Source of the DNA: Rhynchobatus australiae
Taxonomy: Eukaryota
Direction: 5' to 3'
Length of the DNA stretch: 64,000 nt
NCBI GenBank assembly: GCA_034780895.1
Contig: JAUZTB010000068.1
Location: 26,823,555-26,887,554, forward strand
Below the pieces are notes generated by a model that was given only the letters and a program-made list of their open reading frames with translations, made no database searches and was not told the origin of the DNA. The position numbers and the translations under genes were made by a program. Shown one piece after another: positions 1-64,000 of this stretch; the stretch's first letter is position 1, and each line of letters begins with the position of its first letter.

Positions 1-88
1 TGAATTGACCTGTACAATCAGTATGCAAGACAAGTTTTTCACTGTACCTTGGTACAAGTGACAATAATAAACCAATATCAGTACCAAT
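1..88 (+). mobile_element. LINE 3' tail with ACCAAT-type terminal repeats (non-CR1, possibly Rex1/L2 clade)
   Basis: tttcactgtaccttggtacaagtgacaataataaaccaat...; closely similar copies at 4175-4288 (+) and 57045-57265 (-). Confidence 0.6.
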
Positions 89-158
89 AAGAAGAGATTC
101 ACAGGAATATCGCCTGGACTAAAGGGCTTGAGTTATAAGGAGAGACTGCATAGGCCGG

Positions 159-528
159 AGACGCAAGACACTGCCGATGCTGTAATTTGGAGCAAGAAGC
201 AAACTGCTGGAGGAACTCAACAGGTCAAGCAGCAGGGAAACAAAGGACTGCAGATGCTGGAGTCCAGATAAGAAACATGATGATGCCGGAGGAACTCAGC
301 AAGCCAGGCAGCATCCGTGGAGAAAAGCAGGCGGTCAACGTTTCAGGTCAGGACCCTTCTTCAGGACACTACTTTTCTCCACTGGCCTGCTGAGTTCCTC
401 CAGCATCATCGGGTCAAGCAGCATCTGTGGAGACAAAGGAATTGTTGAAGGTTCTGAACTGTCAACAGTTCCTTTGCCACCTCAGATGCTGCTGGACCTG
501 CTGAGTTCCTCCAGCAGTTTGTTTTTTT
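159..528. mobile_element. Nested pair of palindromic Penelope-like pLTR inserts
   Basis: Inverted arms (ctgctggaggaactca / tgagttcctccagcag). Inner element 235-411 is flanked by ggtcaagcagca at 223-234 and 412-423; outer element is flanked by ataggc(c/t)gg at 150-158 and 531-539. Confidence 0.75.
334..367 (-). ncRNA. Minimal type I hammerhead ribozyme motif (Penelope-associated)
   Basis: Minus strand reads GUC CUGAAGA A GGGUC CU GACCU GAAAC GUU GAC: CUGANGA and GAAA core, stem II hairpin, GUH triplet, short stem I GUC/GAC. Confidence 0.7.
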
Positions 529-1224
529 GGATAGGCTGGGACTATTTTCCCTGGAACGGAGGAGGCTGAGGGGTGACCTAACAGAACTTTGTAAAATTAT
601 GAGGGGGTAGATCATCACAGTCTTTTTCCAAGGATAGTAAAGTCTAAAACCAGAGGGGTAAGGTTCAAGGTGAGAGGGGAAAGATTTAAAGGGGATCCAA
701 GGGGAAAGTTTTTCACACAGAGGGCTCTGGGTATGTGGAGCGAGTGGCCAGAGGGAGTGGTAGAGATGCGCACAATTACATTTCAGTCAGTCTTGTGGCA
801 CAGAAATGGGGCCTTCAGCCCTTGATGTACGTTTAGATGGATGCATGGATGGGAAAGGTTTAGAGGCACATGGGACAAATGCAGGGAAATGGNNNNNNNN
901 NNNNNNNNNNNNNNNNNNNNNNNNNNNNNNNNNNNNNNNNNNNNNNNNNNNNNNNNNNNNNNNNNNNNNNNNNNNNNNNNNNNNNNNNNNNNNNNNNNNN
1001 NNNNNNNNNNNNNNNNNNNNNNNNNNNNNNNNNNNNNNNNNNNNNNNNNNNNNNNNNNNNNNNNNNNNNNNNAGAGTGCATTGTGGTGTGACATGGAATT
1101 TAAGTTTAAAAGTGTAGAACGATTATAGTGAGGGTAATGAGTAGATCTGTAGAGAGCAGCTTGCAACGAGTAGCTACGCTCCGGTGCCATCTCCCAATTT
1201 ACCCCCATGTTCCAGATCAATTGC

Positions 1225-1580
1225 CCAGCTTGCAGGCTGTGGTCACCTTGCTGCTCCCTCTCATTCACATCGGCAACAAGAACCTCACACCTGCTGAATA
1301 AGTGAGGGTCCCACAATGCCGCCTGGATCCCATTTCTGGCTCATGCAGACACATCCTCTTATCTTTCCTATCTGACCAGTTCTATGGTACTTAATCAAAG
1401 GGATGTGACTGATTCTGGGAACAAAGTATTCCCTCTCATGATGCATCACTGTGTCTGAATCTTGGACTCCAGCTCATCAACTCTGAGCCAAAGTTCCTCA
1501 CACTGCAGGTACATGCCGCTGATGTGGTTCCTATGAACCTAATGGTTTCCTTCAGCTCTCACATACCACAGCAGCAATGT
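1225..1580 (-). mobile_element. CR1 ORF1 N-terminal remnant (zinc-finger/leucine-zipper region)
   Basis: Minus translation gives CCGM*EL..., NHISGMYLQCEELWLRVDELESKIQT and LFSRCEVL (cf. the LSNRFEVL motif). Confidence 0.7.
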
Positions 1581-3044
1581 ATCATCATGCCTATCTTAAA
1601 GTATTTAATTCAATTTAATCAGTTATTTAATAATATCATTGTTGCCCTAATCTCACTGAAGTCCCTCAGTCAGTGAAATTCACACTGTGGATACTGAACT
1701 CAAAGGGTACTGTGCTGAAACATTCATGTATGAATCAAAATGACTGAAGTGAGGTCCAAGAGTGTATTGCATTGCCTTGCGTGCCCTGCACATATCCTGG
1801 CTTCTCCTTGTGTCTGGGCAACACAGAGAACTGAAAGGAAAATTGCGGACTTGGTTCAACTCAATTTCCCTTCTTTCCATTCTGTTTTAGTTTTCATTGA
1901 AACTGAATCACAATAGTGCACAAAACAATCAAATACCCAGTGACTTTGGAAAAAGGTTTCTATTATGTTACTCCTACAATACCTCACTGGAAACTGCTTG
2001 AACGAAACACAAAATATGCTGCTGTTTATTTGTTTTAAAAAGCTGAACAATAACATTTGGTTCTATTTGTTTCTTCAGCAGTCTTGCAACCTAGACAGCA
2101 TGTTGGACACACACCATGAAATACCAGTGTAAACAAAGATTAGCATCTGAACAGAATTTACTTACATAAGTGTTGGTAACTAAACAGATTGTTTAGCAGT
2201 GTTGTATTGGACACATACAGTTTCAATTGGCACACTTATTCATGGATATAAAGCAGAAATAATATGGATAAAAATATTCCTCTCTGACCCAGATCATTTT
2301 AACATTTTCATTATGAACATTTTTCTTAAGAGAACATGAGTTGTGTTTTAGATTTATTGTCTCTGTATTTCCGTTCATTGTATCCTTAAACATTGTGTTG
2401 CTTTGAAAGATCATAATATTATTTTAGTCCATGAATAACAAATGCAGTTTGTTGACTTTGTAATTTAAATCTTGAGTGGAATAAAATATTGCTTAGTTAC
2501 AGATATAATAAGAAGTGCAGTAGAGTTGATTTCATCTTGATGATGAGGTTCTGAAGTCAATTATTTCCTTTATTTGTGCCGTAAGTGTTAAATATCTGAT
2601 TATTTAAATTTCCACTCGAACTCTAATTCCTCTGATGGGGACAGCAATGAATGATCTGATTTGAACTGGCCTGTTGCTGTGGAATGTTGCCAGATCTCGA
2701 GTAACTCTAGATCTTATCGTATTCACTCTACATGAGCTTCTTTTGATATTGATTTGTTTTTGAACTTGTGGTTATAAGGGTTAGGTTAATTGATTGCATG
2801 TATTTCAAGTTATGAATGAAGTGCTTTAATCACTGTGGCACAAGAAGGGATCTGAAAATGCAAAGAACGTACATGGATTGATTCTGAGTTTCAATAAGAT
2901 ATGAGGGGAAATTCACTTTAACTTGATAGACTTCACTGAGGGAATTACATAAAATTCTGGTACTTCTCTTCTGGAAAGATACATCTTTCGGAGGGGATAG
3001 CAAAACAGATACACTAGGATTATGAGGTCATCCAGCCATCCAAC

Positions 3045-3200
3045 AATGACAGAAAATGCTGGTGTAACAGCAAGTCAAGTGGCATCTGTGGAAAGAAAAA
3101 GTCAACATTTCACATCTTCAACAGTTCTTTCCCCAGATGCTGCCTGACCTGCTGAGATTTTTCCAGCATTTTCTGTTTTTATTTCTGATTTCCAGCTCCT
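3045..3200. mobile_element. Palindromic Penelope-like pLTR relic
   Basis: Inverted arms acagaaaatgctgg...gcatctg / cagatgctgcc...ccagcattttctgt. Confidence 0.65.
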
Positions 3201-3258
3201 AACATTTGTCTCCCTATCTACTGTAGCAAGTCGCATAGATTGTCATGTGTTCCCTTGT

Positions 3259-3617
3259 GTCATGGAGACAGAGGGAGATACAGCACGAAAACAGACCCTT
3301 CAGCCCACCAAGTCCATGCTGACCATTAACCACTCACTTACATTCATCCTACGACAATCCCAATTTCCCTACATTGTATCAATTCCCCCCAGATTATCCT
3401 ACTCACCTACACACCAGGGGAACTTCACAGAGGCCAATTAAACTACTAACTCGCATATCTTTGGCACATTGGAGAAAACTAGAGCACACGGGGGAAACCC
3501 ACAAGATCACAGGAAGAACACGCAAATTCCACACAGACAGCACCCGAGGTCAGGATTGAACCCCAGTCTTTGACACTGTGAGGCAGCAGCTTTACTTGCT
3601 GTGTCACTGTGCCGCCC
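3259..3617 (-). mobile_element. HE1-like V-SINE (tRNA head, V-domain, CR1-type tail)
   Basis: Reverse complement starts gggcggcacagtgacacagc, has a B-box ggttcaatcc, the V-domain tgtgtggaatttgc...gtgggtttcc and a CR1-like tail. Confidence 0.9.
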
Positions 3618-3704
3618 AACACAAAAATATAAGGGGTCACTTGTTTAGCCACTCAAGGTCATTGAAAGTTCAGCTGGAGTGATACAGGCTGAATAGAACC
3701 AGAG

Positions 3705-4512
3705 AATTCAGTTTGGTCGCCCCATTATAGGAAGGACGTGGAGGCTCTGGAGAGGGTGCAGAAGAGTTTTACCAGGGTGCTGCCTGGCTTAGAGGGCAGG
3801 TGCTCTAAGGAGAGGTTGGACAATCGTGGGTTGTTTTCTCTAGTGGCGGAGGCTGAGGGGAGACCTGTTGGAAGTTTAAAAATTTATGAGTGGCACAGAC
3901 AGATTAGACAGTCGGTATCTTTTTCCCAGGGTCGAAACGTCTAATACTAGAGCACATGAATTTAAAGTGAGAAGGGGAAGGTTCAAAGGAGATGTGCGGG
4001 ACAAGCTTTTTTACACAGAGAGTGGTGGGTGCCTGGAGTGTGCTGCCAAGGGTGGTGGTTGAGGTAGATACAATAGGGGTGTTTAACAGGCTCTGAGAGA
4101 AGCACATGAATATTGCAGAGAATGGAGGGGTATGGGGAATGTGCAGGAAGAAGCAATTAGGTGTCATTAGCTTAATGTAACTGCCCTGTGTACTGAATTG
4201 ACCTGTATGAATGGTATGCAAACAAGTTTTTCACTGTGCCTCCGGTACAAGTGACAATAATAAACCAATAGCAATACCAGTACCAATTAATTTGGCCCAA
4301 TATCATGGGCTGAAGGACCTGTTCCTGTGCTGTANNNNNNNNNNNNNNNNNNNNNNNNNNNNNNNNNNNNNNNNNNNNNNNNNNNNNNNNNNNNNNNNNN
4401 NNNNNNNNNNNNNNNNNNNNNNNNNNNNNNNNNNAATTTGGCCCAATATCATGGGCTGAAGGACCTGTTCCTGTGCTGTATTGTTCTATGTTCTGTGTTC
4501 TATATTCTATAT
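3705..4512 (+). mobile_element. CR1 LINE 3' fragment with (TTCTAT)-type tail; contains an inserted LINE tail and a gap
   Basis: ORF 3738-3944 EALERVQKSFTRVLPGLEG; tail ttctatgttctgtgttctatattctat. Confidence 0.9.
4175..4288 (+). mobile_element. LINE 3' tail (same family as 1-88) inserted in a CR1 3'UTR
   Basis: Similar to 1-88; ends aataaaccaatagcaataccagtaccaat. Confidence 0.65.
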
Positions 4513-5515
4513 AAAGCTTTGCATTGCATTAAACTGTAAGAATGATGCACAAGCCATAATCTATTAAACACAAAGAATAGAAAAAAAATAACCAAGGTAG
4601 GATTGTGAAACCTATGGGAGCTACTCAGGAAGGGTTTGGTTCTGTCTGGTTACAGATGCAAAGCAGAATCAGGTCTGGTTAGTACTTGGGTAAGTAACAG
4701 CAACTTTGGGATTGACTTTGATGTCGAACGAAGTAAAGGAACAAAATATTTTTTGATCGCCTGTTTCTGAGCCAGCACACATGCACAAAATGACAACAAC
4801 TGTAATAAATATTTCAAGGAATATTCAGCATAAATGCAACTGTTGAGGTCATGAATTGATTACTATTACTGATCTCTGCATGTTATTGGAGCTCTATTTG
4901 AAAAGTTGATTAGTTTTCTCTCCACCAAAGTATTGGCTTCACATGCAATCATATTGAAGTTCCCTTTAGTTTCTTGCATAAGAGCTCATTTTTCTCCTCC
5001 TGAAGGCAGTGACTCATGCCAGTGATGAGTTCTGTGAGTGTCAACAATCCTGTTATATCAGCCAAGTAGTCATGGCGTTTGAATGAGCCCAGGCTGTGAG
5101 TAGTTGCAGGCACTTGATCATAATCTGATGTGGGAGGGCTGGGGAGGGGGGGGAACTTGCCTGGATGGCTGTTGTGGTGGAGAATGGGGGAGGAACGGGG
5201 AGACAGCTCCAGGGAAGGGAGCTCAGGATTATTTCTCACTGTCTCCACACCTGACCTTTTCTAGCAGAACTCTCTGATACTAATTATGAGTCAGGCTATT
5301 GGCTGATGATTCTTCGTATTGGACAGAACAGTTAAGATCACCCAACTGTGTAAACAGGGATCAAATCTGAGAATTTGTATACCTCTGTATTTGTATTTCC
5401 AACCAAAGACAGGTAGGGATATAGGCAGATAAGCAGATCTTAATAGACACAAACTGAGAGGTCATCTAGTTTTACTTGATGAAGCAAACAAGCTGGATGA
5501 CGAGACTTTAAGAAA

Positions 5516-5633
5516 CAAACAATCTGCCAGAAGAACTCAGCGGATCAAGTAGCATCCATGGGAGGAAAGATGTTGTCAATGTTTCAGGTTGAAAACCCAC
5601 ATTAGGACATCTGCAGTCTCTTGTGTCTCCATT
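5516..5633 (-). mobile_element. Penelope-like pLTR insert with degenerate hammerhead core
   Basis: Flanked by the 13-bp direct repeat agactttaagaaa (5503-5515, 5634-5646); minus strand gtcctaatgtgggttttcaacctgaaacattgac. Confidence 0.65.
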
Positions 5634-7076
5634 AGACTTTAAGAAAGGCGCCTAGAAATTCATCACCAATTAAAGAGTAAATATTATTAGTATTTTGATT
5701 GTTATACATCTATTAAAGCTGCTGTATCATAGTGTTGACACATCACACACTTCTGAAACTCATTCAACTGAAGCTACTGATCAGGGATGAATTACTTGGC
5801 AAATGTATTTAAATGCTGTAAATTATTGATGTTTAAATGATGTTAATAGATTCATAGTGGTCAAAATACTAATAATTTTTACTCTTTGATTAAAATCATT
5901 GTCCAGTGGTAACATTAACTCTGACTGTGTTTTATGCATTCAATCTTTGTTTCATAATAAATTATTATTCCAAGTAATTAATCAGTTATTTAATACAAAA
6001 TTCAGCAGTTTGTGATCAAACAGCCCTGATTTTTTTAATGTTGTGGTTATTACCAACGGAACATATCAGTAAACTCTCAGTACTCAGACTAATCATCGAG
6101 TATCAATCTTGATGATTAAACTCTTGCAGCATTCAGTAAGAAAACAGGGTACTTATTCTGCAGAAGTATATTTCTATTTGTATCTATGTGCGATTCAAAG
6201 CAGATAAAAACATTTTAAATGACTTTCTTGTGGATATTAATTTGTTTTTGTGAAATTTTCCATGCTTGCTGACTTAATTCATCAATTTGGCAAGTTAACG
6301 TTTAGGATCAACAACAAGTAAAATATTTAAAAATAAATTATCACTCTCTCCTTGGTTCTTGAAATTGTGGTTTCCTTTATTGATATGGTGGCTTGTAAAA
6401 ATGTTATTTCTCCACCAGAGTCTGGAAATCTTGGCTACATATGTCACCCCTGTTATTTCCTGGTAACTAGCTGATTATTATCTGATAACATTCAGGATAC
6501 AAATAAAACAGTTATTAGTCATTAAACATGAGTGAAATGATGCATCAATGACACAGTGTCTGAAATTGTGTGAGTCACATTATCTGAACCCCCTGAGATC
6601 ACTGCCTTAGGAGTACATGCTGCTATTCATTACTCTTCACCTAATTAAAGGAAAAGGATTTCTAGCCATGTAATTCATCTTACTTGAGCTCCAATTTTCA
6701 TTGCAGCAGATCTGACTGTGTAACGGCTGACTGAAGCTCAATAATTAGTGAAATATCTGGTTCCACTTTCACGCTCAGAGCTACAAAATATAGAGGTAAT
6801 AACTAACAGAGTTACATTCGCTGGTACATTCACACTATTTCACAAAAGACTATTTTCCATTGAAATATCTGCACTTAAATACCACATTTTCTCCAGTATT
6901 TGAATTGTCCTAAAGTGACCCTGAAATTAAACCACCAGCACAGCAGAGTTACTGAGGGAGCACACTGTTAAATTTATTGCACTGGTTTATCTTTTCATGC
7001 TGTCAGATAGCCATGTGGCTGTAATTAAGATGACAAGCTGACCCCAGAAGTTTGTATGATACTTGTACTGCATGGT

Positions 7077-7086
7077 TGATTGACAG
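7077..7086 (+). promoter_or_regulatory. Canonical PBX-MEIS/PREP decamer TGATTGACAG
   Basis: Exact motif match in unique AT-rich sequence, with CTGTCA and TAATTA nearby; function untested. Confidence 0.4.
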
Positions 7087-7471
7087 CTCAGTACGGGAAT
7101 TGTTTGTTCATACGTCTGACTGATAATTTTAAAAGGTGCAATAAACTTTGCACCCCTATAGCTGATACATTGGATTCTGTAAATATGAAAAATCATTATG
7201 GATTTGGAAGAGGCGTGTAGAAATGCAATTTTGAAACTTTGCCAGTCCATTAGCTCAGTAATGCATGGTTATTTTTTTCTGGGTGGGAGTTACTGCCTTT
7301 CGTCATAAGTAATGGAAGATCTACCAAGCACTGCATGCTATCATTTCCTCAATATCTCTGTATTAACCTCCAAAGTTCACAATACAAAATTATGTATGCT
7401 TTTGATTAGTTTTTATAACATGAACCAATTAGAAGATTGTATGTGTATACAGTATATGTTGTACATTATGC

Positions 7472-7493
7472 AAACACACACACATGTGCACGC

Positions 7494-7538
<45 letters not shown>

Positions 7539-7545
7539 AACACAT
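7472..7545. repeat. (CA)n microsatellite
   Basis: Visible directly in the sequence. Confidence 0.97.
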
Positions 7546-7812
7546 ATATTTTGTATAAGCTGCACTATTCAATATAAGGAATCACTGTCCTTCAATCAAG
7601 TAATCCCTGGATTTAAATGGAGACGAGACTTACTGACTGACAGTACGCCTGGATTCCATGTGGAGTATGTTGAGTTCACCAGCGGATCCCAGTCTTTCTG
7701 GGATTACTCAGCATTACATTGAGGAAATGCCTTGAGGAAGACCTGGTGTATGTTCAACAACCACATTCATTTAAATGGTGATTCTTGCCAGTGGAATGGG
7801 AAGGTTAATATT

Positions 7813-8141
7813 CACAGTCATACAGCACGGAAACAGGCTATTTGTCCCACCGTCCACACCAAACATAAAGCACTAAACCTACATTGATTCCATTATATTC
7901 TCCCCATGTTCTCATCAGTTCCTTCCAGATCCTATCACACAGCTCGTAGGGGCAATTTACTGTGGGCAATTAACCTACCATCTTTGGGAAGTGAGGGGGA
8001 AACTGAAGGATTTGGGGAAAACTCATGTGATCACATGGAGAACGTGTAAACTCCACACAGACAGTGCCAGAGGCTGGGATCAAACAGGGGGGTCTGGAGC
8101 TGTGAGGCTGCAGTTGTACCAGTTGAGCCACTCTGCCATCC
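7813..8141 (-). mobile_element. HE1-like V-SINE
   Basis: Contains aaactccacacagacagtgccagaggctgggatcaaac; CR1-type tail at the left end. Confidence 0.85.
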
Positions 8142-8724
8142 TACTTTTGCTGACTTCAGTACAACAGTTTCCATCTGTTTTAATGTGTCTTAATTAACTT
8201 TCTCTTTTTTTCTAAGAAACCTTACTTTTTATACAACATTGTTATTGGTTTATAAAAGTTTCTGAATGTCAGAGACATCTACAAGCTGTTAAAAAGACTT
8301 TACAGCTTTGGCCACCCCCAGCTTTGCCCCTTGTCAAAGCCTGTCAAGGAATTCCAGGGATGGGGCCTCAGCGGTACCACAGGTCACATGTTGTTGTGAT
8401 TCTTGTTGCCCGGTGGGATACTGAGGGGTGCAGAGAGGATGGATTTACAGGTCCAGCCCAGGGAAGTGCAGGTGTAAGGGATGGATAGCAGTGACATTAG
8501 CTCATTTAAACACTGTGCAAGAAGTGAATTTGTTTCACTCCATCACCAGAAAATCTGTGGTGATGCTCAAGATAGTTTAAAACAATATAGATGCCAAAAG
8601 CTTTCTTAAAAACATTGTGGTATGACAGGAATAAAACCACAAAATGCTATGAAATGAGGACAGTTAGAGTGTGAGAACACAGACAATGGAACGTAAGAGC
8701 TGCCAATGGACAATGGAATGTACG

Positions 8725-9085
8725 AGATTGAGGGGTGATCTGACAGACGTATATAAGGTCATGAGGGGCATAGACAGGTTAACAGCACACAGTCTTTTTC
8801 CCAGGGAAAGACTGTTAAAAACAAGAGGGCATTAGTTTAAGTTCAGAGGCAAGAGATTTCAAAGGGACATCAGAGGAGCTTCTTCACACAAAAGGTGGGG
8901 TGTGTTTGGAATGTGCTGCCAGAAATAGTGGTTGAAGCGAGCACATTAGCAACATTTGAAAGCTAAGAGGTTTAGAGGGCTCAGGGCCAGACATGCGCAG
9001 ATGGGACTAGCTCACTGGGCAACACAGTCGGCATGGATGAGTTGGGCCAAAGGGCCTGTTTCTATGCTGTATGTCTATGACTCTA
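8725..9085 (+). mobile_element. CR1 LINE 3' fragment
   Basis: RLRGDLTDVYKVMRGIDR motif; tail gggccaaagggcctgtttctatgctgtatgtctatgactcta. Confidence 0.9.
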
Positions 9086-9224
9086 CCCTGCAGGTCAGGA
9101 CATATTAATGGAGAGAGAACAACTGAGCCAACATCACAGATGGAGGAGCTGGCCTTTATGAGCAAAGAATCATGTTCTCCCTCCCAAATAGAACTCATTA
9201 AACCATGGAACAGATAGCTTCATT

Positions 9225-9465
9225 CATTGCTTATCCCCAGGGCAACCTTGGTTTCACCCTTCTAGAGATAATCCTTTAGTCTTATCCATTCCTCCCTGCA
9301 GCTTGATACTAACTTGCTTTCTCTCCTCCCCAGTTCTGATGAAGGGTCTTTGACCTGACACATGAACTCTATTTATTTTTGCTCAGATGATGCCTGCCTT
9401 GCTGAGTGTTTTCGGCACTTTCCGTTTTTACTTCAGATTTCCAGCATTTGCAGATTTTTGATTTT
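9225..9465 (+). mobile_element. Penelope-like pLTR with mutated hammerhead core at 9336-9361
   Basis: ctgatgaagggtctttgacctgacac (GAAA changed to GACA), followed by cagatgatgcctgccttgctgag...ttccagcatttgcag. Confidence 0.7.
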
Positions 9466-9519
9466 TCAAAGTGTGACAAAAAATGCGCATGACATTGCAG
9501 CAATAAACAGAGCCAGAAG

Positions 9520-9907
9520 AGTCACAGAGTTAAAGAGTTATACAGCATGGAAAGAGCAATGCCGACTGAGCTAATCCCATTTGCCTGCATTTGGCAGATA
9601 TTCCTAAACACCTCTCCTATCCATGTACCTGTCCAAGTGCTTTTTAAATGCTGCAATTGTACTTGCCTCCACCGCTTCCTCTGGCAGTTGGTTCCGTGTA
9701 CCCACCATCCTGTGTGTGAAAAAGCTTCACAAGTCCCCTTTAAGTTTATCCCCTTTGACTTTAAGTCTATACACTCCAGAAAAAGGTTATGACCATTCAG
9801 CTTATCTACACCCCTTATAATTTTATAGACCTCCAGAAGGTTACCACCCAGACTCCTACACTCCAGGGAACAAAGCCCCAGCCTGTCCAGTCTCCCCTTA
9901 TAACTCA
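9520..9907 (-). mobile_element. CR1 LINE 3' fragment
   Basis: ORF 9522-9908 SYKGRLDRLGLCSLECRSLGGNLLEVYKIIRG. Confidence 0.9.
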
Positions 9908-9979
9908 TGGCCTAAATATTGTCTGTGTCACTTTTAATTTAACTTCATGGATATATTGGTCCTGACAACATACGTGGAA

Positions 9980-10120
9980 GTGGTGAGCAAGGTCTACAAA
10001 TGCTAACGAATGTTGCAAAACCTGTGTGCGTACACCCTGACAACCTGAACCTTGGGTCCTTACTTGCATCTCATGGCAATTCTCTCTGCCTGGTTGGCAG
10101 GTGGCAAGCAGCTCAAGTGA
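9980..10120 (-). mobile_element. Possible RTE-clade RT relic
   Basis: GRENCHEMQ...LAFVDL resembles the RTE motif QEKCREQ...AFVDL. Confidence 0.35.
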
Positions 10121-10179
10121 CAAGAACCTTCCGGCAACTGAAATAGATGAACAAAGATCTGGGAACATGCCTTTGTTGT

Positions 10180-10675
10180 TTTGGAGTATTGTGCGCAATT
10201 CTGGTTGCCGCCTTATAGGAAAACTGTGGAAGCTTTGGAGAGGGTGCAGAAGCGGTTCACCAGGATATATTGGCGTGTATTAGCCAGAAGGAGAGGTTGG
10301 ACAAACTTGGACTGTTTTTTCTGGAGTGTCAAAGTATATAAAATTATGAGAGGCATAGACAGGGTTGATAAGGTCTTTTCCCAGGGTGGAAATGTCAAAT
10401 ACTAGAGGGCATAGATTTAAGGCAAGAGGGGGGAAGTTTAAAGGAGATTTGCAAGGCAAGATTTTTTTTTACACAGGAGTGGTAGGTGCCTGGAACATGC
10501 TGCCAGGGGAGGTGGTGGAAGCAGTTATGTTAGCAAAGTTTAAGAGACATTTAGACAAATAGATGGACAGGCAAGGAATGGAGGGATTTAGATCATGTGC
10601 AGGCAGAGTGGAACCGTTCAGGTTGGCATCATGATTGGCACAGAATAGTGGGGCAGAGGGCTCTGCTGCTCGATG
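10180..10675 (+). mobile_element. CR1 LINE ORF2 C-terminus/3' fragment
   Basis: LEYCAQFWLPPYRKTVEALERVQKRFTR; NTRGHRFKARGGKF. Confidence 0.92.
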
Positions 10676-10782
10676 TGCACCACAGTTAATTTTAAACTGG
10701 CCACTCAATTGCAGTGTATAAGCTGCATTTCATAATTTCCAAAACAGTGGCCATGCATTGGGGTCATGATCTGTGCTTATTT

Positions 10783-11086
10783 AGATAAGGTAAGATAAGA
10801 TATCTTTATTAGTCACATGCACATCAAAACACACAGTGAAATGCATCTTTTGCAGAGAGTGTTCTGGGACAGCCCGCAAGTCACCACGCTTCTGGCGCCA
10901 ACATAGCATGCCCACAACTTCCTAACCTGTAAATCTTTGGAATGTGGGAGGAAACCGGAGCACCCTGAGGAAACCCACGCAGACATGGGGAGAGCGTACA
11001 AACTCCTTACAGACAGCAACCGGAATTGAACCCGGGTCACTGGCGCTGTAATGGCGTTACGCTAACCGCTACACTACCATGCCACC
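10783..11086 (-). mobile_element. V-SINE with non-CR1 tail ending in (TCTTA)n
   Basis: tRNA head ggtggcatggtagtgtagcggttagc, V-domain, tail tttcactgtgtgttttgatgtgcatgtgactaataaagatatcttatct. Confidence 0.9.
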
Positions 11087-11359
11087 TGAAAAGATGGGGA
11101 AAATATTGATATTAAGTCCATTTGTTGAAGGAGAATGTTTTTTTGAGGAAAATACAGATTCCAATGGTATGTTTCGTACCAGGTTAGGGTTTTCTGACAA
11201 AAACACTACTTGCCTGGGGTGATTTATNNNNNNNNNNNNNNNNNNNNNNNNNNNNNNNNNNNNNNNNNNNNNNNNNNNNNNNNNNNNNNNNNNNNNNNNN
11301 NNNNNNNNNNNNNNNNNNNNNNNNNNNNNNNNNNNNNNNNNNNNNNNNNNNNNNNNNNN

Positions 11360-11670
11360 AACGCAGTGTCTTCAAAATCGCCTTTTCTTTTTTTAAACTT
11401 GACTTTGTGTCGCAATCTACACAAAAAAGTGTTTACAGGTGTGCCATGGGAGAAGGGACATATTTATGGATTTTTTTCCCCCCATATTTTTAGACCAATT
11501 TTTGGCTGAGATATGACCGTTTTTCATTTTGGCAAAAAAAATGGTGCAGTACCACTTTCGGCCGCTAGGGTCCACCGACCGTTCCCAGCTCATGTGTCCG
11601 ACAGAAGCCTCCTCTGCTCGGACTCACTCTGTCGCAGAACGGCCTCCTGAACTCTGGAGGTCCGAACTAG
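11360..11670 (+). mobile_element. Helitron-like element, 3' end (5' part probably in the gap)
   Basis: GC-rich hairpin ggcctcctga-ac-tctggaggtc (11641-11662), then cgaaCTAG ending at 11670 before a T; CpG-rich relative to the flanks. Confidence 0.6.
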
Positions 11671-13263
11671 TGTTTGTTAGCAAAATTGCTCATGAGTCAC
11701 TGCACTGATTGTTGTAAACACCTTTGGTAGTTCAGATCGCAACCAGACATGTAATATTACATATTCTTGTGAATTATCTCTGAGCCTTATTTCAGGCATT
11801 ATATGGAACAGGCAGCCAGCATTTGCACAAATGTGTTTTAAAGGGTCCAACCATAGTTGGCAATTCAATTTGAAACTCCCGGTCTATTCTACAATAAGTG
11901 AGTCTATAATTTAAAGTTTATGCTCAGAGAAAGAGTAAGTTGCATCTTTGGTAAGATGAAAATGACTAGTGACATATTTTGTTCAATGTGCCATTTTACT
12001 TATGTGTTGTCTGTAATTAGATCACTAACTGGCCAAATTACCAGTCTGGTTTTGATAAGGTTTTATAACTAGTCACCTTTGGAAGAAATAAGAAATATGC
12101 AGTGGTACACGTCGGTTTGGAGATTCAATTTTGGGGTTTGGCGTTCTGGATGGATGATACATGGTCAGCACCATGGGCCAAGGAACTGAAGACAACCCAT
12201 TTCCAACCACTTATGTACAAATTCAAAGACGTTTTTAAAGATTCGTATTCACTAACCAAAAAATCCTGGTGTTGATTTCCTAAAAACATCAGGAATTCAC
12301 TGAATTTCATTGGAAAGGATTTTACAGCATATTAGATAAAAGATATAAAAGTCATTTCTTCATGTCCTGGCCAATAATTTTTTATATGATCTGATGTTTG
12401 AAATTTGCACCCAGGGGCATGGTGATTCATAACTCTTCTTGATCTTAGTTACAATAAGAATTGTTACATCCCTTTCAACAAATATTTTTATACATCACTC
12501 TAGAGATTCATGAAAACAATAATTACCATTGAATACTTCTGGGTGTATGCTCGCAAATTTCTAACATTACATAGTTATAAGCTTCTGTGTAGCAAATGGT
12601 ACCACAGTGCCATAGGGATTCTGACAATCTGAATACATTTTCCCTTTCCAGAAACCATTATTGAAACTATTTTGGCTAACAATGAGAATGTGCAAATTTA
12701 CAATTTAGAAACACATAAAGAGCAACAATTTTGAAAATTGGCTCATACTTTAAATAAACTGTACTTCTAATATGTCATTTGAATCAAAAGTATTGTAGTC
12801 TGGGGTTAAAACCCTTCAGCAGCATTGATTGTGCAACATAGCTACATTGACGCAAATAGTGTTATGGAAAAACACTTACATACTTTTTGTACTTTGCGCT
12901 AGCTTGACATAACAACCATTAGACTAATGTGCTGCCTGAGTATAATTGACAGATTTAATGCATTCAATCTGTAACAAGTCAGGATTTTAAGTGCAGTTCT
13001 GTACTGGAACACCTTTTCTTGAAAGCTTTGCAGTCAAGAACCTGTTTGTACCGAAATTAATAATCCTGATTCATCAGCTTTCTACGTTGGCCACCAAAGC
13101 ATTATTTTCTTTCTTCTTTGTTCTGATTTCATTATTTTAATTTCTTACTTTTTTTACACTGGTTGTGAAATAGGAGCCTGGGCTGTTGCTTGGCAAAGGC
13201 GCTTGAAGTACATTGGAATGGTGGTGCAGTGTTGGGAAAGTGTCACGCATGAGTGAAGCCATT

Positions 13264-13565
13264 GGGTGGCACAGTGGCACAACAGGTAGTGCTGCTACCT
13301 CATAGCGCCATGAACTCAGGTTTCTTCCTGACCTCCAGGTGATATCTCTGTGGCGATATATGCTATCCCCGGGGACTGTGCTCCCCGGTTTCTTCCCACA
13401 TCCCCAAAACGTGTTGGTAATTTAATTGGTTACCGTAAATCACCTTTTCTGCAGGTGGGTGATCGGAGAATCTGCATGGGCATCAGATGGAAGATAAGTT
13501 GGGAAAAAGGATTGCTCAGAGAACTGGAATCAATGGGCTGAAGCCCTCATTCTATCTTGTAAGGA
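13264..13565 (+). mobile_element. HE1-like V-SINE (diverged)
   Basis: gggtggcacagtggcacaacagg head; ccggtttcttcccacatcccc V-domain. Confidence 0.85.
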
Positions 13566-14522
13566 AATATCAGAAATAGCATAAGCACAATTTATCTGAA
13601 CTGAATGTCTATAGAAAAATCCCATACAACTGGTGGCAAAACGTAATGCAAAACAATTAAGTCCACACACAAGGTCCCAGCTACCTGTGGAGCCTGTTGT
13701 GAAGGACAGAGGCAGAGCAACCAGGTACCTTTCTCTTTTGGTCTTCCATCAGAGACCGCAGCAATCAAAAAGAAAGAGTGACATTTAAAGGTCATGGTTA
13801 CCCGCTTGGTGATTACTCACTCAGAAGCTTCTCCACAATTTATAAGTGCTTTNNNNNNNNNNNNNNNNNNNNNNNNNNNNNNNNNNNNNNNNNNNNNNNN
13901 NNNNNNNNNNNNNNNNNNNNNNNNNNNNNNNNNNNNNNNNNNNNNNNNNNNNAAAAAGTCGATCTCTTTTTGGACATTAAATTTGCCCCTTTAATTCATT
14001 CTGCAACAGATTTCCTGTGTGACTGTTTTTATATTGCACTCCTTCCATGTCATCAGTTGAGAAGAAACCAGTTTTGTTACTCAGTTTTGTTATCTAGTTA
14101 GCTGTCTCAGATACCCTACTTCTTTCACTGTGCCTCAATCAGCTTGCACTCAGATCAGCTTACAAGGAGGAACTCAGCTGAAGGGTACAGTTAGATTGCT
14201 TGCTCAAATTCAGAGTCTTGAACATTGTTGGACATTAAATGTATTATGAAATGAATTGAACAGATTTTCTTTTCAATTCATTAAGAGAATCTCAACCAAG
14301 ATGTTTGACTATGAACAATGGAATATAATCAACAACGCATAGAACCTTTTATTGATAAGTGCTTTGAGAATGGTTGCACAGCAAATGGTGCGAAGGAAAC
14401 AAGGATGGGCAGGAAAAGATATGCAAACATGATTTGACGCAGAACATTTAATTCAATAGCCATTCTCAGAATAGTTGTTGGTGGCAATTACAAACAGAAG
14501 CAAATTAAGTCCGAGGCTGACT

Positions 14523-14548
14523 GAGAGACTGGAGAGAGAGAGAGAGAG
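14523..14548. repeat. (GA)n microsatellite
   Basis: Visible directly in the sequence. Confidence 0.9.
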
Positions 14549-14884
14549 TAAAGCAGATCAATAGCTTACACTCTGAGGACCAACGTAGCTTGTATTACCA
14601 TGGAGATGGGTTTCAAAATCACACCGCTTGTTCTGTGGGTTCAGCCCATGTCATACAGATGAGACTTTGCTAAGCAACTCACATTGATGGTAAGCATCAA
14701 TAGTAATCATCTCCAAGGTGGGTAATTAGGCCATTGTGTCTGTCCAAGCTCCAAATTAAAACTCCCCATACAACTGTTTTGTTTTCTCCACCAATGTTCA
14801 TTTTAAGTAAAACACTTCAGTAGCCTTGGAAATACATTCCAGGTTCGGATAATTCCTAATGCAAAAAAACCTCTTTTCTCAGAA

Positions 14885-15630
14885 CCTTAGAAACAGGAGC
14901 AGGTGTAGGCCAATCTGCTCCGCCATTCCGCGAGAACTCACCTTGTCCTCAATATTTCTCCCCCTGCCTCTTTCTCCCTCATACTTGGTGTCTGTCAAAG
15001 TCTGCCTTGAATATGTTTAACGTCTCCACTTCCCACACCTCACTGGAATACAGAGATTCATGATNNNNNNNNNNNNNNNNNNNNNNNNNNNNNNNNNNNN
15101 NNNNNNNNNNNNNNNNNNNNNNNNNNNNNNNNNNNNNNNNNNNNNNNNNNNNNNNNNNNNNNNNAGAGAATGCTAGATGTTAGTAAGCGAAAAATAGATA
15201 TAATAGGAATAATAGGTTCTTCTATTATTCTTGTTATCCTATCTTGACTAACGTTGTGATTGTATAAATAAAATAGGGAATCGTGTCTGAAAGCAGCCTC
15301 CGACCAGCGGAATTTGATTACAGAGTTGACTAGTTAAAATATAAGTATAGTGCTGTTGATCTTCCACTATGGAATTCGTGATCAGAGGTAGACGTGGTCC
15401 ACTCTAAAACAACGTCGCTATCTCGGCGAGGTGAGAATAGTCTCATTCGCAGAGTAACCAGTTGTGCAGGTGTTTAAATGAGGTTAGGTTAGCATGCATA
15501 GTGGAAGCGGTACAATGATCAAACTTGTCAAAGTGACGGCCTCACTGGAATACAGAGATTCATGATGCTCTGAGAGAAAATAAATCCTGCTAATCCCCAT
15601 GTCAAATAGGTGATCCTATATTCTGAAACT
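14885..15630 (-). mobile_element. Old CR1 3' fragment, split by a gap and a CpG-rich insert
   Basis: agaaacaggagcaggtgtaggcc tail end; continues gagaaaataaatcctgctaatcccc after 15566. Confidence 0.65.
15165..15539. other. Unidentified CpG-rich insertion end next to an N gap
   Basis: Lies between two copies of cctcactggaatacagagattcatgat (15038-15064, 15540-15566). Confidence 0.6.
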
Positions 15631-15662
15631 GGTATATCTCCACCTACAAAGGATGTGGAGGC

Positions 15663-18240
15663 TGAGTTTCATCCTATAGGAAGTTTACTTATTTGCTTCA
15701 AGAATTCACATGTCTGCAACAAAGCCCTTACAGCAAGCAAGCAAAATAACATTCGCCAATGATCAAAGCAGGGACACCTGGTAAACCCCCAAGAGCACCA
15801 TAATCCTTGCTGGCTTGGGGGGAATCTATACACATTGAACTAAACATATATTATTACCTAAGTTCTAGATCCCCGCACATCCCCCCCACACACACACAAA
15901 GATACTTAATAATTATTTAATAAAATCTTTTAAATCTTTCAAATGGACTGGAGATCTCTCTCTGGAAGATGCCTGACCTCCACTTGGGGCAATACCAATC
16001 ATAGGATGTCATCTGTTTGATATGCACTGTACTCACAGGCAGAGTGTCCAGATGATTCATCATCAACATTTGGCCCTCTATCCCTTCATCCTCAGTGGTC
16101 TCTGGCACCAGAAGACAAATGAGAGCATTGGTGTTTCCACTGTTTGGCCTGGCTTTGAAAATATAGAGTAATCATTTGCTCTCAGGGTCAAAGCCCATCT
16201 TTAAACTCTTGGAGAAATCATTTGAGGCACTGGCCTAGTTTTACGGAACAGGGAGATCAGGGGCTTGTGATCTGTGTAAATGTACTTCTGGAATTGTTGC
16301 ATTCCAAGCATGATGGCTAAACTTTTCCTCTACTGTTGTCAGTGTTCTGCACATAAATTCTATCAGCTTTACAGAACCATCTTCTATCCAATGGGACAAA
16401 TGCGATCATTTGGTGATGCATCGCAAGATAAGATTTACTCTCTATCTGCACCAGCACATTAATAGACAAGCAATTCTTTGGAATTCACACAAGGCTTTTC
16501 CTGAGCTTCTCTTCACCTCTACTTCACATCTTTTCAGAGCAATTGACGCAATGGAGTAAGGTATAGCTAGATTTGGCAAGAATAATAATTCAACAATCCC
16601 AGATATGCTGTAACCTCAGTTACATTAGCTGGGGCAGGAGCATTGGTTATGGCTTTTACCTTCTATTTTGGATGTAGTTTTCTAGTGTTCACGCATGGTA
16701 CCAAGTACTGGGCTTCATACACCAAGAAACTACACTAACTTCTCTTTCCAACTTGTTTCTGCAGATGCCCATCTCTTGAAGTTCTTGTAACCAGGATATC
16801 ATCCAAATATACATTGGATGCCAGAAATACCCTCCCTGACAATGTAGCTGGTGCAGACAAAACTCTGAAGGGGTAGTCAATTATATGTGGACAACCTTTT
16901 GTGTGCATTAATAGTTGAAAACTTCTGAGACTGATCCTCTAAAACTATTTGTTGATGTAATGATTCGTATCCAACTTAGTGAACTCCAGACAAAACTACA
17001 AATGTCTTCAATGCTAGAAATGGGATAGGATTCCAGGAATGAGACTTCATTAACAATCAGCTTGTAGTCTCCACAAATCGTGATGGATCCATTATGTTTT
17101 AATCCTGCTGCCCATTGAGAGGACCCAACAAGTTCAATTGTTTTCTCCCTGTCAATTTCTACTTCCAGTTCTGTTTCATTGCACAAGACACTAACTTTTG
17201 ACTTGAAGAAATGTGGTGAAGTCAGTATCAACGTGAATTTCGACTTGGTTTCCTGTCAATGTACCCAACTCATTTTTGGAAATCTGTTCATGTCCCCCTA
17301 ATACCTCACCATCTAAGCATGATGTATATCCCTCCAGTCCAGGGGAATGTCGGTCAGCCTGTCTCTTCTTAATAGATTTAGTCGAGACCTTGCAACAAGG
17401 GCTAGTGGTATTTCATTGTTACTCCAACTCATTCAACTCCAACTACTTTCAAGCTTTCATCTATATATAGATTTTCAGATTTAGCATTGCTTTTTAAAGT
17501 TCATTTGTAGTGTTTTCTGACCACCCAACTGCATATTCAGTCTGGTTCATCTGTTTAACGCAACACCCAGTGTCAAGCTCAAATATCGTGCCTTTGTCAT
17601 TCACTTTGATGTGGGCCATCAATGGTTCAATGATTGCTGATTCTGCTCCATTTTTCGTTAAACATTGTGAACACTTCCTCTATTTCACAGTCTTCACTTG
17701 CTTCCATAATGTGGTGAGAGTGGAGGAATTTTTGGGAATTTGGGACATCTTCCTTTAATTCCATACTTTAGTTTGTCCTAATCTAACCTTTTTTCCTGCA
17801 AGCTCTCGTGATGTGACCTTTTAAACCACAAATGTGACCCTTTTCTTGTCTGAATCAGCATTCAGATGGCATATGTTTTGTTCCACAGCAGCAGCAGCCT
17901 TTATTGACCTTTTTAAGATGATATTTGGTTTACTTCAGAGAAGTGAGTTTGCACTTTGTCCACAGTGGATGCCGTTACATTGAACTGGCCTCCTCACAGA
18001 TCCTGTATGTTTTTACTTGACAGTTTCACCGCTTGGGCAATTTTCAGTAGATTCCCACAGGTCAGATTCACCTCTTGACAATAACTGTTTCTGAGTACAG
18101 TCACATTAATTCTGCCCCTTAGCACCTGAGAATGTGTATTGCCCTAATTACAGTCTTCGCTGATCAGTTACCAAACAAACTTTTGCAATGATCTCACTTG
18201 GCTTTGGGTTAAAGATGCTCATGTTTATAACAATAGAACA
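15663..18240 (-). mobile_element. Decayed Ty3/Gypsy LTR retrotransposon (gag-pro-RT-RNase H, integrase apparently deleted) with putative 3' LTR 15663-15879
   Basis: RT motifs SSQWAA...GSITICGDYKLIVN...YPISSIED and VYLDDILVT (~16785-16813); RNase H LSCDAS and IYTDHKPLISLF; polypurine tract GGGGGGGA then TG at 15879 on the minus strand. Confidence 0.85.
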
Positions 18241-18274
18241 AATATTGGTAGATCAAATATGTTGGTGGAATGTA

Positions 18275-18461
18275 GTATGAATGGTAGGACTCTTGGCAGT
18301 GTGGAGGATCAGTGGGATCTTGGGGTCCGAGTCCATAGGACTCTCAAAAGCAGCTGCACAGGTTGACTCTGTGGTTAAGAAGGAATATGGTGTATTGTCC
18401 TTCATCAATCGGGGAATTGAATTTAGGAGCCGAGAGGTATTGTTGCAGCTGTATAGGTCCC
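18275..18461 (+). mobile_element. CR1 RT fragment
   Basis: KAAAQVDSVVKKEYGVLSFINRGIEFRSREVLLQLYRS. Confidence 0.92.
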
Positions 18462-18769
18462 NNNNNNNNNNNNNNNNNNNNNNNNNNNNNNNNNNNNNNN
18501 NNNNNNNNNNNNNNNNNNNNNNNNNNNNNNNNNNNNNNNNNNNNNNNNNNNNNNNNNNNNNTTGTTCCTTGAAATTGCAAAATTCAAAATTATTAGATAT
18601 CTTTTGTTTCATTTATTCTTGTAACTGCATTCCCAGGAAGGTCAGTGGATATTACCCATCCCTAACTGGCCATTATAAAGTGGTGGGTCTCAAAGGGCAG
18701 CAGATCACTGTCAAAAGAACTCCCACAGTTACTGGCATGTAGGGAATGTCAGGATTTTGTTATCCAAGT

Positions 18770-19215
18770 GAGGACAGGGTGCAGGGTGGACAGGATCTTG
18801 GAGGTAGTTGTCTCCCCAAGTGTCTGCTGCCATTATCCTGTCAGGTGTTCAATATTATGAGTCTGGCTGGTGCAGTCAAAGAAGTCCTGTATCTTTTGTC
18901 TTACAGGTGGTACAGCTGGAACTACAATGTGCCAGTGATAGGATGGGTAGAGTGGAAGGGGATGTTTGAATTAGAGGAAAAGATATCAATGAAGAGGATT
19001 TCTTTGTCATGGATAATGTCAGACTCCTTGAGTTTATTGGAGCCCTGCCCTTCCAGGCAAATGGAGACATTCTTATCACACTCCTGACTTCTCCTTTGTA
19101 GTTGGGTGGAAAAGCTTTGGGGAATTGGTGGTAAATCATTCAATGGAGAATGCTGAGCCTCTGATCTAATCATGAATGTGCATATGGTTAGTCCAGTTAA
19201 GTTTCCAGTCAATAA
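18770..19215 (-). mobile_element. Old LINE RT C-terminal relic (CR1/L2-group family distinct from the common CR1)
   Basis: YKGEVRSVIRMSPFAW and KLKESDIIHDK resemble YKAQVRSVMEYSPLAW...KKLDTIQDK. Confidence 0.7.
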
Positions 19216-20417
19216 CTATTGTGACTTTATTACGAATGAAACATACAGAGAATGGAGCTGTAGCTGTAGTAGCTCATTGTTCTGCACAAGCAGATATTCA
19301 GGAGGAGACCTGATGGAAGAACCTCTTGATAGAATCTCTCAGAAGAATCTCTTTCAACTCAAAGTACATCAAGGTTTTATAGTCTCTAATGCAAAGAAAA
19401 CAGCAGGTGATTAGATATGATTTCAATGGTTTACCTCAATAATTTTGGGTATAGACAAGTAGTTCTGCAAAATTGCATACTTACAATGGGAGCACCTCTC
19501 AACTGACAAGACCAACTCTGAATAGTTGAACACCTTTTGTTGAGAATCCAGACACTTGAAACAGAGTTCTTTTGCCACTGTATTGAGGGATGGCATTAGG
19601 TACACAACCACCCCAATGATTGAAAGAACAAATATATCTTTGACCATGTGTTAAGTGACGTGATAGCCAGTCTGGACTCCATCCCTGATCTCATCCTGCA
19701 GGTTTCAATGTAGTTCAATTACCATGGACATTTATCACTGTGTAATTTACAATGGAGCAAAACTCAGGATGTCCTGCACCTAATGGCTAGGGTATGCAAC
19801 TTGTGTCATCTTTAGTTACATGACTTATGCCAGAGAAACCTCCGACATGAATGTTAAATGAAAATGCCCAGAGCAAATTTCCAATGGGTATACTATCACC
19901 CACAAATGATCACTATAGTGATTTAATCTAGTTTTTATCATTCATTATAGATGACTCATACATGATGCTAATGATCCAATTTCTTGACTATAATTTGGAT
20001 ATTGTTAATACCCCACATTCACACATTTTCCTGACAATTAAGAATGCTTTATTATGATCCTCTGCCATAGTTTGGTCATGAATTCTATTTGCTCAGTTTT
20101 CAGAGAAAATATTTTAATAGATTCTGTTTTGTTGTGTAAATAGACACTGTTTGCTGTTTGCTCGATTAATTGATTTTTCTATAAATTCTGCTAGAATTTC
20201 TACCTCCACTCTTGTCTGATAAAATGCAATTCATTGGGTGGCACAATTGTGTTAATATTCTGTTAATTAAAGGGATTATTTTCGCTAGATGTTACATGCC
20301 TTATTCCTAATTAACATCTATAAAACTGCATGAATCTACATAAATGCAGCAGCTCCACTCAAAAACAAACGTCTCACAAATCTGTTAACATATTTGTGCA
20401 GAAGCTAATGTGTGAAT

Positions 20418-20430
20418 GTTGCCTAGCAAC
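20418..20430. promoter_or_regulatory. RFX X-box GTTGCCTAGCAAC
   Basis: Matches the RFX consensus; function untested. Confidence 0.4.
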
Positions 20431-20599
20431 ACCGCATATAATTTAGAAAATTTAATGACTTGTTGCTTTACAGATGCTTCACATAGGAAAAGATTTGGGA
20501 GAATAAAAGGCGAGCATAAGGCTGAACAGAATGGGAAACTAGTATAGATTTTGGAGACTGGAATTTCATACCTCTGAGTTTGTTCCTACCTGTTTGCTG

Positions 20600-20680
20600 C
20601 CCATTTTACCTTGTGCCCACCTGAGAGGGCAAACAGGGCCTCAAATTTATGTCTAACTCAACAATTCTCCAGCAGTTGTC
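20600..20680 (-). mobile_element. DeuSINE fragment
   Basis: ccacctgagagggcaaacagggcctc matches the reverse complement of the Deu domain as recalled. Confidence 0.55.
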
Positions 20681-20914
20681 TCAGGTTCTCATTTGTGCTC
20701 GATTCCCATAAACATCATCAAGGAAACAATAAACCCATTCACACCACTTAAGAAATTGTAATGTGCGAATAGTGGGTTCAGCACAAGGGCTGTAGACCAC
20801 CAGAAGGGACTCAAACATTGATCTACAGCTGCAATACTTCAAGAACTAAGTGTAAAGAATGGTAAAAGTATAATATTACATAATAGTACATAATATAATG
20901 AGGATACGATAGGG

Positions 20915-21062
20915 TCCTTCAAGAGACTGCTAGAGAGGTACATGGAGCTGAGTAAAATAGAGGGCTATGGGTAGGTCTAGTAATTTCTAGGTTAGGGACA
21001 TGTTCGGCACAGCTTTGTGGGCCGAAGGGCCTGAATTGTGCTGTAGTTTTTCGATGTTCTAA
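20915..21062 (+). mobile_element. CR1 3' tail
   Basis: gttcggcacagctttgtgggccgaagggcctgaattgtgctgtagtttttcgatgttcta. Confidence 0.85.
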
Positions 21063-21619
21063 ATCCATCAGTTCCTTAATATTTTTTAAATTATCATCAG
21101 AATTTTCCAGGCTCCACTTCTTTCCCATTAACCTCTGTGTAGGAGTTCCCACCACATTAATTAAGAGAGATCCCTGCTTATTTTCATTAACAATGTTGTT
21201 TGCACATGACGTTGCAATATTCCTCCCATGTCTAGGTTTGAGAGTCAATGCTGCTATTTGTTGTTGCAACCATTTCCCCACCACCCTTCTTTTAAAGCAT
21301 AGTTTTTCCTTCTTGCCCCTGTATTTTTTTCTGAAGAGGAGTTTCTCTGCTACCTAACTTCTGCAACCAGTTTCTTTGTCACCAATGTGTTATTTCTTGA
21401 GATTTAAAAAGAGTAGGAGGGTGAGTTATGTCCTTTATATAGTTTATTTTCTTCAAGCCTGACACAAACACAGTCCTTACAAAATGAAACAAAATGGTGC
21501 CTACCAAAGACTAAACAGTGGCACAAGATAATCCCACATAGCATCTTGACCCCTGGCTTGGAGAACAAATAGCAACTTTACACATTCAATTACATAAATT
21601 ACATCCATTACTATACTAA

Positions 21620-22870
21620 GCTTTCTAGTTCTAGATATCCCATGATGGAAATATTGTCTCAGCATCCACTGTGTCAATCCCCTTCGGAATCTCATAAGTT
21701 TCAGTAAGATCACCTCTCAATCTTCTGTTTGTGAACGATATTGGCCTAACCTGCTCAACCTTTCTTAATATATTAACCCCTTCAACTTAGGAATCATCCC
21801 AGTAACCTTTTCTGCTTGGTTTCAATAGAAGTGTATCCTTCCTTACCTATGGAGACCAAACTACACAGTACAGGGGCAATCTCACCAATACCTTGTAGAG
21901 TTGCATGAAAACTTCCACACGCCCATGGCCCTTGCAGTAAAGACCAACACTCATTTGGCTTTTCTAATTACCAGCTGCACACTATAATTTTGTATTTCAT
22001 GCACTGGAACCCCCAGATCACTTTGTATTGCCACATTTTGTGGTCTCATTTTGTTTAAATAATAATTTTGCTTTCATCTTTCTTCTTTCCAGAGCGAATA
22101 ACCTCACATTTTCCCACATTATACTGCATCTGCCAGTTTCTTGCCACTCACTCAACCTATCTATATCCCTTTACAAGCTCTTTCTGTCCATGTCATTATC
22201 TACTAACCCAGTTATCATTTCATGATAAGCAAATCTATCTACACTACACTAAGTATTTTCATCCAAGTCATTACTATAGTTGACCCCTGTGTTGAGCTTG
22301 TGGAACCTCACTAGTTCCTGATTGCCAACCTGAAAATGACCAATGCATCCCAAGTCTCTGTTCTCTATTTATTAGCCACTCTCCAATCCATGCCAATATA
22401 ATATTACCCCCAACTCTGTGTTATGTGCCCTCTATTGAATGTCTAGTGGAAATCCAAATTCACTACATTTACTGGTTCCCCTTTGTCCACCCTACTTATT
22501 ACATCCTCAGAACACTCAGAGTAATTTGTCAAGCACTATTTTCCATTCATAAAAAATTGTTGACCTTTGTTCATTTTCTTATGATTTTCTAAATGTGCTG
22601 CTATTACCTCCTTAATAGTGGATTCAAGCATTTTCACAATGATAGGTGTCAGACTAAGTGGCCAATAGTTTCCTGCTTCCTTTCTTGATGAGTGGCATTG
22701 TATTTGCAGTTTTCCTTTCCCCACAGCCTCTCCAGAATCCAGTAGATGTTGGTAGATTACAATCAATACACCTACGTAGCCACCTCCTTTAAGATCTTGG
22801 ATCTGATGCAGGCCATCTGATCCAGGAGACTTGTCAATTTTAGTCCCATTAGATTGCCTCGCACTTTTTT
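21620..22870 (-). mobile_element. Long decayed CR1 RT fragment
   Basis: GNYWPLSLTPIIVKMLESTIKEVIAAHLE (ORF 22536-22766) and downstream CR1-like motifs. Confidence 0.88.
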
Positions 22871-25800
22871 TCTATTGCTTTAAGTTTCTCCCCCCTTACA
22901 GCCTCTGGCACAGAACAATGTATTAAACATAAAATAGAGCATGAAAGAAAGTTGACCTTAAGAGGAACAAGATTTTGAAACTGCTTTGTTCCGATTCATT
23001 CTTCATGAATTCCCAGAGAAACATTAACCAATTTGACTTATTTGCTCAACCTTTTCCTCAATTAGTACTCCTACATTGAATATCACCGAAGGCGATTAAA
23101 ATGCTGAAGGTTTTAACTCTTAAGAGAAGAATACACAATTAAATTATTTTATTGATTAACAACACAGTTTTCCACCTTCTGAGAATATCATTTGTTCTCA
23201 CACCATGATTAGTATATGTAATGTGGATTATTTCCTTTTTTTTCTCTACATATCTTCCAACTAATGATTTGTTACTTCAATATAAATACAGAATCTCCTC
23301 GTGCATCCGAATGGTATCAGCTTTTCCGTACTTGCTGTTCAACATGCTCTGAGCAAGACAAATTGGGAAAGCTTTATGCCAGAAATCACAATCACTGGAA
23401 ATTAAAATCAAGGTATTTCAAATTTATTTATCCAGCAGGATAGAATAGATTAACAGTGTTTTCCAGTGGTAACTACCCATATAAATCTCTCCGCTATTTT
23501 AAAATAGCCCAGTTAATGAGCACATTAAAATAATGTACCTGCTAGCTTACTGTAACCCATCAGAGGGAGAACTTTGCTGTTCAGCAGTCAGGGAGCTAAC
23601 TTTGAGCACAAAAATCACGGCCATCTCTGAAACAGCTATCCATCTTTCTCCATGCCTATTTTTAGACTGATGCTAGATTGATCTTTCACTGTTAATTCTC
23701 GTAATATATTACAAATATTAAGAATTCTAACATTTGCTTTCTGAAGAAAATTCTCCCTTTGTTATTTTGGTGATAACCTTCAGTTAATGAACCTCCAGCA
23801 ACCAGAAATTGCTTCTCCTTCTTTGCTTCATCAAAATCTCTTAGAGCTTCAAACTATGAAATCTTTGATATTCTTGGAAAAAGAGCGCCACCCTTTCAAA
23901 TCCTCAAAGCCTCAAATCACCGTTGCTATCTCAGTAAATCCCTCTGCACCGTCTCCCTGCCTTTGGCATTCTTTCTACACTGTCGTGCCAATAAACAGGA
24001 TGCACTGTTCTAGCTATAATCTAACCGATCATGTACATCACTCCAGCATTTCCTCTTCTCTTTTGTATTTCACACCTTTTATTTATAAAATGCAGGATCC
24101 TGTTGAACTTTTGCCCACAGATTTATCAACTCTTTGTGCTGCCTTATAGAAGAAAAAAAATTACAAGGTTTTGTTTGGAACAGTCTGTAATGGCATTTCC
24201 ATTCCATTTTATTAATCTGAGCTCCATTGAAACCATCTGCAAAACTCACAAGAGCAGCGTTTTAAAATACTGCTCTATCAGGTTCTCTGGATTCTGACAT
24301 ATACCTTAAAGAACTTGCTTTAAATTAAGAAACTTGCAGGGTTAGTACCATTTTTTTTGGTTTATAACAATATTAGTAATGTTTGTTCCTCTTGTTCACC
24401 AACATAAGCAGAGAGCAGCTTGATCAAAATTAAACAAGTACTCTCACAGATAAACCTCTGCTACTCACTTTGCCTTTGTCTCCTTCCCTTTAAGACATGG
24501 CTGCCGGTGTAATCCATGGAGTTTAAAATGATCACCACCAAAAAGAATCCAAACTGCATAGTAATAACTGCACAGCTCTGCCTCTGTTCTAGAAGAAGGC
24601 TGGTGCTGATGAAGGCAGGCAGGATCAATTCCAATATGATATTTGTGATACTGGGTAGTGGTTTCTAGAGCGAGTCACAGAAGTACGGCTTAACACACAA
24701 GGCTCTGTCCACATGCACTCCCCACGACTGGGACAAGAGAAAGCATATTTTCAGGTATAACTCCATGGAGATTGCAGCTTGATGGAAAATGCTCTGTCAA
24801 AATCCATTCAGATATACTGTACATGAACGTGTAGTTTGATAGCCACAGTATACTGCTAGAACAAATGTGGAAATAATTAGTCTGCAGTCTGAAACATGGA
24901 CATCCAGAAACATCAATTAGAATATTCACAGAATTTTTTGCATTAAACATTAAAAAACAGTTCAAATATAAAACTGATGGAAACCAGCCTTTATCTTTTC
25001 CATTCTTATTTACAGATGCGATGTTCGATTGACTATCAGCAATTAGTTAAAATAAAAGGCAAGGACAGAAATTCTTGGTATTTCCAAACAAAATATAACC
25101 ATGAATTCCAGCGCAGTCACTATAATAAAGTTAGTCACATTCAGGAATGTGATTTTCAACACTTTCACACGGGCATGATGTCTCAAAGTTGTGCTTCTAG
25201 GAAGGAGCTTTATATAACTCTCGGCAATGCTGTGCACAACCACCTGCACTTATATTTAATAATACTCAAAAGCCGCTTGCCCTGAACACAAGGCAAAGTT
25301 GGGGAGTTTACTGATAAAGCATTAGTTGACAGAAATTAATCAAATTGGCACCTTCCCTACCAGGGAGAAATTATTTATCACAGACCAAATACTGGAGATT
25401 AAAACCACAAGGACAAGAAATCAGCTGAAAAAAGTTGTCAAAAATCATCATGCTCTCCTTTATCTGTCTGTTTTTGAAGACCACTTTTTTCTGTCCCTTT
25501 CCCAGAAATCCAATTATTTTGAAAATATTATAAAATTTAGATCGGGGTCTATACTATTGTTCAGTTTCACAATGTTGACTGCTCTGAAATTATGCTTTCT
25601 TTATTATGAAATCTCGGTATCGACAAATAACAATGCGAGATATCATGGAGCACGTTACAGATCGAAAAACTTGGATTGAACTAGAATTCATGAGGGTAAA
25701 GCACAAAATTTATTTTCATTGTCATTCTGTCTTCAAGCTAGCTGACTGGAAAGACACATAGTTCTACAAATTTATTGTTTTCTAACACACATAAGATTAC

Positions 25801-28020
25801 AAATACTTCCAGATGTATGTGGTTTAATAGAAATTTTGATGAAACTAAATATCAGATCCATCACGTGACTCTGAAGTTTTATTTCAGTTGTATACACAGA
25901 CAGATTATTTTAGCTACTTATTTTCTTCCGTATCTAGCAGCCTTTTATTAAATACAAATATATTTCTCTTACCGCTATGCCTCCAATCACCGCTCTTCAA
26001 TGTATGGCCAAGGTCTCTACAATTTTAACTGCAGCTACAATTAATACTGCTTTCTGATCAACTGATAGGAGGTGTGTTTCAGGGAGGGCAGTGGGAGGTC
26101 GTATGATGAAGCTGTTTTGGTTTAACTTTACCTCTAACCCATCCTTCCCCAATCAACCCTGCACTGAGATGGATTGCTGTGCTTCAACACAGTGCTCCAC
26201 CTAGCAGCCATGCCAAGAATTGCCAGGGTTCATTCAGTACGAATGGTCAGGGCTGAATGTTACACCAGCCAGGAATTCAGCCTCACAAATCTTATGTGTT
26301 GGAAATTAAAATTAGTATTTCATAAGCTGATAATACAGCCATGTACTTCTACAACAACGATAGATCATTTATTTTAAAATGTGGGTAAATGTCAATATTA
26401 TGAACAGAAAAAGATGTGAATCTTGAGAAATATAACATTTANNNNNNNNNNNNNNNNNNNNNNNNNNNNNNNNNNNNNNNNNNNNNNNNNNNNNNNNNNN
26501 NNNNNNNNNNNNNNNNNNNNNNNNNNNNNNNNNNNNNNNNNNNNNNNNNNNNNNNNNNNNNNNNNNNNNNNNNNNNNNNNNNNNNNNNNNNNNNNNNNNN
26601 NNNNNNNNNNNNNNNNNNNNNNNNNNNNNNNNNNNNNNNNNNNNNNNNNNNNNNNNNNNNACTCAAAGTATGCAGGTGAAAATTGATCTGCTTCAAACTA
26701 TTGTGGGGTCTGTGCATGAACAAACTGCAGAGGTGTTGACATACTGAGTATAAAATTTTTCAAATTAATCAGCAGTTGAAAAGTCACAGTTACATTTTAA
26801 TCCCCATGCAGTAATATGCGCGAGCCATATGCACATTTTGGACTTGGTCTGCAAGTATGAATTAATTTTTAAACCACCAATAAGTGTGGTGAATTTCTAT
26901 CTTTATAGATTGTGTGGTAATATATTTGATTAGATACCATANNNNNNNNNNNNNNNNNNNNNNNNNNNNNNNNNNNNNNNNNNNNNNNNNNNNNNNNNNN
27001 NNNNNNNNNNNNNNNNNNNNNNNNNNNNNNNNNNNNNNNNNNNNNNNNNNNNNNNNNNNNNNNNNNNNNNNNNNNNNNNNNNNNNNNNNNNNNNNNNNNN
27101 NNTTAGTGATGTTCCTAAATTATACATGCACCTTTCTTTCCAAAGTGGTCTTGATGATTGTTGCACTTGTTGAAATGAATTATAGTCTACACATTTATAA
27201 TTTTTCTAGGTGGAGGAAGGAAGATCCCATTCACGAGTTATATTATAGAATCAAATAAGTATCAGGCGAATACCCCATCAGTTATATGCTTGGGTTTTAT
27301 GGAATAATTGCGTACCTTCTTGTTTTGGGCGAATGCAGGAGGATATCCGCTGAAATCCCATCAGCAAAAGCCATCATCTCTTCACTGCAACCCTAAAAGC
27401 TGGGATACCTATACTGCCTTAGTATAAACTTACCTTGAAGATCCCCAACAAAATGTGCAGGACTCTTCTTTAAATGGAGGCAGTTGTATTTAGGTGATTC
27501 GTAGTATTATCTTTTATTTACATTGGCAGACAATCCATGAGTTAGCTTCTTTATTAGTGTAATAATTATCTGATCATTTATTTGCAAATACAAATCAATT
27601 TGAACTCAAAGTAGATTTTCATAATTAAGGGAATCCAGGACATAAAAAGTCTTCCATAACAAATATAGGTGGGAAAATAATATTCAGTGTGAATAAAATT
27701 GTGAAAGTGGTCAGGTAAGAGTTTTCATGAGGAAAACTCTGAGTGGGAATTGAGTGAATGAAGTCGAGGAAATGGCAAGTTTTATTTTCTGAAAGTAATT
27801 AACAGTTCAGATAAGTACTGAGATAATGAAGGAAAAGAGAGAATGTATTTAATTTTATATATGGAATTTCTTACAGTCAATGTTGTCATAACCGCCTGTA
27901 ATGCACTGGTATATATTAGTATAAAACAGCTTAATATGGCAGCTCTGTAACAAATCCAATTAAACCCGTTTTTAACCTGATTCACTGGGCATGAAAGCCC
28001 CCTGGATTGAGCAAAGTACT

Positions 28021-28090
28021 GGTTTTACATTCCACCTAATTTTACTCTCTGTGACTTCACTGAAAGTAAAATTAGATGGAGTGTAAATCC
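28021..28090. repeat. Imperfect palindrome / MITE-like hairpin
   Basis: 28-bp arms ggttttacattccacctaattttactct and aaagtaaaattagatggagtgtaaatcc (4 mismatches) around ctgtgacttcactg. Confidence 0.85.
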
Positions 28091-30139
28091 AACATTGCAC
28101 TTAATCTTTTCGGTTTTCTGATGAGCAAGTTGGATGTTCATTGTCCTCATATGCCAGATGGAACATAATCACGGTTTATAATTCACGGTTATAAAGAGTT
28201 CATCTGCTTGCTGGCTTTGCACATTGTAGGGCAACACGCTTTTGTATCAATGGTTTTTAACCTGTTGGGTTCCTACTCTCAGTCACACTACCATAGAGAG
28301 GTGCTAAACTAAGCTGGCCTGCTTCCCCTATTGGGAGGGGAACAGTTGAAGGGAAGAAGTGGCTCTGGCACATTTTAGAGTGAAATCTGTAGAAGGGAGT
28401 AATAACGTTGAAGACAATGTGGTACCTCACAAACCCTCAGCCATAAATTAGTTTCTCTCAAGCTCTTACAGAAGTAACCCTGCCTCTAATAACAATATCC
28501 AAAGTCCCATTACTGTAGTGCTGTTTGTTTACTTCACTCTCCTTCGCCAGATTTTGGAATTTTTTTTCATTCTTGCATCTTTGGTTATCGCTGTGCTACA
28601 CGCTTTGTTACAGGGCTATTTTACTTCCGAGCTCAGGAACTCTCCTTTCCACTGAACTTGGAAAATATTATTAAAAATTAAAANNNNNNNNNNNNNNNNN
28701 NNNNNNNNNNNNNNNNNNNNNNNNNNNNNNNNNNNNNNNNNNNNNNNNNNNNNNNNNNNNNNNNNNNNNNNNNNNNNNNNNNNNNNNNNNNNNNNNNNNN
28801 NNNNNNNNNNNNNNNNNNNNNNNNNNNNNNNNNNNNNNNNNNNNNNNNNNNNNNNNNNNNNNNNNNNNNNNNNNNNNNNNNNNNNNNNNNNNNNNNNNNN
28901 NNNNNNNNNNNNNNNNNNNNNNNNNNNNNNNNNNNNNNNNNNNNNNNNNNNNNNNNNNNNNNNNNNNNNNNNNNNNNNNNNNNNNNNNNNNNNNNNNNNN
29001 NNNNNNNNNNNNNNNNNNNNNNNNNNNNNNNNNNNNNNNNNNNNNNNNNNNNNNNNNNNNNNNNNNNNNNNNNNNNNNNNNNNNNNNNNNNNNAGCTTGA
29101 CAGCAACCATGGCAGCATGGCTGTAATGAAAAATATGGCTTAATTTTACTCAGCTGTTCGAGTGTGTGCAGAGACACCGGTACTCAGCACTCCAGAGATA
29201 TGAATGGGCAAAAGCCACTGAGGATGTGGAGCATCTGAGAACTATAGATGGGATTTTCTCCAACAGAATCTTCTGTCTAATTCATCTCACACAATAAAGC
29301 TTCTTAATAACAACTTAGGTCATTTTGTGCTTCAAGAAATCCAGTTTTTGATTCAGACTCCGTGCTCTCAAAACACTGATTATAGCTCAGAGCCCACAGC
29401 ATCTCGCTTTGAATAAACATCCAGCTCTCAGTCCAAGCTGAACACATTTAGTCACACCTCTTTACATTTTCATGCCAATCAAGTGGTCAAAGGGAAACCC
29501 TGGACTGGATCAGCGTCTATGCGTTTTACATTGGTATTTCTACAGCTAAATATTGTCACAGATGCGCATGGTTTCTCCAACACACTGATACGCTATTCCT
29601 TTTTAAATTACTTTATGTCTCTTTAGATCTGTTCTGCAAATAAAAGTTTAACAACAAGACCATAAGTGAGTGGGCATGGCTTAGTCTGAAACTTAAGATA
29701 GATCTCTAAGTTATCACTCAACTGTTTAAGTAGTTGTACTATGGAGATACACACAGGAACAGTATCACTCAATGGCTATGCTTTTATTTAATCACTCTCA
29801 AGTTGTAGAGTTTTCGGATTACACCTACATCCCGTAGCATGGGCATTGCAGCCCATATATGATCAAGAATTTAGTCAATCATTCCTCTGTATGAGAACAT
29901 GAACAAAGAATTATTTCATGCAACAGAGGATCACAGCTAATCCCATTTTACATTCTAGCTTCTCAGACATCAGTTTGTTTCAAATGAAAAATTTCAGTAG
30001 AAAGTGCATCACTTTTGGCGTGATGCTGTCACATGAAAATAACCTTTGGTGTGGCATCGAACTGTATGATTTGAATTAAAGTCCAATATTTGTAAAAAGA
30101 ACACCCAGATGAAGCAGGTGGAATTGCCATAGAGAGGCC

Positions 30140-30360
30140 AAGCAGAGAGGAAATGGTGTCAAGACTGGGAAAGATTGATCTTGGAGATGGCTGCCTGGAA
30201 GTGTACTGGATCAGTAAAACATGCTTCCTAATGGTGACAGAAAGAAGCCTGCTGATTAAACAAGGAAGGCATGACTGGAAGTTGGCACTGAACTCAGCCT
30301 CAGGAGCTTAAGTTCACATCAAGGAGTCAATGCCAAAGATGATTTAGTAATCTAAGTGAA
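30140..30360 (+). mobile_element. PIF/Harbinger Myb/SANT-like gene relic
   Basis: LPNGDRKKPAD*TRKA*LEVGTELS then, after a frameshift, QCQR*FSNL (cf. W.EVA...QCRKRFNDL). Confidence 0.6.
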
Positions 30361-31949
30361 GTATGAAAGAGGAGCATTTCATTACATCTTGATATGCATT
30401 CTTCCTCTCACTCTGCCTTCTCAACTTTAATATATTGTCCTTCATTTTAACTTAACTCACTGATATACCAACTTTCTATCTCCATAATCCCCCATGTTCC
30501 CATTAGTGCCGTTTCATACGGTGTGATAACACTTCCTCAGAGTCATCCTCAACAACCCTCACCTTTCATCCACCTGCCGTCACCCTCATTCGCAGGAGCC
30601 TTTTGTTCACCTCGGAGGAGCAGAGAGTGTGAGGAGAGCTGGGGCTCTGGCCGTCTCACATTTGACAGCTGCAGAGGAGGAGAAGCTGGACATCAACGGA
30701 ATTCTGGCAATGCATACGGGGAGATAGGATCCTCCCAAATACCTGGTAAATATCGAACAGCCACACGGAATGCAACACCCACTCATAGCAACTTGATGAA
30801 GAGCCAAAATATGATTACCTGCATCGAAGGCTTTAATTCAAGACTTAACCTTCCACAAGTTCTCTGCGCTTCACATAGAAGGATGTCCATGAGGGGTTAA
30901 TAGCACCCTGGGGGTAATCACTTCCTCTCAAAGCGTGCGACCACAGGGCTTGTGCGTACCGGTGGGACCAGTAATCATCAGCTGGGTCTTTATCAGGCTA
31001 TAAGTCAACAAGAGGAGAGGTGAAGATGGGGTGGGCAGTGGGCAGGCAACATCAGAGGACATAGGGACCCTCCAGACTCTAATAAAGATCCCATATCTCA
31101 GGCCCCTAGTACAACAGGGGTATTCTGGAGCAGTAGCAGAGATTGTACAATGTACTGCCAGCCACCTCAGCTCCAGCAACAGGCCTTAGAGTGATACCTT
31201 TGCCAATGGAATGAGAGGCTCTGTGTATTGAGAATCAAATGGGGCAAACAAATGAATGCAAGTTGGCATTTACTGAAGATGTGAACATTATGAACACCAT
31301 ATTACAGTTGATGCATGTTGCTTTGGCCATTTATTAGCCCTCTGATCTGTAATGAAGTGTTCTCGAGCTAACTGCTGGCTTGGAATTGCAGACGGGCTGT
31401 ATCAGGGGTGATGGAATTTGGGGCTTTGATCCATGCACATTCCCTTCTCGCCCATTATCAATGCCCATCCGTCCACCTACCACCACCCCAGTTAGTACCT
31501 CACAGGCTGCCTCATACCCATGGCTGAATCTGCCATTGCTAAGTGCAGGGGGAGTAAGCTATAAAAGGGCCCTCATTTAGATCCACGTTCAGAAGAAATT
31601 GGCCCACACAGGAATCCAAGCCTGCCACCTTTGACTCCGGCTGGGGCCACAGAACAGCTCAGAAGAGGAAGAATCAAGGGGATGTGCATGAGTGTTTCCT
31701 TTGGTTCCATCAGCCCTCGCCTTCTACATTGGTACCTTTCTGTTTCATTGCTTCCATCACATAGGTAGTAGCTCTTTCCACCACTTTACTACCTTGTCAA
31801 ATTTTTGATCAAGTCTAGTGCCTATCTCTCTTAATGCCAAGTGGTAAAACATGAATTGATGCAAGTCCCAGGGCGTGTGAACTGATGTTTACTTCTTTGC
31901 ATTGCTGAACGTGTAGGGCTGGGATGGAGTAAAGGTGCTGTTGTTACCT

Positions 31950-32045
31950 TCAGACCAGAATGGGTGACAGTGGCAGATTTTTTCCCTGAAGGGTATTAGT
32001 GTACCAAGTAATTAAGTGGTTTACCATTACTGATGCTAGATTTTT
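31950..32045 (-). mobile_element. MetaSINE-like fragment
   Basis: cagaccagaatggg...ggcagattttttccctgaagggtattagtgtacc resembles the reverse complement of the Meta domain as recalled. Confidence 0.5.
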
Positions 32046-32056
32046 ACTTCACCATT

Positions 32057-32165
32057 GGGCGGCATGGTAGCGTAGTGGTTAACGTGACGCTATTACAGTG
32101 CCAGCGATCGGGGTTCGATTCCCGTCGCTGTCTGTAAGGAGTTTGTATGTTCTCCCGTGTCTGCG
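32057..32165 (+). mobile_element. V-SINE 5' part (runs into gap)
   Basis: gggcggcatggtagcgtagtggttaac...ggttcgattccc A/B boxes and V-domain start. Confidence 0.9.
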
Positions 32166-32869
32166 NNNNNNNNNNNNNNNNNNNNNNNNNNNNNNNNNNN
32201 NNNNNNNNNNNNNNNNNNNNNNNNNNNNNNNNNNNNNNNNNNNNNNNNNNNNNNNNNNNNNNNNNCCCTCCCACCTTATCTCTGCCTCTTAAATCTTTAA
32301 TTTTTCCCAGCTCCAATGAAGACTCATATTTCCAGACCCATAGTCCAGCAACTTAATCGTCACTCCAGCACAACTTCTGTTCCTCCAGCTACTTGTCATT
32401 TAATCAGTTCAAGGATGAATTTTGTTCAGGTCTTGCCTCCTTAGGCCTTGAAATTCTGCTCAGGCTGCTCACTGGAACTGAAGGGCTTTAATGTGTCCAT
32501 CACAGCAGAGCCAAAGAGGGCCTCCCATAACCATCACTTCCTTGTTCTTCCTCCTCTGCCTCCAACGAGTGATGTCTGCAACATTAATCTTGGAGATTAG
32601 CATGAGGAAATCTAGTACAATTATAAAGATCAAAGTAAATTTGAACCTACTTAATAAATTAAACCTGCAAATTTGTAAATGTTGTCAAACTAGTTTCACT
32701 CTTTTCTTTTAAGAAGCAATGCATTGTATTGTATGTAAATAAGTGTAATCTCATCCCATGGTATATTTGATCATACCTGTGTTGTGTGCATATTCACAAT
32801 TAATGGCGAATGAACCAGGCACACCTTTTTCAGCTCTCTGTGTTTCCTGCATATTATTCTGTGCACTCT

Positions 32870-34100
32870 GCACAGAAGATCCCATGGTTAATGGCTCAAA
32901 CTCCTCCTCTTCCTTCTTTCTCTTCCTCCTTTTCCTCTTCCGTTCAGGGTTATATCTGCACGATGACCAGGTTGTAGAGGATACAAGGAAACGCCACCTA
33001 GTAAGACACCTTCATTACATCGCATGGAGCAAGCCCCATCCAAATGGGGCCAGGCCTGTATAGCATTTCTTCCGCAATTCTATGGTTTCTGTGCTATGTT
33101 TAATGTTGCCACATGGCTTTCACTGTAGAGAACTCTGCTGTTTCTCTTGTATCCCTGAAGACGGAGGCTCGAGAAGCCTCCAACAGCCACCTCCTAATAA
33201 GACTGACTTGAAGACAGTGGGCACAGTTGAATACAACTGCAGAGATGAATAGTGGACGTTTCCCAGGTGACTCCTATTTACAATTAGAATCTTTTGGTTC
33301 TATTAGGCATTCGTGGATTGAAACCTCTTGCAGGTCTGGTAAGTTTGCATGTTGTTTGATGAAGCCCCTAACAAAAGTTGGATGCAGTCTATCATCTCCT
33401 GCACCATAGGAAAACCCCTCATGTCAGCATAGCCCAGCACTGGCTCTCTGTACCCAGGAAGAAGGGCATGAAATCACCTGTCCTCGAGTAGAGAGCTCTC
33501 TTTCACCTCCCTCATGCAGTGGTGAGTTGTAGTCGAAGCAATTTCTACTAATTTCTCCAACTTCAGCTTGAAGGCAGGCACGGAGGTGCAGTGGTTAGCA
33601 TAACACTATTACAGCACCGGCAACCCAGGTTCAATTCCGGCTGCTGTCTGTAAGGAGTTTGTAAGTTCTCCCTGTATCTGTGTGGGTTTCTTCCAGGTGC
33701 TCCGGTTTCCTTTCACATTCCAAGGAAGTTGTTAGGAAGTTGTGGGCATGCTACGTTGGTGCTGGAAGCATGGGGACACTTGCGGGCTGCCCTCAGAACA
33801 CTCTACGCAAAAGATGCATTTCACTGTGTGTTTCAATGTACTTGTGACTAATAAAGATATCGTATCTTATCTTGTATAAGAAGAGGCAAAGGCAAAAGCA
33901 ATTATGCAACATTGTGACTTGACTGCCATAGTGTGAGTGGGTGATGTACAGCTCCATGCTGAAAGCACATGACAACCCCTCAACTCCTTTCTGGAGAACC
34001 TAACAGTGAAACTTTGTGGGACGTGCTCAGGGCCTGTGCTCTCCACCCATTCTGGCAGGCTGGGCCCCTGTGGCCAGGGCCTTATGCTCTTGCCCCTTCT
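32870..34100 (-). mobile_element. PIF/Harbinger (HARBI1-like) transposase relic, interrupted by a SINE
   Basis: GFPMVQEMIDC...YQTCKRFQSTNA (cf. GFPxVQGAIDCTH...NRKGFHSLNVQ); CILYNLVI followed by an acidic E-rich tail. Confidence 0.75.
33575..33875 (+). mobile_element. V-SINE with (TCTTA)n non-CR1 tail
   Basis: Same family as 10783-11086; ends gtgactaataaagatatcgtatcttatctt. Confidence 0.9.
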
Positions 34101-34197
34101 TGCACCTTTTATAGTTCTTCAGAGCCTCTTCACTTCAGCTCAGTCACGGCGGACTGTATGCAGACAGCAGCACTGGTACTTCTTCCAATGGTTTACT

Positions 34198-34878
34198 CAG
34201 TGGCTGCACAGATTGATAGGGTGGCAATGAAGACGTATGGTATACTTGCCTTCATTAGTCAAGACGTTGAATTCAAGAGTCAGGAAGTTATGTTGCAACT
34301 TTACAAAACTCTGGTTAGGCTGCATTTGGAGTATTGCATTCAATTCTGCTTGCCCCATTATAGGGAGGATGTGGAAGCTTTGGAGAGGGTACAGAAGCAG
34401 TTTACCAGGATGTTGTCTGGATTAGAGGGGAAGTTGGACAAACTTGTGTTGTTTTCTCTGGAGCGTCGGAGTCTGAGTGGAGGCCTGATAAAAGGTTATA
34501 AAACTATGAGAGGCATAGATAGAGTAGACAGCTGGTATCTTATTCCCAGGGTCAAAATGTCTAATGCTAGAGGCTCTCACATCTAAGGTGAGAGGGGTTA
34601 AGTTCAAAGGGGATGTGCGGGGCAAGATTTTCACACAGAGGGTGGTGGGTACCTGGAATGTGCAGTCAAGCGNNNNNNNNNNNNNNNNNNNNNNNNNNNN
34701 NNNNNNNNNNNNNNNNNNNNNNNNNNNNNNNNNNNNNNNNNNNNNNNNNNNNNNNNNNNNNNNNNNNNNNNNNNNNNNNNNNNNNNNNNNNNNNNNNNNN
34801 NNNNNNNNNNNNNNNNNNNNNNNNNNNNNNNNNNNNNNNNNNNNNNNNNNNNNNNNNNNNTCTATGTTCTATGTTCTA
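34198..34878 (+). mobile_element. CR1 ORF2 C-terminal fragment with tail across a gap
   Basis: LYKTLVRLHLEYCIQFCLPHYREDVEALERVQKQFTRML; tctatgttctatgttcta tail. Confidence 0.93.
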
Positions 34879-34894
34879 AAGCAGTCTGTCAATC

Positions 34895-35235
34895 GGGGTG
34901 GCACTGTGGTGCAGCTAGTAGTGCCACTGCCTCACAGCACAGAGGCACAAGTTCAATCCTGACCTTGGGTGTTGTCTGCGTGGAGTTTGCATGTTCTTCC
35001 TGTAACCATGTGGATTACTTCTGGTTGGTCTAGTTTCATCCGACATCCCAAAGACACACGGATCAGTAGGTTAATTGGCCGCTAGTATCTAGGGTGGTAA
35101 AATCTGAGGGAGTTGAGATTATGCAGAGAATTGGGATGACTATAGGATTAGTGTAAATTGGTGGATGGTGCTCAGCGTGGACTCAGTTCGCTGTAAGTTC
35201 TGTTTTTGTGCTGTGTCTCTCTATGAATTTATGAC
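34895..35235 (+). mobile_element. HE1-like V-SINE
   Basis: ggggtggcactgtggtgcagc head, gttcaatcc B-box, V-domain and CR1-like tail. Confidence 0.87.
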
Positions 35236-36011
35236 TCAGTGAACACTAAAGCTGCAAGTAACTGAAGATCCCCTTGAATACCAGAAGCTGGGGAGCAGGG
35301 CTCCCTTCCTGCTGCTAAACATTGGAATTTCTGCTGTAATTAACAAGTAACATTTGGTGAAACATTGTGGCCCATTTGCCAGACTTGGTGACAAATCAGC
35401 ATCATCCACTGCCTCTCCCTGCCCCAGTTTGGCTGACCCACACGTTGAGTACATTCTGTGCTACTCTATTTGCTAATCAGTGCTGGTCCCACTAAAAAGA
35501 TGCATTTGTATTCGCACTCAAAATTAGAAGTAAATTGGCACCTGCAGCACCAATTAAACTGATAGAATGCAGTCAGTTTCATGAGCCTGTGCACACCAGC
35601 TGCACACTGATGCAGTAAATCTCCTCTGGCTGGCAAACATATCCAGGCCATGTGGAGGTCACACACAGGCTGAGGATGACACTCTTGAGTTTGTGGAAAA
35701 CCAACCAGTGCAGCAAACCCAGGCAGGGCAAGTCAATGTGCGTGCCTACCCTGGGAAATGATCTCTCAACCACCTTGTGCATTTGGTGGGTCACCAATGC
35801 CAGCATCCTTTTGCAGGAGCCCCCATCTGGTGATTCATAGGATCCCAGAGAAGTTCTAAGATGAAGGTGTTGAGGGCAGGAATGACTTAGAGAGCTGTAG
35901 ATAACTTGTGGCCTTCAGGTCCAGAAGCCTGGCTGACTGTAAATCCCTGAAGTATGCAATCACTTTGAGGAAGTTTGTCATCATTCTGCAGATCCTTTAT
36001 GTCTGAGTTGG

Positions 36012-36623
36012 TGTTGTGAGTGAGAAAACAGGTTCAAGGGGTTTCAAAAGCAAGGAGTGTGAACACAGTCTGGCAGTAAATGATTTATTTACAAAAGACA
36101 AGCATGGGAAAATGGTTATGGGAATAACACACACACACACAACGAACTAGGCACACACAATCAAGGTAAAACAATACGATACCCGCCACCCCTTGACTCA
36201 GTGCAGGCACGGCCCTATGCAACCAGGGGCACTAACTAAATCACTCCCAGCCCTTAAACAGGGCCCACCTCACCAACCATTTCTCCAGCGCCAGTCCATG
36301 GTACTCGGCCTGGAGTGAAGCAGGGTGGTCCCTCGAAGATGGCAAAGAGAGCGAGCTGAGCACACGTGGCACCCTTTATAGTGCTGGAGAGCTGGGGGGT
36401 CCAGCCCAGGTAATTTACAGGGGGCCAATGGCTTGGTGCCAGCAAGAACTAATCAATTACAAAGGCCAATGGCCCAAGGTCAAGTTCAAAGGTACTTAAA
36501 GGGGCCAGTGGTCAGGTGTGCACTGATGGGTGGGGCAGGGCCAAACCTTGATTGGCAGTGATGTGTCTTACGACCAGGTAGGGGCAGTGCTGTCACGTGA
36601 CAGCTACGACCCTCCACAATACA
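36012..36623 (-). mobile_element. Solo LTR
   Basis: TGTTGTG...CACAATACA termini; flanks gttgg/gtggg; on the minus strand CCAAT (~36551), TATAAA (~36375) and AATAAA (~36085) occur in U3-R-U5 order. Confidence 0.72.
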
Positions 36624-36989
36624 GTGGGTCAGCTGGAAGCTGCAAATCTGAACAGTTCCCTTCTTTCCTTGGAGATGCAAGAACCTGAAGAGCAGGCTAT
36701 TCATCCTCCTGTATGTCTTGTTAGTGCAGAGTTACAGGTGATGTTCTACCTGCTACTCCTGTTCTGCTGATGCTGTTGGTCACCTGCCTTCATCTGAGGC
36801 CCAGCATCATGCACCATCCTGCTCAGTTAAATCAGAGCTCAGATCAGGCATTCAAACCTCCAGCATTGTCAGTAACCTCTCTGTGCGGGTTTTGTGAAAA
36901 AATAGTCCTTCAGTGAGCATGCAAGAATGTGAACTGTCACTGCCTACTGGAAGTTAATTTTACTTGTTTACAAGACATAGACAAAATCA

Positions 36990-37148
36990 GAATTCATTGC
37001 CCATCCCTAATTACCCTTGAGAATGTGGTGATGAGTCCCCTTTTTGAACAGCTGGTGATGGTCCTCCCACTGTAGTTGGATTGGGAGTTCCAAGGTTTAG
37101 AGCCACTGACAATGAAGGAACTGATTTTCCAAGTCAGGACTCTGTGCA
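36990..37148 (-). mobile_element. 3' end of the old LINE family seen at 18770
   Basis: attgcccatccctaattacccttgagaatgtggtg...ttccaagtcagga. Confidence 0.6.
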
Positions 37149-37667
37149 ATGAAATTAAAACAATGACGACCAACTAACACACCAAAATTAACAATCCACC
37201 TTGCCAAAGAGGTTTGCTTGCAGATAGTCTTACTTGTTGAAGTGTCTAACTTCCCAACCTTGTGTCAATTTCCCTGCCCTCTCTGAAACCCATGGGTCCT
37301 CTTATATTAAAGTTTATCGTGTTAAGTATTATCTATTAAATAAAGCCTGTACTTTTGGTTTGCCTTCTAAAAGTTGTTTTTTTTTTAGGCACCTGAAGAA
37401 ACTACTTTCAAAGGAAGCTTTACCCAGTTAACTGGTTAAAAGTCAATCAGGATCAATTAAGATCACAAACTTACATATTCTTTCCTATACTATGTGATAT
37501 TCTGTGTGTCGGTTTATTTGAGATGAGCTTTGCAAAAGCTGACCTAGTAAGAAAAGCAGTGTTGTCATGATCTCCAATATATTTTAAATAGCTGTAGTAT
37601 TAATCAGATACACCCTCTGGTTGTACATTATTAAATACTTAAATAGCTTCTATCTATGTTTTTAAAT

Positions 37668-37905
37668 TAAATTTTATTTTACAGCGTGGTAACAGGCCCT
37701 TCCTGCCCAATGAGTCTATGCTGCCCATTTTAAACCCATGTTGACCTACCCGTACATCTTTGGAATGTGGGAGGAAACTGGAGCATCTGGAGGAAACCCA
37801 CACAGATATGGGAGAACGTACAAACTCCTTACAGACAGCAATGGGAATCGAACCCCGATCGCTGGCGCTGTAATAGCGTCGCGCTAACCGCTATGCTACC
37901 GTGCC
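37668..37905 (-). mobile_element. V-SINE (head type of 10783 and 32057, CR1-type tail)
   Basis: Reverse complement ggcacggtagcatagcggttagcgcgacgctattacagcgccagcgatcggggttcgattccc...gggcctgttaccacgctgtaaataaa. Confidence 0.9.
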
Positions 37906-39246
37906 NNNNNNNNNNNNNNNNNNNNNNNNNNNNNNNNNNNNNNNNNNNNNNNNNNNNNNNNNNNNNNNNNNNNNNNNNNNNNNNNNNNNNNNNNNNNNNN
38001 NNNNNCCATGATCATGTGTGGCTTCCTTTCCACAACTAAAGATGTTACATTATTCTTGGCCATCTCCTAGTCTACCATAATTTCCTGTTTCACACTATTT
38101 CTTCCTGGTCTTTCTTAGCTTTGCAGTCCATGACCACTTAAAATCCTCCACAATGTTCTGAAAAATCAATTGTCCCACAGGTGGCCCCATCCTAGAAATC
38201 ATGGATGATATTCGCTTCAACAGAAGCCATTGACCTCAACCTCACACAAATAACTTCCACTCTACAGCTGAGATCACCAGAATTCCTGGTTCTTCTTTCC
38301 TTCTACATCTCCTTCACACCAGGATCTTTCTGTTTGCTTTTGATAGGAAGTTTTTGCAAAGAACAGAAGAACTCGTTGTCTCTGATCATCTTATCTGTGG
38401 ATACCATGAAGTCAGGGCTTCCATTGCCTACTCAGGAATTTCTTTGCATTAGCTCTTTGAAAGCTTGGTTCCCATGTGGTCCCGTGCAATCACCCTACAT
38501 GTTATTTCTATTGTGCAAAGGTCAGTTTTGCAGTCTAAGAACTAACAAAACAGATTCAAAATGATATGGTTACAACCGACCTGAGAGTTTGCATTTCTCC
38601 TTGGATTAACTAGTTCAAAATTGAATGGACCAGAACCTGCTGCTAGTGATGAGCCATCAACACATTTGCAGTTACCTTTTGCTTTCCACCAATGACAATG
38701 CGCTCCCTTGCAGGTGCATTTGTAAGGGTCTACATAGTATTAGGTCATCACCTGGGGACAACAGAAGAAGCTCCATCCAATGAAACAGCCAAAAAAAAAA
38801 CTTGACAGCCAATTAACCCATGATTCTGGCTAAGGCAATTGTCGAACTCATCAAACTCTTGGAATGTATCTGATCCCTTGATGTTCAGAGATTCTACTGG
38901 CAGTCCATCTTCAGAGGGCAATCCAGCCCCTGGTACTTCCAGCAAGATCAAATCCATTGCTTTCTCTTCTTAGCAAGCAAATGTTCTATCATATTAGATT
39001 TACCCCCAGGGGAGAAAACAATACTAAATTCCTTGCTTGCACCACACGCTATGTTTTCCTACAAAAAAACACCCCAACCTGGACAATTTCATTGGGAAGC
39101 TCATGTTTAAAGTTGAGGATATCTATTTGTTTATTTTGTCTGCTCCAGCCTATTAACTGCACTAGCCTTTTTCTTCCTAATCCACAAACTAATAGCATAA
39201 AGCATTTTTTTTCACTCACTTCCTCTGAGTGGCCCATGTTTACCTT

Positions 39247-40875
39247 TCTCAAATCAGTACATCGACCTTCACCATTTCATTGCCATAACCAGTACAGTCC
39301 ATGTCTATATCCCACACTCAGTGACAAGTGAGACATGGGGGTCAACCTTAAATATGATGTGTGATACTCCATCCTCCATCTTCCTGCCCAAACCTTTCTC
39401 AGTAACTTGCGCACCCAGCTGCCTGCCTAACATGAAGTCCAAATGAACCAGAACTTACGCTAGCTCAACAGTAGCAAGGCCTATTTAATTTGGCAATCGA
39501 TAGAAAATTTTTGCCTCAGGTGTTGATTCCATCTGCATTTCTAGTTCTGTGCTCAGATTGCACAGGAGATATGTAATGACTGCATCCTGTTTGACGCTGA
39601 GCTCAGTTTCATGTTCCACATTTGGCCCACAGTCAAAGCCACTTATTTCTATTCATTCCACTCCATGGCTACGAATGATAAAATCAGTTCTAGGCTCAAT
39701 TTCACTAACATCTCCCTCACTAGAATCCCCAACTCCGCCCGAAGCAATCTCAGACTCAAGCAGCCTTTCATTCTGCACTAGGTAAGGTCTGCTGATATAG
39801 TTTGTCCTTGATGCCTGACATTGACTCCTTGCCCCCCAGAACATAAAATTCAGAGTCGAGCTTAGCAGAACAAGGGGTGATCTTAATGAAACATATAAGA
39901 TCCTTGGGGAGCATAATAGAGTAGATGTCGAGATGTTTCCACTCGTAGGAGAATCCTGAACGAGGGGATAAGTTACAAGACTAGGACATGGTCATTTAAA
40001 ACATTTTTAGTAACTTATTATTTTATTAATTGCTTTATTAATTCTTTTTTATACTTCACTATACCTTAATAAATTTAGTAATTTGTAACTTTATGCTGTT
40101 GAAGTGTTCTTTTTCCATCATTGATCCAAATCCTCAAAATCAGCTTAGTTTACATATCCATTACATATATGCAGAGGGTGGTGAATCTCTGGAACTCTCC
40201 AGAGCATTGTGGAGCCCAGATAGTTGGGGTTAGTTAATAGGGAAAATTTCTGAATGACTGGGGGATTAAGGGCAATGGTGAAATGACACAGAAGGGGAGA
40301 CAAAGCCTGGAGCAGATCAGTCATGGTTATATTGAATGGCAGGAGTAGGACTGAGGGGCTCAGCGGCCTTCTCCTGCTCCCATTTTCTGATGTTCTTGTG
40401 TTCAAAACCTTTGTTCCTGTTTTTGTTGCTTCTTGGCCTTTCTGTGTTGCATTCCGCAGGTCTTCCATTCCCATGTCTCATTTTGCATCTTGTACTCAGC
40501 CAGCTCAATGGCCAAAGAAATTAGACTAGATCCTCATTATTCATTTGGAAAATAGGCACAAAAGTGGATTCGGGAAAAGTGTGCATACCATTAAGGTGTT
40601 GGCAATGTCAATCCCTCCATGGAAAGGACAACTTCCATGTAAGTTTCAGCTTCTATGCTTCAGCCAATCCAAACAACTGAAACATACAGGCACTCCCAGC
40701 TCTGTCTGCACACCCAGACCACACTTCGAACCCCAGCCCCAGCTCCCTCAAATCTCTACAACATGGGCCTTCACCATTCCATTGTCTTGACCTGTGCAGT
40801 TTTTGTCTATATCCCACACTCAGTGACAAGTAAGACATGGGGTCAACCTTACACATGATGTGTAATACCCCAGCC
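39247..40875. repeat. Diverged ~130-bp direct repeat (39247-39375 and 40746-40875)
   Basis: Shared core tgtctatatcccacactcagtgacaagt(g/a)agacatgggg(g)tcaacctta. Confidence 0.85.
39855..40420 (+). mobile_element. CR1 3' fragment containing an AT-rich internal insert (~40002-40165)
   Basis: RGDLNETYKILGEHNRVD motif; tail ggccttctcctgctcccattttctgatgttcttgtgttc. Confidence 0.8.
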
Positions 40876-41974
40876 TACAAAGTCCACTCTCTGGACTCTG
40901 GCTCAGGCTGTGCACACAGCATATATCACAGATCCAAAGCTACCCAGGTTCCTGATCCCCAATGTTTCCGAACCAGGCCACAGCCAAGCACCCAGTGCCA
41001 ACGCTCTCAGTAACAGATGGCTGACCTCATGGGTACATGGATCAGATTCAGATGGTAACAAGGACCTGGTGTATATTGCCAATCTGATCATTCACACTGA
41101 AGTTATAGTAGACTCCACTGAAAATACAATAAACTCAGACAGGACCCTGATTGATTGACAACTGCCATTCGATGGGAAGTTTGAAAGGGACAGAACCACC
41201 ACCTATTCCAGACCAAAGGGAAAGAGGTCAAGCATTGAGATCCCCAGCACTGTGTGTCTAGGCCAGGGGTTAGGACTTGAGCCCATGATGCTGATGAGAA
41301 GATTCTCATTTCATTTCTAGTAGGTAAAGAGGGCAAGAATCCTTACCAAGGCAACCAGTTACTAAGTAGCCCTCTTTTATTAGGAGGCAACCTGGACAAT
41401 TCCAACCACCCTCTGCCCTCAGCTGCTGAGGTGAGGAAGAAATCTCTTTGGATCTTGATACAAAAATTGCCTTTTGCGAATTTGGCTGGCCAGGGAGCAT
41501 AGCGCTTTTGATGGTTCAGTAAATGGTATGTCAATCATTCAGGAAGGTCTGGCGTTAACTCAAGAGAGATCATCTTCCATTTTGTAACGTGATTGTCTTT
41601 ATTTGAACAGTCAACTGAAATATTCACATAGAAGTCATCTATAGATTTTTAGTGTAACCCTGTAATGACATTTTAGACAATAATTGGAACCTCTGTTAAT
41701 CAGTGCATGAAACGCACTTCTGGAAAAACAAACAAGATGTAACTGAAAGCAGGCTGAGCTTACCATTGATAGAATGTTACACCTAAAAATAATTATTGAA
41801 GACAAACCTGTAAATGCATCTCTGGTGTGTCAGGATGCAAGTTGTTGACCAATTGCTTTTGTTGCCATGGTGTTCACGTGACCGGTCCAGTTGGATTGCT
41901 GATCAATGTGAACCGCAAGATATTGATGGCATGGGACTTGGCAATATCAGGAGAAGGCAGTTAGACCCTTGTAT

Positions 41975-42530
41975 TAGAACATAAAATATAAGAGCAGGAG
42001 AAGGCCATTTGGCCCCTCATGCCTGCTACACCATTCAGTAAGATCATGGCTGATCTTTTACCTCATTACCTATTTCCTGCATTAACCTCATATCCTTGAT
42101 TCCCTTAATATCCAAAAATGTCTTGATTTCTGACGAATTCTCTCCGAGGCAGAGAATTCCAAAGACTGACTATTGTCTTCGTGAAGATATTTCTTCTCAT
42201 CTCAGTCCTGAATGACCAACTCCTTATTTTGAGACTCCAGAATCTTGTCACACTGTCCTCGTATCTACCTTGCAGTTACCATGTCAAGCCTCATAAAAAT
42301 GTGTATTTCAATGTGGCTACCTCTCGTTCTTCTAAACTCCAGACTACAGGCATAATATATCTTCTTGCAGGATGATACCCCATCCCAGAAATCCATCTTG
42401 TGAACTGTCATTGTACTCCTTCTATCGTAAATATAGTCTTCCCTTGAAGGGAGACCAGAGTCATACGTAGTAGTTTACGTACGCTCCCACCAGGGAATTA
42501 CAGCAAGGGCTCTTCTTTTGCACTCAAATC
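41975..42530 (-). mobile_element. CR1 3' fragment
   Basis: agaacataaaatataagagcaggagaaggccatttggccc tail; ggcagagaattccaaaga. Confidence 0.85.
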
Positions 42531-42859
42531 TTCTTGTTGAAGATGGCTCAAATGTTACTTACCACTTATTAGTGCATGCCAAATGCTCTCCAGGTCTTGA
42601 TATATGTAGGAGTAGATTGCTTCATTTACAGAAGAGTTTCATTTGGGGTTGAATATTCTGCAACCACCCCCCACTTTTGACCATATAATGGAAGGAAGGA
42701 TTATTGATTAAGTAGCTGAAATGGTTAGACCCATAATATTGTCTTGATGCACACAAGAACACAAGAAAATAGGAGCAAGAGTAGGCCACTCAGCCCATCA
42801 AGACTGTTCCATCGTTCACCACAGCAACCCTAGCGCTAACTATCACACATATCCTCTTT

Positions 42860-42985
42860 GTAGTATCCATACCTCCCCCAGTTCTGATGAAGGATCTTAA
42901 ATCTGAAATATTCACTCAGCGTCTCAGCCTTTCCTTCCACAGATGCTGCCTCACCAGCTGGGTGTTTGCGATATTTGTTTCATGT
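42860..42985 (+). mobile_element. Penelope-like pLTR with degenerate hammerhead core at 42884
   Basis: ctgatgaaggatcttaaatctgaaat...ccacagatgctgcc. Confidence 0.6.
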
Positions 42986-45900
42986 CCTTCTTCACTCGTC
43001 ATTGAAACGGGGTTGATCCCTTTGAATGGTAGAGTGAGGGATATGCCAAGCCAAGAGGTTATAGATTGTGCTGGTATACTTTGTCAATGGTGCACAGCTC
43101 CTCAGGATTGTCCAATTTGAGTTACCAGATCAGTTCTGAGTCTATCCAATTTAGTGCAATGATAGTGCCACACAAAACAATGGAGGATGTGTGAGTGTGC
43201 TTCACGGCGTTCCCCATGATTGAGTATTACTGTTTTCTTTTCACCTTCCACCATTCCTGTCCCAGTTTTTCACCCCAAGAATTCAGGATGATCGTGTCGT
43301 GCATTCTTAAAGATGGGGTGTTGTGAGTTCCTTTCCCTACTGCACCTTTGATTAGGTTAGTTTGGTCCAGCCTTTATCCATGAGCTTATACATTGCATAA
43401 AGATGGTTGAAGTGTGAGGAGCAGAAACACCAAAATAACGAACAAAGATATCAGTTATTGTGAGCTCTTCAGCAAGCAACGTGCAATGAACTTTTGTTGC
43501 AGATAAATTAGCTGAGTACAAGTACAATATGTGTGTGTCACTTGGCCAATATTTCGGTACACCTGCAAGATCTGCCTTGAAGTGATATGATCTTTCACGT
43601 AAGTGCATAAAAGAGCAGAGTGCTTGCCTCAGTTCTTAATGTGCTGTATTAATAAAGTTGAACTAAGTATATGAGCAAACTCTTTGTGGTTTCCATGCTG
43701 CGGGCATATATTTTGAATAGGAAAGTACTAAGTACATTTATCTTGGCATCCTTCCTAAGAATCATGACATATGTGCTCATTCAGTCCCATAACTCCCTGC
43801 TATTTCCTTCTAAGCACTTTACACAACCGTACTGGTGGAAAGTGAAACTCAGTAGCATGGAGGTTAATAATGTCCACCCCTTACAACAGTCACTCCATAT
43901 TTGGAGCAGAAAATATACAAACAAGTTAAGGATCACTGCCACTGGTACAAGAGAATTGTCTTTATGTTTAACTCAGTCATATTTATGCAGGCTGATTACA
44001 AAGTGGGAATTGTTCAACATATTAATTGGACAGTAAGTCCCAGTCTGGCATTTCAGACCAGTATCACGACCTGGTTTGATGCTTGTCAGGTTAACACAGT
44101 TCTACCAACCGAGATCCGTGACTTCATTTAGCACGAGTTATAGTTAATCCTGAAGTCCTCAGAATTGACACTGAGAACAAAAGGTGGGAAGATTAGACAC
44201 AAAAGTGAAAAAGCAACAGATAGATTAATCGATTTTTTATAATCATATTTGTTCAGGAGGATATCAGACTTTCTTGGAACCTATCTCTTTAAAAAGAAAC
44301 TCAAATCATCAGTTGATGGGTTGAAATGTTCCACTTGAGAAGAATTGCTGGTGGGAGTGCTTAAAATGTGCACAGCCACTGAAATGGGGTTTGAAAAGTT
44401 GGAATGTTGACAAAAATGCAGAGCTGACACCAGCAAATTCCTGGAAAAAAAGTTGTTCATACAAATGGTTNNNNNNNNNNNNNNNNNNTCTCACACAAGT
44501 ATTTCTCATGATACAAGAGTTTTATTATATGCAAATTCACTTACATTACTTTTTTTAGTTACAACAGGATCAATAGATAGCAAAGGTTTTTAATTTTGTT
44601 AAAAGACTCACATTAATATAAATCACTCTCCATGATATTAGTAAAAGCGTAACTGATAAATAAATGTTAATGTGGAAAATAACATTCAATATTTAAAAAT
44701 ATAAATTCTGCATTGCAGAATGTAAAGAATAATATCATCCTTCATCAAAGAGTATAGATATTGCATGGAAGAGGAGCATGTGTGCAACATTCAGTTAGAA
44801 TTAGCAAATGCGGTATGAAAATATGGATTTATTTTGTGTCCTGGGATGTTCATAGTCAATGCCATGCCTGTAGTGTAGTCTGTTAAGCAGGCAAAGTATT
44901 TAAAAGCAATGACAAAGAGAAAAGATACTGTAATTTTGACTTAGTAAAAATGTAAAACCTTCCAAACAGCCCATTTCAACTCAACTCAGCAGAATTCAGA
45001 GATTCTCACACTAAAAGAAGCAATCAGCTTTGGAATTTAAGGAATTCTTACAGAAAGGTGGCTGAGGAGAGGAGGAACCCATACCAGGGAAAAGAAAATT
45101 AAGAAGGTAAGTTAGGAAAATGAACCACTTAACATGTAAGTCAGATCTTCTGGTGTTACTTTAATTTTTACAAGTGAAATTACATAAAAACCAATGAATT
45201 TTGAAATAACGGCAAAAAGGGATGCAGTGAATGTGACACACACATTAAGTTTATCCACAAGGGAAGAAAGATTCAACTGCCAGAGTTTTCTGTGACAAAC
45301 ATGCACAGGCCAAAGAGATTACAATAACTAAATAACAAACTGAAATTTTTCAGTTTGGTAAGGGCATAAAAGTTGCTTTTGGTGTTGAGTGCATCTTTAA
45401 GGATTTGGGATTAATGCAAATGAACAACATTAGCTCATGGGCAGGTGGGAAAGTGCTATATAGAAAAGAGACAAAGACTTCACTAAAACTCAAAGGAATA
45501 CCTGCGTTGGATGAAAAAAGTGCCAGTGATGGGTGGTAAAGTGCAAGGAATAGAAGCAGGTTTTATCTGGTTGCAGTGAAACATAAGAGATGGAGAATAT
45601 TACATTTCTGCAGAGAAATAAAGGGAAAACAAAAGTGACATTTAGATTTCACTGTGGGTTGAGGAGAGGAGGTTCCAGACACAGGGAGGGGTTTTGTAAT
45701 GAAAGGATTAAATATGGCAAACATTGATGATTTTCTGCAACTTGGCTCTGTGTGGGAGGCAGAAGGAGATGGAGCAGGAAGAATCAGGCAGAAATGCATA
45801 GAGAGAAATGTGAATCAGACAGAATAATACTAGTTGGTAAAAGTTATAAAAAAAGGTAAGAGCTTTGACACAGGGTCAATTTTAGTTTTTGCTGGTTGAG

Positions 45901-48234
45901 GTAATGGCTTCAGCTCGGAATCTTATACCATGGCTGTCCACCAATCACTAAGCATTAAAGTGGTTTTCTCTGATTTAAGAGCCTCAGTGCCTCATCTTTA
46001 CTTCTTCCATTACATGTATCAGATAGTCCTCGACTCACCTCACATACTCTCTTTCACTGTGTGGAGTTTGGTGGGATGAGCTCAAGCGCAATTACTGCTA
46101 ACGGGAGGTGAGTAGGAGTAAAGCCACTTTTAAGTAGTTAAAGTGGCGAGGAACAAGTAACTTGTGGGCATCGATGCAGTGTCTCCTTGGCAAGGTTGTC
46201 AAGATCTTGCCAGTGCTGGGTTAGTAACTAAGCCCCTTCAACTGTCATCCTGTCAGGAATCAGAAGTAGAACACAAACGGTACTTTCTGAAGTGATTCAT
46301 CATTGGACTCAATGGTGAGTCATAAGGGGGAGTGGGATTTGGCTTTGAGCTCATCTGCAAACTTTCACTTATCAATGAAACCACCTGTATAGGTGAGCAA
46401 GACCTGGCCCACCATACACTTAGCTTTGTACTATAGCCCTTAGCACCTTCGATCACTACAGATTATTCATCTCAAATTTAGAATTAAAGTTAACACCTGA
46501 TTTACTTCCTCTTATCATCTGGTGATACAGACACATTTTGCATGTAGAAGTGTTTCCTAACCATTTCTGTAGGGTTCTAATAGTTTTGTTGGGCTCTAAT
46601 AACTCTCTAATAGTTTTGACTATATCTCCGAAGCATAGTTCCCAAATTCCGTAAAAATATCCTCTCTTCATCTGCCCTTTCCATTTCTCTTAATATCTTG
46701 ACAATCAATCACATTGACCTTTAACTTTCTAAATTTCAACAATTACAGCTCTCATTTATATAATGGCCCCGCTTCTAATGGAGCCTCAGGAAATAATAAA
46801 TGTCTTTCAAAGAATTTGAACATCACAACTAGTTATTATATGTATTTTTATTATATGTATTATAATTAATTGCTCATTTATAATTCAGTTATCCATAATA
46901 ATAGCTGAGGTTCCATATCTGCAGACCTTCAATATGAACATTTCCAGTATAAATTTCTATGGTGATGTCCACGATGGAAGTGGCTCAGATAAGCAGGCCA
47001 TGCTGTAAGTATGTTATTTTTAATTCAAAAGTATACTTTATTCATAAATATACATGTCCTTCTTTACATTCATTGTGACATTGAACTAAAGTTATTTACT
47101 TAGTAACGCATGGCGGTTGGCAAGACATCACACTCATTGTCTTCTATGTCTCTTACAACATTGAGATTATGATCTCTGGAAAGAGAGATGAAAGGTTTGA
47201 TGTAATGCAAAATTTTCTTTATCACTTCAAGTATTTATGACCAATTTTCCACTTTACAGAATTTGGTGTAAACATAAGAATTGAATGTGCCACACCAAAA
47301 ATTTCCTATTGTATTCTGCCTATCAAGAAGAAGATCTTCCACTCTTCATCTTCTTTCATTTGTTCAATCCATGTGACCTCTCACANNNNNNNNNNNNNNN
47401 NNNNNNNNNNNNNNNNNNNNNNNNNNNNNNNNNNNNNNNNNNNNNNNNNNNNNNNNNNNNNNNNNNNNNNNNNNNNNNNNNNNNNCCTCTCACAAACCCA
47501 ATGCACTGCAAAGTGTATAATGGATTTCAAAATCTGGCACAAAATTTGATGTCACTTAACTGTGAGACAGTTTTTCTTCACTATTTATGGTCAAGGGTCG
47601 GTGCAACTTCATTCAAGAATAGTGTATGAAATCAAACGTTAGAAATGTGAATCTTAAGAAAATGCTGCTCTGCTGTTAGCTTTTGAGTGTGGCATCATTG
47701 CAAAGGGACTCCCATTCAAATGGAGTGTAAAACTCCTGAACCTGAACTGGAAATATTAAAACAAAACATGCTGGTGCAAATTTTGTTCAGTCACTTCAAG
47801 GCCGAACACCTTTTCAACAACTTAATGTGTTAATTACTGCCAGTCATTGAAAATTAGGAATACACTTGGGAACTCGTTCCTTCAGTTTTATAGATTATTT
47901 AAAATAATATAGTTTCTTTTTATCTTTTGTTTCTGGCTCATTTTGTTTCCTTTTCTCTCTCTTCTCTCTTCATCCAATCATTGTTTCTGACTTCTGTTGA
48001 ACTGAATGTGTCGAAGTGAGCACAACTGATGTCTGATACCTTCATATGTTATCAATACCAGCAATGGATTTCCCCACTCCCCTTCTTTAGGACGTACTTC
48101 CCTCATTTTGGTTGTAAAAGTTTGCTAGTTTGGTTCCAAGGATGAGATTACTGGCCTTTAAGGAGAGTTATACTCTCTTATTTAGTAACCTCGCTGAAAC
48201 AATTGGATGTGGAGTTTTCTGGGTTTTAGCAGTA

Positions 48235-48672
48235 CAGGTAGTCCCTGGGTTACGTAAGAGTTCCATTCCTGAGAAATGTCCTGAGCTGATTACTCTGCTA
48301 GTCAGAAGTGCCCATTTTCTTCAGTAACCCATATCATATTGCTCTCCATACACTTCCTCTAATTCTTCCATTTCATTGTATTATCACCCTAACTCTATAC
48401 ATAATTAAACTAATGGAATATGCACAGTATCCAGATATTGATAAATACCATGAAACATTTTATCATTATTATTACTACTGGCTTGAAAAATGCTTTAAAA
48501 ATGTATGGGAGACTTTGCGTAAAGTTGGATNNNNNNNNNNNNNNNNNNNNNNNNNNNNNNNNNNNNNNNNNNNNNNNNNNNNNNNNNNNNNNNNNNNNNN
48601 NNNNNNNNNNNNNNNNNNNNNNNNNNNNNNTGGCTTGAAAAATGCTTTAAAAATGTATGGGACAATCCCCTG
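48235..48672. mobile_element. Tc1/mariner Tigger/pogo-like non-autonomous element (spans a gap)
   Basis: TA|caggtagtccctgggttacg terminus; degenerate right end gggacaatcccctg. Confidence 0.5.
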
Positions 48673-50154
48673 TTACTGTTTGTACACCATCTGATCTGAA
48701 AGGGAAAGGTCCTTTTTTCAATATATGTTACCATGCAATGTGATTAACTCACTATCTCCACAGCTCTTCTTCAACCGGATGAAACATCTCTATCAATTTC
48801 AATATGAAATCTAAGCATCTTCAAAAATTATTCTTCCTTCACGGCATGGTGATTCACTTTGTTGGGATACTACTCTACCAATGATGGATAATGGGACAAA
48901 GTGATTTCAATTTTATATCCAGCCAAAATTATTAAAGCCCAAAGTGAAGCAGAGTGAGAGTGCAAGATGAAATAGACTTTTGCTTTGGTTAATAGTACGC
49001 AAGTACAATGCCAATGTTGTGTCAAATCTGCTTGTTGTAGCAGAGAGTCTCCCTTTCAACACAAATACTTTGGAAACCTTTCCAATCTTAATTTAAATTC
49101 TTAGGGAGCACAATTTTATTTCTGTGCTGTTCTGCAAGCATTTAAATTTCAAACTTTACTAAACATGACAGTTAAGTTTCCAGCCAGACAGGAGCCAAGC
49201 AAAGTAAACAGGGCTGGGTGGTTTTCTGGCATGAGCCCAAAATGGAACCCAGATCAATAGTGATGATGCAAATGCACCATAGGAAAAATTGCCAATACAC
49301 CAAAAAAGTCTCCCTTTCTGTGGATGTATTTCTCCAAGTGACTGGCTAATCTTTCTCCAAATCATTGTTAGCATTTGATATATGACACTCACTTTTCAGG
49401 AAAGCCCTCATACTTCTTGATTCTACAGATATTTCTCAGGGTTGGTCTTAGTAAACATGATTTTCTTAAAACCGTCTTCACTGAAATTCGTTGATCATTT
49501 TTGAGAGATTGGAATCTTTGTGGAAGAATCAAATGTAGTTGGTATTTTCTCTAAAAATTACATTATACAGCTTATCTATTTTTTGAAAATATCTAAATAT
49601 TCATGCTTACATTAAAAACATGGTAGAATTTTGGAATTATTATTTTAAAGAGAATTATATCAAAGTTATATGGTATCTTGTACCTTATTTAAAGATAAAT
49701 GCAACATTAGTGAAGAAAATGTTTTGCATAATTCCTACTAAACTATTGGCACTTGAGAATTTCTCAGTATTACCTGATGTCTGATGAATTGAAAGACTTA
49801 TGGTTCAATAAACCCATCCCATAATTCGACCCAATATTTCCTTCCTGGCTCCAATATTGTCTCTACAGAACAACTGCTTGAAACATCGAACAATCAGAAG
49901 CAAGATAATAGCATACTATCATTATGAGACTGGATTCCATCAGAAATCTCATTTTGCAAAATTAAAGTTTGCTGAAAATGTTGTTTCTTCAAACACAAAT
50001 AACAGATGGTAAATCTTGTAGGGAAAGCATGTTTCAATCTTGCTTAAAGAAAAAAATAAGTTTCTCCGGGAATTCAATCATGAAAACTAGTTGCTACGTT
50101 AGATATAATAAAATAATCCTTGTGTTTACATATTGCCTTTCATGTCCTATTTAG

Positions 50155-51505
50155 TCAATTGAATCCTCTCAAAATGTAGGCACTGGTGTAATGTGGTAAA
50201 TCAGGCAATGATTCTGTACACAGCAAGATCCCACAGATTGCAATGTAAGCACAGCTAGGTAATTTTTGGTCCTGCTGATTGAGGATTAAACTGGATACAT
50301 GGGGCAACTGTCCTTCTCTTCTTCAAACTCTTGTTTTGGGATTGATTTCACCTACCTGAGAGGGTAAATCTGGCTGTAATTCAACATCTCATTCTCAGGA
50401 AGAAGCTGAGAAGAAATTGGATCTTGTACCACCATACTTTTGTGCACACAATATTATCCTATTTCCATGAAAAACATAATGTTATTGAAAATCAGGGTCT
50501 TAACCTGCGTATTGCATTCTGTGTCTCCTCTGAACCCAACTTGTTACTCCTGGTGCACCACAAACAGACAGGGTGATATCCTACAATATGCAATGTGTAT
50601 CTTAGCACCACTTCCATAATTTTCAATCATGTATGCATGGCCCATGTCAACTGTGTTCTACTCCTGCAAAAGGACGCTTTCATTATCCCTGTGAAATTTG
50701 CTTCGGGAAACTTGAAGTGCCTCTCTGAGAAGATTCCAGGGAGGCGCTAACAAACAGACTAGAGTAGTTGCCTTAAAGGTCCCCTTTAAGTGAACTTATT
50801 TGCGCAGTTCTCCTGCAAGTCCCCTACTTCCCATACACTGTGGTTGTCATCCACAGCCTCCCAGCTCATGTCGCTCAATATATCTGCCACCCCAACACAT
50901 GATACCTTCCACAAACCATTAACCAATTCCTATCATCTAACAGCTCCCACCCTCAAAGTGACAGTCATCATAAAGTCTGATCACATTCTCCAACCACATC
51001 ACTAAAGACAGCCCCGTCCGTGACAATCACTTTATTCCCTAATGACTGCTCCAAACGCCAGTCACAATTTGGCGGATCCATCCCCAAATGATAACTGCCA
51101 CCTCTACCAATCACTCCCTAACCTGACTAATAGTAGCACCGCTAATTTAGTCACCCATCCACCTGCTACCCACCGACTGATTCCCTGACCCACAACCAAC
51201 ACTTGCTCTGACCTCACTACATCCTGGTCAGATATTAACCCACCATCCTCACCTCCTGACCCCTTTACCCCCACCCTCACCCCTACCAATCCCCGTGGCT
51301 CAGGACTAGTCATGGACTTATGAATAACATACACGTTAGCCCTCAATGCAGCAACTGACCAGTACACTGACCAATATCTTCATCCATACCTCCAAAAGGA
51401 CTGCACTTGGGTGGCAGCCTTGATTTTTAAACTCAAAAGTCTGGAACAGGATTTAAACTCCAAACCTTCTGATTCAGAGACAAATGTATGACCAAGTGAG
51501 GCAAA
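50155..51505 (-). mobile_element. DeuSINE (SacSINE1-like) split into 50155-50395 and ~51377-51505 by a ~1-kb insert
   Basis: cacagcaagatcccaca...cacctacctgagagggt...aacatctcatt, then ctgcacttgggtggcagcct...aaccttctgattcagag (tRNA head). Confidence 0.65.
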
Positions 51506-51559
51506 GCCTCCAACAAAAACTGATATTTAACTTGCCAGTCAGTTGTAAAGTAAAAAGAG

Positions 51560-51675
51560 AACTGTTCTGATGAATGGTCATTGAACTAAAATATTAACAT
51601 TGTTTCTCCAGTCACAGATTCTGCCTTCTCATTTTCAGTTTTTATTTCAGACGTAGCACCTGAGTATTTTTTTTG
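51560..51675 (+). mobile_element. Penelope-like pLTR, degenerate hammerhead core at 51567
   Basis: ttctgatgaatggtcattgaactaaaatattaac...cacagattctgcc. Confidence 0.55.
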
Positions 51676-53436
51676 CTTTTTAAGTGGTGAAACATTCATT
51701 GGGGATAGCAAATCATCAAGCACACCACATAATTTTCCTTTTCATGGAAGTCAACATCAATATAAATGAAAATCAGCTGGTTTCTACAACTGACAGTCAA
51801 GATGTAATGCTATTTGTAATCTCATGCTGCTGTTTGAAATCCTAGTCACTTTTCGTGTGTTTTATAGTTCCTTGCTTAATTACAAGTGTGATAAATTTTA
51901 GTTAATTACTAATAATATGATACATACATCTATGGGTCAATTAAAACTAACGGCAGCAGTTTGTTTTTATCTGTAGTAATATGCTTGCTGGACTAAAACT
52001 AACTTTATGTTTTACTGCACACTCTTCAGAAATGGTAAAATATATTGCACCAGGACTAATATTAAAAGTATGTAAGCTTTTTGTATGGCATTCAGTAGAA
52101 CTTTGAGGTATAGAATTCTTAAGGAAGTAGTGCTCAACAGTTTCCTGATTGCCTCACAAATTCAACATCACCAGTTGTCCAGAACTCCACAACAAACATG
52201 GTCACAATTCCTCAATTAACTGAGTTAAAATCAAACATTAAATGTAAGTAATAAGCAGCAAACCCCCTTTGGTTACCAATTTTCAGACACATTGAGTCTT
52301 TATTCATTTCTCTACTTTCATTTGGAGCATCAAGTAAAATTGTACAGGATACATTCCTGATATTATAGTCTCCTAGCCAAATGCAAAAGTCAGAATTAAT
52401 TTAAAAACCAGTTGATCATCAGAGCAAGAGGAAATAATGACCCATTTTATCCAGTCAGTGTCTGAGATTATCTTTGAATGTCAGTTCAGACTATGTTTAA
52501 TCATTTAACATTACAACAATCAGTTTATTTTAAAATATTCATTTCAGCCAAGTGTTTTGTGCTTGCTGAGATATATTTTCATCACCACAACTCTAATCCA
52601 CTTACATTGCCTAAGAAATGCAAGATTTGTCATTTATTTAAACCAGAAAAAAACAGTCCTACCTATATTAACAGAGCCACTAATGGTGTAAAACATTGAT
52701 CAATGTCTAAAAATCTGGGACATGCTGTCCTTAATATGCTCAGTGTGTTTTACATGTTCTTCTTCATTAAGTAGATAATTAGGTAGTTAGTAGTCGAAAA
52801 TGTGAGGAACGGGAAGCTGTCTGCTGTATGTGAGTCAGAGCAGTCCTTTTGTATATTAAGGATTAATACTAAAGTTGAATTTATGCTCTCTTCCTTTTTT
52901 TCGACACGAGATGGAAGTAGGCTTATTTTTCAAAGAAGTGCATATTGTTAGATGTTTGCAAGTCATCTGGTAGGTAGAGCATATGTATAGTCTTAACTTA
53001 TTTTCATCATTCCTTTTTTTTACAGTAATCCACTCCTGGTGTTGCGATTGGCTTATTGATTGACATGAAGCAGGGAAAAGAGGGCAGGGCTGCTCATGCA
53101 TGTGTAGGTAAAAACTAAACTGAATTCTCTTGATGTAGGTATCTGTACTTAGAGAGAAAGTTTAAACCTTTCCTTCACAAAGTATATTTCCAAACAAAAA
53201 GTGAAGGCTTCAAAGGAAAAATTAAAAAGGTTTGAAAATGAAAACAACCCTCAAAATGATAGACTTGTAAAGTGAGAAGGAAAAGGGAAACAGTGGGCAA
53301 CATTATCTTTTGTCAGGTTAAATAAACAGTAATCGGCTGTTCTAAATTGCCAGAAAAGCAGGAAATGAAATGCAGAAGGACAAGTTTTTTAAAACAGAAA
53401 GAAAGCAATAACATTGTATGTCAATTGCTCCCATTC

Positions 53437-53820
53437 CTTCACAGCACAGTGATGCAGCGGGCAGTGCTGTTGCCTCAGAACCCCATGGACCTGGTTTTGA
53501 CGTTAACTTTGGGTGTTCTCTACATGGAGTTTGCACACCCTCTCCGTAACTATGTGTGTTTTTCCACTCGGGTTCTCTGCTTTCTTTCCACGTCCCAAAG
53601 ACGTGCTGGTAGGTTAAATGACTACCATAAATGACACCTTAATGTAAATTAAAGACAAAATGAATTAAAGGGGAGTTTGTGGGCATGAGAGAGAAAGTAA
53701 GTTGCAGTGGTACAGGGAAATCAAGGGGGGGGGTTGGAAGGTTCTAAAGGGGTTGCTCCCTGGGAGCTGCCTTTGACCTGATGGGCCAAATGGCCTCCTT
53801 CTGTGTCCTTATAAGTATGA
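53437..53820 (+). mobile_element. HE1-like V-SINE (diverged)
   Basis: cagcacagtgatgcagcgg head; tggagtttgcac; tail gggccaaatggcctccttctgtg. Confidence 0.8.
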
Positions 53821-54469
53821 TCGTTGTTCTTTCTATTTCACTTTACTGCAGGTGCTTCTACCTTTCCTTCAGCTATATTCCTGCCTCAGCACAGATTGTG
53901 TGCCTCTATCCATCCCTGGCCTTCATTATGGGGCAGAAGTTAATTCTAACCCAAATGGTTGGAATAAATTGTCAAAATGAAGCAACTTCTACTGACTGGG
54001 TTCCTAACATCTCTCCTTCCTTCCAGAAAGGCTTCCTGAATCTCTTTCTCCCTGAAATACCTTGACAGTCATCAGGTTTGCAATCATCCCTTGATTGTAG
54101 ATGTTCTGTCCTCTCTTTCTGCTAATTCTAGGCTGAAGGAAGCCCACCGGCATTTAAACAAGGCTCAGGAATTAAATTCCCTCTGGTGCAGACTACAGTC
54201 AGAGAATGACTGATGATCTCAAATCTTCTCTGTGGGCCGAAAACAAATGCGCCTCAGTAGATTCAGCACAATTATCCAATCAATGAGTTCAGAGTAAAAA
54301 GATAAGCTGCTCAAACATCACTCAATGTAAGTCCTGACCTGAGTGCAATAAACTACCCTGCAGCTTTGTAACTCACTTTGAGGAACCTGCCTCTGTTAGG
54401 TATCAAGTTGCATGTATCTCCCACTGAACAGTATCTAGAATTCTCGATGCAACGTACCCCCACCTCGCT

Positions 54470-54797
54470 CCTTCTATCTCTCATTTTTTTGCCCTCTCTC
54501 TCTGTCTGTCTCCATCTGCTACTCTCTCCCCAATCCAACCCCCTCTCTCCCCTCCTGTACCTCTCACCACCCTCTTTCACCCCCCCTCATTCCACCAATC
54601 AACTCAGTCCCTGTCTTACCACTTCCCCTCTCCTCTTTATACTGGCCATTTCCCTTCTCTACTCTCAGTCCTGATGCAGGGTTTCAACCCAAAACGTTGA
54701 CAGTTCCTTTCCCCCCACAGATGCTGCTCGACCGTTAAGTTCCTCCAGCAGATTGTTTGTTGCTCCAGATTCCAGCATCTGCAGTCTCTTGTGTCTA
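54470..54797 (+). mobile_element. Penelope-like pLTR (pyrimidine-rich arm plus mutated hammerhead core at 54666-54703)
   Basis: cagtc ctgatgc agggtttcaaccc aaaac gtt gacag, then cagatgctgctcgacc...ttccagcatctgcagtctcttgtgtct. Confidence 0.75.
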
Positions 54798-56597
54798 CAG
54801 TCACATGTTCACTGGCTATCACTTTAAGGATATTGGGTAATCTTTAACCTGGCAATATCAGATTGGAACCTTGCCTAAATTTCCTTCCATTGATAAAGGT
54901 TGTGTGTGAATAAGCCATTGAAGACATATTGCCAATTTTCTGCCCCTGCAATCCTAACTTTAAAGGAGGACATTGTGAAACATTTTTGGTTGCATTATGA
55001 ATATCCTCAGGAAGAGCAGGTGTCAGAGCTGGTACCTGATGTTGGAGAGATTATCGGAATGTCCATTCATGGACTGTGAACATGTTCACACAGAGACATA
55101 CCATGACTCAGAATAAGTGATAGTTGCAACCTTGATGCAAGATATTAATCTTACAGTGAGTTTGGCTCCAGCAGAGCTTAAAGGCAATGGCCTTCCTTTT
55201 AACTGGGCCATCTTTTGTGAGTTGGGTGTAGACTCCCAGTGCCACAGAGGTTTTAGCTCAGAAACACCCAAAAGAGGTACAGGCTGTGAACAGATAGTTT
55301 GTCTACGAGAGGCATGATTGCTGATTCCTACACACGCCTGACTCATCAACCTCTGGGGTTGTGGATAAGATAGAAGGAGTGGTGGATGAGTCTTTTGTCC
55401 CGCTTCTGCGATTTTTGGGTTATAGGTTTGTCAGAAGTTTCAGGAGGTCCAGAGACAGGTGAGAAGGAGAGAAAGCTTAGAAGTCTGTAGGCAAACTGCT
55501 GCCTCTTGCCCCCCACGTTGCTTGGAAGGTGACACATCTCTCCTCTGAGATGGCCTGGAAAACGATGTAAACCAAGACTAACTCTGGAAGATGGGCCAAA
55601 TATGAGGTTAACAACTCATTATAATATTTCCATACCCCCCGAAGGGAGTTTGATGCCATCCTCTGTCTGTTGGAAGTAGAAGTGGGTGGGTTGGCAATGA
55701 GTCAGGTCAGATTTAAAGTTATTTTAATCTTTATCCCCCAAAATTTGTTGCAATCACCCATGATGTCACCATCAAATTCTTTTCTTTGTCCTAATAAAAT
55801 CTGTACTTTTCAAAATCCTTTGATCTCAGGACATGGCCAAGTTCATTCTGGGCTTTTGCATTTAGGTCAGTTTAATGTGGAGACTTTTGAAGGCCAAAGA
55901 GAGGTCAACAATGGTCATTTTATATACCTGGAGAGATCTAGTAAATGAAAGTAATCCAATCCTGCTAGCAATCAAAAATACCCCTGAAATGCAGAAATCT
56001 TAAACATTCACAAGCCTCTTGTGAAGGGAATAAAATGAAAATCCAAGAAAGATTTTGCTTTCTGGTCAATTTCTTTAATTCAACCACCCAGAATCAGGAA
56101 CTCAGTCCAGACATTGCAAAACAAAATGGAGCTGCCGAGGTTTAATTGCCAAGAGTTTGATGCTTTTGTCCTTTCAATAAACTGACACAGATTCATAACT
56201 AAAATATAATGTAAATAAAGGTGATTGCATACATTCAGTAAAATGATGAGCAGTCATACCAAATGAAATGAAGATAAAGAAGTAAGAAATAAAATATACA
56301 AACACTCACTCATACATTTCTAATCCCATGTAATCATAAACAAGCTCATTCCGAGTTGATCACTCATTCAGGCACAAACTCCTGCACTTTCAAATATCTT
56401 TACACAGACTTAGACACAGTACTCACTGATACAATCGCCACATGTGCTCACCCACCACCACACAAAAGCACGGACCCATAGACACATGGACACAAAATAT
56501 GGCTGCAAAATATCAGAAGAGTAGTTCCTCCGTTTGCCAAGAAACTGGTGTAAGTGCTTACTTTTACGCACAAATTGCAAACGAAAGCAATTAAACC

Positions 56598-56696
56598 CAG
56601 TCCAGATGAAGGGTCTTGACCCGAAACATTGACTATCTATTTCCCTCCACAGATTCTGTCTAACCCACTGAGTTCCTCCAGCATTTTGTTTGTTGC
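56598..56696 (+). mobile_element. Penelope-like pLTR insert with near-intact hammerhead fold
   Basis: cagtc cagatga agggtcttgaccc gaaac att gact; flanked by agcaattaaacccag and agcaatttagcccag. Confidence 0.75.
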
Positions 56697-57044
56697 AGCA
56701 ATTTAGCCCAGATTTGATTTCAATATCAGTTATTACCAGGGCTTTCCAGGAAATTGGAACAGTCTCTTCTTGCACTGTTCACATCAGCACGTTTGATATT
56801 TTTTTGAGCATCAGGTGCACCCTAATGACGTTGGTATTCATGCCACACCCATTTCTGTCCTTACCAACATAAGGTGGAGCTTCAAGGTGCAATTTATGAG
56901 CGTCATTGAACAGGCAATTTATAGCTAAATGTGCAGAAACTACCTTGTTGCTTTTTCCATTACTTAAGGGGACACACGGCTGACATTGGGGGAGTTATCA
57001 GGGCAGCTACAGAACTGACTGAAGGCTCCTCAAGTCGGAAAAAC

Positions 57045-57265
57045 AATTGGTAAATTGGTCTATTATTGTCACATGTACCGAGGAACAGTGAAAAAACTTT
57101 TTTTTGCATGCCATTTGTACACATCAATTCATCACGTCAGTACATTGAGGTAGTACCAGGGAAAACAATAACAGAATGTAGAATAAAGTGACAGAAAAAG
57201 TGCAGTGCAGGCAGACAATGAGGTACAAGGCCATAATGAGGTAGACTGTGAGGTCAAGGTCAAAT
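57045..57265 (-). mobile_element. LINE 3' tail (family of 1-88)
   Basis: aattggtaaattggtctattattgtcacatgtaccgaggaacagtgaaaa is the reverse complement of that tail. Confidence 0.7.
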
Positions 57266-57269
57266 ACCT

Positions 57270-57405
57270 TCTTAGATAATTTTTTTGAAAGATTGGGGCT
57301 TTGTAGGGAACTGGTAGAGCAGACAAGTTGAGGATAACGTGATCATATTGAATGGCTGCGCAGGTTTGAGGAGGCCGGTGGTTTATCCTTGCTCCTACCT
57401 GTATG
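57270..57405 (+). mobile_element. CR1 3' tail (diverged)
   Basis: tgatcatattgaatggctgcgcaggtttgaggaggccggtggtttatccttgctcctac. Confidence 0.7.
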
Positions 57406-57479
57406 GTCCCAGGTCCACAGAATGTGCTTAAACTAACAGGGAATGCTTTCTCCAGCATGTAGCTCCTGAGATAATCATT

Positions 57480-57740
57480 TATCAATGACTGGCATCAATC
57501 CAATATTGTAGGGGTCAATATGGCAAAGATGGACTGTGCTCGGTTGCTCCAGAACCTTGGGACAGGAGACAAGTTCATGCCCATTAATGAAGTGACAGCT
57601 CCAACAGAGTTTTCAGATACATGGCATTCTACCTGAACCCCTCTGATGACGAATATGGCCAATGTATTTGTACGCACAGGTTTTGCATGTCTGCCGTCAT
57701 CACATTTTGGCCAATTGTTTGTGGTGACCTGATTGGACAT
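57480..57740 (-). mobile_element. RTE-clade LINE RT C-terminal relic
   Basis: RHAK, KVLEQ and QSIFAILT...LD*(W) resemble the RTE pattern RHxKxL...EVLxxA...SIEALL...LRWAGH. Confidence 0.5.
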
Positions 57741-57899
57741 TAGCACAAAATGCACCAGTGGAGGGGAGCAGAGAGGCATTGACTCAGACAGTAGAAGAAT
57801 TCCTCACAGAGAGATGTTTTTCTGTAGGAGCTTGCTAAATCATAGTCCGGAATGCAGACAAAGATACCTTCTCCTTCCTTTAACACCAGCATTGTGTCT

Positions 57900-58450
57900 C
57901 AATAAACCAGAGATTGGATGACACACATAATCCCTCACACCCTCCTTTATAGGACCACATGATCATAATTTACAAATGAATGAAACCCTCTTCTAGTTAC
58001 TGAAATGGCTCCCTACTGGTTTCAGTGGTGTGAAACTCACTCTGGTCTCTCTTGTGAGACATGAAATTTATTTGTCTGTTGTCTGAATGAGTGGGGATTC
58101 CCACATAGGGAGGAGACAGCTGGAGTCACCCCTTTCTGATGGTGGCCCAGTGGATCTCCTTGGCACATGATGCACCCCTTCTGGAATGTATCTCTCTTGT
58201 TTGGATATCTAATCTCTTTCACTAAATCTAGAGATTGTCTTCCTCTCACCTGTAACCTCTGTCTCCTCCATGACAGCCATAATGTGTTCTGATGTTGCCT
58301 GTTAGGGACTGTGCCTTTAAGGGGTTTCACTCTCCACAGCAAATTGTTAGATGTGGTGATCAACTGAGCCTGGTCCCACTGTAAACTGGACAGATCCTAC
58401 AACTGGGTGTAAACAACCCTTTCAATCATTACAAGTGTCCTTTTGACCAA
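57900..58450 (-). mobile_element. Possible Gypsy pol 3' end plus LTR relic
   Basis: RYPNKRD C-terminal-like motif, purine tract gaagggg then TG, and a downstream TATAAAG on the minus strand. Confidence 0.35.
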
Positions 58451-58465
58451 TTTCATAATTTCTTG

Positions 58466-58635
58466 GAGACACAAGAGACTACAGAATGCTGGAATCTGGA
58501 GAAATAATCTGCTGGTGATGTCCTGATGCAGGGTTTTGACCCGAAACATTGATAATACTTTTCCTTCCAAGAGATGCTGTTCAACCCACTGAATTATTCT
58601 AGAAGATTACCTGTTGCTTCACAATTTCTAGTCTG
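58466..58635. mobile_element. Palindromic Penelope-like insert with mutated hammerhead core at 58523
   Basis: Inverted arm gagacacaagagactacagaatgctggaatctggag, then gtc ctgatgc agggttttgaccc gaaac att gat. Confidence 0.7.
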
Positions 58636-59252
58636 CTCCCCATAGCATAAGACACACCAAATAAGGATGACAAATAATTTCAAGGTAACATTTGGGCACA
58701 ATGGGTGCCCATTGGTTCTAATGTAGTACCTAACACACACGTGGATACCTGCAGTGCATCTCACACCATTCTCCAAATTGGAAAGGCCCACAACTATGCA
58801 ACTATGGCAAATGGTAGAGCCAAAGTTCTACACCAAGTTAATGCCAGCGCCGACAACCTTGACACTAATGAGGCTAATGCAATGTGTTCAATACAGATGG
58901 CAGACTGAACCCCAATCAGCTACAGTTAAAGGGCTTACTCACACCTTTCTTGCTGATTAATTAACCAGTGTTGATCCTATCAAGGTACAGGTTGTGTTTT
59001 TCCAAACCTTGTGACAGTTCTTGATGTCTACAGAGAGTAAAGAGGCAGGAGGAAAGATTATGGGTCAGAAATTCCATCAGACGGCACATCACACAGCTTT
59101 TTTATGTGCTTCATGATATAAGATTAGATAGGAAATTCAATCGCTTAAAGAAGTTGGCAGCTCCGTTCATGCAAGGCATGTTTGTTAAAGTGTAGCACAG
59201 TCATCTGTGCATATGACATGTTTGTAATCAGAAACCGCTGGGTGCATAGCGG

Positions 59253-59377
59253 TGACGTCAATCGGTGCACAATGCACGATTGACTCACTGCTGCGATATT
59301 GCAGTGCACATAAGCACTTAAGAAATGACCTGGTCCTCGAATGCAAGGGCAGGACTTCATAGGGCATTGGTTAAATA
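59253..59377 (+). promoter_or_regulatory. Promoter-like motif cluster (CRE, AP-1, CCAAT, TATA-like)
   Basis: TGACGTCA 59253-59260, TGACTCA 59281-59287, ATTGG 59366-59370, TTAAATA 59371-59377; locally CpG-rich. Confidence 0.4.
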
Positions 59378-60491
59378 GGACCTGTCCCTATCTTACCATT
59401 ATGGCTGCCATGGAGGAGACAAGAGGCTACAGGAGAGAGGAAGAGAACCCTTAGATTTAGTGACAGAGATTATACAATTCCTCCCTCCGCATGAAACTGG
59501 CACAGTTTCTCCATGCACTGCCATTATAGAGCACATTTCAAAATCTATAAGTAGCTGTTGGGGTGATTGGATTCACATCCAGGCTTCAACAGTACTTTTT
59601 GCTCTCAGACAAAGGAGCTTTGGTTACCATCTCTCAAGGAGTATGGAATTATCGGGAGAATGAGGAAAGCATATACAGAGCAGTCAAGTTATGAGAGAAA
59701 AGAGGAGGGGGTGGGGTGTGAAAGGGCAAAGGGGCCACATCACCAAACAACTTTTCAGCAACTTTCTTCCGTGAGAAGCATTGGGTTCAGAGAATAAAGC
59801 TTCAGAAACAGNNNNNNNNNNNNNNNNNNNNNNNNNNNNNNCCACAGAACAGGTGCAAAGCCATATTGTCACCCTGCTGCTAAGGTCATAATGACCATCA
59901 ATTTTTATACTTCTGGTCATTCCAGGATAAAACAGAAGGTACATTTGATATGGAGCTTTGTAATAGGAAGTTAACCGATACTCCTTATATCAGGAGAGTA
60001 GAAGAATTTCCTTCCCCCTTGGCAGGAAGCTGTTGGCAGTCTGAATATGTGGACTCATGAGAACTGCAGGCTCTCTGGCGTATGGGGAGTTGTTCATTCC
60101 ACACTGAGGCCATCAGACATGAATTCAGAGACACCACCCAACTGCAAATGCTTCCACTCCCTGACTTTAGAGCTGGTGTGTGATCATACCTGCTGCATCC
60201 CAAAGGTCTCAATTAAATCCAGGTCGTAATCACATTGCATTTATTTATCACCGGTGAGCTTTGCCCCTGTGCCAAACTGAAGGGTTTCTGCTGTGATAAA
60301 GATTACCATATTACTATATGGTTTTTGACTCCAGTGTGAAACAGGCCCACGAGATAACAGTGTGAGCTGTGCTACTTTACAATCGCCCAGAACCACGGGT
60401 GAATTCAAACAATATTTTCGTTACCTGCACTGACCACCTTCCATTATTCAGCAGAAAGATCCCAACATGCATTGTGACTTACTACATGCTG

Positions 60492-60620
60492 CACAGAGTC
60501 ATAGAGTTGTACAGCATGGAAACAGGCCCTTCGGCCCAACTAGTCCATGCTGACTAAGATGGCCATCCAAGGTAGTCCCATTTGCCTGCATTTGGACCAT
60601 TACCTTTTATCCATGTGCAT
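60492..60620 (-). mobile_element. CR1 3' tail
   Basis: agagtcatagagttgtacagcatggaaacaggcccttcggcccaac. Confidence 0.85.
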
Positions 60621-61109
60621 GGATAAGATAATGATGAGAAGAGGGGAAAAGGGAGAACATTTGCAGCTTGTGTATCAGAAGAATTCTATGGGATGTGAGA
60701 AGAGGGATTCATTATGAGTACCTTGAATGTAGTCAGTTCTGCTGCTGGCCACAAACTCTGCAATGGCTGCTCCAAGAATTGCCAGCACCGTCATCTTCAG
60801 GATGGTAGGATGTTGCATATTATTCACAGGTCCTGTGCTGTTGGTGGCAGTTAGGCATCACTTTATCCTGTGAGAGAGAGAGGTCAGCTTGTTTCTGAGT
60901 GTCAAGGATGATGTGTCGGGAATGAACAGCTATGACTGCATCCACGCTGTGAGATGGGTGTGTTTGAGGTTTGTGTGTGAGGGTCTGATATATCTCATGA
61001 AGGCAAAATCTCAGGCCTGAGTGTTAGAGCTTGTTGTAGGTAAGTGAAGGGAGAATAGTGCATTGTATGAGGAGTCAGTGACTGTTGATGTGAGATAACG
61101 TTTGAAGTT

Positions 61110-62010
61110 GCATTCACCAACAAAGTGAAATTCAATTGTTTTCTCATAGCACTGTGTCATGACCTGGGAGCTGAGCTCCGTGCACTGACCATAGAGTTAC
61201 GGAGTTGTAATGTTGTATCGCAGAGAAACTAGCCTTTCAGCTCAACTGATCCATGCCGACCAAGATGCCCATCCAAGCCAGTTCCATTTGCTCGCATTTG
61301 GCCCATATCCCTCTAAACCTTTCCTATCTATGTACCTCTCTTTTAAATGTTGTTATTGTGCCTACCTCAGCCACTTCCTCTGGCAGCTCGTTCCATATAC
61401 GTACCACCCTCTGTGTGAAAAAATTGCCCCTCGGGTTCCTATTAAATCTTTCCCCTCTCACCTTAAACCCTCTTGTTCTTGATTCCCCAGCCTTAGGAAA
61501 AAGATTGTCTATCTATGCCCCTCATGATTTTGTACACTTCTGTAAGATCACCCCTCAGTGTCCTACGATCTAAGGAATACAGTCCTAACCCACCCAACCT
61601 CTCCCTATAACTCAGGCCCTCAAGTCCTGGCAACATCCTTGTATGTCTTTTCTGCGCCCTTTCCAGCTTAATAGTATCTTTCCCATCACAGGGTGATCAA
61701 AACTGAACAATACTCCAAATACAACCTCACCAATGTCTTGTACAACTGCAGCATAACATCCCAACTTCTATACTGATGAAGGCAAGTGTGCCAAAAGCCT
61801 TCTTCACCATCCTATCTACTTGTGGCGCCACTTTGAGGGAACCATGTGCTTGTACTTCTAGGTCCCTCTGTTCTACAACACTTCCCCAGGACCCCACCAT
61901 TCACTGTGACCTTCTCTTATTGCCACTTTGGTGTGTGCCTGTGACGTTTTCCTGAGTGCAAGGGACCTCTCTCCTCCTCTCTACTTCTCTTACCAAGCTT
62001 TGTTGGAAAA
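61110..62010 (-). mobile_element. Harbinger Myb/SANT-like relic split by a CR1 insertion
   Basis: VEVERRREV...EKV|SARSSAPRS*...TQC reads across the insertion, which is flanked by tgacc repeats. Confidence 0.5.
61191..61905 (-). mobile_element. CR1 ORF2 C-terminus/3' fragment
   Basis: Reverse complement contains ggatggtgaagaaggcttttggcacacttgccttcatcag and ggaaagggcgcagaaaaga, ending in the CR1 tail. Confidence 0.92.
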
Positions 62011-63044
62011 TTTACATCCCCATTTTTTTTCTGCCATTACTTTTATCAGGCTACAAAGACTGCAGAGGCATCAACTACTTCAAGGGGAGTATTCTGGCTA
62101 TAATCAGAACTAAACAGCCTCATTTGGTGTCAGCCACTCACCAGATTTGTGGTGAGGTGATTTTATTGCAAATAAAATGGAGAGAAAGCTGAAACAAAAC
62201 TGCAACTTAACCAGAATTGGGAGTAAATCAACATAGTGCAAGGGATAGGGTTTTCAGTGCTGCATGACCTCACATTCCCAGCATACAGCAATAGTGTCAG
62301 AAAGTGATGATGATGTGGTGACTTGTAGAATGTGATTTTGATTTTCGAATCTGCCAGACAAAATGTCATGAGTCTTGTGTGCATGGAACAACTTATGTAT
62401 TGACTCCATTCTTTGCGAGCAGAGTGACATGTTTAACAGTAAAGGAATTCAGAATGGGCATCAGTTCATAGGACTTCCAGGAATATTTTTATAAACATTT
62501 GGGGCTGTTATTTCAGAATTTGAAATTTCAGGATAAATCAGTAATTAAAATTGACCTTTATTAAAATACATCCATTTGCTTTCAATTTTACATCATCTTC
62601 AAGGAAAGAGCAGCTCAACATCAATTTGTCCTTCTTTCTGCTTCTGGCTCTTTAGGTCTCTGAGGGTTTGGGAGACCCCAGCAGCTCTCCATTTGCCAGG
62701 TCAATGCTCTTTCCCCATAGCTACCATTTTTGTCCACCAACCCACACTATCTTCCAGTTTCCAAGGATCATCAACAAGCATTGTTTGTGTCCTGTTTATT
62801 CACACTAAGAAACTGAAATCGCTGGTAATTTAAACTACCAGCATACAGAATGTGCTGGCATTTTACCTTTTCTTTCTTTACAAGCAGCCTTCTTCTGCAA
62901 TTTAACACTGTTGCAACATCAGAAGCAGACAGTTAAGAGAAACAATCCTTCCAGATGTAACAGCACTGAAAGACTAATTATTGTCTGTCATTCAAAATGA
63001 CATATAACACATATGTTACATTCCTTTTTTAATAACAAAAGTCA

Positions 63045-63097
63045 AAAGAAAAGTACGTAAAACTACGTAAAAGTACGTAAAAGAAAAGTACATAAAA
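63045..63097. repeat. Short tandem repeat of ~AAAAGTACGT units
   Basis: aaaagaaaagtacgtaaaactacgtaaaagtacgtaaaagaaaagtacataaaa. Confidence 0.85.
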
Positions 63098-63232
63098 CAT
63101 CCAAATAACTGTCCAGTGTCTCTGTGCTTTAATTTGGTAAAAAGCTGTCGAGATACTTGTGTTGACAGACTATCCTTTCCACTCTGATCCTAACTGGTCG
63201 TGATTCTCCATATTTTTTATATTCCCATATTT

Positions 63233-63560
63233 CCACATGACATAGAAAGAGGCCATTCAGCCCATCAAGTCTTTGCCAACTCACAGAGCAATCCTTTTCA
63301 CCCATTAATTTTCCCTCTAACCGATTCATCACACATTCCCTAAAATTCTGCCCTCACTTTCAGCTGGAGCCACTTACTTACAGTGGCCAATTAATGTTCC
63401 ATGTCTTTAGGTTGTGGGATGAGATCAGAGCATCCAGAAGAAACACACACAGACACAAGAAGAATGTGCAAACTTCACTCAGACAGTGTGGAAGGTCAGG
63501 ATTGAATCTGGGAAACTAAAGTTGTAAGGTAATGGCTGGACCAGCAACAGCACTGAGCTA
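63233..63560 (-). mobile_element. HE1-like V-SINE (diverged)
   Basis: gtgcaaacttcactcagacagtgtggaaggtcaggattgaatc; tail cacatgacatagaaagaggccattcagcccatc. Confidence 0.8.
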
Positions 63561-64000
63561 GCCAGAGGCCTGTTGACAAACTGGAGTGTTGACACTTTAC
63601 AGAGGAAATGGCGCACACTCTGTTTCAGTCAAACAAGCTGCTCAGTTGTCTTTCTAACATGGATCATGTTTCTAGATATAGCACATTCTCCTTTCTCATG
63701 GTCTTTCATGATCCCAGGTATGTTGTGTGTCAAATCACCAGTGCTATCTGCTATGCCTGATGTTGTTACTATGTTGGCTTCATCATCCTCACTGAGTTTC
63801 CATTCTTATGAGTAGTAGGTTGTTGCCACGTAGGTTGTTGCCAGCTCTGTTATAATGGTTTACCAGTCTTGGTTGCTCCCAGTCACCTTCTTAGACTTTT
63901 GTTTTGCACTTCTAACTCCAGCTGCCATTCTGTGATTGAGACTAGAGTTTAATTGCTCATGTGTCTGCACATAGCTGATCATCATTCTTTGGATTTGGAT

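Follow-up and report, generated by a model that had tools for sequence, protein, structure and literature searches.

The hammerhead study of Lunse et al. 2017 reportedly covers roughly 150,000 variants. The motif described below resembles the dimer hammerheads of Penelope-like elements (PLEs) in that study, which have a diminished stem III and cleave as dimers (as cited in the available part of PMC6765202). PLE hammerheads as published (PMC4209133) consist of CUGANGA followed by an extra H, a helix II that starts with G, GAAA, a palindromic and loopless helix III, an NUH triplet and a short helix I; they are found mostly as solo copies from truncated elements, with some opposite-strand pairs, and all of these traits recur here. 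The published dimers cut weakly (PMC4209133). Fish Neptune, Poseidon and Xena elements are included in that set, whereas cartilaginous fish are absent from it (Fig. S3, Table S1).

Three further systems are close. In the Poseidon element PAc of Anolis (Frangieh et al. 2024, PMC11167929, available part), as is likely here, the hammerhead lies near the 5' end of the RNA and the template is uncut RNA, and, as here, two 3' end points (tail) lie 30-40 nt apart; the elements described here differ from what that part reports in having a Neptune-type linker, natural core-variant lineages and no intact ORF found, and the evidence is genomic rather than in vitro. Endonuclease-bearing Neptune and Nematis elements (Craig et al. 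2021, PMC8557442, available part) share the order RT-CX2-5CxxC-GIY-YIG, 5' truncation, an adjacent inverted copy and a tail; the CX2-5CxxC linker is given there as the mark of Neptune elements, common to Nematis. The same text describes Naiads, which lack hammerheads, and already suggests that the hammerhead is dispensable. Unlike in Naiads, the motif is kept here, with one core letter altered in sister lineages of one genome. Non-LTR retrozymes (bioRxiv 10.64898/2026.07.22.740005, available part), with one chondrichthyan reported, also carry PLE-derived type I hammerheads, but in tandem arrays, whereas dispersed solo or inverted stumps are seen here. A literature search returned nothing on CUGAUGC or CAGAUGA cores or on PLE hammerheads of cartilaginous fish; it stopped short of Lunse 2017 and of the supplements of the retrozyme preprint, the latter of which may bear on novelty.

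Hammerhead copies in the window

The window is a stretch of 64,000 nucleotides from Rhynchobatus australiae (contig JAUZTB010000068.1, positions 26,823,555 to 26,887,554). A preliminary description had listed eight motif copies in it, and all eight are present within a few bases of the positions given there (Table 1). A family profile search returned 13 matches in the window and none when the window was reversed, and exact patterns matched 258, 104, 177 and 1059 times in the genome (the last for family K) with 0 matches for reversed-pattern controls; thus, the copies are not due to chance. An Rfam search of the window at E<=10 returned no hammerhead. CUGANGA with the extra H, GAAA and NUH are found in the 334-367 copy and in families A, K and O, and the loopless stem III with its ACGU palindrome, as first described, is present in that copy and in the family majorities. 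Stem II is also present, but had been read as GGGUC/GACCC; five copies have 4 bp and a 4-nt loop there, and the 5-bp/3-nt form is that of the older family O. All window copies are solo or inverted, with none of the tandem units of non-LTR retrozymes.

Table 1. Positions of hammerhead motifs and associated features in the window.
Feature	Position	Strand	Remarks
Family K hammerhead motif	334..367	-	Canonical core letters, GUU triplet, G10.1-C11.1 decayed to G-U
Family K insertion, 176 bp	235..410	-	Inverted 5'-truncated arm (368-410), then pLTR stump from hammerhead front to tail end (+133); predicted long fold-back
Target-site duplication, upstream copy	411..423	-	13 bp, 12/13 identical
Target-site duplication, downstream copy	222..234	-	
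Older head-to-head pLTR fold-back	160..527		No hammerhead core; C9-like by eye; the K copy is inserted into it
Old coreless pLTR fold-back	3048..3199		Absent from the earlier list
Decayed motif, family C9 by flank	5575..5608	-	Motif front is the stump start
Decayed motif, older family O	9333..9367	+	GUU/AAC stem I, longer stem II, GACA break
Decayed family O motif	42881..42915	+	
Strongly decayed family O motif	51564..51598	+	Under profile cut-off; confirmed by eye and alignment
Family C9 motif (CUGAUGC)	54668..54701	+	Loss of G12; 3' UTR reaches at least 55 nt upstream; tail as far as ~54800
Family U4A motif (CAGAUGA)	56600..56633	+	Stump ~56599-56696, 13-14 bp target duplication
Family C9 motif (CUGAUGC)	58520..58553	+	Decayed triplet; stump begins at motif front behind inverted arm

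The 334-367 copy reads, on the minus strand, GUC CUGAAGA A GGGU CCUG ACCU GAAA C GUU GAC. It had been presented as having an intact core, and the letters of CUGAAGA, GAAA and GUU are indeed canonical; however, the G10.1-C11.1 pair is now G-U. C is common at 11.1 in family K matches, and the change to U is likely to be CpG decay. The insertion that carries the copy is predicted to form a hairpin of -93.5 kcal/mol closed by the inverted arm, a fold-back that would tie stems I and II to a single molecule, in which stem III is unable to form. For the bare motif, the active dimer is predicted at -5.1 kcal/mol versus -18.3 kcal/mol for an inactive cofold. The copy is an ordinary and likely inert member of the published family.

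Other repeats are found in the same stretch. An AT-rich, near-perfect hairpin at 28020-28091 (region 27990-28100) matches a microRNA model at E=0.014, far below threshold, and is likely a small inverted-repeat element. Decayed reverse-transcriptase fragments at 9522-9911, 18281-18742 and 33963-34586 are presumably from a CR1-type LINE.

The carrier is a probable Neptune-type Penelope element

The motif had been attributed to the minimal type I hammerheads of PLE pLTRs, joined to RT and GIY-YIG, and this was borne out both by upstream walks and by loci picked by endonuclease. Walking upstream from genome copies, a C-rich UTR is followed by a GIY-YIG endonuclease that is preceded by C-x4-C-x2-C, with RT further upstream; the motif lies 240-710 nt behind the endonuclease stop in four families. 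When family A loci were picked by endonuclease DNA alone, the motif was found 302-477 nt after the GIY-YIG stop in 16/30, and most of the loci without it have N gaps or contig ends. Endonuclease remnants lie upstream in 4/20 family O loci, and in several loci a C9-type endonuclease is preceded by RT remnants. Protein relatives carry RT (PF00078) and GIY-YIG (PF01541) within one ORF, the best match being 66% to a bamboo shark protein. Pfam matches on the decayed copies themselves are weak (RVT_1 E=0.007, GIY-YIG E=0.15), and a PDB search with an RT fragment returned no relative. The C-x4-C-x2-C linker before GIY-YIG, seen in loci L008, L051 and others, is of the CX2-5CxxC form that marks Neptune and Nematis. 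Full-length elements, the check that had been proposed, were found in part: RT and GIY-YIG lie upstream of the motif, but 0 of 30 RT-picked loci have intact ORFs, the longest N-free frame being 434 aa.

An inverted arm is found near 42/72 stumps, and inverted copies also occur upstream of RT. The 3' ends are bimodal with peaks ~35 nt apart (about +95 and +133; 133 and 124 of 316 copies), although the upper peak coincides with the end of the reference used, past which nothing is shared. Comparison of 155 copies beyond +135 revealed no common sequence, and therefore no 5' pLTR-ORF junction was recovered. The 5' truncation, inverted copies and two 3' end points are standard PLE anatomy.

A 32-nt block at pLTR +53..+85 (e.g. 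window 283-314, minus strand) is conserved between all families like the hammerhead; it has an ATG start after a pyrimidine tract and AG, and is a candidate protein-binding site or ORF start.

Two core variants are fixed by lineage

Five lineages with the motif were distinguished. Families A, K and O have the canonical core, C9 has CUGAUGC and U4A has CAGAUGA; A, K, C9 and U4A are each distinguished by a separate endonuclease group and a separate 3' UTR. The core mutations noted earlier in copies other than 334-367 are real (e.g. GACA), but CAGAUGA and CUGAUGC are lineage states rather than private mutations, and the suggestion that CUGAUGC marks a subfamily proved right. Among loci picked by endonuclease, C is present at position 9 in 14/15 readable C9 copies (30 loci examined, query included; two further readable loci belong to family K) and A at position 4 in 16/18 readable U4A copies (30 examined, query included), with neither state in any of the 16 family A loci (query included). 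In flank-assigned, non-selected copies the C9 state is found in 25/28 and the U4A state in 14/16. In hand counts, the first 100 of 479 matches listed have a bimodal position 9 (A 64, C 33, G 3, T 0), A occupies position 4 in 33 among the first 100 of 355 matches listed, and ~19 of 43 position-chosen copies have CUGAUGC or CAGAUGA.

In an endonuclease tree of 63 rows, with a midpoint root and a bootstrap that had not converged (0.983), support is 100/99 for C9, 100/100 for K (5 endonuclease copies) and 99/95 for the U4A core clade, and K is the sister group of C9. As C9 and U4A fall in separate supported clades beside canonical lineages, the two core changes are likely, from the sequences, to have arisen separately from the canonical core. 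Both lineages keep both stems and GAAACGUC, one core letter aside. C9 differs from A at 2/34 motif sites and at 7/19 spacer sites. An alternative reading of CUGAUGCA keeps A9 and places a bulged C between G8 and A9. C9 and U4A are homologous variants and not members of the canonical PLE minimal hammerheads; what is new here is modest, namely that CUGAUGC and CAGAUGA are fixed by lineage, in clades of their own beside canonical lineages.

In family A, U4C is found in 9/45 flank-assigned and 3/16 endonuclease-picked copies, scattered in the endonuclease tree, and may mark a third core-variant sub-lineage.

The GUU triplet was considered as a CpG-decayed GUC. This holds for A, C9 and U4A but was rejected for K, where GUU is present in 99/100 rows among the matches listed (hand count) and is thus the master triplet. 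The greater number of exact K matches likely results from fewer CpGs rather than youth, as the end branches of the endonuclease tree are all ~0.1. Covariation in helices I and II consists of one family-level swap only, with 95.9% of cells paired, in motif-chosen sequences with few independent events.

Copy number and decay

The motif had been described as very high-copy, at one relic per 8 kb. Very high copy number is upheld, but the genome-wide density is lower, at 1 per 11-13 kb: position-chosen stretches totalling 440 kb contain 40 motif-spanning copies, and evenly spaced samples totalling 164 kb contain 13. Extrapolated to a genome of 2.23 Gb, this gives roughly 1e5 copies, versus 4,000-9,000 descriptor matches in PMC4209133, where methods differ. 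Decay was counted in 98 copies not chosen by motif, leaving out those with <82% flank identity. Divergence at non-CpG sites is 4.8% (37/767) in the core and 6.5% (184/2812) in the flank (p=0.09), and reaches 33% at CpG sites. Thus, after insertion the core decays about like the flank, and its excess conservation is not significant.

Direct motif pairs outside the window are rare. The most promising candidate for a natural dimer is L230/L231 (G000:C1:2828230-2828340), a direct tandem of two whole-core family K motifs, both with GUU, at a distance of 76 nt. At L066:4500-5146, an N gap separates two whole family A motifs that share a strand and are ~400 nt from each other; they follow an inverted arm and may be a partial tandem or an assembly duplicate. 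L219 has a perfect head-to-head motif duplication with a single central base.

Start points of the stumps and the likely template

The start falls at -3..+1 of helix I in 31 and at the cut site in 7 of 249 non-selected copies; starts also cluster at +2..+6 (21/249) and +37..+41 (16/249). The clearest cases place the target duplication 0-4 nt from the start; 5/58 stumps exceed the 99% null. An extra G before A+1 is found at 17/25 non-C junctions versus 22/77 control junctions, and in 8/12 among non-native bases without an inverted arm, whereas 0/141 copies that extend upstream have it. Genome-wide, G precedes A+1 in 48 among the first 100 of 299 matches listed (hand count), versus ~25-27% expected. 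However, in 24 non-extending loci, some of them already counted, G and A occur 11 times each, so that the excess is modest, and for some Gs an inverted arm was the template. For stumps starting with G, the base in front is G in 48, T in 39 and C in 13 of 100 listed rows (hand count); A-to-G change confounds this count, and it was left unused. In L1, full-length inserts are marked by an extra G that stems from reverse transcription of the cap (PMC11702581, available part). That stumps begin at the motif front, frequently preceded by an extra G, suggests that the template is capped, uncut RNA, although as a sign of cap copying the extra G is suggestive, not proven.

The motif front fits the initiator consensus YYANWYY in all four family majorities. 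An internal Inr promoter has been described in Penelope (PMC2377424). As the putative course of events, an initiator-like element (YYA+1GTCC) would start transcription one base before helix I, and the element's protein would prime reverse transcription internally at ~+95 or +133 and copy to the cap. This would yield stumps of 100-135 bp, 13-bp duplications and frequent inverted arms. Cleavage would not be needed, and U4A and A9C masters would spread like canonical ones because the template would be uncut.

The extra bases in front of A+1 are frequently TG in stumps such as L005, L123 and L212 (6/8 simple stumps). Counted from A+1, the 3' half of the motif (window 338-350, minus strand) resembles downstream core-promoter elements, presumably of the MTE/DPE consensus, which could explain why that half never changes.

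Alternative explanations

The window copies are probably 5'-truncated ends of Neptune-type Penelope elements with the known minimal hammerhead, 334-367 being likely an inert fold-back stump; they likely transposed from capped, uncut RNA, with cleavage likely dispensable. That two lineages spread with an altered core suggests that cutting is likely not needed for jumping. In the available part of PMC11167929, hammerhead mutants of PAc still insert in vitro and internal priming is shown. A broader reading, to which we hold only tentatively, is that in Neptune elements of cartilaginous fish the hammerhead is kept mainly as a start signal, the initiator overlapping helix I and the RNA beginning one base before it, and that catalysis was lost at least twice (U4A and A9C). 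The affected coding lineages would still have given rise to tens of thousands of copies, templated by capped, uncut RNA, and the PLE ribozyme would thus be dispensable. The main rival is protein-assisted weak activity, because all other core letters and both stems are kept. Under this rival, which we judge rather unlikely, all five lineages would have kept a working, protein-assisted dimer ribozyme that tolerates U4A and CUGAUGC (A9C or C bulge), with multimers cleaved at a stage of which insertions bear no trace. It would account for G5, A6, G8, G12, A13, A14 and U16.1 being the same in all family majorities, for the swap of the stem I closing pair from C-G to U-A in family O (33/45 U-A, 0 C-G; hand count), and for changes in K and O being confined to permitted sites (N7, H17). 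The conserved motif of C9 beside its diverged spacer would also fit a weaker ribozyme still under selection. Among core positions, U4 and A9 reportedly belong to the more tolerant ones (Ruffner 1990). Moreover, the PAc hammerhead cuts only with its protein (PMC11167929, available part), and a U4C viroid variant remains infective (PMC3088659). However, single mutants of the CUGA turn have low activity in a full scan (PMC9901934, available part), stumps keep the uncut 5' half, and either core is found in 0/56 published motifs (PMC4209133, Fig. S3), among which U3-A8 is the only core variant and whose descriptor would exclude both. As an alternative for C9, CUGAUGCA may be a new active natural core. 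The 5'-end evidence holds whether activity was dispensable or retained.

The motif-front starts could instead reflect a splice acceptor, as in the D. virilis Penelope intron, since a pyrimidine tract and CAG resembling a 3' splice site precede the motif in all families and the 3' end of the D. virilis intron maps to helix I (PMC4209133). This is improbable given that the stumps have no upstream exon in common, that the target duplication lies 0-4 nt from the motif in the clearest cases and that, before the AG, the pooled set has mostly G rather than A. Least probable is that 334-367 pairs with a second copy on the same transcript and so cleaves host pre-mRNA. The letters of its core are canonical, and by structural reasoning the cut strand of a double hammerhead would need only ACGUH and stem I, which would make broken-core copies possible substrates. 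However, 334-367 has G10.1-U11.1, its stem I is predicted to be locked by the fold-back with the inactive cofold favoured over the active dimer, the same-strand 5575 copy has no ACGU palindrome, and a single further whole copy (L169), in the opposite orientation, was detected within ~300 kb around the window. Nor is there a significant excess of core conservation after insertion, and Pfam identified no host exon in 300 of 369 repeat-free window frames (>=48 aa; two sub-threshold matches). A search for RNA sequences containing window 1100-9000 listed none, which bears neither way on expression. With 2/43 position-chosen copies whole, the earlier proposal that intact copies could cut host pre-mRNA is thus unsupported.

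Significance for Penelope elements

The role of the hammerhead for endonuclease-bearing Penelope elements is an open question in the available parts of PMC8557442 and PMC11167929. Sister lineages with and without the canonical core, in one genome and of similar age and success, make this role directly testable. If the variants cut, the list of natural hammerhead cores would grow, and around half of the copies here would have escaped descriptor searches. Should the variants be dead, cleavage would be dispensable in vivo, and the motif would be kept for another role, such as transcription start or protein binding.
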